NCBI GenBank assembly: GCA_958296295.1
Contig: OY282460.1
Location: 3,330,291-3,394,290 of the forward strand
Source: an uncultured Pseudomonadales bacterium
Lineage (GTDB): Bacteria; Pseudomonadota; Gammaproteobacteria; Pseudomonadales; Azotimanducaceae
DNA: 64,000 nt
Direction: 5' to 3'
In this document: one piece after another, positions 1-64,000 of the stretch
Position numbering within the stretch: position 1 is the first letter of the stretch
Layout of the letters: each line of letters starts with the position of its first letter
The notes under the pieces: generated by a model
Database searches by the model: none
What the model was told of the DNA's origin: nothing
Seen by the model: only the letters and a program-made list of their open reading frames with translations
Translations under genes and position numbers: made by a program

Positions 1-2
1 AC

Positions 3-464
3 TTGGGCGTCGTGCAGCCCGGCTTGCCCTTGACGGCGCAGAGCGTGGCGTTCCCGGATCGCGCCTTCCCCGCCAAGGTGGAGACGGTGGGTTCGCGGGT
101 CAATCCGGTCACCCGCGCCGTGCTGGTGCGGGCGTTGATCGAGAACGCCAATCTGCTGTTGCGGCCGGGCATGTTGATGACCGTGAGGCTCACCATCGCG
201 AGCCGCGAGGCGCTGACCGTGCCGGAAACGGCGCTGCTGCAGCGCGGCGGCCAAACCTTCGTGTACACGCTCGGCGAGGACCGGCGGGCGACGATGACCG
301 CCATCGACATGGGCGCGAGGCGCGGCGGCTGGATCGAGGTGCGCTCCGGCCTCGCCTTGGGAACCCAGGTGATCACGGAGGGCGTGCTGAAGGTGCGCGA
401 CGGTGCGCCGGTGCGTTTGGCCGGCGCCGAGGCCGGCGCCGGCAACGCTGGCGCGCGCGGCTAG
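3..464 (+). CDS. RND efflux membrane-fusion (periplasmic adaptor) protein, C-terminal part; 5' end lies outside the window
   Basis: ORF is open to the window edge. C-terminal barrel-type sequence (..VRALIENANLLLRPGMLMTVRL..ALTVPETALLQRGGQTFVYTL..IEVRSGLALGTQVITEG) is typical of HlyD/AcrA-family adaptors. An RND permease follows immediately. Confidence 0.8.
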   Translation: MGVVQPGLPLTAQSVAFPDRAFPAKVETVGSRVNPVTRAVLVRALIENANLLLRPGMLMTVRLTIASREALTVPETALLQRGGQTFVYTLGEDRRATMTAIDMGARRGGWIEVRSGLALGTQVITEGVLKVRDGAPVRLAGAEAGAGNAGARG

Positions 465-471
465 ACCCGTC

Positions 472-3400
472 ATGTGGCTATCCGACGTATCCGTTAAACG
501 CCCCGTCTTCGCCACGGTGATCAGCCTGACGCTGGTGGCGTTCGGCATCCTCTCCTTCACCGTGCTGCCGCTGCGCGAATACCCGGACATCACGCCGCCG
601 GTGGTGTCCGTCAGCACCGCCTACCCCGGCGCCTCGAACGATGTGGTGGAATCCCGCGTCACCGCCCTCGTTGAAGATCAGATCAGCGGCATCGAGGGCA
701 TCAAGTCCATCCGCTCGTCGAGTCGCGACGGCGGCTCGTACATCAATGTCGAGTTCGACTTGGACCGCGACATCGATTCCGCCGCCAACGACGTGCGCGA
801 CCGCGTCTCCCGCGTGAACCGGTGGCTGCCGGAGGACGCAAGCCCGCCTGAGGTGCGCAAACAGGATTCGGATGCCCGCCCGGTGATGTACATCAACGTG
901 GTCAGCGAGCAGCTCAGCCGCATGGATCTGACCGACTACACGGATCGCTACATCGGGGATCGCTTCGCCGTGATTCCCGGCGTCGCCAACGCCGGCGTGT
1001 ACGGCGCCCGGCCGGCGATGCGCATCTGGATCGATCGCCTGGCCTTGGCGGCGCGCAACTTGACGGTCACGGACATCCAAGCGGCACTGCGTCGGGAGAA
1101 CCTGGAACTGCCGGCCGGGCGCATCGAAACCGCAACGCGGGAGCTCACGGTGCGCATCGCGCGCGGCTTCGAGAGCGCGGAGGACTTCCGCGAACTGGTC
1201 ATCACGCGTGGCGACGACGGCCACCTGGTGCGCCTGGGCGAGGTGGCCGAGGTGGAAGTGGCGCCGCGGGACCAACGATCGATCTACCGCGCCAACGCGC
1301 TGCCGACGGTGAGCATCGGCATCATCAAGCAGTCCACGGCGAACACTCTCGAAACGCTGGAGGCGGTGAAGGCCGAGATCGCGCGCCTGAACGAGACGCT
1401 GCCGGAGCACATCACGCTCTCCACCGGCTCCGACGACTCGGTGTTCATCCGCGAAGCGATCAACTCGGTGTACCGCACCATAGCCGTCACCATCGTGCTG
1501 GTGAGCCTCGTGATCCTCGCCTTCCTGGGGTCGCTGCGCACCATGGCCATTCCAGCGGTCACCATCCCGATCTGCCTCGTCTCCGCGTTCATCGCCTTGG
1601 CGGCGTTCGGCTTCACCGTGAACCTGATCACGCTGCTCGCGCTGGTGCTCTCCATCGGCTTGGTGGTGGACGACGCCATCGTCGTCCTCGAGAACATCCA
1701 CCGCCGCATCGAGGAGGGCGAGCCGCCGCTGGTGGCGTCCTTCAACGGCGCCCGGCAAGTGGCCTTCGCGGTGGTCGCCACGACCGCGGTGCTGGTGGCG
1801 GTGTTCACGCCGATCATGTTCCTCACCGACAACATAGGCGTGATTTTCGGCGAACTGGCGGTGACCATCGCCGCCGCGGTGGTGTTCTCCAGCGTGCTGG
1901 CGCTGTCGTTGACGCCGGTGATGTGCTCGAAACTGTTGCGCCAACGCGGCAAGGAGAACCGCGTCTCGCGCGGCATCGACCGTGGCTTCAATTGGCTGCG
2001 CGCACGCTATTGCGCCGTGCTGCGGGTGCTGATTAGAAACGGCTGGGTTGCGGTGCTGGTGGCGGTGGGCACGCTCGGCGCCGCGTATTGGCTGCTGCAG
2101 GTGGTGCCGCAAGAGTACGCGCCGCAGGAGGATCAGGGTTCGTTCATGGCGATGGTCTCCGGCGCCGAGGGCTTGGGCATAGAACGCATGAAGCGCGAAG
2201 CGCTGAAGCTGGAAGTGCCGGCGATGCAGATGGTGGACGAAGGCATCGCGGACGTCGTGGTGCTGGCGGTTCCCGGTTGGGGCGGCAACGCCTCGAACAG
2301 CGGCGTGATCATGATGACCATGAAGCCGTGGCGGGAGCGAACGGTCAGCACGGCGCAGGCGGCGGCTCGGGTCAACGCGGCGTGGCAAACCGTGCCGGGC
2401 GTGCGCGCCTTCGCCTTCATGCGTTCCGGGCTATCCCGCAAGGGCGGCGGCCAGCCGGTGCAATTCGTGCTCGGCGGCCCGGACTACGAGACGCTGGCGG
2501 ATTGGCGCGACGAGATACTGGTGCGCGCCCGCGAGTTCCCCGGTCTCACGCGCATCGACAGCAACCTCCGGGAGACCCAGCCGCAAGCCATCGTGCGCAT
2601 CGACAAGAACCGCGCCGCGGCGCTTGGCGTGTCGGTGCAGAACATCGGCCGCACTCTTTCCGCGATGATGAGCGAGCAGCGCATCACCACCTATGTGAAG
2701 GATGGCGAGGAGTACGACGTGATCCTCCAGGCCAAGGACGACCAGCGCGCCTCCCGCCAGGACTTGACGAACATCCATGTGCGTTCGGAGCGCACCGGCG
2801 AACTGATCCCGCTGGCGAATCTGGTGCGTGTGGAGGAGCGCGCCGGGCCCGGCACGCTGAACCGCTACAACCGCCTGCGCTCCGTGACCATCTCCGCCAG
2901 CCTCGCCCCCGGCGTGGCGCTCGGCGACGCGCTGGAGTTCTTGGAGCGCGTGGTGCGCGAATCGTTCCCCGACGAGGCGCGCATCGATTACGAGGGCGAG
3001 TCGTTGGAGTACAAGGAATCGTCCAGCGCCGTGTTGTTCACCTTCGGCCTCGCGCTGTTGATCGTGTTCCTGGTGCTGGCGGCGCAGTTCGAGAGCTTCG
3101 TGCATCCGCTGGTGATCCTGGTGACCGTGCCGCTGGCCGTTACCGGCGCCCTGCTCGGCCTTCATCTGACGGACTCGACGATCAACATCTACAGCCAGAT
3201 CGGCATCGTCATGCTGATCGGCATTGCCGCCAAGAACGGCGTGCTGATCGTCGAGTTCATCAATCAGCTAAGAGACGCCGGGCGCCCTTTCGAGGATGCC
3301 GTCGTCTGGGCGTCCGGCATCCGCCTGCGCCCGGTGGTGATGACGACGATCTCCACGGTGATGGGCTCCATCCCGCTGATCTTGGCCGCCGGGGCGGGTT

Positions 3401-3573
3401 CGGAGAGCCGCACCGTGCTCGGCATCGTGGTGTTCTCCGGCGTGACCCTGGCGACGCTGCTGACGCTGTTCGTCGTGCCATCCTTCTACGCGCTCTTGGC
3501 CCGACGCACCGGTTCGCCACAAGCGGTGGCGAGAACGCTGGAGCGGCTGATGGCTGGCGTGGCGAGGCGCTAG
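472..3573 (+). CDS. RND (AcrB/MdtB-type) efflux permease
   Basis: About 1030-aa ORF. N-terminus MWLSDVSVKRPVFATVISL.. and 12-TM architecture with two large periplasmic loops. ATG at 472 chosen over the track start at 403 because homologues begin at this motif. TAG stop at 3571-3573. Confidence 0.9.
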   Translation: MWLSDVSVKRPVFATVISLTLVAFGILSFTVLPLREYPDITPPVVSVSTAYPGASNDVVESRVTALVEDQISGIEGIKSIRSSSRDGGSYINVEFDLDRDIDSAANDVRDRVSRVNRWLPEDASPPEVRKQDSDARPVMYINVVSEQLSRMDLTDYTDRYIGDRFAVIPGVANAGVYGARPAMRIWIDRLALAARNLTVTDIQAALRRENLELPAGRIETATRELTVRIARGFESAEDFRELVITRGDDGHLVRLGEVAEVEVAPRDQRSIYRANALPTVSIGIIKQSTANTLETLEAVKAEIARLNETLPEHITLSTGSDDSVFIREAINSVYRTIAVTIVLVSLVILAFLGSLRTMAIPAVTIPICLVSAFIALAAFGFTVNLITLLALVLSIGLVVDDAIVVLENIHRRIEEGEPPLVASFNGARQVAFAVVATTAVLVAVFTPIMFLTDNIGVIFGELAVTIAAAVVFSSVLALSLTPVMCSKLLRQRGKENRVSRGIDRGFNWLRARYCAVLRVLIRNGWVAVLVAVGTLGAAYWLLQVVPQEYAPQEDQGSFMAMVSGAEGLGIERMKREALKLEVPAMQMVDEGIADVVVLAVPGWGGNASNSGVIMMTMKPWRERTVSTAQAAARVNAAWQTVPGVRAFAFMRSGLSRKGGGQPVQFVLGGPDYETLADWRDEILVRAREFPGLTRIDSNLRETQPQAIVRIDKNRAAALGVSVQNIGRTLSAMMSEQRITTYVKDGEEYDVILQAKDDQRASRQDLTNIHVRSERTGELIPLANLVRVEERAGPGTLNRYNRLRSVTISASLAPGVALGDALEFLERVVRESFPDEARIDYEGESLEYKESSSAVLFTFGLALLIVFLVLAAQFESFVHPLVILVTVPLAVTGALLGLHLTDSTINIYSQIGIVMLIGIAAKNGVLIVEFINQLRDAGRPFEDAVVWASGIRLRPVVMTTISTVMGSIPLILAAGAGSESRTVLGIVVFSGVTLATLLTLFVVPSFYALLARRTGSPQAVARTLERLMAGVARR

Positions 3574-3640
3574 GAGTCTGCGCCGTAGAAGACGGCGCGG
3601 CCTCCTAGATGCCAACCGCACAGAAGCGAGATTGGCGACA

Positions 3641-3682
3641 GCAGTTTGCGAAGCAAACTGCCAACGCGCCCGTGAGGGCGCG
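3641..3682. terminator. Two adjacent GC-rich hairpins between the convergent RND and Fic genes (possible bidirectional terminator)
   Basis: GCAGTTTGC-GAA-GCAAACTGC (3641-3661) is a perfect 9-bp stem. CGCGCCC-GTGA-GGGCGCG (3665-3682) is a 7-bp stem. There is no clear U-tract, so the function is inferred. Confidence 0.45.
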
Positions 3683-3690
3683 CGTCGGCG

Positions 3691-4684
3691 CTACCGTTGG
3701 TCGTCCACCGGCGGCAGGTAGGTCGTGCCCACCGTGCGGCCGCCGTTGCCGTTCGGTCGGTTCATGTTGCCGGCGAGCGCTCGTTGGCCGAGTCTTACCG
3801 CCGCCCGCAAGCTGACCGTCGCCACGTCGGCCAGGTAATCGCTGAACGCTCTGAGGTCGCCAGTGTTGGCGGTCTCCAAAACGCCGATGTAGTCGCTTCG
3901 TCCGACCGCGGTGATGACCGGCGGCGGCTCGCCGCGGCGGATGAAGGCGTAGGCCATGAGCATCCGCGACACCCGGCCGTTGCCGTCCTGGAACGGGTGC
4001 GTGCGCACGAAACGGTGGTGCATCCACGCCGCTTCCACGTACACCGGGTAGCGTTCGCGCTCCACCTCGGCGTGCAGGGCGAAGAAGCGGTCCATCTCGT
4101 CCTGCACCAGCTCCGGCGGGCAGTATTCGTGCATCACGCCATCCGGCCGGCGCGGGTTGTTGGGGCGGTTTTTCCAGACGCCCTTGCGGCGGAACGGCAC
4201 CCGCACCCGGCGGCCGTCGGCGGTCAGGCCGGCGACCGTCTCCTGATGCCGCGTCACCAGCTGGTGCCATGTTCTCACCGCGTGCCGCGTGAGGGGCCGG
4301 CCGCTGGCCACGTCCTCGAACAGCATGTTGTAGGCCGTCTCCTGATCCGCGAGCAGGCCCTTGATGGTGCGGTCCTCGACGTTCTCCACCGTGTGCGAAC
4401 GCACTGCGCCGGCGAGGCCCTCGGCGACGAGTCGCTCGGTGATGCCCGCCTTGAGGGTGTAGAGGCCCTCGATCTGGCCGGTCTCGATGGCGAACGCCCG
4501 GCCGCGCTCCTCCAGCCACTTGTCGAGGAAGGCGCGGGGTTCGTCGCGGTCTTTCAGACTGGCGCGGATGGACGCCCACTCTTCGCTGAGCTCCGCGTAG
4601 CCCGGCACCAGCCACCCGCGGGCCGTCGGGCATGCCGGTAAGCGGGCGCCAGATTTCCGAGGGTTGTTGGTTCGGGAGGCGCAT
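3691..4684 (-). CDS. Fic-domain protein, copy 1 (class II type); 5' end frame-disrupted relative to copy 2
   Basis: Fic motif HPFQDGNGRVSR and N-terminal inhibitory-helix motif TGQIEG ([ST]xxxE[GN]). Nearly identical to 10483-11478. A 2-bp deletion near 4623/4624 puts the homologous start (ATG at 4684) and the first ~20 codons out of frame. The longest in-frame ORF runs on to 4914. Confidence 0.75.
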
Positions 4685-4695
4685 GGCGACCCTCC
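3691..4695. repeat. Direct repeat copy A (~1 kb, Fic gene plus leader)
   Basis: Aligns by eye with 10483-11489, offset 6792. The core 3831-4695 differs at about eight positions plus one 2-bp indel. Confidence 0.9.
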
Positions 4696-4887
4696 GAGGG
4701 CTGCGCGTGGCAGCAGGCAATGCGCGGAAGCCCTGCGCGAACGGAGGGATTGTACGCCTGAATCGCCCTTGTCGTCGTGTGCCGTTGGCGCTTCCGGCGC
4801 TTCCCAAGAGCGAATCAGGTCGAAATCAGCCACCCGCCAGTTCCATAAAGCGCCGGTATTCATCTTTCGGCGCACTGATCTCGCGCA

Positions 4888-4907
4888 GATCATTATTGAA
4901 AATAGAT
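4888..4907. promoter_or_regulatory. AT-rich Fur-box-like element upstream of the TonB-dependent receptor
   Basis: GATCATTATTGAAAATAGAT is an isolated AT-rich stretch in GC-rich DNA, about 70 nt upstream of the receptor ATG. Its reverse complement contains AATAATGATC, resembling a GATAATGAT half-site. The full 19-mer match is only partial. Confidence 0.3.
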
Positions 4908-4977
4908 GTGACAACCACTTGCATTTGCGTTACTGTTTGCATCTGCGAACGGCATATTGGGCACATAGGAGGCAGCC

Positions 4978-7203
4978 ATGCAGCGCCAATGCAAACCGAG
5001 GATGGTGACGGTCGGACATCTCTTCGCCTTCGCGGTCGTCGCGCCACTGGCGCACGCCGGCGAAGCGGAAGAGGTCGAGGCCGAAGAGATCGTCACTGTT
5101 GTCGCCACGCGCACCGAGCGCCCGGTGGACGATGTGGCCGCCACCGTCAGCGTTGCCACGGCCGAGCAGATCGAGAAGCAATTGGTGCGCGACATCGCCG
5201 ATCTCGCTCGATTCGAGCCTGGGGTCGCGGTCGGCGGCACCGGCAGCCGTTTCGGACTGTCGGGGTTCAGCATCCGCGGCATCGGCGGCAATCGCGTGCT
5301 GACGCTGATCGACGGCGTGCGGGTGCCGGACGAGTTCACGTTCGGGCCATTCTTGAGCGCTCGGCGCGACTTCGTGGACGTCGACAGCTTGAACCGCGCC
5401 GAGATCGCGCGCGGGCCCATCTCCTCGCTGTACGGCAGCGATGCTCTGGGCGGCGTCGTGGCGCTGCGAACCAAAACGCCGCAGGACTACCTGGGCGAAC
5501 GCAATGTAGCCGCCGGCTTCAAAGGTGGCTATTCCAGCGCCGACGAAAGCACTGTCGGAACGCTCAATCTGGCGCTTGGCCCGCAAGCGCTATCCGGGCT
5601 GACCGGGCTGATCGTCTATACCCGCCGAGACGGTGGCGAAACCGAAAACATGGGCGTGGTCGACGGCACTGGGCCGCTGCGGGAGCAGCCGGATCCGCAG
5701 CAAGCCGGCCTCGACAATCTGACTGTGAGGGTGGCCTTCGATTCGGCAGACCACACCGTCACTCTGGGTGCCGATCGGTATAGCGCTGAAACTGATACGC
5801 GTATTCTTTCGGATCACGGCAGCATCGTATTCGGCACGACTGTGAACCAACGCGATGCCGACGACAGCCGCGACCGCCAGCGCCTCTCGCTTGGCTACCG
5901 CTATCGCGGCGCATTGCCGTTCGCAACCGACATCCAAGCGACCCTCTACGGTCAGCGTTCCGAAACGACGCAACGGACGTTCGAGCGCCGCACCACGCCA
6001 GCGCGCATGGCGCAGACCCGCCACCGAACCTCTCTCTACGAGCAGGAAGTGCGCGGTGCGAACGTGCAGTTGCACAAGCCGTTCGTTCTCGGCGATTCCA
6101 GCCACCACGTTGTCTACGGCGTCGACTACACCGTCACGGACAGCGCATCGTTGCGCAACGGCGGCACGTTCGACGCCGACGGGCAGCCGGTGCGCGAGTT
6201 CACGCGCCTGCCAACGCGAGATTTTCCGCGCACGGAGGTCACGCAGTTCGCGCTTTTCCTGCAGGACGAGATCGCGTTCCTGGATGGCGCCCTGCTGCTT
6301 TCGCCAGGCCTGCGCTTCGACGACTTCAGCGCGAAGGCCGCCGCCGACCACGTCTACTTCGCCGGCAATCCAGGCACCCCGCCGCCGGAGGACTACGCAG
6401 ACACAGTGCTGAACGCCAAGCTCGGCGCGCTGTACTCGTTTTCGGAGCGCTTGTCGGCCTATGTCCGCTACAGCGAGGGGTATCGCGCGCCGCCCTACGA
6501 CGACGTCAACGTAGGGTTCGGCAACTTTCTCGGCGGCTACAAGACCATCAGCAATGCGCAGCTCGAGTCCGAACGCAGCCGGGGCATCGAAGTGGGCGTG
6601 CGGTACCGGCACGGCGGCGGCAATTTGCGCTTGGCCGCATTTCGCAATCGCTACGCGAACTTCATTGATTCGGTCGCCATCGCGCCGCGGTTTCTCGCCA
6701 GCGGCGGCATCGATCCAGCGGACGGGCTGCGCACTTTCCAGTCCGTGAACCGTGCCGACGTCACCATTGACGGAGTGGAGGTCGGCGGTGGCGTCGAGCT
6801 CGGCGCCGGCTGGTCTGTCCGCGTCGCAGCCGCCTACGCGAAGGGCGAAGACCGGGGTACGGACGCGCCGCTCAACAGCATCGAACCCGTGAGCGCAGTG
6901 TTCAGCATCGGCTACGTGCGCGAACGTTGGGGAGTGGACGCCATTTGGACGCTCGCCGGCGCCAAAGACTTGGCCGACATCGACAGTTCGGATCCGCGTC
7001 CTCCGGCGTCTGGCTACGGCATCGTCGATTTGCTGGCGCATGCTCGAGTCGGCGATCGCGTCCAAGTAGACGTCGGTCTCTTCAACATCACCGACAAGAC
7101 CTACCTGCGCTGGGCGGACAGCGCGGGGATCGGCGCGGACGCGCCACTGCGCTTTACGCAGCCGGGCTTCAACTTCGGCGCGACGCTGCGCGTGGGCTTG
7201 TAG
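4978..7203 (+). CDS. TonB-dependent outer-membrane receptor, probably heme/hemoglobin type
   Basis: AGGAGG Shine-Dalgarno before the ATG, a signal peptide, and plug-domain motifs (IVTVVATRTERPV.., FSIRGIGGNRVLTLIDGVRVPDEF). The C-terminal beta-barrel ends ..FNFGATLRVGL. Heme specificity is inferred from the adjacent HmuTUV-like genes. Confidence 0.85.
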   Translation: MQRQCKPRMVTVGHLFAFAVVAPLAHAGEAEEVEAEEIVTVVATRTERPVDDVAATVSVATAEQIEKQLVRDIADLARFEPGVAVGGTGSRFGLSGFSIRGIGGNRVLTLIDGVRVPDEFTFGPFLSARRDFVDVDSLNRAEIARGPISSLYGSDALGGVVALRTKTPQDYLGERNVAAGFKGGYSSADESTVGTLNLALGPQALSGLTGLIVYTRRDGGETENMGVVDGTGPLREQPDPQQAGLDNLTVRVAFDSADHTVTLGADRYSAETDTRILSDHGSIVFGTTVNQRDADDSRDRQRLSLGYRYRGALPFATDIQATLYGQRSETTQRTFERRTTPARMAQTRHRTSLYEQEVRGANVQLHKPFVLGDSSHHVVYGVDYTVTDSASLRNGGTFDADGQPVREFTRLPTRDFPRTEVTQFALFLQDEIAFLDGALLLSPGLRFDDFSAKAAADHVYFAGNPGTPPPEDYADTVLNAKLGALYSFSERLSAYVRYSEGYRAPPYDDVNVGFGNFLGGYKTISNAQLESERSRGIEVGVRYRHGGGNLRLAAFRNRYANFIDSVAIAPRFLASGGIDPADGLRTFQSVNRADVTIDGVEVGGGVELGAGWSVRVAAAYAKGEDRGTDAPLNSIEPVSAVFSIGYVRERWGVDAIWTLAGAKDLADIDSSDPRPPASGYGIVDLLAHARVGDRVQVDVGLFNITDKTYLRWADSAGIGADAPLRFTQPGFNFGATLRVGL

Positions 7204-7207
7204 TCCG

Positions 7208-8134
7208 ATGCGAGTGCTTGCAATGGCGGCTGTCTGGGCGCTTGGTTTGCCGTGTACGCTCGGCTGGCCGTGCGTACACGCTTGCGAGAGCGTTGCCGAC
7301 AGTTCGCGCATTGCCGTGGCTGGCGGGTCGCTCACCGAGATCATCTACTTTCTCGGCGCCGGGCAACGGCTGGTGGCGGTGGACACCACCTCCAACTATC
7401 CAGCCGCGGCGCAAGAACTGCCTTCCATCGGCTACGTCCGCGCCCTCTCCTCGGAGGGCCTGTTGTCGCTCAATCCAACGCTCGTGCTTGGCGAACACGA
7501 CATGGGGCCGGCGGAGGTTGTCGCCTCGTTGCAGGCGACTGGGCTGCCGATAGTTCATGTGCCGGAAACGCCGAGCGCGTCCGGCATTGTCGCCAAAGTG
7601 CGCTGCGTCGCGGCTGTGTTGGGCTTGTCCGAGCATGCCGAAGCACTGATCGAAGCGCGTTTGCAGCCGCTGCTGCAGGCGCTTGCCGAGTTGCCCGCCG
7701 GGCGCGGGGATCGAGCGCCGGTGCGAGCCGTGGTGCTGCTCGGCATCCGTGACGGCGCGCCGATCGGCGCCGGTGCGGGCACGTCGGCGCACGGCCTCCT
7801 GGAGATGGCGGGCGCTCGCAACGCGCTGACGGATTTCCAAGGCTGGAAGCCGGTCGCCGTGGAATCGATGGCGGCTGCAAGGGCGGACTTCGTGGTCATG
7901 CCAAAACGCGGCGTAACGGCCGCCGGCGGCGTCGCCGAGGTTCTGCGCCATCCTGCCGTCGCCCTTGCCATTGCCGGACGCGGCCAGGATCGGCTGATTG
8001 TGATGGACGGCATGGAGATGCTGGGCTTCGGCCCGCGCACCCTGTCCGCCGCACTGCGGTTGGCCGAACTGCTGCACACGCAAACGCCGCCCGGTCGTGG
8101 TCGCCTTGCGCAAGGCGGTGAAGAGCAAGGCTAG
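7208..8134 (+). CDS. hmuT: Heme/hemin ABC transporter periplasmic substrate-binding protein
   Basis: ..RIAVAGGSLTEIIYFLGAGQRLVAVDTTSNYP..LPSIGYVRALSSEGLLSLNPTLVL.. matches the HmuT/ChuT class-III SBP pattern. Starts 5 nt after the receptor stop. Confidence 0.8.
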   Translation: MRVLAMAAVWALGLPCTLGWPCVHACESVADSSRIAVAGGSLTEIIYFLGAGQRLVAVDTTSNYPAAAQELPSIGYVRALSSEGLLSLNPTLVLGEHDMGPAEVVASLQATGLPIVHVPETPSASGIVAKVRCVAAVLGLSEHAEALIEARLQPLLQALAELPAGRGDRAPVRAVVLLGIRDGAPIGAGAGTSAHGLLEMAGARNALTDFQGWKPVAVESMAAARADFVVMPKRGVTAAGGVAEVLRHPAVALAIAGRGQDRLIVMDGMEMLGFGPRTLSAALRLAELLHTQTPPGRGRLAQGGEEQG

Positions 8135-8220
8135 GGCGTGCCAAAGCACGTATCCAACGTTCGCTCCGCTCCCATTGAACCAGGAGTCTGCGCCGTTTTT
8201 GTGGCACAGACTCCTATCCA

Positions 8221-9282
8221 ATGCGGATGTTAGTTTCGTCGGCGGCGACGCAGCCGCGCTGGCGTGGCACGGCGATGGCGCTGTTGGGATTCGGCGCGGC
8301 GGCAGCCGTTGCGCTCGGCCTGACATACGGTGCGATGTCCATTGGCATCGCGGGCTTGCTCGACGGCGATGCGTTGCAGCGCACCGTATTCGCCCACATC
8401 CGCGCGCCGCGCGTGGCGCTCGCCGGGCTGGTCGGCGCGGTGCTGGCGATTTCCGGCGCGACGTTGCAGGGGCTGTTCCGCAATCCGCTGGCCGATCCAG
8501 GCCTGATCGGCGTTTCCAGTGGTGCCGCGTTCGGTGCGGTGGCGCTGATCGTGCTCGGTTCCACGTTAACGGAGGCGGTGGGCAGTTTGCCGTTGTTCGC
8601 GCCGCTGTCGCTGAGGATGGACGCGCTGCCCTTCGCGGTGCCGGTGGCGGCCATGGTCGGCGCGGCGCTGGTGACGCTCTTCCTCTACGCTTTCTCCAAC
8701 CGCTACGGACAGTTCAACATCGTCACGATCGTCCTCGTGGGGATTGCCGTGAACGCGCTGGCTGGCGTTGGCATCGGCGCCTTCCAGTACTTGAGCGACG
8801 ATGCCGAGCTGCGCACGCTCACGTTCTGGATGATGGGCAGCTTCGGCAGTGCCCGCTGGTCCGCAGTGGGTCCGGCCGCCCTGCTCATGGTTGTGGCGGC
8901 GATGCCGCTGTTCTTCGCCGCAAGGGGTCTCGATCTGCTGCAGCTGGGCGAAGCCGAGGCGTTTCATCTGGGCATCGACGTGAAACGTCTCAAGCGCCGC
9001 GCGATCCTGTGTTCGGCGGCGGCGGTGGGCGCTGGCGTTGCTCTGGCGGGCATGATCGGGTTTGTCGGACTGGTAGTGCCGCATTTGGTGAGGCTGCTCA
9101 TCGGCGCCGCACACCGTTATGTGCTGCCAGGCGCCGTGCTGCTTGGCGCGACGTTGACGGTCCTAGCCGATCTGGTGGCGCGCACCTTGGTGGTGCCGGC
9201 GGAACTTCCCGTCGGCCTGGTCACCAGCGCTCTCGGTGCGCCGTTCTTCCTGTGGTTGATTGCCCGGGCACGCCCGCGATGA
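8221..9282 (+). CDS. hmuU: FecCD-family heme ABC transporter permease
   Basis: ..RAPRVALAGLVGAVLAISGATLQGLFRNPLADPGLIGVSSGAAFGAV.. is canonical FecCD/BtuC-type permease sequence. Confidence 0.85.
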   Translation: MRMLVSSAATQPRWRGTAMALLGFGAAAAVALGLTYGAMSIGIAGLLDGDALQRTVFAHIRAPRVALAGLVGAVLAISGATLQGLFRNPLADPGLIGVSSGAAFGAVALIVLGSTLTEAVGSLPLFAPLSLRMDALPFAVPVAAMVGAALVTLFLYAFSNRYGQFNIVTIVLVGIAVNALAGVGIGAFQYLSDDAELRTLTFWMMGSFGSARWSAVGPAALLMVVAAMPLFFAARGLDLLQLGEAEAFHLGIDVKRLKRRAILCSAAAVGAGVALAGMIGFVGLVVPHLVRLLIGAAHRYVLPGAVLLGATLTVLADLVARTLVVPAELPVGLVTSALGAPFFLWLIARARPR

Positions 9283-10049
9283 CGCTGCAAGCGGATGGAG
9301 TGACGCTGCGTCTCGGCGCGGTGCAGGTGTTGAAGGACGTCTCCTTGCAATTGGCCGCCGGCACCGTCACGGCGCTGGTCGGGCCCAACGGTGCCGGCAA
9401 GTCCAGTCTGCTGCGAGTGCTGAGCGGCGAAATCGCTTCGCGACAGGTCTTCATGGATAGTAGGCCATTGGCGGAAGTAGGCATCCGCGACTTGGCGCGG
9501 CGACGCAGCGTGATGACCCAGTCCACGAGCATGGCGTTCGACTTCCTAGTGGCGGAGGTGTTGGCGATGGGCTGGGTTGGCGGTGCGCGGGAGCTGGGTG
9601 CCGTTGCGCTGAATGAAGTGGCGCGCGATTGTCTCGTCGATCACTTGCTTGAGCGACGGTTCAACACGCTCTCCGGCGGCAAGCGACAGCGCGTGCAGTT
9701 CGCCCGCTGCCGTTTGCAGATTTGGCGCCGGAACGACAGCGGCCCCGGCAGCCGCTACCTGCTCCTCGACGAACCCACATCGAGCCTCGATCTCGACCAT
9801 GAGCTGCTCGTGCTGCGCCAGGCGCGTCGCGTCAGCGCCGAGAACGTGGGCGTGCTGGTGGTCCTGCACGACCTCAACCAGGCGGCCCGATTCGCGGATC
9901 AGGTGGCGCTTCTGGCCAACGGCGCGATGGTCGCGTCGGGGCCGCCGGAGGCGGTGCTGACGAGCACGACGCTGAGCCGCGTCTACAGAACGGCCGTATG
10001 CGTGGAACGTCACCCCCGGCTGGGCCGGCTCGTGATCCACACCGAATGA
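9279..10049 (+). CDS. hmuV: Heme ABC transporter ATP-binding protein
   Basis: ATGA overlap with the permease stop. Walker A GPNGAGKSS, signature LSGGKRQRV, Walker B LLLDEPTSSLD. The track ORF 8097-10049 is an artefactual upstream extension. Confidence 0.85.
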   Translation: MTLQADGVTLRLGAVQVLKDVSLQLAAGTVTALVGPNGAGKSSLLRVLSGEIASRQVFMDSRPLAEVGIRDLARRRSVMTQSTSMAFDFLVAEVLAMGWVGGARELGAVALNEVARDCLVDHLLERRFNTLSGGKRQRVQFARCRLQIWRRNDSGPGSRYLLLDEPTSSLDLDHELLVLRQARRVSAENVGVLVVLHDLNQAARFADQVALLANGAMVASGPPEAVLTSTTLSRVYRTAVCVERHPRLGRLVIHTE

Positions 10050-10098
10050 ACGACTTGCCGAATGACAACCACCGATTGAACCACTTGGGAGAAACACC

Positions 10099-10401
10099 AT
10101 GTTCATTGCCATGAACCGCTTTCGGATCGCTCCGGGCTTCGAGGACGACTTCGAGGAACTCTGGCGACAGCGGGATTCGTACTTGGCCGAAGTGCCCGGC
10201 TTCGTGTCCTTCGCGCTGCTGAGAGGCGCCGCGCACGACGACCATGTGCTGTACGCCTCGCACACGATTTGGGAATCCAAGGCGGCTTTCGAGGCGTGGA
10301 CCCGCTCCGAGCACTTCCGCAAGGCGCATGCGCAACGCAGCGCTCCCAAGGGCACCTATCTTGGACACCCGGACTTGGAGCTGTTCGACGCGGTGCTGTA
10401 G
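10099..10401 (+). CDS. ABM-domain monooxygenase, candidate IsdG/HmuQ-type heme-degrading enzyme
   Basis: 100-aa dimeric alpha+beta-barrel type protein (MFIAMNRFRI..FEELW..FVSFALLRG..TIWESKAAFEAWTRSEHFRKAH). The heme role is inferred from its position at the end of the uptake cluster. Confidence 0.6.
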   Translation: MFIAMNRFRIAPGFEDDFEELWRQRDSYLAEVPGFVSFALLRGAAHDDHVLYASHTIWESKAAFEAWTRSEHFRKAHAQRSAPKGTYLGHPDLELFDAVL

Positions 10402-10482
10402 CGGTTTGCGCCCGCACTGCCACAGCAAGCGGGCGGTTGTATTCACCGCACTCGAGCCGGCGGCAAGCAGTTTCGGCGGATC

Positions 10483-11478
10483 CTACGGCCGGCCGTCCAC
10501 CGGCGGCAGGTAGGTGGTGCCCACCGTGCGGCCGCCGTTGCCGTTCGGTCGGTTCATGTTGCCGGCGAGCGCTCGATGGCCGATGCGCACGGCTTCGCCC
10601 AACGTGACCAGCGCCAACCGGCCCAGGTAATCGCTGAACGCTCTGAGGTCGCCAGTGTTGGCGGTCTCCAAAACGCCGATGTAGTCGCTTCGTCCGACCG
10701 CGGTGATGACCGGCGGCGGCTCGCCGCGGCGGATGAAGGCGTAGGCCATGAGCATCCGCGACACCCGGCCGTTGCCGTCCTGGAACGGGTGCGTGCGCAC
10801 GAAACGGTGGTGCATCCACGCCGCTTCCACGTACACCGGGTAGCGTTCGCGCTCCACCTCGGCGTGCAGGGCGAAGAAGCGGTCCATCTCGTCCTGCACC
10901 AGCTCCGGCGGGCAGTATTCGTGCATCACGCCATCCGGCCGGCGCGGGTTGTTGGGGCGGTTTTTCCAGACGCCCTTGCGGCGGAACGGCACCCGCACCC
11001 GGCGGCCGTCGGCGGTCAGGCCGGCGACCGTCTCCTGATGCCGCGTCACCAGCTGGTGCCATGTTCTCACCGCGTGCCGCGTGAGGGGCCGGCCGCTGGC
11101 CACGCCCTCGAACAGCATGTTGTAGGCCGTCTCCTGATCCGCGAGCAGGCCCTTGATGGTGCGGTCCTCGACGTTCTCCACCGCGTGCGAACGCACTGCG
11201 CCGGCGAGGCCCTCGGCGACGAGTCGCTCGGTGATGCCCGCTTTGAGGGTGTAGAGGCCCTCGATCTGACCGGTTTCGATGGCGAACGCCCGACCGCGCT
11301 CCTCCAGCCACTTGTCTAGGAAGGCGCGGGGTTCGTCGCGGTCTTTCAGACTGGCGCGGATGGACGCCCACTCTTCGCTGAGCTCCGCGTAGCCCGGCAC
11401 CAGCCAGCCGCGGGCACCGTCGGGCATGCCGGTGAGCGGGCGCCAGATTTCCGAGGGTTGTTGGTTCGGGAGGCGCAT
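10483..11478 (-). CDS. Fic-domain protein, copy 2 (intact, class II type)
   Basis: MRLPNQQPSEIWRPLTGMPDGARGWLVPGYAELSEEW.. with TGQIEG inhibitory motif and HPFQDGNGRVSR Fic motif. ATG at 11478 preferred over the alternative start at 11517. Confidence 0.85.
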   Translation of the reverse strand: MRLPNQQPSEIWRPLTGMPDGARGWLVPGYAELSEEWASIRASLKDRDEPRAFLDKWLEERGRAFAIETGQIEGLYTLKAGITERLVAEGLAGAVRSHAVENVEDRTIKGLLADQETAYNMLFEGVASGRPLTRHAVRTWHQLVTRHQETVAGLTADGRRVRVPFRRKGVWKNRPNNPRRPDGVMHEYCPPELVQDEMDRFFALHAEVERERYPVYVEAAWMHHRFVRTHPFQDGNGRVSRMLMAYAFIRRGEPPPVITAVGRSDYIGVLETANTGDLRAFSDYLGRLALVTLGEAVRIGHRALAGNMNRPNGNGGRTVGTTYLPPVDGRP

Positions 11479-11489
11479 GGCGACCCTCC
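10483..11489. repeat. Direct repeat copy B (~1 kb, Fic gene plus leader)
   Basis: See copy A. Same orientation, 6.8 kb apart. Confidence 0.9.
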
Positions 11490-11639
11490 ACGGGCTGCGT
11501 GCGTGAGCAGCCGTCAAACGTGCGGATGTGCGAAAAGCACGGCGCGAGCGAAGGAATTGTACGCCTGATCGCCCCTAGCCGTGGCTCGCGACTTGCGATT
11601 GAAAGGTGCGGCGCAATCTAGCCAACGACGCCAGCGCAA

Positions 11640-14600
11640 TCACTGCTTTGGCACGGTGGAGAGGTTGGTCAGGTGGCCCGTCGGACTTAACATGAGGCTC
11701 ATCACCGTCAGTGGCGGATCCGATTCCACCGCCAACCGCCACTTGCCAGCGCCGTCGCCTAGCTCCCCTTCCAGATTGGCGGCACCGTCGCCAAGCGTGG
11801 CTCGATCTTCACGCGATTCCAGCTGCGGCGCCGTCAACCTCAACGCCTCGTTCGCCGGCACCGTCACATACATGGGGCCGCCTGGCTGGCCGGCATCGTC
11901 CACGCCGGAAATCGTCGCCCGGGTGTCCGCGTCGCTATTGTTCACCAGCCGCAGCAGGCTTTGCTGGCGCCGGTTCGAGGCCGGATTGAAGACCGCCACA
12001 CGCGCCGCGCCGTCCGAAAAAGGCGCGACATCGTGCATGCTGGACAGGAAGCCGTCCCGCGTGCGGATGTAGGCGCTCACGCGAATTTCCAAATCGGAGG
12101 AAAGTTCCAGCCGCCACCCGCCTTCCGTGGGCGCGCCCACGCCCTGGGGAATGCCCTTGCCCGCGTTGCCGCGCTCCAAATCGCGGGAGTTGAAGTGCGC
12201 CGTTTCCCTCCCGTCCAACGAAAGGGAAACCGGGCCAATCCGCACTCCGGCATCGTCCACCGCCCAAATCTCGACGTCTCCAGAACGGTAGCTGAGATTC
12301 GACACCCGCGCGAAGCCATGCCGACCCGTCTCGTCGTCCGCCGCTGGGTCCGCCGGGAATAGCGGAACGCGCCACCGTCCATCCGCGCCGGCCCGGGGAG
12401 CCGTTGACAAGTTCGTCAGGTGGCCCGTCGGACTCGACAGCAGGCTCATTGCCTCCGTGGGCCAACCCGTCTCTACGGCGAGCCGCCACTTCCCCTCGCC
12501 GTCGCGCAATCTTTCCGGTTGCTCCAGATCAGTGGCCCAAAAGGTCTTCACGCCACGCGAGGGAAGGTTGAAAAAGAAGCGGTTGCCCGCGCCTCGCCAA
12601 CCTTCGTCGTCCACGCCGTGAACGGCCGCCTGCAATGCGCCAAAACGAGGGTCGAGGAAAGATGGGTGGATGATCCGCAACGAACTCCGCTGCCGCGAAT
12701 TGCTCGCGGGATTGAATGTCGCGGCTTGCAGCCTGTATAGCAAACCAAAGTCCCGGGTCTTTGGCAGCAGGTCGTGCATGCTTGTCAGAAAGCCGTCCGC
12801 CGTGCGCACATACGCCAGCACCTCGATGTCGAGGGTGGACTCCAGCTCGAGCCGCCAATTCCCCGCTTTCGGCGTTCCGACCCCCGCCGGCAGACCCTTG
12901 ACCGGGTTGCCCCGCTCGAGGTCGCCCGAGTTGAAGTGCGTCGTTTGCGATCCACCCAGATCCAGTCGCACCGCTTCTGGTTGGTAGCCGGAGTCGTCCA
13001 CCGCATGGATTAGAACCGTCCCTTGGGCGTCCGACCGGTTCACTACCCGCACGAAGCCTTGCCGGCCGTTTGGATCGGCCGCGGCCGGCATCAGGGGCAC
13101 GAACCAGCCGGCGAAGACCGTCACGCCGTCCGCACGCAATGCCGGGACGTGTTGTTCTAGCGAATCCCGGCTCAAGGGATTGCCGCGCAGGCCGACACTG
13201 GCCTCCTGAAACCAATCGGCCTCCGTTAGCGCCTCGATGTCCTCGATCCGGTTGTGCTCCAATCGCAAAGCCAAGAAGGAATGCCCGGAAAGCGGCGTCA
13301 AGTCCGCTATGGAGTTGCCCTTGAGGTCGAGCCACGTCAGCGTCGCCAAGCCGGAGAGCGGCTGAAGGTTCCGGACCGAATTGCCGTCCAGGTAGAGCGC
13401 CCCCAGCATGCTCAGGCCGGCTAGCGGGCCAACGGTCGAGATCGAGTTGTTGGAAAGGTCGAGGTTTCGCAGATCCAACAAGCCTGCAAGCGGCGAGACG
13501 TCCGCAAGCGCGTTGTCCGAGAGGTCGAGAGTCCGCAGCTGCACCAAGCCTGCAAGCCGCGAGACGTTCGCAAGAGCATTGTCCGAGAGGTCGAGATAGA
13601 CCAGACTTGGCAGCTCCGAAAGCGAAAGGCTCGTGATCGCGTTGCCGCTGAGGAAGACTCGTTTCAGCAGCGGCATGTCCGACACGGCGAGGTCCACAAT
13701 AGAGTTGTCGCTCAAGTCGATCTCTTCCAGCACCGGCAGATCCGACAGCGAGAACTTCACGATCGAATTGCCGGAGATGCCGAGTTCCCTAAGCGCTTTC
13801 AAGCCCGACAACGACGGGACCTCCGAAATCAAGTTGGAGAAAAGGCCGAGTTCCTCCAATGCCGTCAAGCCGCTCAACGGCGAGATGTCCTCGATCAAGT
13901 TGGCCGACAGGACGAGGATCACCAGCGCCTCCAGATTCGCCAGCACGGAGATGTCCGAGACCGAGTTGTTGAAAAGGTCTAGAAATTGCAGCTTCGTCAT
14001 GTCGGTCAGCGGTGCGAGGTTCGTAATCGAATTGTCCGCCAGGTTGAGCCATGTCAACGCCGTCAAGCCAGCCAGCGGCGAGATGTCCGTGATCGAATTG
14101 TCCGCCACTACTAGAGTTTTCAGAGCCGTCATGCGCGCCAGCGGTGAGATTTCGGCGATCGAGTTGCCGTTCAGGCCAAGCGTTGTCAGCGCCGTCAAGC
14201 TGGCCAGGGGCGCGATGCGCTCAATCGAATTGTCGACGAGATGGAGCTCCGTCAACGCCGTCAACGTGGCCAGCGGCGACACATCCGCGATGGAGTTGCG
14301 GCTCAGCCCCAGCGCTGTCAGCTTGGCCAAGGTGGCGAGCGGCGCAACATCTTCAATGGAGTTGCTGTCCAGCGCGAGCGATTTCAGCTCGGTCAAGGCA
14401 CCGAGCAGCGACACGTCGGTGATCGAGTTGCTGGCGAGCTGCAGCGTTGTCAACTTGGTCAGGGCGTCCAGCCCGGACAAGTCGGCGACGGAGTTGTTGT
14501 TAAGGTTGAGCGACTGGAGCTTCGTCAAGGGGGCGAGTGGCGAGAGGTCGGCGATCGATTTATTGCCGTCCAAGGCGAGCGATGTCAGCGCCGTCAAGCC

Positions 14601-15395
14601 AGCTAGGGCCGAGACGTCCGCGATGGCATTGTTCGCGAGGTTGAGCGATGTCAGCGCCGTCAACCCGGACAGCGGCGAGAGGTCCGCGATCACATTGGAG
14701 TCTAGGCGAAGCGATGTCAGCGCCGTCACGCCGGAGAGGGGCGAGAGGTCCGAAACCCCGTTCAGGCTGAGCAACAAGGATCGTAGATTGACCGCGTGTT
14801 CAAGCCCGCGCAAACTGGTGACGCCCGCGAAAGACGCGTTGAGCGCCGCGAGCGTCGCCATGTCGCCCTGCGTGATGGTCGCGCCACCACCTTTCTTCAA
14901 ACCCCTTTCGATCACGCCGCGCAGCGCAGCGTCGGGAATGGTCACTGCGGTTGCCGGGGAACTCGCCAACGATGCCCAGACCCGGCCCGTCGCGCCTTCC
15001 CCGTCGCTGCTCACCGCCCGCACCTCGAAGGCGTAGCGCATGCCGTTCGCGAGGCCCGTCACGGTGGCCTCCGTGGTGGTCGCACCGCTGCCGCTCACCG
15101 TGCTCCAAGAACCGAAGGCGGGATCCGCTCCGGTGCCGTGGCGCACCTCGTAGCGCGTGATCGCATCGTCCGACGGGTCTTTCCACGTCAGCGTCGCCTC
15201 GGCGTCGCCGGGGGCCACCGCCAAGTCGGCCGGGGCCGCCGGCTGCGCCCAAACGCCGAACGAGGCCACCGCCACCAAGAGACAGCAGAACCCGGGGAAG
15301 GCCGTGCCGGGCGAATGGGACGAGCGCTGGATCAACCGCCGCCTGGTCAAACGCCCGCCTTGGCAAGAGTGGGAGGAAAAACGTAGCGGTCGCAT
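11640..15395 (-). CDS. Large secreted FN3 + leucine-rich-repeat protein with four C-terminal beta-rich modules
   Basis: Start moved to the ATG at 15395 (MRPLRF..., hydrophobic signal-like FPGFCCLLVAVASFGVWA). One FN3 domain (ATLTWKDPSDDAITRYEVRH..YAFEVRAVSSDGEG). About 25 internalin-like 22-aa LRRs (L..L..L.L..N.I.D(L/V)SPL.). The C-terminus has an A-B-A-B module set, with ..SPTGHLTNLST ending both B modules. Confidence 0.85.
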   Translation of the reverse strand: MRPLRFSSHSCQGGRLTRRRLIQRSSHSPGTAFPGFCCLLVAVASFGVWAQPAAPADLAVAPGDAEATLTWKDPSDDAITRYEVRHGTGADPAFGSWSTVSGSGATTTEATVTGLANGMRYAFEVRAVSSDGEGATGRVWASLASSPATAVTIPDAALRGVIERGLKKGGGATITQGDMATLAALNASFAGVTSLRGLEHAVNLRSLLLSLNGVSDLSPLSGVTALTSLRLDSNVIADLSPLSGLTALTSLNLANNAIADVSALAGLTALTSLALDGNKSIADLSPLAPLTKLQSLNLNNNSVADLSGLDALTKLTTLQLASNSITDVSLLGALTELKSLALDSNSIEDVAPLATLAKLTALGLSRNSIADVSPLATLTALTELHLVDNSIERIAPLASLTALTTLGLNGNSIAEISPLARMTALKTLVVADNSITDISPLAGLTALTWLNLADNSITNLAPLTDMTKLQFLDLFNNSVSDISVLANLEALVILVLSANLIEDISPLSGLTALEELGLFSNLISEVPSLSGLKALRELGISGNSIVKFSLSDLPVLEEIDLSDNSIVDLAVSDMPLLKRVFLSGNAITSLSLSELPSLVYLDLSDNALANVSRLAGLVQLRTLDLSDNALADVSPLAGLLDLRNLDLSNNSISTVGPLAGLSMLGALYLDGNSVRNLQPLSGLATLTWLDLKGNSIADLTPLSGHSFLALRLEHNRIEDIEALTEADWFQEASVGLRGNPLSRDSLEQHVPALRADGVTVFAGWFVPLMPAAADPNGRQGFVRVVNRSDAQGTVLIHAVDDSGYQPEAVRLDLGGSQTTHFNSGDLERGNPVKGLPAGVGTPKAGNWRLELESTLDIEVLAYVRTADGFLTSMHDLLPKTRDFGLLYRLQAATFNPASNSRQRSSLRIIHPSFLDPRFGALQAAVHGVDDEGWRGAGNRFFFNLPSRGVKTFWATDLEQPERLRDGEGKWRLAVETGWPTEAMSLLSSPTGHLTNLSTAPRAGADGRWRVPLFPADPAADDETGRHGFARVSNLSYRSGDVEIWAVDDAGVRIGPVSLSLDGRETAHFNSRDLERGNAGKGIPQGVGAPTEGGWRLELSSDLEIRVSAYIRTRDGFLSSMHDVAPFSDGAARVAVFNPASNRRQQSLLRLVNNSDADTRATISGVDDAGQPGGPMYVTVPANEALRLTAPQLESREDRATLGDGAANLEGELGDGAGKWRLAVESDPPLTVMSLMLSPTGHLTNLSTVPKQ
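13158..14855 (-). repeat. Coding tandem repeat: ~66-bp (22-codon) LRR periodicity, ~25 units
   Basis: Repeated ..LTALTSL.L..NSI.D(V/L)SPLA.. units in the translation. The units are imperfect at DNA level. Confidence 0.8.
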
Positions 15396-15615
15396 GGTCG
15401 AACTCCGTTGCCGGTAGTGGTGCAACTCCGTCGCCCCGCCCCGCAGGGCACACCTACTACTGACAACCTGTTCACACCGTTTGTTCCCATCGTGGCGATC
15501 GCCTCGCGACGCGTCACCGCATCGCGTTAGCCCGCCTCCGGTTGGGCTCGGCAAGCCCGGTGGTCGCGTGCCATCCTCGGCCCTCCCGCCCGCCCGCCCT
15601 CCCGCCGCCCGCTCC

Positions 15616-17247
15616 GGGTGTACGACAAAAAGTAGGTCAGTGGTCACTCACGTGGGTCTCTCAGGCGGCGAGCCGGTCGTTCCAGTAGTCGTCGAACCAG
15701 CCGCCGAGCCGCGCGCGGCGGAGCCAGAGCACGGGATTGGCGCCGGCGACGGTCCAGCGCATGCCGGCGCATTTCATTCGCCGGCCCACGACGGTCTTGC
15801 AGGCCGCCTCGACCCGCCCGGAGCCGATGGGCAGCCCGCGGCGGAGACAGTCGTCGTGGCGCATCCGGTCGCGGCGCTCGGCGACGTGGGCCGCGACCCG
15901 CTCGCACTCGGGCAGGCCGGCGCCGCGCTGGCGCGGTTCCGCCAGCACGTCGTCGACGCGGCCGGCCTGGGCATCCCGCACAGCTTCCTCGCCCACGCCG
16001 CGGCCAGGTCGCCGGGGCCGTGGCGGGCGCGCGCCGCGGCCCACAGGTGCTCCGCCGCGTGGTAGTGGTCCACGACGCGCTCGGACTTCGGGAACCAGTC
16101 GTCGAACAGCCGCCGCACCCGGCCGGCGCCGTCGCCGACCGCGAAGCCGACGTCCTCCAGCGCGTGGCCCGCCGCCGCCAGTTCGCGCAGCAGGCGGCGC
16201 TCGAACTCCGACTCCCCGCCGGGCGTCTCCGCCGCGCTCTCCACGGCCGCGAACAGCACCACCGAACCCGGCACCGTGCGCGGGCGGCCCCCGCCGTCCC
16301 GCTCCGACACCCACAGGGCGCCCACCTTGGCCTCCCGCGTGGCGGCCCGTTCGCCATTCTTCCCGGCGCGCCCGACGGTCTCCGACGGCCTCGCCGGCAC
16401 TCCCGTGCCGTCCAGCGCGCAGCACAAAGTCCGCCCCTCCTTCAACGACTTGCGCTCCGGCGGCGCCGGCGCCGGCGAGCCCGCGGCCGCCGGCTCCAGC
16501 GCCGCCTTCCGCCGCGCCTCCAGGTCCGCGCCCACCGCCCGCGTCGTCCGCTCGATCCGCTTCGCGCCCAAGTTCAGACCCGCCAACTCGCGCACCAGCT
16601 CGTCGGCCCGCTCGTGGCACGCCTCCGAACCCGCCACGCTCGCCAGCCGCCGCGCCGCCAGCGTCATCGAACCCCGGATGTCCAGCAGCCGCCCGCGCGG
16701 GCGCGAGCTGCGCCCGCACTCCCGGCACGCCCGCCGCGCCATCTCCACCCGCACGGCGCCCACCACCGTTTCCACCGCCGCCTTCCCGCGCCGCGACAGC
16801 CGCGTCCGGCCCCCGCAGTCCGGACACGTCCCGGGCGCCGTGTCGTCCCTCCCGCACGCCACCCCCAGACCCCGGCACGCCACCCCCAGACCCCGGCGCG
16901 CCGACTCCAACGCCGCCGCCCGCAGCCGGCTGTCCAGCAGCGCCGCCGGCGCCGAACCGGGCTCCGAACACGCCAGTTCCAGCGTCGCGAACCTCGCCAT
17001 CGTCGCGTCCAGTTCCCGGCGCACCTCGTCCCGCGCCTCCCGCGCCTCTTCGCGCTTGCGTTTCCCGTCCAACTCGTCGACAGTTCTCTTCGCCATGGCC
17101 GGGCCTCCTTGCCCTTGATCGCTTTTGGGAAAACACCAAGAGTACCGAGGCCCGCCTTGGCTCCCGACTCTCCGAACGCGCCGATCGTCACCGACCCGGT
17201 GATCAACTCGCGTGAGTGACCACTGACCTACTTTTTGTCGTACACCC
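15616..17247 (-). mobile_element. ISKra4-family-like insertion sequence (1632 bp) with perfect terminal inverted repeats and target-site duplication
   Basis: IRL 15616-15652 GGGTGTACGACAAAAAGTAGGTCAGTGGTCACTCACG is the exact reverse complement of IRR 17211-17247. It is flanked by direct GCCCGCTCC at 15607-15615 and 17248-17256. The family call rests on the transposase C-terminus. Confidence 0.85.
15661..17096 (-). pseudogene. IS transposase (ISKra4-like), reading frame interrupted
   Basis: The N-terminal ~370 aa (MAKRTVDELDGKRKREE...CPDCGG...VVDHYHAAEHLWAAA..AAAWARKLCG) are in one frame. The conserved C-terminus (..AGRVDDVLAE...LPIGSGRVEAACKTVVGRRMKCAGMRWTVAGANPVLWLRRARLGGWFDDYW) is in the -1 frame. 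Span length is 1436 nt, not a multiple of 3. Switch point is near 15970-15985. Confidence 0.7.
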
Positions 17248-17405
17248 GCCCGCTCCGTGCCGCTTGCGTGTCCTAGCGGAAGGGCCTTACAATGTCTCCC
17301 CGACGCCAAAGCACGGGCCGATGCCTGCGTTGTCGTGGCGAAAGGACACATCGACAGCCTAGGAGGCCCCGCCTGCGGCGGCGGCAACGCCGGCCGCCAA
17401 ACTCG

Positions 17406-19190
17406 ATGAAAGCCACCAACATCGCTGATCCGGCCTACTTCCACAAGGTCGTGGATTGCCAGTGGGCGTGCCCCGCCCACACGCCGGTGCCGGACTACAT
17501 CCGTCTCATCGCCGAGGAACGCTACACCGAGGCGTACATGCTGAACTGGGATTCCAACGTGTTTCCCGGCATTCTCGGCCGCACCTGCGACCGGCCCTGC
17601 GAACCCGCCTGCCGACGCGTGCGCACCGAGGAGAAGCCCGTCGCCATCTGCCGCTTGAAGCGGGTGGCCGCGGATCACAAGGGCGACATTTCCGACTACC
17701 TGCCCCGCGTGCCGAAAAAGAAGAACGGCAAGCGCATCTGCTTGCTGGGCGCGGGCCCGGCGTCCTTGGCGGTGGCGCGGGATCTCCTGCCGTTCGGCTA
17801 CGAGGTGGACATGTTCGACCGCGACCCCGCCGGCGGCGGCATGATGCGCAGTCAGATTCCGGCCTTTCGGCTGCCGGCGGACGTGCTGGAGGAGGAGGTC
17901 GACCTCATTGTGGACATGGGCATCAACGCCCACTACAACCACGAGATCACCAGCATGAAAGAGATGCTGGCGCTCGGTTACGACGCGTATTTCGTCGGCA
18001 CCGGCGCGCCGCGCGGACGCGATCTGGACCTGCCCGGCCGCAAAGAGGTGGACGCGCACATCTCCATTGGCATCGACTGGCTCGGCAGCGTCGCCTTCGG
18101 CCACACCACCTCCATTTCCGGCAAGGTCATCGTCATGGGGGGTGGCAACACCGCGATGGACTGCTGCCGTACATCCAAGCGGCTCGGGGCCGAAACCGTC
18201 ACGGTGGTCGTGCGTTCCGCCTTCGAGGTGATGAAGGCGTCCGAGTGGGAAAAGGAGGATGCCATGAGCGAAGGCATCCCCATCGTCAACAACCGCCCGC
18301 CCAAGGAGTTCGTTCACGAGAACGGCAAGCTCAAAGGCGTCGTCTTCGAATGCGTGAAACCCGTGGACGACGGTTCCGGTCGGCTGCGCTATGTGCCGAG
18401 CGGCGAGCCGGACGTGTTCATGGAATGCGACCACGTCTTGATGGCCATCGGGCAGGAGAACCACTGCCCGTGGATCGAACGCGACATCGGCTTGGATTTC
18501 GACAAGTGGGATTGCCCGGTGCTGGACGAAACAACCTTCCAGTCCACTCATCCCAAAGTGTTCTTCGGCGGCGATTCGGCGTTCGGCCCGGAGAACATCA
18601 TCTGGGCGTCCGCGCACGCGCACCAGGCCGCGATCTCGATACACCTGTTCTGCCAGGGCAAGGATCTGAAGAAGGATCGGCCGGCCGACGGCGTGAACCT
18701 CATCAGTCAGAAGATGGGCATCCACCAGTGGAGCTACGACGCGGAGCACGACGACGCCAAGCGCTTCATCGTGCCGCACGCGAACAAACGCAAGGCGCTC
18801 GACAACATCAAGATCGAAGTGGAACTCGGCTTCGACGCCCGTTTGGGTCTGAAAGAAGCGCAGCGGTGCCTCAACTGCGACGTGCAAACCGTGTTCACCG
18901 AGAATCTGTGCATCGAGTGCGACGCTTGCGTGGACATTTGCCCGATGGACTGCATCACCTTCACGCAAAACGCCGAAGAGCCGGAACTGCGCGCCTCTTT
19001 GATAGCGCCGGCGCAGAACACCGAACAAGACCTGTACGTTTCCGAGACGTTGCCGACGGGCCGCGTGATGGCGAAGGACGAGGACGTCTGCCTGCACTGC
19101 GGCCTGTGCGCCGAACGCTGCCCAACCAACGCGTGGGACATGCAGAAGTCCATGATCCACACGCCGCAATTGGGAAGCTGCGCGCAGTGA
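17406..19190 (+). CDS. GltD-like NAD(P)H-dependent flavoprotein with C-terminal 2x[4Fe-4S] ferredoxin domain (KorC-like subunit)
   Basis: Glutamate-synthase small-subunit pattern (..FPGILGRTCDRPCEPACRR.., dinucleotide fold ICLLGAGPASLAVARDL, GGGMMRSQIPAFRLP). C-terminal CLNC..C..CIECDACVDICP and CLHCGLCAERCP clusters. ATG at 17406 chosen. Confidence 0.8.
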   Translation: MKATNIADPAYFHKVVDCQWACPAHTPVPDYIRLIAEERYTEAYMLNWDSNVFPGILGRTCDRPCEPACRRVRTEEKPVAICRLKRVAADHKGDISDYLPRVPKKKNGKRICLLGAGPASLAVARDLLPFGYEVDMFDRDPAGGGMMRSQIPAFRLPADVLEEEVDLIVDMGINAHYNHEITSMKEMLALGYDAYFVGTGAPRGRDLDLPGRKEVDAHISIGIDWLGSVAFGHTTSISGKVIVMGGGNTAMDCCRTSKRLGAETVTVVVRSAFEVMKASEWEKEDAMSEGIPIVNNRPPKEFVHENGKLKGVVFECVKPVDDGSGRLRYVPSGEPDVFMECDHVLMAIGQENHCPWIERDIGLDFDKWDCPVLDETTFQSTHPKVFFGGDSAFGPENIIWASAHAHQAAISIHLFCQGKDLKKDRPADGVNLISQKMGIHQWSYDAEHDDAKRFIVPHANKRKALDNIKIEVELGFDARLGLKEAQRCLNCDVQTVFTENLCIECDACVDICPMDCITFTQNAEEPELRASLIAPAQNTEQDLYVSETLPTGRVMAKDEDVCLHCGLCAERCPTNAWDMQKSMIHTPQLGSCAQ

Positions 19191-19236
19191 CAACGGCAAC
19201 AAGCCCGGCGATCCGGCGCCGGCGGGGCGGTCTCGC

Positions 19237-21135
19237 GTGCGCGACTTCGGCAAGCGGCGGCCCTGGGCGGCTGTGATCCCCGTGTCGGCATCGCGCTTCA
19301 ACGACTTCGTCATCCGGTTCGCCAACGTGAACGGCTCCGGTTCGGCGTCGGCCAACAGCATGTTCGCCAAGGCGCTGTTCCGCATGGGCATTCCCGTCGC
19401 CACGCGCAACATCTTCCCTTCCAATATCGAAGGCCTGCCCACTTGGTTCGAGGTGCGCGTTTGCGAGCGCGGCTTCGCCGGGCGGCGCGAAGGCGTGGAC
19501 ATCATGGTGGCGATGAACGCGGAGACTTTCGCCGAAGACATCACCTCCATCGTGCCCGGCGGATTCCTGGTGTACGACAACTCCAAGGAACTGCCCGCCG
19601 GCCTTCGCCGACGGGACATCAACCTGGTCGGCGTGCCCATTTCGCAGCTCGTTCTGCCGGAGTTTCCGAACCCGAAGCACCGGGCGCTGTTCAAGAACAT
19701 CGTCTATCTCGGCGCCCTTTCCGCCCTCATCAGCATCGACTTCGACGTCATCACCAGCATGGTGTCCTCGCAATACAAGGGCAAAGACAACCTCATCGCG
19801 CCGAACATCCACGCCTTGGAGATCGGCCGCAACTACGCCTTCGACTACTTGGATTGCCCGCTGCCGGTGCAAGTGCGCTACTCCGAAGGCGCCGCCGGCA
19901 AGATAATGGTGGACGGCAACACCGCCGCCGCCCTGGGCGCGATTTACGGCGGCGCCACGGTGTGCGCGTGGTATCCCATCACGCCGTCCACATCGCTTGC
20001 GGAAGCGTTCGAGAAGTACTGCAACCAACTGCGGGTGGGCGAAGACGGCGAGCGCAACTTCGCCATTTTGCAGGCGGAGGACGAGCTCGCGGCCCTCGGC
20101 ATCGTCATCGGCGCCGGTTGGAACGGCGCCCGCGCCTTCACGGCCACCAGCGGCCCCGGCATCTCGTTGATGACTGAGTTCCTGGGCCTCGCCTATTTCG
20201 CGGAGATTCCCGCCGTGCTGTGGGACATTCAACGCGCCGGGCCGTCCACGGGCATGCCCACGCGAACGCAGCAAGGGGATTTGCTGGCCGCGGCCTACGC
20301 TTCCCACGGCGACACGCGGCATCCGCTGCTGTTCCCTTCCACGCCCAAGGAGTGCTTCGATTTCGCCGCCGCCGCGCTGGATCTGGCCGATCGCCTGCAA
20401 ACGCCGATCATCGTGTTGTCGGATCTGGAACTGGGCATGAACGACAACCTTTCCGAACCGTTCACCTGGGACGACAACCGCCGCTACGACCGCGGCAAAG
20501 TGCTCGCCGCCGAAGATCTGGACCGCATCGAGACGTTCGGGCGCTACTTGGACCCGGACGGCGACGGCATCGGCTACCGCACGCTGCCGGGCGTCCACGC
20601 GGAAAAAGGCGCGTTCTTCACGCGCGGCACGTCCCGCGACGAATACGCCCGCTACACCGAGCATCCGGACGCCTACACCGCCAACATGGATCGCCTGCTC
20701 CTGAAGTGGGAGACGGCCAGGACCCTGGTGCCGACGCCGGAGATCGCGGCTCGGGGCCGGCGCGCCGGGATCATCTACTACGGCACCACGGCCTTGCCGA
20801 TCCCCGAGGCGTTGGTGCGGCTGGCAGAGGCCGGCGTTGAACTCGACGCGATGCGCATTCGCGGCTTCCCGTTTTCGGACGATGTGCGGGCGTTCATCGA
20901 ACGGCACGACATCGTCTTCCTGGCCGAACAAAACCGCGACGCGCAGATGAAGACGCTGCTCGTGAACGAACTGGACATCGATCCGGCGGTATTCGTCCCG
21001 GTGCTTTACTACGGCGGTTTCTCGATTTCGGCAGACACGATTTACGAGCAGGTGCTTGGCTACTACGAGGAACGCAAAATCCCGCGCCTGCGCGCGGTGA
21101 GCGGCGGCGCCCCCATCGAACCGGAGTCGGCATGA
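19237..21135 (+). CDS. korA: 2-oxoacid:ferredoxin/acceptor oxidoreductase alpha subunit
   Basis: ..NDFVIRFANVNGSGSASANSMFAKALFRMGIPVATRNIFPSNIEGLPTWFEVR.. is the canonical KorA N-terminus. GTG start at 19237, so the exact start is uncertain. Confidence 0.85.
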   Translation: MRDFGKRRPWAAVIPVSASRFNDFVIRFANVNGSGSASANSMFAKALFRMGIPVATRNIFPSNIEGLPTWFEVRVCERGFAGRREGVDIMVAMNAETFAEDITSIVPGGFLVYDNSKELPAGLRRRDINLVGVPISQLVLPEFPNPKHRALFKNIVYLGALSALISIDFDVITSMVSSQYKGKDNLIAPNIHALEIGRNYAFDYLDCPLPVQVRYSEGAAGKIMVDGNTAAALGAIYGGATVCAWYPITPSTSLAEAFEKYCNQLRVGEDGERNFAILQAEDELAALGIVIGAGWNGARAFTATSGPGISLMTEFLGLAYFAEIPAVLWDIQRAGPSTGMPTRTQQGDLLAAAYASHGDTRHPLLFPSTPKECFDFAAAALDLADRLQTPIIVLSDLELGMNDNLSEPFTWDDNRRYDRGKVLAAEDLDRIETFGRYLDPDGDGIGYRTLPGVHAEKGAFFTRGTSRDEYARYTEHPDAYTANMDRLLLKWETARTLVPTPEIAARGRRAGIIYYGTTALPIPEALVRLAEAGVELDAMRIRGFPFSDDVRAFIERHDIVFLAEQNRDAQMKTLLVNELDIDPAVFVPVLYYGGFSISADTIYEQVLGYYEERKIPRLRAVSGGAPIEPESA

Positions 21136-22187
21136 CCTTCGTCGCCAAACCGAGAGTTCACCATCCGCTGCTGCCCACCAACGATCTGGGGCTGACGCGG
21201 CGCGACTACGAAGGCTCCGTCTCCACGCTTTGCGCCGGTTGCGGGCACGATTCCGTCTCCGCCGCCATCGTGCAAGCCTGCGCCGAGCTCTCGCTGCCGC
21301 CCCACCGCTTCGCCAAAGTCTCCGGCATCGGCTGCTCGTCCAAGACGCCCAGCTACTTCCTCGGCAATTCGCACGGTTTCAATTCGGTTCACGGCCGCAT
21401 GCCGTCCGTGGCCACCGGCGCCAATCTGGCCAATCGCGAACTCTACTGCGTGGGCGTCTCCGGCGACGGCGACAGCGCATCGATCGGCCTTGGCCAGTTC
21501 GCCCACATCGTTCGCCGCCGCATCAACATGCTCTACATCGTGGACAACAACGGCACCTACGGCCTGACGAAAGGACAGTTCTCCGCCACCAACGACAAGG
21601 GATCCACCAGCAAAAAAGGCGTTCCCAACCTCTACGAACCCATCGATCTCGTCTCGATGGCCCTGCAAATCGGCGCCAGCTTCGTGGCGCGGAGTTTCTC
21701 CGGCGACAAACGCCAACTGGTGCCGTTGATCCAAGCCGGTCTGGCGCACAAGGGTTTCGCCTTCATAGACGTGGTCTCGCCGTGCGTCGCCTTCAACAAC
21801 CACAGCGGTTCCACCAAGAGCTACGACTATGTTCGCGACCACTTCGGCAAACTGGTGGAGGCGGATTTCATCGCGCCGGGCGAGGAGATAACCGCGGATT
21901 ACGAGGAAGGCAGCGGCGAAGACGTGACCATGCCGGACGGCTCGACGTTGCGCCTGCGCAAACTCGCCGCGGAATACGATCCGCACGACCGCGTCGATGC
22001 GCTTTCCCATGTGCAACGCGCCGCCGAAGCCGGCGAAGTGGTGACGGGCCTGCTGTACGTGGACCCGGACGCCGGCGACTGCCACGACATCCTCGGCACG
22101 TCGGCAAAGCCGTTGAACGCGCTGGACGAAAGCGTGCTTTGCCCAGGCGCCGAGGCCCTCGAACGGGTGAACGCCGGCTTGCGCTGA
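21132..22187 (+). CDS. korB: 2-oxoacid:ferredoxin/acceptor oxidoreductase beta (TPP-binding) subunit
   Basis: ATGA overlap with korA. ..LCAGCGHDS.., GIGCSSKTP.., VSGDGDSASIGLGQF.. (TPP GDG motif). Confidence 0.85.
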   Translation: MTFVAKPRVHHPLLPTNDLGLTRRDYEGSVSTLCAGCGHDSVSAAIVQACAELSLPPHRFAKVSGIGCSSKTPSYFLGNSHGFNSVHGRMPSVATGANLANRELYCVGVSGDGDSASIGLGQFAHIVRRRINMLYIVDNNGTYGLTKGQFSATNDKGSTSKKGVPNLYEPIDLVSMALQIGASFVARSFSGDKRQLVPLIQAGLAHKGFAFIDVVSPCVAFNNHSGSTKSYDYVRDHFGKLVEADFIAPGEEITADYEEGSGEDVTMPDGSTLRLRKLAAEYDPHDRVDALSHVQRAAEAGEVVTGLLYVDPDAGDCHDILGTSAKPLNALDESVLCPGAEALERVNAGLR

Positions 22188-22272
22188 ATCGAACGGGCCC
22201 TCTTGCCCGCCACGCAACGGGGATCCGAAGAAACCACTGTCCCGTCGAATCCACCGTTCGGCGGTCAACCCG

Positions 22273-25200
22273 TCAGGGCCGGAACTGCAAACCCCTTGGC
22301 CGCAGCCGCGCCGGTTGGCACACCAAACGCCACGCCGTCTCCAACCATTCGCAGACCAGCCGTCGCGTGTCGCGCGGGTCGATAAGCTCCTCGATCTGGA
22401 ACCGCGAGAGCGGGCCCACCGGGCCTCTCGCGCTCTCGATGCGCGCCATCAACTCGTCGCGCAACGCCCTTGGATCCGCGGCCTCCGCCAATTGCCGCTT
22501 GTAGGCCGCCTCGATGCCGCCTTCCGGGGGAATGCCCCCGGCATCCGCGGCCGGCCAAGCCACGCGCACCGACGGTCGCGACCGGGGAGTCGCGTAGTTG
22601 TTGCCGGCCACGCCGAAACTGCGCCGCATCACCACCGTGAACACCGGCACGGTCACCTGCGAAAACGCCACCATCCACTCGCCACCCCGCCGGATGGTGC
22701 CGGTGAGCTCGTGCTCCAGACCCACGGCGAATCCCGGGTTGTCCACCAGATTCAGGATGGGCAGGTGGAACACGTCGCAGAGATCCAGGTGCCGCGTGAG
22801 CTTGCGGCACCCCTCGGCTGTGAGGGCGCCACCGTTGGCGTGGCGGCTGTCCGAGGCGATGACGCCGAGCGGGTGGCCGTTGAAGCGGGCGAAGCCCGTG
22901 ATCTGATCCGTGCCCCACAGCGGCCCGATCTCGAAGAACGAATCCCGATCCGCGATCAGGCGGATGGCCTTGCGCATGTCGAAGGTGGTGGCGCGTTTGC
23001 GCGGCACAAGCGTGAACAGCTCCTCGTCGCGTCTATCCGGCGGATCGTCGGCGCGCCCGGGCAGCACCGGGGGCGTCTCGTAGACGCTGCCCGGCAGGTA
23101 GGAGAGGAAGCGCCGCGCCAGCGCCGCCGCCTCCTCTTCGCTTTCCGCCAAATTGTCCACCGAGCCGTTGCGGCAATGGATGTGCCAGCCGCCGAGGGCC
23201 TCTTTCGTGATGTCGTAGCCCATCGCGTGCGCCACCACCGGCGGGCCGGCCACGAACAGCTGGGCGATGTCGCGCACCATCACCGAGAAGTGTCCGAGCA
23301 CGGCCTTGGCGGCGCCGATGCCCACGACGCTGCCGAGCAGCGTGTTCACCACCGGCACGGTGGCCAGCTGTTCGGCGTACATGGCGCTGCCGAGATGGCC
23401 GGGCAGGAAGGAGCCGCCGCCGCCCGCCACCCGCGGCCGCCCGGCCTTGATGGCGCCGCTGCTCTCCTTCGCTTTGCTTTCGCCCTGCTGCTTTTGCGCC
23501 GGCACCATCGCCGCCACGCTGCCGCCGCCGGAAGAGCCGTCGAGCAAGCGCACGGACGGCATCCGCATCTCCAACGCCAACCGATCCAGATAGCCGCTCT
23601 TCGCGCCGATGGCGCCGTCCGCGTGGCCGCCGCGGGAAGTGAAGTCGTCCGCGCACACCACGACGCCGCGGCTCTCAATCTTTCCCCAGCCGCCAACGTG
23701 GTTGGCGGGCGTGAACGCCGTGATGGCGCCTTCTTCGTCGTAGGACGCGAAGCCCGCCACGCTGCCCACTTCGCGGAAGGTGCCTTCGTCGAGCAGCAGG
23801 TCGATGCGTTCGCGGCAGGTGAGTTTGCCGCGGCTGCGCTGGCGCACGACGCCCGGATCCGCGGATCCCGGCGCCAGGCGATCCAGCGCCAAGCGCTTCA
23901 TGGTGGCGACATCGCGCAGCAACGGCGCCCAAGTGTCGTCGTCGTCGCGCACGGCCCGCCCGGCACCCGCGGCCGGTTCGATGACCGCGCAAACCTGACC
24001 GGCTTCGACGGTGTCGCCGGGCGCAAGGGCTTGCGCGGCCACCACCACGCCATCGCACGGCGCGACGACTTGCGATTCCATCTTCATGGCGCTCACCACC
24101 AAGAGCGTCTCGCCGGCGCGCACGGTGTCGCCTTCACGGGCGCGGAACTCCAGCACGGCGCCCGCCGCCGGGCACGTCACGCTCTCTTGACCGGCGCTGG
24201 CGGCCAACGCCGCGACTTCGCCGCGAACCGCCGGCGGCGCCCCGGCCGTCGCGGCAACGCCCATGGTCGTCGCCTGCTGCCGCAACAGCGCGAGCGCCCC
24301 GTTGCCGTTGCCGCTTTGGGTGGCCGACAGCAGCGCGGGTTCCTCGTCCAGCAAGGTCGTGCGCGCATCGCCGCCGGTCACCGCGGGATGCTCGAGAATC
24401 GCTTGCAGTTGGCCGATGTTCGTGGCCAGGCCCCCCACATGGAACTCGTCCAGCGCCTGCCGCGTGCGGGCCACCGCGGCGGCGTAGGCATCGCCACCGG
24501 ACGCGCCGAACTTGGCGGCCGAACCGACCACCTTGGCGAACAGCGGATCGAACTGCGGCGGCGGCGCGTAACCGACGTAGCCGCAAGCGTCCACGCGCAC
24601 GCCCGGGCCGGTCGGCTCCTTGTAGGCGGTCAAGGTGCCGGCGCCGCGCGCCACCACCCGCGTCTGCACCGCGAAACCGCGCGGCTCGCCCACGGCTTGT
24701 TGATCGACCATGCCAAGGGAAGCCAAGCTGGCGCCGGCGGCGATGTGGAATTGCGCCGCCACCAAGTCCACGCCGGTGATCTCTTCGGTGACGGTGTGCT
24801 CCACCTGAATGCGCGGATTGCATTCGATGAAGAAGTGCTCGCCGGTCTCCGGCACCACCAGGAACTCCACGGTGCCGGCGTTGACGTAGTCCGCGGCCGC
24901 CACCAGCTTCACCGCGTCCGCGAGCAAACGCGCGCGCAACGCGCCGTCCAATGCCGGCGCCGGCGCGGTCTCCACCACCTTCTGGTTGCGGAGCTGCACG
25001 GAGCAGTCGCGCTCGTGCAGATGCACCACGTTGCCGTGCGCGTCCGCGAGTATCTGCACCTCGATGTGGCGCGGGCGAGCGATGCGTTTTTCGACGAACA
25101 GCGCGGTGTCGCCGAAGGCCGCCTGGGCTTCGCCGCGGCAGCGTGCGAACGCCTCGGCCATCGCGCCGGCGGACGCCACCGCCCTCATGCCGCGCCCGCC

Positions 25201-25704
25201 GCCACCGGCGGCGGCCTTCAGCATTACCGGATAGCCGATGTCCGCGGCGACCGCGGCGGCTGCCGCGGCGTCGGCGAGGGGCCCGTCGCTGCCCGGCACC
25301 ACCGGCACATCCAACGTTCGGGCCAAGGCCCGCGCCCGCATCTTGTCCCCGAACAGGGCCAAAGCGGCTGCTGGCGGCCCCACGAACGTCAACCCGGCCT
25401 GCGCGCAGCGCTCGGCGAAAGCCGCGTTCTCGGCCAGAAAGCCGTAGCCCGGGTGGACGCAGTCGCAGCCGGTTTCCGTGGCGAGGGAAACCAGCGCCTC
25501 GGCGTCCAAATACGCGGCCACAGCGTCTTGCGCGGCACCGTTGCCGATCTCCCGCGCAACGGTCGCGAGTCGAGTGTGCAGCGAGAGCGCGTCCACCGGC
25601 GCGTAGACGCCGACGGACTCCATGCCAAGCGCCGAAGCCGCCTTCGCCACGCGAATGGCGATCTCGCCGCGGTTGCTGATCAGCACACGTCTGTGCAGTG
25701 GCAC
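22273..25704 (-). CDS. Single-chain biotin-dependent acyl-CoA carboxylase (BC - BCCP - carboxyltransferase fusion)
   Basis: GTG at 25704 preceded by GGGGGAGGG. Biotin carboxylase N-terminus (RRVLISNRGEIAIRVAKAA..), biotinyl motif VVSAMKMESQV, then a PCC-beta-like CT domain (..GKLTCRERIDLLLDEGTFREVGS..) in a single ~1143-aa ORF. Confidence 0.85.
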   Translation of the reverse strand: MPLHRRVLISNRGEIAIRVAKAASALGMESVGVYAPVDALSLHTRLATVAREIGNGAAQDAVAAYLDAEALVSLATETGCDCVHPGYGFLAENAAFAERCAQAGLTFVGPPAAALALFGDKMRARALARTLDVPVVPGSDGPLADAAAAAAVAADIGYPVMLKAAAGGGGRGMRAVASAGAMAEAFARCRGEAQAAFGDTALFVEKRIARPRHIEVQILADAHGNVVHLHERDCSVQLRNQKVVETAPAPALDGALRARLLADAVKLVAAADYVNAGTVEFLVVPETGEHFFIECNPRIQVEHTVTEEITGVDLVAAQFHIAAGASLASLGMVDQQAVGEPRGFAVQTRVVARGAGTLTAYKEPTGPGVRVDACGYVGYAPPPQFDPLFAKVVGSAAKFGASGGDAYAAAVARTRQALDEFHVGGLATNIGQLQAILEHPAVTGGDARTTLLDEEPALLSATQSGNGNGALALLRQQATTMGVAATAGAPPAVRGEVAALAASAGQESVTCPAAGAVLEFRAREGDTVRAGETLLVVSAMKMESQVVAPCDGVVVAAQALAPGDTVEAGQVCAVIEPAAGAGRAVRDDDDTWAPLLRDVATMKRLALDRLAPGSADPGVVRQRSRGKLTCRERIDLLLDEGTFREVGSVAGFASYDEEGAITAFTPANHVGGWGKIESRGVVVCADDFTSRGGHADGAIGAKSGYLDRLALEMRMPSVRLLDGSSGGGSVAAMVPAQKQQGESKAKESSGAIKAGRPRVAGGGGSFLPGHLGSAMYAEQLATVPVVNTLLGSVVGIGAAKAVLGHFSVMVRDIAQLFVAGPPVVAHAMGYDITKEALGGWHIHCRNGSVDNLAESEEEAAALARRFLSYLPGSVYETPPVLPGRADDPPDRRDEELFTLVPRKRATTFDMRKAIRLIADRDSFFEIGPLWGTDQITGFARFNGHPLGVIASDSRHANGGALTAEGCRKLTRHLDLCDVFHLPILNLVDNPGFAVGLEHELTGTIRRGGEWMVAFSQVTVPVFTVVMRRSFGVAGNNYATPRSRPSVRVAWPAADAGGIPPEGGIEAAYKRQLAEAADPRALRDELMARIESARGPVGPLSRFQIEELIDPRDTRRLVCEWLETAWRLVCQPARLRPRGLQFRP

Positions 25705-26156
25705 GAAACCCTCCCCCTTGCACGGAGATTGAACTAAAAAGCCCGTGGCATTGTCCAGCCGCGTTCGTTTGCAGGGTGTCGTTTCTTGCGCGCGAGCCGT
25801 CAGGCCGGTAGCGGCGGCTTGCGCCAATGGCGCCGGAAGGGTCTCCAAGGGCTTTCACAACGCTTGCGCCGACTTGCGGCCGACGCGCAAAGTCGTCGTC
25901 CACGCCGGTGGCGAGAGCTTTCCCTTGGGCAAGGTGTCGACGCCATGACATTGCGGGCGATGGTGGCGCTGGCGAACGCTGTTGAGCGCGCGCGCCGTGG
26001 ACAGGAGGGCGGCGCTGGCGGAATGCAAGAACCGCCATGTGGGAGAAGTCGCACAAGCGGTGCGGACATGTCCAACGCCACGAAGCGGGGATCTCCTACA
26101 AACCGGCGGGGCGATGTCGCGCGCCGTCGCCGCGTGCGGAGCGCTATCGTTTCCCC

Positions 26157-26240
26157 ATGAAACCCAAGACGCCGGGCAGCGACCCGATCCACAAGCGCCT
26201 CTACGCCTTCCCGGAGAGGGCTTGTAGAGAGCTTGTCCGC
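26157..26240 (+). pseudogene. Possible N-terminal stub of an Rpn/YhgA-like (PD-(D/E)XK 'putative transposase') gene
   Basis: MKPKTPGSDPIHKRLYAFPERACRELV resembles the ..HD..YK.LFSHPEMVRDLL.. N-terminus recalled for this family. Similarity is lost after ~28 codons. The evidence is short, so the call is weak. Confidence 0.3.
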
Positions 26241-26421
26241 CGAGGCCGAACTAGCCCCACGCCACCTCGCAGATGGCGAGGAAGGTGTTCGGCGTGATCT
26301 GGAAGCCCAAGGCGTGTTCCAGCGCCTACTCGACGGGCGCGTGAACATCCCGGACGTATACCGCATCGGCTATGGGCTGGGTAGGCGAGGCGGTGTGCGG
26401 CCCGTTCAACAACCACGTTTT

Positions 26422-27480
26422 TCAAGCCATTTGTGACTCGACAGCGAACGGGGTGTATGGCGACGCAGGCTGCGACAAGAACGTAGACGCAATTTCTTGC
26501 CCCGACCGTTCGAGGGCCGCTGCTGCTGCCGGCACCAACTCTTCGACTGCACGTGGCCAATCGTCGAGCGCGATTGCCTTTGCCGGAACCGGCGGCGCCA
26601 CCCGCGTCACATGGTTTGCTCCGATCAGAAGGCTCGCCTGACCTTGAGCGTTTAACGATTGGAAGTGCAGCGCCCCGTCAATGGCATCTCGCCAAGCCAG
26701 CAAGCCGCCCCTCAGCTTGCTTCCAGTGACGCGATATGGAACGCCCCCACAGCCAACGCTGAGAATACGCACATCTGTGCGATTGATGGCGAAGCAGGAG
26801 AGCGCGTCCACCAACGCGACCATGATGGGGTCGTTGGCGAACAAGCCACCATCTAGAAACGTGTAGCCGCCATCTTCAAGCGGCCGGAAGAATGTCGGCG
26901 CGGCCGCGGTGGACGCGGCTATCTTTGTGATGCGTTCGCTCGCGTCCTTCTTGAAGTCCGGGTGATGGGGTGTCTTGAAAATGTAGGTTTCGCCGAAACG
27001 CCCGTCTGCGGATGGCACACACAGCCGCGCTCTAGACTCGCCAAAAGTCCTGTCACCGAAGTTCTCATGAAGTAGGTTGGAGAGGGCGTCACGGTCGTAC
27101 CGGTATCTCACGAGCCGCCGTAGGCTGTGTGTTTTCCGAGTGAACCAGCCTATCGCTCCATCCGGCTGCACGGGGAACATCTCGCCACCCCGCTTCACAT
27201 AGAGGTCCCGCACTTCGCTCGCTCGAAGTCCGTTAGCTAAGCCCAACGCGATGATGCCGCCGGTGGATGTGCCCGCGATGAGGTCGAAGTAGTCGACAAG
27301 GCGATGGCTACAGGGAAGCCGGGCTTCCAAGCCAGCCAGAAGAGCCGCAGGAAATACGCCCCGAATGCCCCCACCATCGATAGAGAGGATGCGAAAAGGG
27401 CTGTCGCTCGGCCATGGAAGCGCCACGCGCCGAGTCTTGAGCGCTCCGGCGGAGCGCTTCTGCGTGAGCCTCGCTGGCAT
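26422..27480 (-). CDS. Patatin-like phospholipase (CBASS effector, CapV-like)
   Basis: Oxyanion hole IDGGGIRG, nucleophile elbow GTSTGG, catalytic Asp in FLDGGLFANDP. Last gene of a three-gene operon. Confidence 0.85.
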   Translation of the reverse strand: MPARLTQKRSAGALKTRRVALPWPSDSPFRILSIDGGGIRGVFPAALLAGLEARLPCSHRLVDYFDLIAGTSTGGIIALGLANGLRASEVRDLYVKRGGEMFPVQPDGAIGWFTRKTHSLRRLVRYRYDRDALSNLLHENFGDRTFGESRARLCVPSADGRFGETYIFKTPHHPDFKKDASERITKIAASTAAAPTFFRPLEDGGYTFLDGGLFANDPIMVALVDALSCFAINRTDVRILSVGCGGVPYRVTGSKLRGGLLAWRDAIDGALHFQSLNAQGQASLLIGANHVTRVAPPVPAKAIALDDWPRAVEELVPAAAAALERSGQEIASTFLSQPASPYTPFAVESQMA

Positions 27481-27487
27481 CTTCGTG

Positions 27488-27919
27488 TCAGCCGTGACTC
27501 ACGCCGCCTCCAAACCATGTACCCGTGGCCAGCCAACCCTCGTAGCAGGCCAGCCACTCGGTAGTCCAAGGGACGATGGTGTCGGCAACACTGTCTCGTC
27601 GCGGGTCGAATCTATCCGTCGGCGGATGGAAGAGGCATAACAAGGGCAGCAATAGATTCGCAGGATTGGTGTACACATGTGGAATCGCTTCGTCCGGGTT
27701 CTCCACCCGACCATGTAGCAGCGGGCGCAGCACCACTACGATTGGGTTCAGGGGGACGGGCTCCGGCACAAGGCGCAAGGCCACGCGTACTGTGTAGGTC
27801 TTCTGGATCGGCCTGAGTTCGCCCTCCCAACACACGCGATCCTTCTTTCGAAGCGCAACTCGAAATCCTGGCCACTTGCCGCGCATCTGCCGCACCTGCG
27901 TCACGGCGGTCTGCTTCAT
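27488..27919 (-). CDS. Small E2/UBC-like protein (Cap2-type E2 domain only)
   Basis: 143 aa from the ATG at 27919, with ATGA overlap on the upstream gene. ..IPHVYTNPANLLLPLLCLFHP..TIVPWTTEWLACYEGWLATGTWFGG.. matches my recollection of stand-alone CBASS E2-like proteins (His ... Cys active-site spacing). Not verified by search. Confidence 0.5.
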   Translation of the reverse strand: MKQTAVTQVRQMRGKWPGFRVALRKKDRVCWEGELRPIQKTYTVRVALRLVPEPVPLNPIVVVLRPLLHGRVENPDEAIPHVYTNPANLLLPLLCLFHPPTDRFDPRRDSVADTIVPWTTEWLACYEGWLATGTWFGGGVSHG

Positions 27920-29139
27920 CGCTCCCACCACTTGCCGCCGTAGAACTGCCGCTTCGGTGTGGAGATGCCGGCGGCGGCGGCACCGGGCAAAACGATCCGC
28001 CCGCTGTTTCGTTGATGCCGACTCTTCCCGCGCTTGATTTCGCGCCCGAAGCGCTTCACGAACTCATCGATCGCCTTCGCCGTTGGCCCTTCGCCGAACA
28101 GCTCCACCATGATCTGCTTCATCTCGCCGAGGTCGCAGTCGGCCAGTTGTTCGAGGCGTCCAACGAGCCGTCGCAGATCGTTGACGAAACGCGCCTGGTC
28201 GTTGACTGACCCGGGCCATCGATCCGTGAGCACATCGCCAGCGCACACGGGATTCGCCACGTGGATGCAATGACCGACGCGGTGCGAACGTTCGAAGAAC
28301 GCCAGCATCGACTTCGCTTGATGCAGCATCTCCTCATAGAGCGTGTCGGTTTGGCCAGCAGCATCCGCCACCAACTTCGACATCACGATCGATGGCGGCT
28401 TGCGCCCAGATCGATCTCGATACTGAACGTTGCGCCACCGCTTCGAGAGCTGGAGCGCGACCACCGCCAATGACTTGCGGAAGGCAGGCTCCGGTGGTGG
28501 AACGGGATCGGCCTCCGCCGCCTCAACAAGAAGGGCTGCCTCATGCGCCCTAGCCAGAGTGGCGTATTGCTCGCCAAAACCGTCGTCTGGCGTTGCCTGC
28601 TTGAACCACTCTGCGAACCCGTACGGGTTGGCGATGATCCGTTGGCCGACATCTTGCGGGTGCTTATGGTGGAAGATTGCGCTCTCGCGTTCCGGAGTGG
28701 AAGGTTGGCGCTCTGCCGGCGTCACGTCGATGTGCATGTCCGCGTACTCGATCGTGACGCAACGAGTACGGCGCCTAGCCATGCCGTAGTACCGCGACCC
28801 GGCTTGGCCACTAATGGCCTGGAAGAGTAGATCGAGCACACTCTTAGGCGTTAGGCCGCCGCACCAGGCTTGCAGCACCATGTCTAGATCGTAGTCGTCA
28901 TTGGTCACTCTGGAAGCGATGGTGGCACCGATCGCCATGGACCCCTGCGGATAGAAGAGCTCAACGCGCCCCTGCAGCGGACTGCCGTCTCGGTCCAGCC
29001 AATCCGCGATCGCCTTGTAGCGCCGAACGGCCTTCCCGTATGCCGTCTGGCTGAGCTGTATGCGAATGGCGATGTCCGCCAAGATGCGGTCTAGGGCGTC
29101 ATCTAACGGCGTCGTTCGTTTGTATGTAGGCCCAAGCAT
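27916..29139 (-). CDS. CD-NTase / SMODS-family nucleotidyltransferase (cGAS/DncV-like)
   Basis: ATG at 29139 preceded by AAGGAGG; the track start at 29157 is a TTG inside that SD. Pol-beta NTase signature QGSMAIGAT...DDYDLDMVL and a third acidic residue in MHIDVTPAE. ..NPYGFAEWF.. is typical of CD-NTases. Confidence 0.75.
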   Translation of the reverse strand: MLGPTYKRTTPLDDALDRILADIAIRIQLSQTAYGKAVRRYKAIADWLDRDGSPLQGRVELFYPQGSMAIGATIASRVTNDDYDLDMVLQAWCGGLTPKSVLDLLFQAISGQAGSRYYGMARRRTRCVTIEYADMHIDVTPAERQPSTPERESAIFHHKHPQDVGQRIIANPYGFAEWFKQATPDDGFGEQYATLARAHEAALLVEAAEADPVPPPEPAFRKSLAVVALQLSKRWRNVQYRDRSGRKPPSIVMSKLVADAAGQTDTLYEEMLHQAKSMLAFFERSHRVGHCIHVANPVCAGDVLTDRWPGSVNDQARFVNDLRRLVGRLEQLADCDLGEMKQIMVELFGEGPTAKAIDEFVKRFGREIKRGKSRHQRNSGRIVLPGAAAAGISTPKRQFYGGKWWER

Positions 29140-29243
29140 CGTAGTGCCCTCCTTCAAGGTGGTTTGGTGGCCTCGCGGCCAGTGGTTTACATCTGGCTAC
29201 CTATTATGGCAGACTGTCAACCGTCGCGAAAGGGGGATCGTAC

Positions 29244-30326
29244 ATGATTGGACGCAGACTGTTATTGGCTCGCAGTGCCAATGGGTTGTCGCTAAGGGGC
29301 TTAGAGAGCGCAATCGACAACCGAGTCACAGCGCAGGCCATCAGCAAGTACGAGCGGAACGAGGCCATGCCCGGTTCCGGCGTGTTGATCGCACTGGCCA
29401 ACGCGCTCGGCGTCACCGTGGACTACCTGGTGGGCGACCAAGACATGGCTCTTGAGGGCGTCGAGTTTCGCCGGCAGGCCATCTCAAGCAAGCGCGAAGA
29501 AGCCCAAGTGGAGGCCAAGGTCTTGGGCATGTTGGAGCGCTATCTTCTGGTGGAAGATCTGCTCGGGCTGCCGAGCGTGGATTGGGACAAGCCCCGTGAA
29601 GCGCCGTTTCCCGTTGCTGTGAGCGTGGTGGAGGCGGATCGCGGTGCCCGCGCTCTACGCGCCCATTGGGGCCTCGGCATCGAACCCGTTCCCAATCTGG
29701 TTCAGGTGCTCGAAGATCGGGGCGTCAAGGTGCTGGCCTCTGAACTCAAAGGCGTCGACGGCTTGATGGCACACGTCCGAAAGGCCAGCGGCCACCCGGT
29801 TCCCGTGGTGGTCGTGAACAGCAAAGCGTGCGCCGAGCGTCAACGCTTCACCATCGCGCACGAGCTCGGCCACTTGGTTCTATCCGCCGGCAAGAGAGTG
29901 GACGCCGAGAAAGCGGCCAACCGTTTTGCCGGCGCTTTGCTCATGCCGGCGGAGATGGTATGGGCGGAAGTGGGCAAGCACCGCAGATCGATCGGGCTGG
30001 GCGAGTTGTTTGGCCTCAAGCCGCTGTTCGGCGTCAGTGTGCAAGCGCTCACGAACCGTTGCCGGGATTTGGGCATTTTCGGCCCAACCCTTTACAAGAG
30101 GCTGTTTCAGGAGTTCGATCGGCGCGGTTGGCACAAGCCGCCGTTCAAAGAACCGCTGTCGAACTTCCAAGACGAACGGCCCCGACGCTTCGAGCGGCTC
30201 TGCCTGCGGGCCTTGGCGGAAGGCGTGGTTTCGGAACCCAAGGCTGCGGAGCTATTGAACATCTCCGTGCATGAGCTGAACCGCCGGATGGAAGAGCCGC
30301 CGGACGTGGAGGAGGCGGCGAGGTAG
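29244..30326 (+). CDS. Fused XRE-type HTH + ImmA/IrrE (M78) zinc-metallopeptidase regulator
   Basis: N-terminal HTH (..LSLRGLESAIDNRVTAQAISKYERNEAMPGSGVLIALANALGVTVDYL). HExxH in TIAHELGHLVL with downstream ANRFAGALLMP. Divergent from the CD-NTase operon, with a 104-bp spacer. Confidence 0.8.
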   Translation: MIGRRLLLARSANGLSLRGLESAIDNRVTAQAISKYERNEAMPGSGVLIALANALGVTVDYLVGDQDMALEGVEFRRQAISSKREEAQVEAKVLGMLERYLLVEDLLGLPSVDWDKPREAPFPVAVSVVEADRGARALRAHWGLGIEPVPNLVQVLEDRGVKVLASELKGVDGLMAHVRKASGHPVPVVVVNSKACAERQRFTIAHELGHLVLSAGKRVDAEKAANRFAGALLMPAEMVWAEVGKHRRSIGLGELFGLKPLFGVSVQALTNRCRDLGIFGPTLYKRLFQEFDRRGWHKPPFKEPLSNFQDERPRRFERLCLRALAEGVVSEPKAAELLNISVHELNRRMEEPPDVEEAAR

Positions 30327-30880
30327 TGGCGGGAGACGACACTCGTGATGTGGTCGTGGTGTCCGACACATCGGTGCTGATCGATCTGGAACGAGGTTCG
30401 CTACTTGAAGCGGCGTTCCGCCTGCCGTTCTCGTTTGCCGTGCCAGACTTGCTCTACGAGCAGGAATTGAAGGCTCAAAGTGGTGCCAAGCTGCGCGAGC
30501 TTGGCCTGCAGATCGGCGAGTTGGACGGCCACGGCGTGGCAACGGCTTTGACGTACAGAAGCCGAGAGCCGGCGTTGTCGCTGCCGGACTGCTTCGCCCT
30601 CGCCCTTGCCACGCAAGGTGATTGGACATTGCTCACGGGCGACTCCGCGTTACGCAAGCTCGCCCACGCACTAAGCGTGGAATGCCACGGCGTATTGTGG
30701 CTACTGGACGAGATGCTCTCGGCTCGAGCGGCCACGCCGCAGGCGCTCCATCTCGGCCTATTGGCCATCAGCGAACACCCGCGGTGCCGACTGCCCAAGG
30801 CCGAAGTCCGCCAACGGTTGGGAGTGCTTGGGGCCAAGCTGGACAACGGTGGCGGGCGGAAGCCGTCATCCATCCGCTAA
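30326..30880 (+). CDS. PIN-domain protein (putative RNase/toxin)
   Basis: GTG overlaps the TAG stop of the regulator by 1 nt. ..VVVVSDTSVLIDLERG.. (first acidic residue), ..WTLLTGDSALRKLA.. (distal Asp). Size and layout fit a PIN fold. Confidence 0.6.
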   Translation: MAGDDTRDVVVVSDTSVLIDLERGSLLEAAFRLPFSFAVPDLLYEQELKAQSGAKLRELGLQIGELDGHGVATALTYRSREPALSLPDCFALALATQGDWTLLTGDSALRKLAHALSVECHGVLWLLDEMLSARAATPQALHLGLLAISEHPRCRLPKAEVRQRLGVLGAKLDNGGGRKPSSIR

Positions 30881-30920
30881 GCCGCCTGCTTGCAAAGACA
30901 CCGACTGCCATAGCCACGCC

Positions 30921-31731
30921 ATGACAGACATCGTCGGCGATTCCATTCCCGCTCCAACCACCTCCGCGGAAGTTCGCGCTAACCTCGCTCACGCCCTCAA
31001 CCTAGACCTCATCGGCCCATCCGCCGGCCACGAACTTGCCGACGAGCGCATCCCTGGCTGGGTGCGGCCTTCCAACTGGTATCTCACCGGATTTCTCGTG
31101 CCTACGGATGCGCCGCCGTAGCAAAACGCCGATGCGGACGAAGAGGAAGAGCTGGACGAAACGCCTGCCGTCGCGGGGCTGGCAGAAGAATCCACGGCGG
31201 ATCGCCGGCCGGCGCGGCGCGGCTTCTTCCCGTCCTCCATCGGCGTCAGCTTTCTGGTTGCCGAGAACGTCGATGTGATTGAAGTCACCGCCCGCTGGGG
31301 CGATTACACGCTCGCGGATACCGAAGACGAGAGCGGCAAGCCGATGTCGTTGTGGCAGCGCAAACCCAACAATGTGGCGCTGCGGCTGCAACTCGGCACG
31401 GACGGCGCCCGACCTGTGCCGGACTCCAACGGTCTTCGCATCCATGTGCGGAAACGCCCGATAGACGCGAGCAAGCTGCGAGACATGCCGGCTGGCACGC
31501 GTGCCGTCTCCATCTTTCTGGTGAACCAGCGGAAGCCGGCGCCGGAGAACCGTTTGGCCGATACCGCCTACGCCTTCCAAGCGGAACTCGAAGTGCGTAG
31601 CGAACAACCCTTCACGCCGCGGGCCGAATCCGCGCCGGCCGCAGGCAACCGATTGGGACGACAACGTGGCGGATCTGCACTACGCCGACACGCCCGAATA
31701 CGCCACCGGGCATGACATTGAAATCAGATAG
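30921..31731 (+). pseudogene. Decayed N-terminal fragment of a large helicase-type defence gene
   Basis: The frame from ATG 30921 (..LNLDLIGPSAGHELADERIPGWVRPSNWYLTGFLVP..) hits an in-frame TAG at 31119. It continues in the same frame (..RRGFFPSSIGVSFLV..VSIFLVNQRKP..AYAFQAELEV), then shifts +1 near 31640 (DWDDNVADLHYADTPEYATGH). It stops at 31729-31731 in an AT-rich junction. The family assignment is from memory only. Confidence 0.5.
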
Positions 31732-31744
31732 TTACTGTCGTTAG

Positions 31745-32023
31745 ATGGCGGAATGGCCCAAGCCGTACATTCGGCAGGGCCGCGAGGAGGGCCGGGAGGA
31801 AGGCATGAGCCCGGGCCGCGAGGAGGGCTTCAGCTTGGGCATCGCGCACGAGCGCGGGCTGCTGCGGCGCATGGCGGCGGCGCGGTTCGGCGCGGCGACG
31901 GCGGATCGTCTCGCGCGGTCGCTTGCCGCCGAAACCGATCCGGAGCGCTTGGCGGTGGTCGGCGAGGCGATCGTGCGCTGCGCGACGGGGGACGAACTGC
32001 TGCGGGAGGTCGGCTCGGCATAG
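31745..32023 (+). pseudogene. C-terminal (DUF4351-like) fragment of an Rpn/YhgA-like gene
   Basis: ..QGREEGREEG..REEG..ERGLLRRMAAARFGAATADRLARSL..DPERLAVVGEAIVRC..ELLREV matches the EGR-rich linker plus helical tail of Rpn-family C-termini. There is no nuclease core upstream. Confidence 0.55.
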
Positions 32024-32216
32024 GCGTTCGAGAACGCGGTGCCGCCGTACCGCTATCGGGTTCAGGCGGATTTGGCGCCACCGGCGCCGACCCCCGCGAT
32101 TGGCCACCTGACGGCTCGCGCACAAAAACGTCGCACACCCTCGTTTGCGCCGGTGGCGCGAACGCGGGGCGGGCGGCAGAGTCGCCGCTGATCGACGGTT
32201 CGGCGGCGGTGAGCGC

Positions 32217-33194
<978 letters not shown>

Positions 33195-33280
33195 GGTCGG
33201 GTTCGGATCGCTCTGGGCGAAAGCGCTCTAACCGGCGAACCGGCCGCTAGGGCGCGACTTCATCGCCGGGCGAACGGGGC

Positions 33281-34282
<1,002 letters not shown>

Positions 34283-34384
34283 GCGTCTCCTTGTGATTTG
34301 CCGCGTTGCGTTTGGGATTTTACAAACGTTCGACCGCCGCGGCGGCTGCGCGCCGCGGTGGCCGCGCAGCGCGTTGCGCCGGGC

Positions 34385-35707
34385 CTAGCGGAACCGCCCG
34401 AAGCGCCGGCGGTCGCCGCGTTGAATCGTCAGCCAGATGGAACCTTCGCCGGCCAAGGCGTCGTTGAGCTCGTCCACGCTGCCGATGGACACGCGGTTCA
34501 CACGCAGGATCACGTCGCCGGCCTGCAACCCGAATTGGGCCGCCGGGCTGCCTTCCGCCACGGCAACCACTTCGACTCCGCGACCGTGGAGCTCGTGCTC
34601 TCTCGGCAGGTTGCGCAAATCGACGCCCGTGAGGGCTTGAGGCGTGGTGGGACGCCGTGCCCAAGTCGGCGCGTCCGACTCCGTGCCGATAGTGGCATCA
34701 AGCGTCTTCCGCCTGCCGTCCCGGACGATGCCGATTTCCACCTCGGTGCCGGCCGGCGTGTTGGCCACCCGCGCCACCAAGTCCCTGGGGTTCGCGATCT
34801 CCCGCTCGTTCAAGCTCACGATCACGTCTCCGGCCTCAATGCCGGCGTCTTCCGCGGCGGTGCCGGGCATCACTTCCTCGACCACCACGCCGCGAGGCGC
34901 CTTGAGGCCCAGCATCTCGACATCGTCGGCGCGCACTTCGTCGATGCCGACGCCAAGCAGGCCGCGTTTCACTTCGCCGTTCTCGGCCAGCTGGCTCGCC
35001 ACGAACCGTACCGTGTTGCTCGGCACCGCGAAACCGAGACCCGCGTTCACGCCGGTTGGCGAGACGATGGCGCTGTTGATGCCCACCAAGCGCCCGTCGA
35101 GATCCACCAACGCGCCGCCGGAGTTGCCCCTGTTGATCGCGGCGTCGGTTTGGATGAAATCCTGATAGGACGAGTTCATGCCGTCGCGCCCCAACGCGCT
35201 GACGATGCCGGACGTAACCGTGTGCCCCAGCTCTCCGAACGGATTGCCGATGGCCACCACGAAATCGCCCACCTCGATCTTGTCCGAGTCGCCGAGCGGC
35301 AGTTCGCGCAGATCGTCGGCGTCGATTTTGAGCAGCGCGATGTCCGTCGCCCGATCGCCGCCAACCACCTCGGCCTCGAACTTCCGTCCGTCTTCAAGCA
35401 GCACGACGATGTCGTCGGCGTTGTCGATCACATGGTGATTGGTCACCACATGGCCTTCGCCGGCGTCGATGATGACGCCGGCGCCGCCGCCCTGCCGCCG
35501 CCGGTAGTCCGGGGCGTCCTGGAAGAAAAAGCGCAGGCGCGGATCCGTGCGCACGCGCGCGCCGACCTCGATGTTCACCACCGCCGGCGTCACCTTCTTG
35601 AGCACCGGCGCGAAGGTGAGCTTGCCGTCGTGCGCCGCAGCAGTCCCCGCCGCCAGCGCGGCGGCTAGGGCGATGACGGCGGTAAACGTTCCAATGGTGC
35701 GGGTCAT
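34385..35707 (-). CDS. DegP/HtrA-family periplasmic serine protease with two PDZ domains
   Basis: Signal peptide, catalytic His region (VVTNHHVI), Asp (DIALLKI), Ser in NRGNSGGALVDLDGRLVGINSAI. Two PDZ-like segments. Confidence 0.9.
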   Translation of the reverse strand: MTRTIGTFTAVIALAAALAAGTAAAHDGKLTFAPVLKKVTPAVVNIEVGARVRTDPRLRFFFQDAPDYRRRQGGGAGVIIDAGEGHVVTNHHVIDNADDIVVLLEDGRKFEAEVVGGDRATDIALLKIDADDLRELPLGDSDKIEVGDFVVAIGNPFGELGHTVTSGIVSALGRDGMNSSYQDFIQTDAAINRGNSGGALVDLDGRLVGINSAIVSPTGVNAGLGFAVPSNTVRFVASQLAENGEVKRGLLGVGIDEVRADDVEMLGLKAPRGVVVEEVMPGTAAEDAGIEAGDVIVSLNEREIANPRDLVARVANTPAGTEVEIGIVRDGRRKTLDATIGTESDAPTWARRPTTPQALTGVDLRNLPREHELHGRGVEVVAVAEGSPAAQFGLQAGDVILRVNRVSIGSVDELNDALAGEGSIWLTIQRGDRRRFGRFR

Positions 35708-35888
35708 TCAGGGTCTCCTGTTCATTCCAGCGGCGCAAGGGGCGACCGCGGTTGTTTGATGGCGGCATCCGCCGATAGTTCAACCCCTGATCTGGCGTGG
35801 TCGCGGGCTCCGTTGCCAAAGCCGACATACGTCTTTAGGCCGCGCATCTGCTACGCTCTCTCGTCCTCAGCGCGGGGCGCGAGGTTGG

Positions 35889-36623
35889 ATGATGTCTCGG
35901 AGTTCCCCCGACATCGGTAGAGCACTTGCGCTTCTGCGCGAGGGGTTGGCACCGTTCGTGGAGCGTGAAGTGACGCGCTTGGCCAAAAGCGATCGGTTCG
36001 CCCACTTCCTACGGTCCAATCCCCAGCTGGGGAACAGAGTATTCGCGACTGGGACGTCTACGCCCTGCTCAAAGCGATGGAGCAACTGTGGGGTGAGGTT
36101 TTCCGCCACACGCTGGAGTCAATGGAACGCGGTTTCGTGTACGAGTTGAGTGGCTGGCGCAACAAATGGGCGCATCAAGAGCCGATTTCGCCGGCCGACG
36201 AGGACCGCGCTTTGGACACCACCGTTCGCCTTCTCCGCGCCGCCAAGGCGGAGACTCAGGCAGGGCAAGTGGCTCTACTTCGAGAGTCTCGCCAAGCTGG
36301 ACGAAAGCGCCCTCCCAACCTTCGCGCAGAGCCGTCGTCATACCGGCGCCCGCCGCCCGGTTCGACATCTATGTCGCAAGCGGACGAAATACGCCTGCAC
36401 GCGATGGAGAACCATGTGGCGCCATGGCGCGAATCGGGCTAAGGAGACGCTTGCCATCCGCGCCGGCGACATCGTGCGGGAGATGGCGCTTTCCCAAGCC
36501 ACACCCAATGTGTGCAGCGCTTTGGAGGGCCGCAAGTTCCAAGCCCAAGCCAATCTCGTTCTCGTCGGCCGCGAAGGGCCGCGCCGGAGCACGACGACCA
36601 CGTACTACTACCGCCAAGGTTGA
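35889..36623 (+). pseudogene. Swt1-like HEPN gene with C-terminal extension, broken by at least two frameshifts
   Basis: Three consecutive frames carry one apparent protein: ..IGRALALLREGLAPFVEREV.. / RDWDVYALLKAMEQLWGEVF..SGWRNKWAHQ (Rx4H HEPN motif) / ..ETLAIRAGDIVREMALSQATPNVCSALEGRKF... It could instead be separate small ORFs. Confidence 0.4.
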
Positions 36624-36836
36624 TTTGGGCATCGGCTCGCCGTTGATCCATCCGGCCAACGGAGCGCAGGAAGCCCCGTTGAAGTGCCCATTAGGGCGTC
36701 AGCCGGCAGCGTCGCAGCGCGCTTCGCGTTGTTGCCACGCCGCTCGATCTAGGCGCTCTCGCCACGGGGCAAGCGCTGGATTCCGAACAACGCGGGCGGA
36801 TGCCATCAGGCTTTCCCTCTGAAGCGATCGGCTTAC

Positions 36837-37247
36837 CTACTTGCCGCCGGCGAGCCCTTGGGCAAGGAACATGGCGGCCAGTTGGTTCAAGCTGACGCCT
36901 TCGGTTGCGGCGCGCCTCGCCAACCGCTGGTGCAGGCTCTTGGGAATGCGCTGCACGAACTGGCCGCTGTAGGTCTTCGGGGTTGGCAATTCGCCTTTGT
37001 CTTCGCGTTCGGCCGTGGTCCAAGCCTCGTAAGCATCGCGGGCTTCCGCAACGGCCAACGCCACGGTTTCGCCATCGGCCATGCACCCCGGGAGGTCTGG
37101 CACAGTCACCAGAAAGCCGCCGCCTTCATCGTCGGGAAGCGGATCGACGCGGATTGCGTAGTCCTCGAATCTCACGACGCTGCCTCGATCAACCTTACCA
37201 GCCCGGATGTAGACCGGCTTGATCGGCTTGGGCATTGGCACGGTCAT
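36837..37247 (-). CDS. hicB: HicB-family antitoxin (HicB fold + RHH/CopG-like C-terminus)
   Basis: ..GGGFLVTVPDLPGCMADGETVALAVAEARDAYEAW.. then ..SGQFVQRIPKSLHQRLARRAATEGVSLNQLAAMFLAQ... Internal ATG at 37247 used. No hicA is visible. Confidence 0.7.
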   Translation of the reverse strand: MTVPMPKPIKPVYIRAGKVDRGSVVRFEDYAIRVDPLPDDEGGGFLVTVPDLPGCMADGETVALAVAEARDAYEAWTTAEREDKGELPTPKTYSGQFVQRIPKSLHQRLARRAATEGVSLNQLAAMFLAQGLAGGK

Positions 37248-37379
37248 GTGTTGGCCAACAGTATTGGTCAAAACCGCATGGCTCGTGCCGCGCTGCCGCA
37301 ATCGGAGGCCACACGCGCGGCCACCGTGCGAACGTCGTCTGGCGACCAATCCGTCTTGGGACTGGTTCATGGCCGCCAG

Positions 37380-37514
37380 CAGCCGATGCACTCTTGTCAC
37401 GAAGCGCGTCTTGTCCACGTTGAGGCTGCCGTCCAAGCGGATGCCGCGGAAATCGGCGCGACCGTAGGGGATCTTGGGAGCGACGGGAGCGACGGTGTTC
37501 AGCGCTTCGGCCAT
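37380..37514 (-). pseudogene. N-terminal stub of a 'predicted AAA-ATPase' (AAA-ATPase_like/PD-(D/E)XK) gene, read through into hicB
   Basis: ..KIPYGRADFRGIRLDGSLNVDKTRFV.. resembles the conserved start of that family. The rest of the gene is missing. Confidence 0.4.
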
Positions 37515-37695
37515 CGCGCCACCCTACTGCCTTGTTCCGCCAAATGCGCTATGGGGATGGGTGATGGCTGGGCAGAAGCGTACTGAGGTGCCGGCCAACC
37601 ATGTGCGCCGGGCGACCCCGAACCCCGAAGTCGATTTGAAAGTCGGTGATGTTCGCCATGCTAAGCTCTCGGCCACTTCTGGGTAGGAGAGAGCC

Positions 37696-38298
37696 GTGCC
37701 GATCTACCGCCTCAACGAGAACCAGCAGCAGCAACTCCTCGAACAAGACGAGTATGGGATGGGCTACCAGCTCGCTGGAAATCTCCGTTACGTGTTCCTC
37801 AACGCCGAGATCGCCATTGATCTCGTCGACGGCGAGCTGAGCGCGGATGTCGAGTGGCTGAACGAGTTCCTGCCCCAAGAAGGTGCCGACCAAGCGATGC
37901 TCGACGGTCTCCCCGGCTACAACGGCGGTCTCGAAGTGGCCAAGCATGGCAGCTATCCATCCAAATCCGTTGCTAACGAGACATTCTGGCGCTATTCGGC
38001 GTTTCGATATGATCGGCGAATCCTAGCCGGCGGATCGGTTCTGCCCGGGACCTACGCGACCACGCAGAACGACTCGACGCTTGTAACCTCCGGCCTTGGT
38101 GCTGTCGGCCGTTACGCTTTGCCCAACCCCCTGTCAGCACGCTTTGCCCGCGTACTCACGCCACCCGCGGGCCAAGCAATGAGATGTGGCAACTCCGCTC
38201 CGAAATTCGGCCAAGCCGGCGGCGGTGTGGAGATACTGTTTACGGGAAGGTTGCCGCCCAAATCCGCACGAAGCGCGACGCCGATTGCCGAGAGATAG
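37696..38298 (+). CDS. Two-domain protein: N-terminal 'GMGYQ' domain + C-terminal TNT-like (NAD+ glycohydrolase toxin-like) domain
   Basis: GTG preceded by AGGAGAG. The C-terminal half (..GTYATT..GAVGRYALPNP..VLTPPAGQAMRCGNSAPKFGQAGGGVEILF) resembles the ..RALPP...G.IAPWFGQPGGG.Q signature I recall for the TNT/DUF4237 family. Unverified. Confidence 0.5.
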   Translation: MPIYRLNENQQQQLLEQDEYGMGYQLAGNLRYVFLNAEIAIDLVDGELSADVEWLNEFLPQEGADQAMLDGLPGYNGGLEVAKHGSYPSKSVANETFWRYSAFRYDRRILAGGSVLPGTYATTQNDSTLVTSGLGAVGRYALPNPLSARFARVLTPPAGQAMRCGNSAPKFGQAGGGVEILFTGRLPPKSARSATPIAER

Positions 38299-38300
38299 AC

Positions 38301-38513
38301 ATGCGTGTTCAACTCAACGAGAAATGGTCGGCTACTCTCTGCGAAATCCCGGAGAACGGGATGGGCTACCAGCGTGTCGACGTTCTGCTCCGCAGCGGGC
38401 GGAAGGTCAGGGACGTGCTGGTCTTCAACGCCGAGGAAATGGAATGGCCCGACGAGAGGCGGATCCAATCGGACGACATTGCCGAAATGGTTCCAAGCGA
38501 TGACTGGGTGTAG
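38301..38513 (+). CDS. Small protein paralogous to the N-terminal domain of the preceding gene
   Basis: ATG 2 nt after the upstream TAG. QLNEK..LCEIPENGMGYQRV...VLVFNAEEM aligns with RLNEN..LLEQDEYGMGYQLA...YVFLNAEIA of 37696-38298. Confidence 0.55.
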   Translation: MRVQLNEKWSATLCEIPENGMGYQRVDVLLRSGRKVRDVLVFNAEEMEWPDERRIQSDDIAEMVPSDDWV

Positions 38514-38922
38514 TTGCATAGGGGAGGGAGCATGGCTGCCGCGGTCAACGATGCTCCGGCGGTGCTCGAAGCCCTGCTCGACGCGGGGGCCAAGCGGGAC
38601 GCCCGCATCGTAGGCGGCCATACGGCTACTGCACCTCGCCGCACGGCTCCTGTTCCCCGACGGCCCGCATGGCTCCGCCCCACACTTTAGCCCGCTCCGA
38701 CCGTGGTGCCCGCCCGCGACCACACCGGTTCGACGCGCGTCTACGAACCGCCCCTCGAACAAAGCCGCATGACCGACCACGGCGATTGCTCACAATTTGT
38801 CGCACACTCGCCTCAACCCTGCTCGGTTGCAATCGGTCGCGATGGTGCTATGGTCTGGTCGTGCCTTTGCCCACCCTCAAGTTGCCGGCCGCCGTGGCGG
38901 CTCTCGTTGTCAAGGGAAGACG

Positions 38923-40833
38923 ATGAGCAGCGGCCAGACGCTCCACGGGGCGCCGTGGCATCTCGCCGGCGAATATCCAAGCCCGGCTTCAGCGCAGGTG
39001 AAGGGCGATCTGGCGGCGGTGGATCGTCTGCTCGGCGCGGTGGAGCGGCGCAACGAAACCCTCGAGCCGTTGCTCGCCACAGCCACTGCGCCGGCTTCGA
39101 CTGTCAACGCCGCGGCCAGCGCGATCGCCGAGGCGCGGGCGATATTCGGCCTGCTCGAACAGGCGGAAAAGCCGCTGCAAGACCTCGACACCTACGCGGA
39201 CTGCCTGCTTAGCGGCGACAGCCAGGATCGCGACGCGCAGGCGTTGCTTGGGCGTCTGCAATCCGTACACAAGCGCTTCGCCGAAGCGGGCGAGCCGCTG
39301 TCGCAGTTCTTGGATCGGGCGCCGCAGGCGGTGGTGGACGGCTATTTGGCGCACCCGGGCACCGAGCCCTCGCGTTTCCAAGTGGCGCATTCGCGCAAGC
39401 GCCGGCATGAAGTGCTGCCGCTCGCGCAGGAGACCTTGACGGCGGCCCTCGCCCAAGACGGCATTCACGCTTGGGGCCGGTTGTACGACCAGCTGGCCGG
39501 CTCCTTGGCTTGCGACGTCACGGTGAATGGCGAAGAGCGCCGGATGGGGCTTGCCGCGGCCAGCGCCTTGATGCTGAGAGCGGACGATCAGCTACGGGAG
39601 AACGCTTGGCGGGCGATGAACGGCGCATGGGCGCAGCATGAAGACTCCTGCGCCGCCGCCATCAACGCCATCGCCGGCTGGCGCTTGGAGATGTGCCGCC
39701 GGCGCAGCCGTCAAACACAGGCCGCCGGCCGGCGCGACGTTCACTTTCTGGACGCCGCTGTGCATGCCAACCGCATCGAGCGGGCCACGTTGGATACGGT
39801 GCTCGGCATTGCCGAGGAAGGTCGCGCCTTGGCGCGTCGGGCGGCGCGGCTGCAAGCCAAGGCCTATGGCAAGGCGCGCTACGGCCCGTGGGATCTGCGG
39901 GCGCCGGCCCCGGCGGCGGGGGAGGCCGAAGAGGGTATCGCCTACCGACAAGCCGTGGAGCTGATCGCCGAAGCCTACGGCGAGGTGCATCCGCGCATGG
40001 GCGATTTCGTGCGGATGATGGCGAAGAACCGCTGGATCGAAGGCACGTGGGGCGACAACAAGCGGCCGGGCGCCTACTGCACCAGGTTTCGCAAGTCGCG
40101 CACTCCGCGCGTGTACATGACCTACGCCGGCGGCACCTCGGACGTCATCATCCTCGCCCACGAGCTGGGCCACGCCTTCCACGCTTGGACGATGCGCGAC
40201 CTGCCGGAGTGTCAAAGCCGCTACGGAATGTCCATCGCCGAGACGGCCAGCACCTTCGGCGAAGCCACCGTGCGGGCGGCGCTGCTGCAACGAGCCAAGA
40301 CGCCGGCCGAGCGCCTCGGCATCGCCTGGGAGGAGGCGGCTGCGCTTACATCCTTCCTGCTCAACATTCCCGCGCGCTTCGAGTTCGAACGCAATTTCTA
40401 CGAGGCGCGCGCCGCGCGGCCGCAACGCCCGGACGAGCTCAAGGCTTTGATGAGCGCCGCTTGGCGGAAGTGGTACGGCGATTCGCTGGCCGAGCCCGAT
40501 CCGCTGTTTTGGGCGAGCAAGCTGCACTTCTACATATCGGGTTTGAGCTTCTACAACTTCCCGTACCTGTTCGGCTACCTGTTCAGCTTGGGTGTGGACG
40601 CGCGGCGCGAAGCCTTGGGCGATGCGTTCTTCCCGCGCTACGAGGCGCTGCTGCTGGATACCGGGCGCATGACGGCTGAAGAGCTGGCCGCCAAGCATCT
40701 GCAGGCGGATCTGACACGCCCGGAGTTCTGGCGCGGCACGCTGGAGCGTTTGGCGGAGCGGGTCGATCACTTCGAGATGCTGGTCGAGAAAGCGGCGATG
40801 GCAGAGCGAACAGCGGCGGAGGCGCGAGGGTGA
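38923..40833 (+). CDS. M3-family oligoendopeptidase (PepF-like)
   Basis: Zinc motif ILAHELGHAFH with a downstream E in ..SIAETASTFGE. ATG at 38923 follows AAGGGAAG. About 636 aa. Confidence 0.85.
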   Translation: MSSGQTLHGAPWHLAGEYPSPASAQVKGDLAAVDRLLGAVERRNETLEPLLATATAPASTVNAAASAIAEARAIFGLLEQAEKPLQDLDTYADCLLSGDSQDRDAQALLGRLQSVHKRFAEAGEPLSQFLDRAPQAVVDGYLAHPGTEPSRFQVAHSRKRRHEVLPLAQETLTAALAQDGIHAWGRLYDQLAGSLACDVTVNGEERRMGLAAASALMLRADDQLRENAWRAMNGAWAQHEDSCAAAINAIAGWRLEMCRRRSRQTQAAGRRDVHFLDAAVHANRIERATLDTVLGIAEEGRALARRAARLQAKAYGKARYGPWDLRAPAPAAGEAEEGIAYRQAVELIAEAYGEVHPRMGDFVRMMAKNRWIEGTWGDNKRPGAYCTRFRKSRTPRVYMTYAGGTSDVIILAHELGHAFHAWTMRDLPECQSRYGMSIAETASTFGEATVRAALLQRAKTPAERLGIAWEEAAALTSFLLNIPARFEFERNFYEARAARPQRPDELKALMSAAWRKWYGDSLAEPDPLFWASKLHFYISGLSFYNFPYLFGYLFSLGVDARREALGDAFFPRYEALLLDTGRMTAEELAAKHLQADLTRPEFWRGTLERLAERVDHFEMLVEKAAMAERTAAEARG

Positions 40834-43373
40834 TCTCGCGGCTCGGCGCGACGCTGCTGTGCGTGGCTTGTTGCCTGCCGGCCGGGGCCGCCGAGGACTA
40901 TCTATCCCCGGAACTGCGGGGCCGGGTGGAGGCGCTCAAAGCCGACATCCAACGGTTGCCGAGCACCCGCGCCAACGCCCGCGCCCGGGCCGCGGTTTTT
41001 TGGGAGTGGGTGAACGCCTACGCGCTGGCTGGCCGCTATGTGCCGGTGAACGCAACGGCGGTGGCCTCCGGCGTGCTGGCGTATCCGAATCGCGCCGGCC
41101 GCATCGCCCGGCTGGACCAGGCGGTGCGCGAGCTGGCCATGCTCGACGACGAACCGAACGCCGTCGGCCCGTTGCGGGCGGACGAGGGGCCGTTCGAGGT
41201 GCGCAGCCACGCCACGATTCGGCAAACGTACACGGTCGGCACCAAGGACATCGAGCCGGGCGGCGGCTTCGTGATCGCGCGCCACTTCATGACTGGCATC
41301 GCCTACCAGACCGATGACGAGGCGGCGGACAACTACGTTTCCATCGCCTCGTCCAACGCCTCCGTGCGGTTCTCGCGATCGGAAATCCCCATGGCCGGGA
41401 TGCACGGCGGCTTCCGCAGCGCCACAAGCGCGCTGGTGTTTCGCGTCACTTCCGGTCGGCTGACCGCCGGCGAGACGGTGACCATCACCTACGGCGACAG
41501 CAGCGCCGGCGGGCGCGGTCTGCTGATGCCGAGTTTCGCGACCGACCGATTGCCACTGCCTCTCTACATTGATTTCGACGGCACCGGCTTGCCCGTGAGC
41601 GTGCCCATCCAACCCATCCTGGTCGTCGGCGGCGAGGTGGCGGGCGTGGACGGCTTCGCGCCTTCCGTGGTGGCGACTGGCGAGCCGTTCACCGTGGCGG
41701 TGCGGGCCCGGGACCGCTTCTACAACCGGGCGACCGGTCCGATTCCCGGGTGGCAAGTGTTCGCCGGCGACATGCGGATTGGCGAGATTCCGGCCGGCGA
41801 GGCGCCGATCGCCACCTTGACGCAAGTGCGCTTCGACGCTCCAGGCGTGTACCGCCTCGCCATCCGATCGCCAGACGGCGCGTTCGCCGGGGTCGCCAAT
41901 CCCGTTCTTGTGGAGGACGCGCCGGCGCGCCGCGTCTATTGGGGCGACACCCACGGCCATTCCGGTTTCGCCGAAGGCGTTGGCACCGCGGAGCGCTTCA
42001 TGACGTGGGCGCGGGACGACGCGCGCCTGGACTACGTGACGCATTCCGAGCACGACATCTGGATGGACGATTTGGAATGGGGCGCGCTCGCCGCCAACGC
42101 CCGCCGCTTCTCCCGCGAAGGCCAGTTCATCGCCTTTCTCGGCTACGAGTGGACGGTGCAGAACGTCCAGGGCGGCCACCACAACGTGCTTTTCCGCACA
42201 GCCGAAGATCGCCGCCGCATCCCGGCGCAGGAGTTCGGCACGCTCTCGCGCCTCTACCAAGGCTTGCGCGCCCACCACGACCCCAACGACGTGGTGGTGA
42301 TTCCCCACGCCCACCAAGCCGGCGACTACCGTTCGAGCGATCCGGAGCTGGCGCCGGTGGTGGAGATCATGTCCCAACACGGCACCTTCGAGTGGTTTGG
42401 ACGCCGCTACCTCGATCAGGGCCATCAGGTGGGCTTCGTGGCCGCCAGCGATAACCATCTGAGCCAGCCGGGATTCAGCGCACCGCAAGGGGGTTCGCTG
42501 TCGCAACGCGGTGGTTTGGGGGCGCTGCGCGCCACTTCGGGCAACCGCGACGCGCTGTTCGACGCCCTGCGCCGCCGCGCCACCTACGCCACCACCGGCG
42601 ACCGGATGATCCTGGACTTCACGGTCAACGACACCGGGATGGGCGCCCGCGCGCCGTTCGCGCCCGAGCGGCGCATCGCCGGCCGCGTGGTCGGCACCGC
42701 GCCCATCGACAACATCGTGTTGGTGAAAAACGGCGTGGAAATCCGGCGCAAGGACTATCTGACGGATGCCGCGGACCGCGGCGTTCTCGATGGCGAGTAC
42801 CTGCTGGTGTTCGCTTCGGATTCCACGCCCTTCCACCCCGGCGACAACCCGCGCGGCTGGCGCTGGTGGTGGGGCGAGTTGACGGTGCGAGACGCCATCG
42901 TGCGGGCCGCCGAAGGCATGGATTTCCACCTCGACCATCTGCATTCGCTGGACGTGACGGACGGCACGAGCGTCGCTCTGCGCACCTACACCCGCGGCGG
43001 CACCAGCGGCATCCGGCTAGCGCTCAGCGATGTGCGGCGCACCGCCGCCCTCACGTTGCGCTTGCGCGAAGGGCGCGAGTTCGGCGGCGGACCACCCCGC
43101 TTCCGCACGCACCAGACCGTGCCGGCAGTGGAAGTGACGCTGGAGTTGCGCCTGCTGGAAAACGGCCGGCTGCAACGCGAGGTGCCCTTCGACGGCTATG
43201 TGGACAGCGTGACGCTCCGCCGCGTTGTCACCGAAGGCGAGCGCGACGTTTCCTTCGCGTTCGACGACAACGGCACGCGGCAAGGCGACTACTACTTCGT
43301 GCGCGTGAAGCAGGCCAACGACGCCATCGCCTGGTCCAGCCCGATCTGGGTGGGCGGTTTTCCGCCGCGGTGA
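40830..43373 (+). CDS. DUF3604-domain protein (PHP-like metal-dependent hydrolase fold), secreted
   Basis: GTGA overlap with pepF-like gene, N-terminal signal-like segment. ..RVYWGDTHGHSGFAEGVG..DYVTHSEHD.. is characteristic of DUF3604. Confidence 0.7.
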   Translation: MISRLGATLLCVACCLPAGAAEDYLSPELRGRVEALKADIQRLPSTRANARARAAVFWEWVNAYALAGRYVPVNATAVASGVLAYPNRAGRIARLDQAVRELAMLDDEPNAVGPLRADEGPFEVRSHATIRQTYTVGTKDIEPGGGFVIARHFMTGIAYQTDDEAADNYVSIASSNASVRFSRSEIPMAGMHGGFRSATSALVFRVTSGRLTAGETVTITYGDSSAGGRGLLMPSFATDRLPLPLYIDFDGTGLPVSVPIQPILVVGGEVAGVDGFAPSVVATGEPFTVAVRARDRFYNRATGPIPGWQVFAGDMRIGEIPAGEAPIATLTQVRFDAPGVYRLAIRSPDGAFAGVANPVLVEDAPARRVYWGDTHGHSGFAEGVGTAERFMTWARDDARLDYVTHSEHDIWMDDLEWGALAANARRFSREGQFIAFLGYEWTVQNVQGGHHNVLFRTAEDRRRIPAQEFGTLSRLYQGLRAHHDPNDVVVIPHAHQAGDYRSSDPELAPVVEIMSQHGTFEWFGRRYLDQGHQVGFVAASDNHLSQPGFSAPQGGSLSQRGGLGALRATSGNRDALFDALRRRATYATTGDRMILDFTVNDTGMGARAPFAPERRIAGRVVGTAPIDNIVLVKNGVEIRRKDYLTDAADRGVLDGEYLLVFASDSTPFHPGDNPRGWRWWWGELTVRDAIVRAAEGMDFHLDHLHSLDVTDGTSVALRTYTRGGTSGIRLALSDVRRTAALTLRLREGREFGGGPPRFRTHQTVPAVEVTLELRLLENGRLQREVPFDGYVDSVTLRRVVTEGERDVSFAFDDNGTRQGDYYFVRVKQANDAIAWSSPIWVGGFPPR

Positions 43374-43423
43374 GTTGGCCGCGGCCCGGTTGCGGTCGCA
43401 ACTCCCGTTGCGGTTGGCGCCGG

Positions 43424-45016
43424 CTAGGGGTCTTCGTGTTCGCTGGTCGCGTGGAAGCGGATGCGCGGCCAGCGCTCTTCCGCGAGCGCCAAATTGGCCC
43501 GCGTCGGGGCGAGGTAGGCGAGGCGTCCGGCACCGTCCCGGGCAAGCCGAGCGTCATTGGCGCGGGCGAACTCCGCCACCGCTGACGGCGCCCCGGCCAC
43601 CCACCGCGCGGTGTGCAATTTCGCCGGCTCGAACACGCAATCGGCGCCGTACTCGTTGGCCAGGCGGAACGCGGTCATGTCGAATTGCAACGGCCCGACC
43701 GCGCCAATCACCACGTTGTTGCTTGCGAGAGGAAAGAACACCTGCGCCGCGCCTTCCTCCGCGAGCTGCCCAAGCCCCTTGGCCAGCTGTTTGGACTTGA
43801 GGGGATCTTTCGCTCGCACGCGCTGAAACAGCTCCGGCGCGAAATTCGGAACGCCGCGGAAGCGCAAGTCCTCGCCCTCGGTGAACGTGTCCGCGATTTG
43901 GATGGCGCCGTGGTTCGGCAGACCGATGATGTCTCCGGCGAACGCCTCCTCGGCCCGGGCGCGGTCGCCGGCCAGGAAGGTGAGCGCGTCCGTGATCTTG
44001 ACGACGCGCCCCAGACGCACATGGCGCAGCCGCATTCCCGGCCGATAGCGCCCGGAACAGACGCGCAGGAAGGCCACGCGGTCCCGGTGGCGACGGTCCA
44101 TGTTCGCTTGGATCTTGAACACGAAGCCGGAAAACGACTCCTCCTCGGCGTTGACGACGCGGCTCGTCGTGGCGCGCGCCCCCGGCACCGGTGCTTCGTC
44201 CACCAGATGATCGAGGCATTCGCGCACGCCGAAGTTGCCGAGCGCCGTGCCGAAGAACACCGGCGAGCGCTTGCCGGCCAGAAAGGCCCGCCGGTCTTGG
44301 GGGTGGCTTGCGCCGCGCACCAGTTCCACCTCGTCCGCCAACACGGTGTGCTCCCTGCCCAGCCAACAGCGCGCCGCAGCGCTGGCGAGGCCGTCCACGG
44401 TGGCGAACTCGCGCACGCGGTCGCGGCGCCCGGGTTCGTAGCGCGTGAACCGATCCCGCTCCAGTTCGTAAACCCCGCGAAAGTTTCGCCCGGCCCCCAC
44501 GGGCCAGTTCACCGGCGCGCACTCCATGCCCAGCACGGCCTCGATCTCGTCCAGCAAGTCCACCGGGTCGCGGGCTTCCCGGTCCAGCTTGTTGATGAAG
44601 GTGATGATGGGCGTGGCGCGCATGCGGCACACTTTCATAAGCGCGATGGTGCGCGGCTCCACGCCCTTGGCCGCGTCTATCACCATGAGCGCCGAATCCA
44701 CCGCGGTGAGGGTGCGGTAGGTGTCTTCGGAGAAGTCGGCGTGGCCGGGCGTGTCGAGCAGGTTCAGCACATGCCCGCGGTAGTCGAAGCGCATCACCGA
44801 GGTGGTCACCGAGATGCCGCGCGCCTTCTCCATCGCCATCCAATCCGAGGTGGCGTGACGGGCCGCCTTGCGGGCCCGCACGGCACCCGCCAGCGCGATG
44901 GCGTTGCCGTGCAGCAGAAGCTGCTCCGTCAGCGTCGTCTTGCCGGCGTCCGGATGCGAGACGATGGCGAACGTGCGCCGCCGCCGCGCCGCGGCGGCGC
45001 TGGCGCCGGCTGTCAA
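43424..45016 (-). CDS. prfC: Peptide chain release factor 3
   Basis: ..[66 protein letters not shown]... There is no in-frame ATG upstream, so the TTG at 45016 is proposed, giving ~531 aa. Confidence 0.9.
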
Positions 45017-45045
45017 GGCCGGGTGGGGCCGCGCGGCATCGCGCG

Positions 45046-46347
45046 CTAGGCCGGGCTTGGCGGTGCGCGAACGCCCAACCGCCGCAAGGTGTGCTGCAAC
45101 GTCGGCTTGCCGGTCTGTATGCGGTCGTCGTTCAAGAGGTAGGTGAACACGTAGCCGAGGCCGAGCACGAAGATGCCCACGAGGAAGCAGTAGATCACCG
45201 CTCGATCCGGGTACTGATCCTTCAAGTGGCCGACGTACAGCGGGCCGAAGATGCCGGCGGCGGCCCAAGCGGTAAGCACGGCGCCGTAGATGATGGACAT
45301 GCGCTTCGCCCCGAACACGTCGAGCACGAACGACGGCATGGTGGCGAAGCCGCCGCCGAAGCAGAGCAGCACATAGCACACCAGCGCCGAGAAGATCCAC
45401 GGATCCCGCTCCGTCATGAGGATGCCGAACACCAGCATCTGGCTGGCGAGCAGTATGCGGAACACGCGCACGCGACCGATGCGGTCTGAAAGCAGGCCCC
45501 ACAGCAGACGCCCAAGGCCGTTGCAGAGCGAACTGATGGCGATGAGCGTGGCGCCGTATTCCGCCAGCGTCTCGGGTTCCATGGACGGATCCGCCAAGCC
45601 CCAGACGTCCTGCAAGAGCGGGGATTGGAAGCTGATGACGGAAATGCCGGCCGCGATGTTGAAGAAGAACACCATCCACATCACCACGAACTCGCGGCTG
45701 CTCAGGTAGACGCCGAGCGGCGCGTCCGGCTCGGCGACGACGCTGCCGGCCGCGGGGGCGAAATCCGCCGGCGGATCCCGCAAGAGCAGGCTCGATGGAA
45801 CCAGAATGCAGGCGAACACCACGCCCAACGAGAGGAACACCATCGGCAGATCGCTTTCGGTCTGCCAAACGAGCACCGGCGCGAGCACTTTGCTGAGCAG
45901 GAACGCGCCGACCCCGAAACCCATCACCACGATGCCGGTGGCAAGCCCCTTGCGGTCCGGAAACCACTTGGCCACCGTGGCCACCGGCGTCACGTAGCCA
46001 AGGCCGATGCCGGCGCCGCCGATGACGCCGTAGCCGAGGTAGAACAACCACAACCAATCCAGCTGCAGCGCGAAACCGGCGATGAGGTAGCCGCCGGCGA
46101 ACATGAGACTGCCCAACAGGGCGAGGCGTCGCGGCCCGAGCCGCGGCAGCGCCGCGCCGGCCCAGGCGGCGGAAGTGCCGAGGGCGAATATCGTGATGCT
46201 GAACGCCCAGGCCGTCTCGGTGAACGTCCACCCCATCTGCCGCACCAGCAGGGTCTGGAAGAAGCTCCACGCATAGACCGTGCCGAAGCAGATCTGCAGC
46301 GCCGTGCAGAGCGCCGCGGTGACGACCCGCGGCACTTGCGGAATCAC
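45046..46347 (-). CDS. MFS transporter, oxalate/formate antiporter (OFA)-like
   Basis: GTG at 46347 in a GTGA overlap with the upstream gene. ..[74 protein letters not shown].. is the OFA-family pattern. 12 TM segments. Confidence 0.8.
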
Positions 46348-47099
46348 GACGGGGCCTTGTCTTGCGGCGAAGCGTCCGGGGCGGCGTCGCCGCGCTCGCT
46401 CGCCGGCCGGGCGAAGAACTGGAACAACCGCGCCAAGTCCCCGGCTTCGTCCTTGCGCGCCAGCACTTCTTCGCCGCTCGCCACGGGTTGCGTGGTGGAA
46501 CCCGCCAGCGTGGCGGCGTAGGCGAGCACTTGGCCGATGGGGTTGGCGGCGAGGTTGACGAACCAGATGGCGGCGCCGACGCCGATGATGAACGCCACGC
46601 CGATGAGCCACGCCTGCTGGCCGATGGCGCGTTGGATCTTCAGGTTGATGAGGCCGCGATCCATTCCCACATGCACCGTGCCGGCGACGCCGGCGAGAAT
46701 GGGGCTGCCCACCTCCACGCAGTCGCCGATGCCGGGCAGGCTGCGATTCACCGTTTCCGTGTTCTGCGGATCCCCCGCCAGGATCTCTTCCGGGATGCCG
46801 GGCACGAAGGTGTGCGCCATGTATTCGCCGCTTTCGTTCGTGATGTAGATGTACTTGATGCCCTGAATGCCGAGGAACTGGTCGATGAGCGACTGCAAGG
46901 TGGCCAAGTCGCGGTTCAGCAGGATGTCCACGCTGGAGTCGGCGATGGTCTTGGCGATGTTTTGGCTGTTGCTGATGTATTCGTCCGAAAGGTGGTCGTT
47001 CACCGTGCGAACCGCGAGGATGGAGGTGGACAAGCCGATCAGCCCGAACACCGCGATGATGCCGAACAGGGTTTTCTGGAAAAGCCTCTTGATCTTCAC
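46344..47099 (-). CDS. Membrane sensor-like protein: TM - periplasmic domain - TM - HAMP, with no output domain
   Basis: N-terminal TM ([13 protein letters not shown]), ~150-aa extracytoplasmic domain (..[40 protein letters not shown]), second TM, HAMP-like ..[18 protein letters not shown]... The ORF ends ~30 aa later. Confidence 0.6.
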
Positions 47100-47165
47100 T
47101 CGCTCGCTCTCGCTTGGTTCGCCGATTTGGGCTGCTCGGCCTGCTTGGAGTTCCTTGGCGCCTGT

Positions 47166-48449
47166 TCAGACGCCGAGGGAGAACCGGGACTGCCAGTCGT
47201 CCAACAGGACGAACCGGCCTTCCTCCACCACGGTGTAGTACACGCGCTCGAGGCCTTGGCGCCGGTCCGGGGCGAAAGACACCCGTTCGCCGAGGCCGAG
47301 ATCCACATCGCGCACCGTGAACACGGCCGCCTCCAACCCCTCCCGCGAGGGGTTGTCGCCCAGCCGACGCAGCACCTCCACCATGAGTTTGGCGTCCAAG
47401 AACCCCTCCAAACTCACGAAGCTGTGGGGAAACGGCGTGTAATCTTCGGTGACCAACTCCGCCGGCGGCACCGGATCGTGCCGCGCCATCAGTTCCCGGT
47501 ATTCGGTCACCACGGGAATGGAGGTGTCTTCGTAACTCGGCACCACTTGCGAGTTCACCAGCAAATCCGTGTAGCGGGCGCTTTCTTCCGGCGGGCGGCC
47601 TTCGGTGAGCAGCTTCAGCATGTTCTCGCTGCCCACGAAGGAGAGGTTGGCGATGGGCACGCGCAAGCCCAAGTCCACAGCGTCCCGGGCGAACGCGCCG
47701 CAGGCGGCGTAGGCGCCAATGCATATCACGGCCTGCGGGTCCGCCTTCTTGAGTATCTCCACCTGCCGGCGCATGACGCTCGTGAACTTGGACCCGCGCC
47801 TGTAGGTGGCCTCGCCGGCGATGGTCTCGCCGTGGCGGCGCAAGGCGGCGCGCACGCCGGCCCAGCCGCTACGCCCGTAGGCGTCCGCCTGGTAGAAGAC
47901 AGCGATGCGCCGGCGGCCGATGTTGACGAAGTTGTCCACGAGACCGCCGGTCTCTTGCGCGTAAGAGGCGCGCAGATTGAAGGCGAAGGCGCCGTAGGGC
48001 GGCTCGCGTTGCGGTTGGGCGCCGGTGAACGGGAAGAACAGGAACATGCTGCGATCCTGGAACTTCTTCAGCATCGGCAGCACGCGCGTCACCGTCGGCG
48101 TGCCGACGTAGCCGAACAGCAGGAAGACCTGATCCTCCAGCATCAGCGTCATGGTGTTCTTCACGCACGGGTCCGGCTGATAGCCGTCGTCGTAGATCTT
48201 GAGGGCCACGCGCCGGCCGTTGACGCCGCCCTGCCCGTTCGCCTCTTTGAAGTAGGCGGTCGCCCCGCGGTAGAGCTCGATGCCGAGGCCCCGCGACGGC
48301 CCGGAGAACGCGGCCGACATGCCGAGGACGATCTCGTCGTCCGTAACGCCCGTGCCCCCGGCGGCGGCCGGGGAGGCGCGCAATCCGAGCCACGGCGTGG
48401 CAGCACCTGCCGCAATGCCGCTGCCGACAAGCGCACGTCTAGTGACCAT
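47166..48449 (-). CDS. Periplasmic substrate-binding protein, LivK/Peripla_BP_6-like
   Basis: ATG at 48449, signal-like MVTRRALVGSGIAAGAA... ..IVLGMSAAFSGPSRGLGIELYRGATAYFKEANGQGGVNGRRVALKIYDDGYQP... Confidence 0.8.
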   Translation of the reverse strand: MVTRRALVGSGIAAGAATPWLGLRASPAAAGGTGVTDDEIVLGMSAAFSGPSRGLGIELYRGATAYFKEANGQGGVNGRRVALKIYDDGYQPDPCVKNTMTLMLEDQVFLLFGYVGTPTVTRVLPMLKKFQDRSMFLFFPFTGAQPQREPPYGAFAFNLRASYAQETGGLVDNFVNIGRRRIAVFYQADAYGRSGWAGVRAALRRHGETIAGEATYRRGSKFTSVMRRQVEILKKADPQAVICIGAYAACGAFARDAVDLGLRVPIANLSFVGSENMLKLLTEGRPPEESARYTDLLVNSQVVPSYEDTSIPVVTEYRELMARHDPVPPAELVTEDYTPFPHSFVSLEGFLDAKLMVEVLRRLGDNPSREGLEAAVFTVRDVDLGLGERVSFAPDRRQGLERVYYTVVEEGRFVLLDDWQSRFSLGV

Positions 48450-48705
48450 TGCTTGAATCCCTTTCCTTCGCCGCCGAAGCCGCGCCAATTTACCGCAACC
48501 TCAGTGGCTGCGCCACTGATCAAAGCACCGGCACGCGATTCCCGCTAACGACAGGGGTTGTCCGCTGTGGGTTCGCGGCGTGGGGTACCAAAGGAGAGGG
48601 GGCGAAACCGGGCCTCCGGGCGTTGTCCGGAGGGGCGGCGGGGGGCGCTGTCGGTTCGCTGAAGAGGCAAGGCGGTCCCGAGCGCGGCCCGGCCCTTGCG
48701 CCGCG

Positions 48706-50031
48706 TCAGGACGTGTCGAGCGGCGCCCGGAACAGTTCATCGGTGATGACTCTGACGCTGTGAGACGGCTCTCGCACGTCGAACGGGAAGCACCACAAGG
48801 TGAGCGGTTGGCCGACCGCATCATCGAACTCGTACCGCAACCGCCGCCGGAACTGCCCGGTCTTGGGGTAGATCAACGCCACGTTGCGGCAGCCGAACTT
48901 CCGACCGTAGCTGTAGAGCTGGTAGATGTCGCCTTGGGCTACTTTGTGTGTCTGGTTGTTGTTACCCGTGCGCCCGATTTCCTTCCACTTCGCATCGAGG
49001 ATGAAACGCACCTTGTCGCCGCGCATCAAGGCGATGTCCGGCTTCAACCGAAAGCTCTGTTGCGGCCAAGCGGCGTTCGCAGAGTCGTTGGCGGCATCGA
49101 GTTCCGCAAACCTCTGTTGCGGCCCTTGCGCTCGCACACGGTACCGCTCTTGAAAGCGGCGGAAGGCGTCCACGACGAAATCCTCGAACACTTGCTCCAT
49201 GGGAAACAGCAACGCCCGATTGACATGCTTGCCGGCGAAAGTCGCTAGGCCGTGGTTGAAGAGAAACAGCCCCACCCACGCCATAACGGTGTCGTAGTGG
49301 CGCATGGAGCGATCGATGCGGTGGCGTCGCCAGTCAACATCGGGTGACGTCGAGAGAGGCACATCGGCGAAGCAGACGCGCAATTGGTGCAGCAACTGCC
49401 GGTGATCCGGATGCGCGGTGGCGCGAAGCCGGTGGATTGTCGTGTGAATCAGCCGGTTCACCGGGCGGTCGGCGGTGAACTCGTCGAAACCCACATAGAA
49501 CCGTGTACCGTTGGCGGCGTTGAGGCGGATGTGCTGAGGAAACTGGATGCGGCCCCGCAAGCATTGCAGGTTGTCTTTCACCGGTTGGTAGTGACGAGCT
49601 AAGCCGCGTTGCGTGAGGCGGACGAGATCCTCAAGGAACAGCCGCACGAAAACGCTCAGCATGTCGAAGCGATGCAGCGCACCAATGCTGGTTTCGTTGA
49701 ACTCGGCGAAGCGCAGCCCGCGGCAGGTTCTGAGCATCCTGAGAAACACATCGCGGGTATCGGCATCGCTCGCGCGATCCGCAGCAAAATCCACCTTCGG
49801 CAGAATCTCGACCACGGTGTTGCGCTGCGTCTCGATGATGCCGACATAGTTGCGGGCGTGTAGCTTGCCGTTTCGTAGCGCCAGCACGGGTCGCGTGTAC
49901 TCCCCATCGCGCTCGTCGATGCTCGCTAGGGCGAAGTGCTTAAGGGCTTCTTGCTCGTCCTTGTCGAGATCTGGGAGCGGATCGTGCTCCTTGACGACGA
50001 TGGGCCTATTATTCGTCGGCGGCGTCGCCAC
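48706..50031 (-). CDS. mcrC: McrC-like restriction subunit (PD-(D/E)xK nuclease)
   Basis: ..GKLHARNYVGIIET..VEILPK.. N-terminal pattern. C-terminal nuclease motif ..FILDAKWKEI...QGDIYQLYSYG... GTG start overlaps the mcrB 3' end by 23 nt. Confidence 0.8.
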   Translation of the reverse strand: MATPPTNNRPIVVKEHDPLPDLDKDEQEALKHFALASIDERDGEYTRPVLALRNGKLHARNYVGIIETQRNTVVEILPKVDFAADRASDADTRDVFLRMLRTCRGLRFAEFNETSIGALHRFDMLSVFVRLFLEDLVRLTQRGLARHYQPVKDNLQCLRGRIQFPQHIRLNAANGTRFYVGFDEFTADRPVNRLIHTTIHRLRATAHPDHRQLLHQLRVCFADVPLSTSPDVDWRRHRIDRSMRHYDTVMAWVGLFLFNHGLATFAGKHVNRALLFPMEQVFEDFVVDAFRRFQERYRVRAQGPQQRFAELDAANDSANAAWPQQSFRLKPDIALMRGDKVRFILDAKWKEIGRTGNNNQTHKVAQGDIYQLYSYGRKFGCRNVALIYPKTGQFRRRLRYEFDDAVGQPLTLWCFPFDVREPSHSVRVITDELFRAPLDTS

Positions 50032-51520
50032 GGTCGTCGCCGTAGATGTCCTTATAGCTCTTGGCCTCCAGCCACTTGTCGTTGCCGCGCGGCAGCAAGT
50101 CGAAAACGGAGCGGTCGTCCGTGCCTTTGGATTCCGTTTCCGTGATGAAGGCGTTCTCGTTCAGGACGTGGCGCATCTTCCCCCAATCGTCGTAGAAGTA
50201 CTCCTGCAAGAGCGGGATGATCTGGGTCTGGAACGCGTGTTTAAGCTCGTCGAGCGTCTTGACTTTCATGAGGTAGGTGTGGCCGATCTGGTGATCCCGG
50301 TCTAGGTTCTCGACAATACGTTTGTTGATGGCCTTCAGCAACTCTTGGCCTTTGACGCCCTCAATGTCCTCTGCGACACGCTCCACATCCGGCATCTTCT
50401 CGTCGAACGCGAAGCGGCGACGCAAGGCGGCGTCCAACAGCAGAATGCCTCTGTCGGCCGTATTCATCGTGCCGATGAGATGGAGATTGCTCGGCACGCC
50501 GAACGGTTTTTTTTGAGAATACGGGAGCAACACTGCCGCCTCATCTTCTCCACCGAGACGCTTGGACGGCTCGATGAGAGTGATGAGTTCGCCGAATATC
50601 TTGGCGATGTTGCCGCGGTTGATCTCGTCGATGATGAGGACGTAGTTGTTGTCCAGGTCCTTCTCGGCCCGCTCAGCGATTTTCTTGAAGATGCCGTCGC
50701 GCAGCTCGTAGGCGAGTTCGTTCTTATCCTTGTCGAGCACCGGGCGGATACCTTCGATGAAGTCTTCGTAGGCGTAATTCTGGTGGAACGTGACGAACTC
50801 TATCTGCCCGGCTTTCCGCAGGGCGTCGAAGCGGGCTTTCACTCGTTCACGATCGTCGATTGGCGGGCCGCCATCAATGATCTGCACAGCATCGGAGACA
50901 GCATCAAAGGTCTTGCCCGTGCCGGGAGGGCCGTAGAGAATCCGATTGAGCGCGCTGAGCGCCGGCCGCTGCCTCGGTGCCGTACTATCTGGCACGGGTT
51001 CTTCTCCATCCTTCGCAGTGCCAGTGCGTTCCTCTGTCCTAGCCACGAATGACCCAACCTCGTCGACGAACGAGGCAACGTTCTTAAGTATGTCGGCATC
51101 GCTGACGTCGTCGATTTGGGTGATGACAAAACGCTCCCGCCTGCCTCTTTCGACATCAACCTCGATCCAGCCGCCCGGCCCGGTGTGTTCTATGAACCGA
51201 GGATGAGTGCCGAACCACCCTAAGTGCGTAAGGTATGTCTTCCCGTCCTGTCTCTTGACAAATAGGCCAGCTGGCCTCCAAGGATCGCCATCTTCCTTCG
51301 CTCGCATAGCGATCTGACATTTGAAGCTGCTTTCAGTGCTGCCAAGCTCAACAATCCTTCTTAGGTCGTCTGGGTCGTCTTGGTCATGTACGTAGTTGGC
51401 CCAGAACCGATGTGCCTCGTGCGTGTGGCGGCCGCTGCCGGCGTCAATCTTGAGCACTCGTCGAAGACGTTGAAGCGCGGCTTCCAAATCGCGCTTGCCA
51501 ACAATCGGAGTGTTCGCCAT
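50009..51520 (-). CDS. mcrB: McrB-like AAA+ GTPase restriction subunit with an unrecognised N-terminal domain
   Basis: AAGGAG before the ATG. ..ILYGPPGTGKTF.., ..NYVLIIDEINRGNIAKIFGELITLIE.., ..LHLIGTMNTADRGILLLDAALRRRF... I could not assign the first ~165 aa. Confidence 0.85.
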   Translation of the reverse strand: MANTPIVGKRDLEAALQRLRRVLKIDAGSGRHTHEAHRFWANYVHDQDDPDDLRRIVELGSTESSFKCQIAMRAKEDGDPWRPAGLFVKRQDGKTYLTHLGWFGTHPRFIEHTGPGGWIEVDVERGRRERFVITQIDDVSDADILKNVASFVDEVGSFVARTEERTGTAKDGEEPVPDSTAPRQRPALSALNRILYGPPGTGKTFDAVSDAVQIIDGGPPIDDRERVKARFDALRKAGQIEFVTFHQNYAYEDFIEGIRPVLDKDKNELAYELRDGIFKKIAERAEKDLDNNYVLIIDEINRGNIAKIFGELITLIEPSKRLGGEDEAAVLLPYSQKKPFGVPSNLHLIGTMNTADRGILLLDAALRRRFAFDEKMPDVERVAEDIEGVKGQELLKAINKRIVENLDRDHQIGHTYLMKVKTLDELKHAFQTQIIPLLQEYFYDDWGKMRHVLNENAFITETESKGTDDRSVFDLLPRGNDKWLEAKSYKDIYGDDRGDAADE

Positions 51521-51592
51521 AGGGGCTCCTTCGCTACGTTCTCATCAAAAGTATAGAGCACCGTCAGTGGCACCAGCACCGGCCCCAGCGCG

Positions 51593-52195
51593 TCACTCGC
51601 CCATCCACGCGCGCAACAATCGCCAAAGGCGCTTCTTCCCTTCGCTGTCTATCGCGTTCGGGCCAATATAGAAGTGGCTGCCAAGCGGCCCGGCTTCGGC
51701 CGGGGGCTGGTGGCCAAGCAGCTCCGCTGGTCGCGCTCCGGCGATGAGGGCGCGGGCGCAATGCCCCATTTGATGCAGGAAGAAGGCGCGGAAGGCGCGC
51801 GTGTGACCGTCCGCGGCTGCACCGGGTTGCGGCCAGTGGAACAGCAAGTCCCGGCGTTCGAAGACGGCGAATCGGTTGGCCGCTCGCGCGGCGTCTAGAA
51901 TCAACCGGCGGCGCGGCCAGGCGTCTTCGCCGATGCACACGAAAACCTCGCCGCAGCGGTAACAGCGGATCTTGAACGGCGCCATCGCCGAGGTTGGCAC
52001 CGGGGAAGTTCGCCGTGGGGGCTCTCGTTTGGCCGCGGGCGCTGGCCGTCGCGGCGCGACTGGCTTGGGCGGCGCGGGACGGGATGGTGGTGCCGGCGCC
52101 GGTGTTGACGCCGCGGCCGCGGCACTGGCGCGCCGCCCTCTTTGCACCCAGACGTCTACGCCGAGCCGTTCGAAATAGGCCGTGCGGGAGTTCAT
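51593..52195 (-). CDS. Possible DNA polymerase III psi-subunit-like protein with Pro/Ala-rich insertion
   Basis: The start MNSRTAYFERLGVDVWVQRGR resembles E. coli HolD (..RRDWQLQQLGITQWSLRR). The C-terminal ..KKRLWRLL.. resembles ..RAALWQQI... Similarity is low, so the call is weak. Confidence 0.35.
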   Translation of the reverse strand: MNSRTAYFERLGVDVWVQRGRRASAAAAASTPAPAPPSRPAPPKPVAPRRPAPAAKREPPRRTSPVPTSAMAPFKIRCYRCGEVFVCIGEDAWPRRRLILDAARAANRFAVFERRDLLFHWPQPGAAADGHTRAFRAFFLHQMGHCARALIAGARPAELLGHQPPAEAGPLGSHFYIGPNAIDSEGKKRLWRLLRAWMGE

Positions 52196-52337
52196 GTGCG
52201 GATGTTAGCCGACGCCAACGGTTTCGTTCGCGCCCGTCCGCTCCGCGGGCACCGCCTTTCCAGCGGGCGTTGTGATCGCCGCCTTGGTTCCGTTACCGTG
52301 GGGAGCTTCGCAGGCTCGGAGCGGGGAAGCACGCCCT

Positions 52338-53405
52338 ATGCAGTACCTCACGGACGATGTGCGCATCACCGGCATGGCCCAAGTGCGGGCGCCGGTGGCG
52401 CTCATTGACGATCTGCCGCTTGAAGCGGCTCACTCGACGCTGGTGTTCAACGTGCGCCGACAGGCGGCGGACATAATCGCCGGCCGGGACCGCCGGCTGC
52501 TCGCCATCGTCGGCCCGTGCTCCATCCACGACCCGGACGCCGCGCGCGAGTACGCCGAGCGGTTGAAAGAGCGCGCGGACGCGTTGGCTGGCCAGCTGCT
52601 GGTGATCATGCGGGTGTATTTCGAGAAGCCGCGCACGACGGTGGGATGGAAAGGGCTGATCAACGATCCGAAACTCGACGATTCCTTCGATATTGACGCC
52701 GGCCTGGCCGTCGCCCGCTCACTTTTGCGCGACATCGTTGGCCTCGGCCTCGGTACCGGCACCGAGTACCTCGACCCCATCACGCCGCAGTACTTCGGTG
52801 ATCTGGTGTGTTGGGCGGCCATCGGCGCGCGCACCACCGAGAGCCAGATCCATCGCCAATTGGCATCCGGCCTTTCCTGCCCCACCGGCTTCAAGAACAG
52901 CACCCGCGGGGACATTCAAGTGGCCGCGGACGCGGTGAAGTCGGCGACGCACCGGCACATCTTCCTGTCCGTCACCAAAGCCGGCCACTCGGCCATCTTC
53001 TCCACCGCCGGGAACCCGGACTGCCACATCATCCTGCGTGGCGGCGGCGGCCAGACGAACTTCGACAACCCCTCCGTGCATTACGCCAGCCGCATTCTCG
53101 AGCAAGGCGGACTAGGCGACCGGGTGATGATCGACGCAAGCCACGACAACAGCCAAAAGGACCCCGTCCGTCAACTGGCCGTGTCCGCCGACATCGCGCG
53201 TCAACTCGCCGCCGGCGAGGACAAGATCATGGGTGTGATGGTGGAGAGCAACCTGGTCCACGGCCGCCAGGATCTCGGCCCGGACCCGAGCCGCTTGGTG
53301 TACGGCCAGAGCATCACCGACCCCTGCATCGGCTGGGACGAAACCGCGGCCTGCTTGGATGAACTCGCCGCCGCGGTGAACGCCCGCAACGAGGGCAAAG
53401 GGTAA
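52338..53405 (+). CDS. Class I 3-deoxy-7-phosphoheptulonate (DAHP) synthase
   Basis: MQYLTDDVRI.., ..RLLAIVGPCSIHDP..A.EYA.., ..VIMRVYFEKPRTTVGWKGLINDP.., ..SCPTGFKNSTRGD... About 355 aa. The isozyme cannot be called. Confidence 0.9.
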   Translation: MQYLTDDVRITGMAQVRAPVALIDDLPLEAAHSTLVFNVRRQAADIIAGRDRRLLAIVGPCSIHDPDAAREYAERLKERADALAGQLLVIMRVYFEKPRTTVGWKGLINDPKLDDSFDIDAGLAVARSLLRDIVGLGLGTGTEYLDPITPQYFGDLVCWAAIGARTTESQIHRQLASGLSCPTGFKNSTRGDIQVAADAVKSATHRHIFLSVTKAGHSAIFSTAGNPDCHIILRGGGGQTNFDNPSVHYASRILEQGGLGDRVMIDASHDNSQKDPVRQLAVSADIARQLAAGEDKIMGVMVESNLVHGRQDLGPDPSRLVYGQSITDPCIGWDETAACLDELAAAVNARNEGKG

Positions 53406-53439
53406 GGGGAGACGTAGAGGGCTTGCGGCGTAGGGGATT

Positions 53440-53515
53440 TGGCTCCGCCTGCTGGGCTCGAACCAGCGACAGGCTGATTAACAGTCAGCTGCTCTACCAA
53501 CTGAGCTAAGGCGGA
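53440..53515 (-). tRNA. tRNA-Asn (anticodon GTT), CCA encoded
   Basis: The reverse complement reads TCCGCCTTAGCTCAGTTGGTAGAGCAGCTGACTGTTAATCAGCCTGTCGCTGGTTCGAGCCCAGCAGGCGGAGCCA. Anticodon stem GCTGA/TCAGC, loop CTGTTAA, and a 7-bp acceptor stem. Confidence 0.9.
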
Positions 53516-53633
53516 ATAGATCAGTAGCGTAGTTTACGCCCTCGTCGCCGAAAGGCAACCGCCGGTTGCCCGTTGCGCTTGCGAACGTGCGGATGGGTTA
53601 TGGTGCGTGGCGTTGGCCGACACGCATTGACCT

Positions 53634-54617
53634 TTGCACGCACAAGCACGCGATACGCTCCACGCCGCCGCGCAAGCTGGGGACTTGGAACGTTGCCGCA
53701 CGTTGATCTTGGAGGGCCACAAGGACGCCCGCGCCTCCGTGGGGTTGGATGCGCAATGCGACTTGACGGCTTTGCAACTGGCGTCCCTCTACGAGGCCCC
53801 CGTCGTGGAGACGCTGCTCGCGGCGGGCGTGCCGTGCGATCTGCATAGCGCCTGCGCCACTGGCCGGGTTGCGGATATCCGCCGGTTGGCTACGCCGGGC
53901 GCCTGCGCCGCCTTGGCCGAGCATTTGACGCCCATGGGCTTCGCCATCAACCGCGGCCAGCTGGCCTCGGTGCGGGCGTTGCTGGAAAGCGGCGACGATC
54001 CGTGCAGGCCGCTACCGCGCATCGGGTTTTTCGTCTGGGAACTCGCGGCCCTCGCCCACGGCCACGGCGGTTGGGCACCGCTGCACGCGGCTTGCGCCCA
54101 CGGCTACGCGCCGGACGCCGCGGCCATTGCTAGCGCGTTGATCGACGCCGGCGGAGACTTGGAGGCGCCTTGCGCCTTGGGCGACCGCCCGATTCACTTG
54201 GCCGCCACCTATGGCTGGCGGCCCGTGCTCAACGCCTTGCTCGCCGCTGGCGCGGCGGTGGATTCGCGCACGCAATCGGCACCCCGCGCGTTGTGGCGGC
54301 TGGCCTCCCCGGAGTCCGCCGAGCCGGCTTGGGGGCAAACGGCGCTCATGGTGGCGGCGCGGGAAGGCGCTTTGGAAGCGGCGAAATGCCTGCTAGGCCA
54401 CGGCGCGAGCCTCACCGCCCGCGACAACGGGGGTCGTACACCGCTGCATGTCGCCGCGTGCGCGTGGTGGAAGGAGAACGCCGAGCTGGCGGCGTTGCTT
54501 ATGGAAGCTGGCGCGGATGGCAGTGCGCTTGACGGCCACGGCCGCAAACCTTGGGAACTGGCCGAGCAGGCCGGTTACAAGGCGACAGCGGCGGTGCTTG
54601 AGCCTCGGGCGCGTTGA
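53634..54617 (+). CDS. Ankyrin-repeat protein
   Basis: Multiple ANK units (..TLHAAAQAGDLERCRTLILEG.., ..WAPLHAACAHGYAPDAAAIASALIDAGGDLEA.., ..RPIHLAATYGWRPVLNALLAAGAAVDS.., ..GRTPLHVAA..). TTG start, so the 5' end is uncertain. Confidence 0.8.
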   Translation: MHAQARDTLHAAAQAGDLERCRTLILEGHKDARASVGLDAQCDLTALQLASLYEAPVVETLLAAGVPCDLHSACATGRVADIRRLATPGACAALAEHLTPMGFAINRGQLASVRALLESGDDPCRPLPRIGFFVWELAALAHGHGGWAPLHAACAHGYAPDAAAIASALIDAGGDLEAPCALGDRPIHLAATYGWRPVLNALLAAGAAVDSRTQSAPRALWRLASPESAEPAWGQTALMVAAREGALEAAKCLLGHGASLTARDNGGRTPLHVAACAWWKENAELAALLMEAGADGSALDGHGRKPWELAEQAGYKATAAVLEPRAR

Positions 54618-54666
54618 TGCGGTGCGCGTGCGGCACCTGCCGACGTGTCCTTGCAAGCGGCGCTCG

Positions 54667-55974
54667 CTAGCCGATGAGGCGGCACTCCAAGTAGTAGCGC
54701 TTCTCGTGCGCTTCGCCTAGCGAGAACGTCTTGCGGGGGGTGGCGCCGTCGCGGGTCACGGTCTCGAACAAGGCGTTCTTGTTCATGCTCGGCAGGTAGA
54801 AACCGACGCGGCCGGATTGAGCGGCCAACGCGGTGAGCGTGTCGTCGCCGTGGATGTAATCCACCGAGGCGTCTGGATGCGCTTTGGCGTATTCGTCCAA
54901 GAACGCCTGCAAGGTCGCCGCGGCCAGCGTGAAGCGCGGTGCCGGAACCGTGACGATCCCCTGTTCCGTCGCAGTGCGGTAGGGGATGTGGTGACCGGGT
55001 TCGGCGGCTGCGGCTTGCCGACAGCGCTGCCAATCCGCAACGTCGGCAGCGGTGCTTCGCACGCATCCCGCGTCCGCGTAGCGTGCCACCAGCGCCGCGA
55101 GCGCATGTTCCGCATCGGCCCCGGCACCGACATCCAACAGCCGGTGAATGGCCTCGAACTCGAGCGCCCGGTCGTGGATGTTCACCAACTCGGCCAAGGC
55201 GAAGCGGCCGGGGTGATCCGCGGCTGCCCCGCCGGCCTTCTTCTCGTCCCAGACCGCCCGCGCCGCCGCGAAGGAGTGGTTGCCGTCGCCCATGGCGTAC
55301 AGGAGCGGCGGGTCGCCACGCCGGAGGCCGCGCATCGCCGTCGCCACCGTGTCAATGGCTTCGCCGTCCGCGACGTGCCAGCCGCGCACGCGGCCACCGC
55401 CTTGCATCAGGTCGAAATCGTAGGCGGGCGCCCACACACGCTCGAACAACGGCTCGATCACGGCGCCGGCCGGATCGTCGATGAGCACGAGAATGTGCGG
55501 CGTCTCCAAGACCGCGTCGCGTCGCACGGCGATGCGCGCCGGCAACCGGTTGGGATCCGTGCCTTCGGTGCTGCGGATCAACGTTCGCGCCCCGGCCCGG
55601 TAATCGAACGCCTCCAAGTCGAGCCCAACGACCAGACCACGCCGCGGCTCGGCGCGCCCGACATCGCGCTCCACCAGCATGAACCCGGGCGGCTGCTCCA
55701 CCAAAACGCCCGCAGCCAGATACTCGCTCATGCGCCGGTTGATGGCGCAGATCGCCGCTTCGCGACCACCGCCGCCCAGCCGCGCTTCGGGCAGCACCAA
55801 GCGCAACGTGGAAGGACTGTCTCCCACCAAGCGTTCCGTCTCTTCCCAGTATTCCGGCGCCGACGTGTGCTGATCGCAAGCGATCACCGCCCACGATTGC
55901 AGCGCCACCTCCGGCTTCGGCAGCAGGAGCGTAGGCACATGCAGCGCGATGTCGGGATAGTGGAGTTTCGGCAT
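54667..55974 (-). CDS. DUF1015-domain protein
   Basis: ATG at 55974. About 435 aa with ..LLLPKPEV..SWAVIACDQHTS..EYWEE.. and ..LYAMGDGNHSFAAA..VW.. resembling the DUF1015 family. Recognised from memory. Confidence 0.55.
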   Translation of the reverse strand: MPKLHYPDIALHVPTLLLPKPEVALQSWAVIACDQHTSAPEYWEETERLVGDSPSTLRLVLPEARLGGGGREAAICAINRRMSEYLAAGVLVEQPPGFMLVERDVGRAEPRRGLVVGLDLEAFDYRAGARTLIRSTEGTDPNRLPARIAVRRDAVLETPHILVLIDDPAGAVIEPLFERVWAPAYDFDLMQGGGRVRGWHVADGEAIDTVATAMRGLRRGDPPLLYAMGDGNHSFAAARAVWDEKKAGGAAADHPGRFALAELVNIHDRALEFEAIHRLLDVGAGADAEHALAALVARYADAGCVRSTAADVADWQRCRQAAAAEPGHHIPYRTATEQGIVTVPAPRFTLAAATLQAFLDEYAKAHPDASVDYIHGDDTLTALAAQSGRVGFYLPSMNKNALFETVTRDGATPRKTFSLGEAHEKRYYLECRLIG

Positions 55975-56529
55975 TGGCCTTCCGTTGGCGAGCGCGCCGT
56001 CGCGTTTGGGGACGGCCGGCGCGGTGGGCGATGGTGCCCGCACGCGGGTGCCCGCGGACGCGATTCCGTGCTGGAAGCCGGTATTGTAAACGCCCGTCAG
56101 GTGCCGACGGCGGCCCCGATGTGGCTTTCCGTAGTCCGTAGCCCGTATCGCCCGTATAGCTGCCTTGACTGCCTTGACTCAAACGTGCGCCTTATGCCGC
56201 AATTGCCTTGATTCTTCCTTTATCGGCCTTTCGTGCGGAGGAATCCCGAGTCGTCCGGACGGGTTTCTGGCTTAGGCGGCGCTTGCCACGCCTAATTCTG
56301 GCGCCCACTCACGTCCCAGCGACTCATCCGGCAAGCGTGGCTAAACCGCAAAGCAAGTGTGGGGGCATTTCCCCACACGCTTTGCACACGAACGGTCGCG
56401 CCCGTTCGCACTTCACGGCGGCGATGGTCGTCGTTTCTTCAGTGAGTACACCAACGTTGATCCGCACGGGTATGTGCGGGGTGGTAGGTAGGCGCGAAGC
56501 GTTCTCCAAGGCGACAGTTGCCCAACGCC

Positions 56530-58302
56530 CTAGCCGGTCGTGGACAAGGCCGGGTGGTGGTAGGGGTCTTCGGGGCAATGCGTGGCGAGGAATGTTCGCA
56601 GGCGGGCGACATCGGCGGTGGGGTCGCGTCGGCCGCGGGTGCGGGATTCCAAGTGCAGCAGCACGACGTCCGGCAGGTAGACGTTCACCAGGCCGTTCGC
56701 CATGGCGCGGACGCAGATCTCCACGTCGTTGCCGGCGACCCGGTAGTTCTCGTTGAAGCCGCCGATGGCTTCCAGTGCGCGGCGGGAGAACGCCATGCAG
56801 GCGCCCGTGACCGCCGCCACGTTGCGCGGCAGAAGCGGTGAAACGAACACGTGGCGGTCGGTTCCGGGCCACGCGCCGCGATAGATGTGATCGGTTGCGG
56901 CGTCGGTGCCGACCACAACGCCGGCGTGCTGGATGCGCCCGCTGGCGTAGGTGAGGAGCGGCCCCACGGCGCCCACGTCCGGGCGCGACGCCACATCCGC
57001 CAAGCGGGCCAGCCAGTTCTCGCTGCGCGGCTCGGTGTCGTTGTTCAGGCACACGAACACGTCGCCGCTGGCGTGGGCGATGCCGAGGTTGTTGATCCTG
57101 CTCCAGTTGAACTCGCCCGGCGCCGGCAGCACCCGGAGGTTTCGCCACTTGGCCTGCGCCTCTTGCAACCACGCCAAGGTCTCGGGGTGCCGGGAGTCGT
57201 TGTCGAGGACGAGCACCTCGAAATCGCCGTCGTTGGTGGCGAAGACGCCTTCCACGCAGCGCCGCAGCAACGCCAGCCGGTCGCGCGTCGGCACGATTAC
57301 GGAAACGCGCGCGCCACCGTTGCCGAAGACGCAGCGCCACGGGGGGCGCCCGCCGGGGACGGTGGCCGAACGCGCCCCTTCGCCGTAGCGGTTGCGAAGG
57401 AACGTCGCCAAGTAGCCGGGCGGGGCGGGTTCCGCCACAACGTGGAGTCGATGGGCGACCACCGCCGGCAGCCGCGCAACCCGACCGGCCCGCTCAACCA
57501 GACGCAACCCCAGGCTGTGGAAGTCCGGCCCCGGCTCGTCGGCCACTGCGGAGAGCTGGGCCTGGGGCACCAGCAGACTGCCGAAGTAATCGCTGGCGCA
57601 CAACAGATCCGGCGAAAAGCCCGGCTTGAAGAAGGGCTGGGAGCGCCGTCCCGCGGCGTCGATGCGATCCTCGTCGCCATACCACAACGTGTCGTCGCCG
57701 CCTGGCGAATCAAAAGCCGCCGGCAGGCAACCCGGCCGCAAGAGCAGCACGAGGTCCCCCGATGCGGCGTTGCGCCGCGCCGCTTGCACGACAGCCGCCA
57801 CGGACAGCGTCGGCACGGTGACCACGCGCAACGCATCGTCCGTTGTCGCGTTCGCCTCGTCCGTCACCAGCACAATCGCCATCCGATGCCGCGCCGCCTG
57901 CGCCCGCAAGGCCGAGACGTATTGCCGCGAGGCTTCGCCGCGCAGCCCCAGCGTCGAGGCGACCGCGAGTGGAAAGGCCGCGCCCGCCAGCGGTGCTTGC
58001 GAAGAGCGCAGGAATCGGCGGTAGCCGGCCGGCCGCAGATGGCGCCCGTGCGCGGTTGCGGTTGCGGCCCAACCGGCAACGGCGCCCAAGCCGCGCGCGC
58101 GCATCATCTCCGCCGCGACGCCTGCCGCCGCCAGATAGCCGCCGGAATACGCGGCCACGCCGCGCAGGTTGGCAAGCAGCGAGAAGATGCGCCGCAATCG
58201 CCGTCGCAAGCGGGATTTCGTGTTGCCGGCCGGTGGCGGCTTTGGGTGGTTGGAGATCGGTGTCATGCAATAGGCCGCACCGCCTCGAACCGCGTCCCGC
58301 AC
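56530..58302 (-). CDS. Family 2 glycosyltransferase with long N-terminal extension
   Basis: ..VSVIVPTRDRLALLRRCVEGV..DFEVLVLDNDS.., ..VFVCLNNDTE.. (DxD-type). The start is uncertain (58302 or 58266). Confidence 0.8.
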   Translation of the reverse strand: MRDAVRGGAAYCMTPISNHPKPPPAGNTKSRLRRRLRRIFSLLANLRGVAAYSGGYLAAAGVAAEMMRARGLGAVAGWAATATAHGRHLRPAGYRRFLRSSQAPLAGAAFPLAVASTLGLRGEASRQYVSALRAQAARHRMAIVLVTDEANATTDDALRVVTVPTLSVAAVVQAARRNAASGDLVLLLRPGCLPAAFDSPGGDDTLWYGDEDRIDAAGRRSQPFFKPGFSPDLLCASDYFGSLLVPQAQLSAVADEPGPDFHSLGLRLVERAGRVARLPAVVAHRLHVVAEPAPPGYLATFLRNRYGEGARSATVPGGRPPWRCVFGNGGARVSVIVPTRDRLALLRRCVEGVFATNDGDFEVLVLDNDSRHPETLAWLQEAQAKWRNLRVLPAPGEFNWSRINNLGIAHASGDVFVCLNNDTEPRSENWLARLADVASRPDVGAVGPLLTYASGRIQHAGVVVGTDAATDHIYRGAWPGTDRHVFVSPLLPRNVAAVTGACMAFSRRALEAIGGFNENYRVAGNDVEICVRAMANGLVNVYLPDVVLLHLESRTRGRRDPTADVARLRTFLATHCPEDPYHHPALSTTG

Positions 58303-58378
58303 GGATCGCGGGTGGCGCGTTCCACAACAGGCAATGGCCCGGGCGCCGGCCGGACGAACGTGCCCGCCAACAGCCCGG

Positions 58379-59548
58379 TCAGCGAACCTCCGCCGGGGAG
58401 AGCTTCGCCACCGTCTTGGTGGAGCCGCGCACGCTGCGGCGGGCGGTCAGCGACGTGTAGATGTGAGCGTAGCGCTCGCCCATCAACGGGCCGTTGAACA
58501 AGCGCTCGAAGCGATTCCGCGCGCCTTCGCCCAAACGTCGCGCCTCGTTCGGCCGCGCGTGCATCCAGTCCATGGCGTCGCGGAGCGCTTTGCGGGACGC
58601 CGGCGTCACCACGATGCCGGTGTCGCCGTCCACGTTGACGTGGCTGGTTCCAGAGCCGACTTCCGTGGAGATGAGCGGTTTGCCGTGCATGGCGCCTTCG
58701 AGAAGCGTCACGCCGAAGGCTTCGGAACGCATGTGCGAAGGGAAGACCACGCCGCGACAGAGTTGGAGCAGCGCCACCTTTTCGGAATCCGACACCTGCC
58801 CGGTGAACGTCACGTTGCCGAGGCCGAGCGTTGCCGCTTGGTTCTTGAGCGCCGCCTCCGTGGGGCCGGAGCCGACGATCACGGCGCGGTACGGCGCGCC
58901 CTTCATGGCGTCCAGCAGGATGTGCAGGCCCTTGTAGTAGCGCAACACGCCCACGAACAGAAAGAACCCCTCGCCGTGGCGGCGCCTCACGGCTTCGATC
59001 TCCGCCGGGGACGCTTGCGGATAGGAGGCGCGATCAAGGCCGATGGGCACCACCTGCACCTTGTGCTCGAAACGCGATAGCACGCTCGAGGTGGCGAAGT
59101 AGTTGGGAGAAGTGCAGACGATGCGCCCCATCGAGGCGAGAAAACGCCGCATGAGCGGCGTGTAGAACCAAGCCAGGGCGCGCTGGCGCACGATGTCCGA
59201 GTGATAGGTGAGCAGGGTCGGCTGCCGCACCCGCGTGGCCAGATGCAGAACGTCCGCGAACGGCCACGGGAAGTGGTAATGCACGATGTCCGCCCAGCCG
59301 AGCAAGCGACGCAGCAACGCCGGCGCTTCCCGCGAGAAACCGCAGGAGGCTACTTCGATATCCAGCTTGGCGCGGAACACCGCCGCCTCTTGCCGCCGCA
59401 CCACGCGGGGTTGGATCGAAGGGCTGACGCAGAACACGCGGCTGCGGACGTCGTGGGCGCGGGTGTTCAGGCAGATTTGGCGGATTACTTCCTCAAGCCC
59501 GCCTTGCGTTTGGGGAAAGTAGGTGCGGTAGACGTGAAGGACGCGCAT
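58379..59548 (-). CDS. GT4-type (GT-B fold) glycosyltransferase
   Basis: MRVLHVYRTYFPQTQGGLEEVI.. and C-terminal ..FPSHMRSEAFGVTLLEGAMHGKPLISTEVGSGTS.. (E-x7-E region). Confidence 0.85.
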   Translation of the reverse strand: MRVLHVYRTYFPQTQGGLEEVIRQICLNTRAHDVRSRVFCVSPSIQPRVVRRQEAAVFRAKLDIEVASCGFSREAPALLRRLLGWADIVHYHFPWPFADVLHLATRVRQPTLLTYHSDIVRQRALAWFYTPLMRRFLASMGRIVCTSPNYFATSSVLSRFEHKVQVVPIGLDRASYPQASPAEIEAVRRRHGEGFFLFVGVLRYYKGLHILLDAMKGAPYRAVIVGSGPTEAALKNQAATLGLGNVTFTGQVSDSEKVALLQLCRGVVFPSHMRSEAFGVTLLEGAMHGKPLISTEVGSGTSHVNVDGDTGIVVTPASRKALRDAMDWMHARPNEARRLGEGARNRFERLFNGPLMGERYAHIYTSLTARRSVRGSTKTVAKLSPAEVR

Positions 59549-59703
59549 CGATTGTTGGTGGCCGGTGAATTGTCGGGCGAAACCTCAGGCGCCAGCGGCG
59601 AAGCATACACGACCGCGCTCGCCCATGCCGCGGACGAGGTGCCCGTTCCGGGGGCTTGGGCGAGAGGATCGAGAGCGGGTGGCTGGTTGACGCCGGACGC
59701 CGC

Positions 59704-60552
59704 TCAGGGCGCGGCGTCTTCCATCAAAGCCTTGCGCCTCGTGCGTCCGTGGTCGCGGGCCAAGCGCCGCTCGGCCTCGCCGCCATCCGTGCGCGGGCGC
59801 GGGATCGGCTCGAAGTGCTGGTGGGCGTCGTCGCTTCTCACCAGAATGGCGCGGTCGCCACGCACCTTGGTTTGTCTCACGTTCGTGGCGCAATAGCGCA
59901 GCACCATGCCGATGCGCCGATCCTGGCCGCGGTTGGGGTCCGACCCGTGTATCACGCGAACGTGGTGAATGGACATTTCGCCAGCGGCGAGCGGAGCGAG
60001 CACGGTGCCTGCGGCATCGACCTGTTCCGTGATCTCTTGGCCGCGGCTCAACAGGTTGTTCTCGGCGTAGGTTTCGCGTTGCGGCAACAGCCGCCCCCGG
60101 TGACTTCCGGGCACGAAGCGCATGGGGCCGGTTTCCACGCCGGCGTCCGAAAGCGCGATCCACGCCGTGGCCACGCGATGCGGTTCCAAGCCCCAGTAGG
60201 TGGCGTCTTGGTGATAGGTGACGAACGCCGGCCCCGGTTCCTTGATGAACCAGTCCATCGACCACAGCAGCAGGTTCGGCCCGAGCACCGCGGCGATGGG
60301 CTCCACGATGCGAGGATCGTGAACCAGGTCCCAGGCCCAAGCGTGCGTGATCGGCAGGGCTTGGCGGGCGGCGCGCTCGGTGCCCGGCGGCGCTTCGGCT
60401 TCGGCGACCTCCAGACGGCGGCGCAGCGTCCGCGTTTCGGCAGCCGAAAAGACCGGAATCGGGAACAGAAAGCCGTCGCGCTCGAACGCTTCCCTTTGCG
60501 CCCCCGTTAGGGTTGGGGCCGATGGCGGGACGTCGGAAGGGATTGCCTGCAT
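59704..60552 (-). CDS. Phytanoyl-CoA dioxygenase (PhyH)-family Fe(II)/2-oxoglutarate oxygenase
   Basis: ..LTGAQREAFERDGFLFPIPVFS.., ..YHQDATYWGLEP.. (HxD), ..IHHVRVIHGSDPN... ATG at 60552 chosen. Confidence 0.75.
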   Translation of the reverse strand: MQAIPSDVPPSAPTLTGAQREAFERDGFLFPIPVFSAAETRTLRRRLEVAEAEAPPGTERAARQALPITHAWAWDLVHDPRIVEPIAAVLGPNLLLWSMDWFIKEPGPAFVTYHQDATYWGLEPHRVATAWIALSDAGVETGPMRFVPGSHRGRLLPQRETYAENNLLSRGQEITEQVDAAGTVLAPLAAGEMSIHHVRVIHGSDPNRGQDRRIGMVLRYCATNVRQTKVRGDRAILVRSDDAHQHFEPIPRPRTDGGEAERRLARDHGRTRRKALMEDAAP

Positions 60553-60562
60553 GCGGCAGTGA

Positions 60563-60955
60563 TCAGCCGAACAGGTCGTCGAGTTTGCGACGGGCCTCGG
60601 CGACTTCCACGTCCTCCGGCGCAGGGGGGCTTTCCGCATCCGGCTCGTCCGGCGCGTCCGCGCCACCGAAAAGCTCGTCCAAGTTGGATTTCGCTCGCGC
60701 CTGGCGTTCCTTCCGGCCGGCCCGGTAGCGGCCCGTCGCCGGGCGAAAGAAATCGCAGAAGTTCGCGCCTTCCTTGTGTACCGGCGGCTCGGCGCGTTCG
60801 TCCGCGCACGGATTCGTGGCGTTGTCCGTGAAATGCCGACACATGCGGCAGCAATGCAGATCCTCGAAGCACGCCGGGCAATTCATGTGCCGCGTGATGG
60901 GGCGCGGCAATTCGGCCAGCGACGCGCCGCAGTTCCAACAGGCAAGTTCCGTCAT
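60563..60955 (-). CDS. Small Cys-rich (zinc-ribbon-like) protein with acidic C-terminal tail
   Basis: MTELACWNCGASL..HMNCPACFEDLHCCRMCRHF..CADERAEPPVHKEGANFCDFF... ATG at 60955. Function unknown. Confidence 0.5.
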   Translation of the reverse strand: MTELACWNCGASLAELPRPITRHMNCPACFEDLHCCRMCRHFTDNATNPCADERAEPPVHKEGANFCDFFRPATGRYRAGRKERQARAKSNLDELFGGADAPDEPDAESPPAPEDVEVAEARRKLDDLFG

Positions 60956-60977
60956 CGCGCAAGCAGGCGCCAGGGCG

Positions 60978-61694
60978 CTAGGGAATGCCGACCATTTCGG
61001 TGTCGGCGCGGAGCACCAGCGTGCGCTCCCCGTCCATCCAGCGCTCCATGCCGTCGGGCCGAATGGCCGCGCGCCAGTCTCTCCAGCCGTCCTCGCCGTG
61101 GAAGTAGAGCTCGGCCATCCCGGCGTAGAGCTCGTCCGCGGGATCGATGCTGTGGCTGACCACATAGCGGAAACCGCCCGCCCGCTCCATCGCCGCCTGC
61201 ACGTTGGGCACATGCGTTTCCAGCCAATGCTTCAGGAATGCGTCGTAGTCCGCGTTCGGCTTGGCGGCCACCAGATAGGTGATCTTGAGAAACCCGGAGC
61301 GCGTCAGGGGATAGGGCGCGTTCAGCGTGAGAGGCGCGGTGTCCAAGTTCTCCGCGCCGTCGATGACGACGTGTTCACGCGTGGCCCACGGCAGGTACGG
61401 CTCCACCTTCTGCTGGAAGGTGTCTCGCGGCTTGGCGCCGATTCCGGTGGCGGGTTTGGGCAGCGGCCGCGGCCACCAGAGCTGCGCCACGCCGTCCCAA
61501 GGGTGCTCGCAATCGGTATCGGCATGGAAAAGCGTCGCGAGATAGCGCGTGGCGTGCGGGCGATTGCGCGCCCGTGCGTTCTTTTGGTTTGCGATGACGC
61601 CGGGCATGTGGTTGGCGAACCAATGCGCCACCAACTCCTCGCGCGAGGTGGTCGCCTTGCGCTTGATGAGGTACATCATCTTGGTTTCGGTCAC
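60978..61694 (-). CDS. Tandem EthD-domain protein
   Basis: Two halves with the EthD-like pattern (MMYLIKRKATTSREELVAHWFANHMP.. and LKITYLVAAKPNADYDAFLKHWLETHVP..). Confidence 0.6.
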   Translation of the reverse strand: MTETKMMYLIKRKATTSREELVAHWFANHMPGVIANQKNARARNRPHATRYLATLFHADTDCEHPWDGVAQLWWPRPLPKPATGIGAKPRDTFQQKVEPYLPWATREHVVIDGAENLDTAPLTLNAPYPLTRSGFLKITYLVAAKPNADYDAFLKHWLETHVPNVQAAMERAGGFRYVVSHSIDPADELYAGMAELYFHGEDGWRDWRAAIRPDGMERWMDGERTLVLRADTEMVGIP

Positions 61695-61879
61695 GGCTGC
61701 CGACCTCCGATGTTCACCGTGCGTGCGGAACCAACCCGCCAGTAGCGCGGAACCTTAGTGGGGCGAGGGCCAAGCGTCAACGGTCGGTTGGACCAACCGG
61801 GCTGGGCGGACGTGAGGGGCAGGCCGGTCTTGGGGCGAGCCGTGCGTTCTGCGCCACCTTCCCCACTCCTTGTGGACTC

Positions 61880-62200
61880 TTAGTGGCGTATGCGAATTCG
61901 CCCAGGCTCCACCACTACGATAGCGCTCGCCGCCGACTGCAGATGTGCGCCGCAACTCTCCAGCACATCCATGCAGCGGGTCGCTTGTTGCCGCGCCCTG
62001 ATGTCTACGAGACGAATTATCCCGCAGTGCGATGCACCTTCCTTTACCGCGAGTTCTCCAAATCGCCCGTTACCGTAGAGGGCTAGCTACTTAGCCGTAG
62101 TCCGGCTCTGCAAAATCCTTCCACTCCTGAGACGGCTCTCACCCGCATCCACCCCGAAGGAAACCTCGTTCTTTCCCAATTCAACCGCTTGCGTCCACTC
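61880..62200 (-). pseudogene. DUF5615 (Mut7-C/PIN-like) gene remnant downstream of the DUF433 gene
   Basis: The minus-strand frame reads ..AVELGKNEVSFGVDAGESRLRSGRILQSRTTAK*LALYGNGRFGELAVKEGASHCGIIRLVDIR...AIVVVEPGRIRIRH*. This is DUF5615-like but lacks an N-terminal start and has an in-frame TAG near 62085. Confidence 0.35.
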
Positions 62201-62212
62201 GTGATCACGCTC

Positions 62213-62527
62213 TCAATCCTCTTCGCGGTCCATCAACTGGGCAAAGACCAAGCAAGCCTGAATGTCATCCGGCTCGAGCCAACGATACCCTCGGAGGATG
62301 GTGTCCTCGTCGTCCCCCGCCGCGAGCATGGCCAAGACGTGCTCTACCGCCAACCTTCGTCCTCGAATCACCGGCTTGCCACCGAAAATACCCGGTACAA
62401 CAACGATTCTATCGAGAAGCTCACGTTTAGGATCTACATGTGCCACTGCATCGAGCACTCGTTGTCGGTCCTTTAGCGGCAGCTTCTCGATGTCTTTCCC
62501 GGCCCGGCTGGTATATCTGACCGTCAC
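62213..62527 (-). CDS. DUF433-domain protein whose first ~30 codons look like a RelE/ParE toxin N-terminus (chimeric ORF)
   Basis: ..GGKPVIRGRRLAVEHVLAMLAAGDDEDTILRGYRWLEPDDIQACLVFA is DUF433. The N-terminal VRYTSRAGKDIEKLPLKDRQRVLDAV is RelE/ParE-like. GTGA overlap with the upstream antitoxin-like ORF. Confidence 0.6.
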   Translation of the reverse strand: MTVRYTSRAGKDIEKLPLKDRQRVLDAVAHVDPKRELLDRIVVVPGIFGGKPVIRGRRLAVEHVLAMLAAGDDEDTILRGYRWLEPDDIQACLVFAQLMDREED

Positions 62528-62778
62528 AGCTCAAGGCGCACACGAAGCGCAGCCGCCGTGATGACCTCTCCGTCTTCGACATCACGCTCCCCTGCCTCTA
62601 TCGCTTCCCCTTCATCTTCCGTGACCGGTTCATCGTCTATCGGTGCCTTGGCAAGCGCGGATGTCACCGGCTCAGCGAGCGACGGCACGGATAACCCATC
62701 GAGCATCTTCGCCGCCGTGTCCAGCGCGTCGTCCGGCAGTGCGTCCACCAAGCGGTGTGTCTGTTCTCTAGCGGTCAT
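62524..62778 (-). CDS. Small acidic antitoxin-like protein
   Basis: MTAREQTHRLVDALPDDALDTAAKMLDGL...DDEPVTEDEGEAIEAGERDVEDGEVITAAALRVRLEL. The layout is typical of antitoxins preceding RelE/ParE genes. The start is 62778 or 62787. Confidence 0.45.
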   Translation of the reverse strand: MTAREQTHRLVDALPDDALDTAAKMLDGLSVPSLAEPVTSALAKAPIDDEPVTEDEGEAIEAGERDVEDGEVITAAALRVRLEL

Positions 62779-62994
62779 GTCTCGCATCCTAATGGCACCG
62801 GATTGTAGCCTCGTTCCTTTCTCCTCGCGCTGGCTATCGTGGCGGCTTAGCTTGCCTTCAAGGCACCCGGGAGACGACGACACTCGGCTGCCGGTGGGAA
62901 TCGACCCCGAGACGTGGGAGATGGTGTACCAGCCCTAGCGGCTTCCTGACGCGGCCTAGCTTGCCTGTCAAGGCTCGCGACGCGGCCAGTGGGC

Positions 62995-64000
62995 CTAGCA
63001 ACCAACGGTCTTGAGCGCGTCTCGCACTTGGGCGAGTGCTTGCGGGCTTTCGTTCGTGAACTGCGCGGCTATGGTGCGCGCTTGGTTGCCTTGGCCGCTC
63101 AAGCCGAATTGCCGGATCATCTCCACGGCCAATTCGGTGGAGTCCCGTTGCGACTTCCAAGCCAGTTCCAAACGCCGCAGCGCGTCGTCGGCCTCCCCCA
63201 ACGCCCGCAGATGGGCGGCGTCGCGCATGGCGCAGATGACGACGTATTGCGGGTGCGCCGGCAACGTGGCGCGGAAGTAGGTTCGCTGCTCGTCGAAGTC
63301 GTAGCGCGGTGGCGGCGAACCGTTGTGGCGCATGGCGTCGAACACTCTGGGCAGCCCGGTGAGGCGGCCCTCCGCAAGTTGCCGTTCCTTGAGGAACTCG
63401 CCGATGCGCCTGTTGCGGGCCGGCACCGAGGGCACGGCTGCGCCGGGCCGCAAATGACGAGGCTCTATGCCCGGCATCGGCCCCGGGTAGCTCGTGATCT
63501 CTATCCGGTCGGGGAAAATGTACACCTTGGCGGGCTCGACGACATCGGCCCGATAACTCCGGTGGTAGAGCGCGTTTACCAACGTCTCCCGCAACGCGAT
63601 GGTCGGGTAACTCCGCCAATGGCGAGCCTGCATCCGATCCGGTTGTTTTTGCACATGTAGGACGGAAAGACCTTCCAAGTAGTTTTGGCAGTCGTTGAGT
63701 TGCTTGAAGAGATCACCTTGGAAAACGCGCTCTTCCTGCACATCGCCGGCGCTGTCCGCCGCGAACGTGGCGAGCTCGATGGCGGCGCCTCGAAACCAGT
63801 CGCGCGGGTTGTCCGCAAAGAAAAGCAGCCCAACGTTGCGCGGCACGTCGTGATCGTTCGCCGGGACGGCGATGCCCATGCGCCGGTACACGGCGCGGGT
63901 GTCCGGCTCGTCGAGCAAGCTGCTGCGGACGACGTGCAAGTGCTCGCGGACTTTGGCCTCGCGGATGTCCGAGACGCGGGCCTGCAACGCCCGTTGGTCG
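62995..64000 (-). CDS. ATP-binding protein of the AlbA_2 / HATPase_c_4 ('putative DNA-binding/transcriptional regulator') type; 5' end outside the window
   Basis: The frame stays open to position 64000. ..YPTIALRETLVNALYHRSYRADVVEPAKVYIFPDRIEITSYPGPMPGI.. and ..RNRRIGEFLKERQLAEGRLTGLPRVFDAMRHNGSPPPRYDF.. match the HATPase_c_4 C-terminal module. Confidence 0.65.
   Translation of the reverse strand, partial: DQRALQARVSDIREAKVREHLHVVRSSLLDEPDTRAVYRRMGIAVPANDHDVPRNVGLLFFADNPRDWFRGAAIELATFAADSAGDVQEERVFQGDLFKQLNDCQNYLEGLSVLHVQKQPDRMQARHWRSYPTIALRETLVNALYHRSYRADVVEPAKVYIFPDRIEITSYPGPMPGIEPRHLRPGAAVPSVPARNRRIGEFLKERQLAEGRLTGLPRVFDAMRHNGSPPPRYDFDEQRTYFRATLPAHPQYVVICAMRDAAHLRALGEADDALRRLELAWKSQRDSTELAVEMIRQFGLSGQGNQARTIAAQFTNESPQALAQVRDALKTVGC

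Follow-up and report, generated by a model that had tools for sequence, protein, structure and literature searches.

The window analysed here is a stretch of DNA of 64,000 nucleotides in length. Two tightly coupled open reading frames, referred to here as ORF1 and ORF2, are present on its plus strand with the following features.

37685-37693, plus strand: Shine-Dalgarno-like sequence AGGAGAGAG, read from the sequence; its AGGAG core is 6 nt upstream of the ORF1 GTG at 37696
37696-38298, plus strand: ORF1, GTG start, 200 aa, TAG stop at 38296-38298; GMGYQ (immunity-like) domain, variable linker and predicted TNT/Tne2-like ART-fold domain
37696-37836, plus strand: N-terminal GMGYQ domain of ORF1, aa 1-47; motifs EYGMGYQ (GMGYQ at 37756-37770) and FLNAE
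37837-37944, plus strand: linker of ORF1, aa 48-83; least conserved part, with a length that differs widely among homologues
37945-38295, plus strand: C-terminal toxin-type domain of ORF1, aa 84-200; match to the C-domain HMM at E 7.5e-49
38301-38513, plus strand: ORF2, ATG start, 70 aa; free-standing GMGYQ protein; GMGYQ at 38358-38372, VFNAEE

Only 2 nt separate the stop of ORF1 from the start of ORF2, and both ORFs are intact. An in-frame TAG at 37684-37686, upstream of the ORF1 GTG, excludes a longer ORF1. Coordinates, lengths and stop are exactly those of the original prediction, which had also described a good Shine-Dalgarno sequence before the first ORF and a pair of intact appearance; the position of the AGGAG core agrees with the former, and the retention of all family-invariant residues in the window copy with the latter. 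A promoter and terminator scan of the locus, which lies in high-GC DNA, gave nothing informative. Searches of Pfam, NCBIfam, PADLOC and PHROGs with both window proteins returned no match, and none of the PADLOC-DB v2 models matched either protein at E<=1. The PDB sequence search with the single protein gave nothing useful (a chance tamavidin match, E 0.15) and the profile search of the PDB gave 0 matches.

The AF2 model of ORF1 is of high confidence (pLDDT 91, pTM 0.88), with the lowest values in the linker (block pLDDT 75-80). Comparison of this model with the PDB using Foldseek, a check proposed along with the original prediction of a TNT-like, NADase-type protein, places NAD-glycohydrolase or ADP-ribosyltransferase (ART) toxins, of kinds kept in check by immunity proteins, at all of ranks 1-18. 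Among them are Tne2 (6b12; E 8.5e-4, prob 1.0, TM on target 0.64), Rhs1-CT (6xtd, the second-best match), fungal TNT-domain NADases (AfNADase), Tse6 and TNT (4qlp; E 0.28). Judged from the model, residues 84 to 200 of ORF1 adopt the TNT/Tne2/Tse6 NADase (ART-like) fold. With a pTM of 0.88 for a protein of two domains, the model also suggests that the N-domain is packed against the C-domain and that their relative orientation is fixed.

Sequence profiles point in the same direction in the relatives of ORF1. The Pfam TNT profile (PF14021) gives sub-threshold matches in 36 of 53 relatives (best E 1e-3), located on the FGQAGGGVE motif and spanning only profile positions ~47-73 of 88; scores are ~13-15 bits in the ten relatives scanned individually, against a gathering cut-off of 27. 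The window ORF1 itself has no match to PF14021 at E<=10. The threshold and a Gln-to-Glu difference together exclude ORF1 from the Pfam TNT family proper. The C-terminal motifs that had been quoted for the 200-aa protein are found in ORF1, and the invariant or nearly invariant residues of the C-domain are all intact, namely R99 (37990-37992), D106, R108, Y120/T122/T123, R139-Y-A-L-P and G175-G-G-V-E179 (E179 at 38230-38232). In the known enzymes a catalytic Gln ends the glycine-rich motif (TNT Q822, AfNADase Q194, Tne2 Q387 and Tse6 Q413; PMC7955114, PMC6398120). Where TNT, Tne2 and Tse6 carry this Gln, the ORF1 family has an invariant Glu (E179 of GGGVE), an equivalence that comes from the motif and the range of the Pfam match and not from a residue-level structural alignment. 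Because the family scores below the Pfam TNT cut-off and Glu replaces Gln, the chemistry of the domain is uncertain, and the presence of Glu instead of the TNT-type catalytic Gln makes it possible that the C-domain is an ADP-ribosyltransferase rather than an NADase.

The first ~50 residues of the 200-aa protein had been noted to align with the 70-aa protein, and this likeness is real. ORF1 residues 1 to 47 are homologous to ORF2, with a probability of 98% and E 2.3e-13 in an hhalign comparison of the N-domain alignment with the small-protein alignment; pairwise BLASTP gives only 11/21 identities at E 0.001. An HMM built from the N-termini of long homologues only matches the window ORF2 at 4.4e-7 and the small proteins at ~25 other loci at 1e-5 to 1e-11, and the N-domain HMM match in ORF1 covers 37699-37830 (E 2.5e-19). 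These HMM cross-matches and the hhalign result rule out a chance likeness of the two GMGYQ copies. Residues E19, G21, G23 and Q25 of the ORF1 N-domain are family-invariant. Homologues of ORF2 (n=41) share 11 invariant residues (L13, E18, G20, M21, G22, V26, V41, F42, N43, A44 and E45), and the small-protein family is more conserved than the N-domains of the long proteins. The AF2 model of ORF2 (pLDDT 85) shows a small fold, rich in beta structure and with a single helix, for which Foldseek finds no significant structural neighbour in the PDB or BFVD. ORF2 has no match in Pfam or NCBIfam and hence no DNA-binding (HTH/RHH/AbrB) antitoxin domain was found in it. The GMGYQ domain is without a match in Pfam, the PDB or the literature.

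The family is large and uniform. The first search yielded 437 homologues of ORF1, the best 120 of which are all unnamed or annotated as 'hypothetical' and without a Pfam domain. A combined profile of long and small proteins matched 1508 clusters (50% identity) at E<=1e-3, with the long gene distributed across many phyla. The 150 listed representatives of these clusters are 156-297 aa in length and uniform in architecture, with an N-terminal GMGYQ domain; the same arrangement of GMGYQ domain and C-domain occurs in every full-length member examined (the 150 representatives and 84 loci), and the great majority of the family are stand-alone genes of ~200-240 aa. The combined profile had been intended to cover the GMGYQ domain only, but through sequence weighting its 202 positions span the whole long protein; it returned full-length relatives only and is uninformative on other fusions.

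The pairing seen in the window is conserved in other genomes, a point on which a survey had been suggested along with the original prediction. The small gene is located directly downstream in 26 of the 84 long-gene loci (31%), with gaps of -3 to +13 nt, and the long gene is directly upstream in 56 of the 72 small-gene loci that could be assessed (78%). The other 69% of long-gene loci have neither the small gene nor any other conserved partner, and many members of the family can thus do without an ORF2. Orphan small genes also exist, some of them next to what is left of a long gene, either a frameshifted copy or the N-domain alone, and in this they appear to behave like orphan antitoxin or immunity genes. 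A tblastn search of plasmids with ORF1 gave a single match, to one unpaired Rhizobium gene.

A homologue search with a GMGYQ-only alignment (81 candidates, 5 matches) contained one match, P0285, which led to an Rhs locus, L164. At this locus an RHS-repeat protein of 2233 aa is followed after 12 nt by the gene of a 72-aa GMGYQ protein, in the canonical position of an immunity gene. The C-terminus of the Rhs protein, following its DPLGL motif, scores 27.4 bits (conditional E 1.2e-10) with the C-domain HMM and carries the motifs NETFIRYE, PGTYAAP, SRYNLPYP and GSGAEVFF; the Rhs toxin itself is without a GMGYQ domain. The two domains that L164 encodes in separate toxin and putative immunity genes are thus joined in ORF1. 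The N-domain of ORF1 is, on this comparison, probably an immunity domain fused to a toxin-like enzyme, and the earlier proposal that the free GMGYQ domain might neutralise the effector gains support from the GMGYQ protein in the Rhs immunity slot. This is the one example found (n=1) of an Rhs protein with a homologous C-domain and a downstream GMGYQ gene; tblastn of the L164 Rhs C-terminal domain against plasmids gave no match.

All-against-all clustering of the flanking ORFs identifies the small gene as the only recurrent partner. A Pfam census of 142 flanking ORFs is heterogeneous, with numerous housekeeping genes and a defence gene only here and there, and the enrichment in defence islands that had been put forward as a check is not established by it. 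GroEL lies beside five related alphaproteobacterial loci, through synteny. The window pair is part of an islet of low GC that also contains a HicB gene and a HEPN fragment. Genes for rhs, PAAR, VgrG or cdi are not among the recurrent neighbours of the long gene. A secreted effector is ruled out, there being no secretion-associated domain or neighbour. Given the varied contexts and the lack of another recurrent neighbour, the long gene, with or without the small gene, seems to be a self-contained module.

The locus shows features of three kinds of known system. It is a compact two-gene unit with conserved adjacency and variable flanks, as are type II toxin-antitoxin modules; a putative immunity gene lies directly downstream, as in polymorphic toxins (ORF2 at 2 nt, and the L164 gene at 12 nt); and antitoxin-type and toxin-type domains are present in one polypeptide, ORF1, as in fused toxin-antitoxins. 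We favour, with slightly better than even confidence, the explanation that ORF1 and ORF2 form a module of the toxin-antitoxin or abortive-infection type, in which a cis-immunised NAD-consuming toxin is accompanied by a spare immunity protein acting in trans. ORF1 would be an intracellular, self-neutralised toxin whose C-terminal ART-fold domain consumes NAD+, either as a glycohydrolase or by ADP-ribosylation of a target. The N-terminal GMGYQ domain, a copy of the cognate immunity protein tethered by the variable linker, would restrain the enzyme in cis. ORF2, presumably translationally coupled to ORF1, would be the free form of this immunity domain and might bind the toxin domain in trans as a spare antitoxin, which absorbs leaky activation or fixes the threshold for firing. 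The enzyme would then be freed, and the cell arrested, by a trigger, for example phage infection, loss of a labile ORF2, or cleavage of the N-domain or its displacement; phages might counter the module with free GMGYQ proteins of their own.

If this explanation is true, a small and widespread family (~1500 clusters at 50% identity, in many bacterial phyla) joins the NAD-targeting toxins, and GMGYQ represents a new immunity fold, as yet without a record in Pfam, the PDB or the literature. An immunity domain in cis together with a free paralogue would also be a natural experiment on the restraint and release of autoinhibited toxins. The system is tractable, as the proteins are of 200 and 70 aa, R99 and E179 are candidate catalytic residues and the phage-encoded homologues are putative inhibitors.

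Free GMGYQ genes without the toxin are present on 10 phage contigs, and two of these genes are fused to another, one in frame with a prohead protease and the other with an unknown protein; the long gene occurs on two phage or prophage contigs. The small proteins gave no match in GenBank phages. These copies bear on a more specific form of the cis-immunised toxin, namely an abortive-infection system of one or two genes that has so far gone unrecognised, in which the cis immunity domain would be both lock and infection sensor and phages would answer with free copies, perhaps packaged through fusion to virion-assembly proteins such as the prohead protease and brought into the cell along with the phage DNA. 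We put this forward tentatively and consider it rather doubtful, and the phage-borne immunity genes could instead shield lysogens from Rhs or T6SS attack.

The Glu at position 179 also raises an alternative that we consider unlikely, in which ORF1 would be a regulated ADP-ribosyltransferase modifying a protein, nucleic acid or small molecule, with the GMGYQ domain as its target-recognition or regulatory module or as its acceptor, and ORF2 as a paralogous regulator or substrate. Such an enzyme would account for an invariant Glu in place of the NADase Gln, and for the placement of R99 on one strand and Y-x-T-T on the next, as in R-S-E ARTs. The second rank of Rhs1-CT (6xtd), which we take to be an ADP-ribosyltransferase toxin, is in line with it, as are the absence of a separate antitoxin at most loci and the many housekeeping neighbours. 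However, an Rhs protein carries the homologous domain as its C-terminal toxin at L164, where a GMGYQ protein takes the immunity position, orphan small genes are found in phages and beside decayed long genes, and no conserved candidate target gene is located nearby. Moreover, ART-fold toxins that modify a target are still toxins, and this alternative overlaps with the cis-immunised toxin except on lethality.

It is also conceivable, but in our view improbable, that GMGYQ domains mainly bind each other. The N-domain would in that case be an oligomerisation or sensor module, and ORF2 would cap it or compete with it as a decoy or threshold-setter over assembly-dependent activation. Mimicry or competition of this kind was part of the original prediction, and activation by assembly is common among bacterial NADase effectors (TIR, SIR2). 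The stronger conservation of the small family would suit such a role. However, the L164 Rhs toxin lacks a GMGYQ domain and yet is followed by a GMGYQ protein, which argues for binding between GMGYQ and toxin, and the high pTM suggests docking of the N-domain on its own C-domain.

Less probable still is an orphan polymorphic-toxin cassette, an alternative raised in the original prediction, in which a C-terminal toxin module and its immunity gene would have been moved out of an rhs, cdi or T6SS locus and only immunity would be under selection; we reject it for its architecture and context. The C-domain is indeed homologous to an Rhs C-terminus and the small protein to an Rhs-downstream protein, Foldseek places ORF1 among T6SS or Rhs effectors and orphan small genes do occur, but the long gene begins with a start codon of its own, preceded by its own Shine-Dalgarno sequence, its ~200-300 aa architecture with a GMGYQ N-domain is uniform in the 150 listed representatives (of 1508 clusters) and the 84 loci, delivery genes do not recur nearby, and the invariance of the catalytic-type residues indicates that the enzyme itself is under purifying selection.

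The cis-immunised toxin, which we continue to favour, has an architecture that joins three fields usually kept apart, those of polymorphic Rhs toxins, toxin-antitoxin modules and phage defence and counter-defence. By Foldseek, ORF1 belongs to the same fold class as the toxins of TNT-IFT (M. tuberculosis), Tne2-Tni2 (P. protegens) and Tse6-Tsi6 (P. aeruginosa) and the fungal TNT-domain NADases, and it has in common with TNT-type toxins the glycine-rich C-terminal motif (FGQAGGGVE in the family) and an Arg-x-x-L-P motif. TNT-type toxins are neutralised by a small dedicated protein encoded by a neighbouring gene, a role that ORF2 may likewise play. In contrast to them, the ORF1 family stays at 13-15 bits (cut-off 27), has Glu for the catalytic Gln, lacks a secretion or delivery domain, and has its immunity-type domain both fused in cis and encoded in trans. 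The fold of ORF2 has no match in the PDB, which includes the IFT, Tni2 and Tsi6 complexes (4qlp, 6b12 and 4zv0). Rhs toxin and immunity pairs are represented by L164, with its homologous C-terminal toxin domain and GMGYQ protein in the immunity position. Unlike Rhs, T6SS and CDI toxins, ORF1 has no Rhs repeats, PAAR, LXG, CdiA or other delivery module, and none adjoins it.

CapRel(SJ46) combines toxin and antitoxin domains in one autoinhibited polypeptide, in which the antitoxin domain doubles as phage sensor (PMC9712102). As a fused, autoinhibited effector it may offer, by analogy, a model for how the cis GMGYQ domain of ORF1 would work; however, ORF1 is of the ART fold and not RelA/SpoT-like, its order is antitoxin at the N-terminus and toxin at the C-terminus, and a free copy of the antitoxin is present in 31% of loci. 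The ART-fold type II modules RES-Xre, MbcT-MbcA, DarT-DarG and ParS-ParT are intracellular two-gene systems in which the toxin degrades NAD+ or ADP-ribosylates and is neutralised by its cognate protein. ORF1 and ORF2 would resemble them in being an intracellular two-gene unit with an NAD+-using toxin and a cognate neutraliser, and the searches run gave no sequence or Foldseek similarity of ORF1 to their toxins. ORF1 and ORF2 differ from these modules in lacking an HTH or macrodomain antitoxin and in having the toxin gene first, and the cis-fused antitoxin copy has no counterpart in those modules. HipS, the antitoxin of HipBST, is similar to the N-terminal subdomain found in HipA-type kinases, a domain that the HipBST toxin has lost. 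ORF2 is likewise a small protein homologous to the N-terminal domain of its toxin lineage, whereas ORF1 keeps this domain and a second copy is free; folds and chemistry of the two systems are unrelated.

The original prediction described two tightly coupled plus-strand ORFs, and reading of the sequence confirms the pair, its start codons, the TAG stop and a gap of 2 nt between the genes:

37685-37693: AGGAGAGAG, located 5' of the ORF1 GTG
37696-38298, + strand: ORF1, 200 aa, GTG start, TAG stop at 38296-38298
38301-38513, + strand: ORF2, 70 aa, ATG start

A longer ORF1 is excluded by an in-frame TAG at 37684-37686. Both start codons are consistent with the aligned homologues, which begin with MPIYRL, MVIYRL or MIYRL in the ORF1 family and with MRVQL in the ORF2 family. 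Neither protein has a match in Pfam, NCBIfam, PADLOC or PHROGs.

Sequence comparison indicates that ORF1 is a member of a real family. The first search returned 437 homologues, and every one of the best 120 of these is unnamed or 'hypothetical'. A profile pooling long and small proteins, searched against 1.84 billion representatives, reached E<=1e-3 with 1508 clusters (50% identity), 317 of them at E<=1e-30. The best 150 of the 1508 clusters are 156-297 aa in length and almost all are aligned end to end, with a few shorter entries lacking the N-terminal part. The 80 fetched genome loci come from Gammaproteobacteria, Alphaproteobacteria, Acidobacteriota, Bacteroidota, Verrucomicrobiota, Planctomycetota and others, the nearest being Ca. 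Azotimanducaceae and Pseudomonadales MAGs. Alignment divides ORF1 into three parts:

aa 1-47: N-domain, conserved; E19, G21, G23 and Q25 invariant
aa 48-83: linker, variable in length and sequence
aa 84-200: C-domain, strongly conserved; R99, D106, R108, R139-Y-A-L-P and G175-G-G-V-E179 invariant, Y120, T122 and T123 near-invariant

The predicted duplication of the N-domain as a downstream gene appears modest in pairwise comparison with ORF2 (11/21 identities, E 0.001) and is decisive at the profile level. An HMM made solely from the N-termini of long homologues matches ORF2 of the window (E 4.4e-7) and small proteins at about 25 other loci (E 1e-5 to 1e-11), and hhalign of the N-domain alignment against the small-protein alignment gives 98% probability (E 2.3e-13). 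The motifs PE-x-G-M-G-Y-Q and (L/F)-N-A-E are common to both. They can also be seen by eye in proteins which fall below detection by the N-domain HMM (for example PELGMGFHFG...VLNAE and PEAGMGVHF), so that the two-domain architecture is present in essentially every family member examined. The ORF2 family, with 41 homologues of 48-110 aa, is conserved more than the N-domains, and L13, E18, G20, M21, G22, V26, V41, F42, N43, A44 and E45 are invariant in it. Its AF2 model (pLDDT 85) is small and rich in beta structure, has a single helix, and places the PE-x-GMGYQ motif in a loop. No significant structural neighbour of the small protein was found in PDB or BFVD, and 'GMGYQ' is absent from the literature searched.

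The AF2 model of ORF1, built from 53 sequences, is confident (pLDDT 91, pTM 0.88). Foldseek against PDB places NAD-targeting toxins at all of ranks 1-18, with unrelated folds from rank 19. These matches include Tne2-Tni2 6b12 (E 8.5e-4, prob 1.0, TM on target 0.64), Rhs1-CT 6xtd, Tse6, TNT 4qlp (E 0.28) and the TNT-domain NADases of Aspergillus, Fusarium and Neurospora. The TNT assignment of the original prediction therefore holds as far as fold and motif go, and the C-domain is predicted to have the TNT/Tne2/Tse6-type NADase (ART-like) fold. Profile evidence is mixed, since neither window protein has a Pfam match but 36/53 relatives have weak TNT matches (best E 1e-3), limited to profile positions ~47-73, where the FGQAGGGVE motif falls. 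Membership in Pfam TNT is rejected, as ten members scanned one by one score ~13-15 bits where 27 would be required; the putative toxin domain is a distant, sub-threshold relative of TNT, Tne2 and Tse6.

A glutamine is used by TNT (Q822), AfNADase (Q194), Tne2 (Q387) and Tse6 (Q413), while that position is acidic in other NADases, cyclases and ARTs (PMC7955114; PMC6398120). In contrast to the former group, the ORF1 family has an invariant glutamate, E179, at what is probably the equivalent position. In the model R99 and Y-x-T-T lie on successive strands, and together with E179 they resemble, on our tentative mapping, the R-S-E pattern of ADP-ribosyltransferases. Use of NAD+ by the predicted enzyme is well supported, and it may act as either a glycohydrolase or a transferase. 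That ORF1 is a non-lethal regulatory ART, a reading in keeping with the ART-like pattern, seems unlikely to us.

We propose that the C-domain is a NAD-consuming toxin and that the N-terminal GMGYQ domain would act as an immunity domain tethered in cis, because of which most family members would manage without a partner gene. The pTM of the model suggests that the two domains of ORF1 are docked in a fixed way. ORF2 would be a second immunity copy acting in trans. By analogy with CapRel, a fused toxin-antitoxin defence protein (PMC9712102), a trigger that displaces or removes the inhibitor would free the enzyme. The module is predicted to work like known NAD-targeting toxin/immunity or TA pairs, but it lies outside Pfam TNT, every PADLOC system and the delivered polymorphic toxins. 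Nothing matching the putative immunity fold turned up in Pfam, NCBIfam, PADLOC, PHROGs, PDB or the literature searched. Neither the defence catalogue nor the literature that was searched describes the cis-plus-trans arrangement, and no description of it is known to us.

Pairing of the two genes is common from the side of the small gene and less common from that of the long gene. Among 84 long-gene loci (83 fetched and the window), a small gene is directly downstream in 26, with gaps of -3 to +13 nt, and is absent there in 58. All-versus-all clustering of flanking ORFs revealed no other recurrent partner. Conversely, in a census drawing on 80 metagenome loci, 56 of the 72 assessable small genes directly follow a long gene and the other 16 are orphans. 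For the free copy, found at 31% of loci, buffering of leakiness or a labile-antitoxin timer would be a plausible reason. Some orphans adjoin N-domain-only remnants (L096 3748-3996, L158 528-1079), and at four loci (L115, L129, L141, L161) the small gene is intact beside a frameshift-split long gene, which could be a pseudogene or an assembly error. Such remnant and split loci could represent decaying toxins with kept immunity, or assembly errors; a pattern of this kind is typical of orphan antitoxin and immunity genes. One orphan (P0283; L166 2918-3136, also a 23.6-kb JGI contig) is located inside a dense toxin-antitoxin island with RelE and an MqsA-like HTH, DUF4926, DUF6883, Unstab_antitox and DUF2442.

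The immunity role is suggested by one Rhs locus (L164). Here the gene of a 72-aa GMGYQ protein (P0285; 42 bits with the small-family HMM) follows that of a 2233-aa RHS-repeat protein after 12 nt. Past a canonical DPLGL motif, the final ~110 residues of the RHS-repeat protein read NETFIRYE...PGTYAAP...SRYNLPYP...GGSGAEVFF and are matched by the C-domain HMM (27.4 bits, conditional E 1.2e-10). In Rhs systems, immunity to the C-terminal domain of the toxin is conferred by the product of the gene directly downstream. Immunity position and matching toxin domain together imply that the two domains, fused in ORF1, are separate in this genome. This Rosetta-stone argument, from a single locus (two contigs of identical sequence), points to binding and neutralisation of this toxin domain by GMGYQ. 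GMGYQ-GMGYQ capping appears improbable beside this toxin-GMGYQ pair. Least likely of all is that ORF1/ORF2 is an orphan Rhs cassette, despite the shared domains. The contig of the Rhs/GMGYQ pair (L164 9076-10219 and 7479-9065, both - strand) also has another large polymorphic-toxin-like gene (DUF6531, 2509 aa), which is followed by small ORFs of its own. An integrase (rve) gene separates the two large toxin genes, and the region looks toxin-rich.

A viral scan with two C-domain motifs found no long-gene relatives. Later scans, using the small-protein alignment and a back-translated P-E-x-G-M-G-Y-Q pattern followed by an HMM filter, revealed toxin-free GMGYQ genes on 10 IMG/VR contigs (L168 (= L198), L169, L174, L180, L181, L190, L191, L194, L195, L203). 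Tested neighbours match phage protein families (terminase, portal, UvsX-like recombinase, DNA polymerase, HNH endonucleases, helicase) in seven of these (L168, L169, L180, L190, L191, L194, L195). The single neighbour tested in each of L174 and L181 has no phage-family match, and L203 shares the small protein and neighbouring ORFs with L195. Two of the 10 genes are fusions:

L169 3837-4724 (IMG/VR UViG_3300025327_000574): GMGYQ (aa 1-66) in frame with a Peptidase_S78 prohead protease (Pfam E 8e-48)
L168 4001-4936 (IMG/VR UViG_3300037088_001155): GMGYQ-headed protein of at least 312 aa, running off the contig end

The first, with no stop codon between its domains, is directly 3' of terminase and portal genes; it may be a virion-associated inhibitor, or could result from loss of a stop codon or from an artefact of sequencing. 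The second has no Pfam or PHROG match and is preceded by helicase, replication-initiator and HNH genes. A complete long gene is present on two viral contigs, ~0.7 kb upstream of ORFs read by eye as terminase subunits in L184, and adjoining an integrase-like ORF, with the small gene also present, in L200. GenBank phage genomes yielded no match. The phage-borne copies of the inhibitor domain fit counter-defence by antitoxin mimics; protection of lysogens against Rhs attack would also fit.

Within the window, the pair falls inside a ~3-kb stretch (35800-38600) with GC of 0.59-0.63 against 0.68-0.70 in the flanks, and the surroundings are as follows:

34385-35707, - strand: DegP-like protease, flanking the pair
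36077-36442, + strand: truncated Swt1-like HEPN fragment (Pfam HEPN_Swt1 E 3.5e-15, positions 59-113 of 115 only)
36837-37514, - strand: HicB antitoxin ORF (HicB, HicB_lk_antitox and RHH in aa ~120-217)
38797-40833: M3 oligopeptidase on the other flank, followed by a DUF3604 protein

The dip in GC suggests that this islet (HEPN fragment, HicB, ORF1/ORF2) was horizontally acquired. The decayed TA and defence neighbourhood of the original prediction is thus partly recovered, as the HEPN fragment and the HicB ORF. An ORF at 35889-36149 (+) overlaps the HEPN fragment in another frame and may be the frameshifted N-terminal part of the same gene, in which case the fragment is likely a pseudogene derived from a defence or TA gene with a HEPN domain. 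No HicA toxin ORF was recognised beside HicB, whose N-terminal extension of ~110 aa starts with IPYGRADFRGIRLDGSLNVDKTRFV and resembles by eye the N-terminus of PF09820 (AAA-ATPase-like); an intact AAA-ATPase_like/PDDEXK_9 gene occurs near a homologous pair (L001). Just past ORF2, a short ORF at 38514-38690 (+; MAAAVNDAPAVLEALLDAGAKRDARIVGGHTA...) resembles by eye an isolated ankyrin-repeat fragment, a reading left unsupported by the lack of any Pfam match at E<=0.01.

At 38 other loci, 142 flanking ORFs represent 86 Pfam families, a mixture of housekeeping genes with a few RM, HEPN, RadC and FRG genes. The ORF1/ORF2 module is self-contained and mobile, and we do not claim defence-island enrichment. 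Three acidobacterial loci (L017, L039, L047) have in common a ~640-aa neighbour, 1-3 kb downstream of the long gene on the - strand, with a conserved C-terminus ending in ...NPHTGRYGFFP, which may be a lineage-specific companion.
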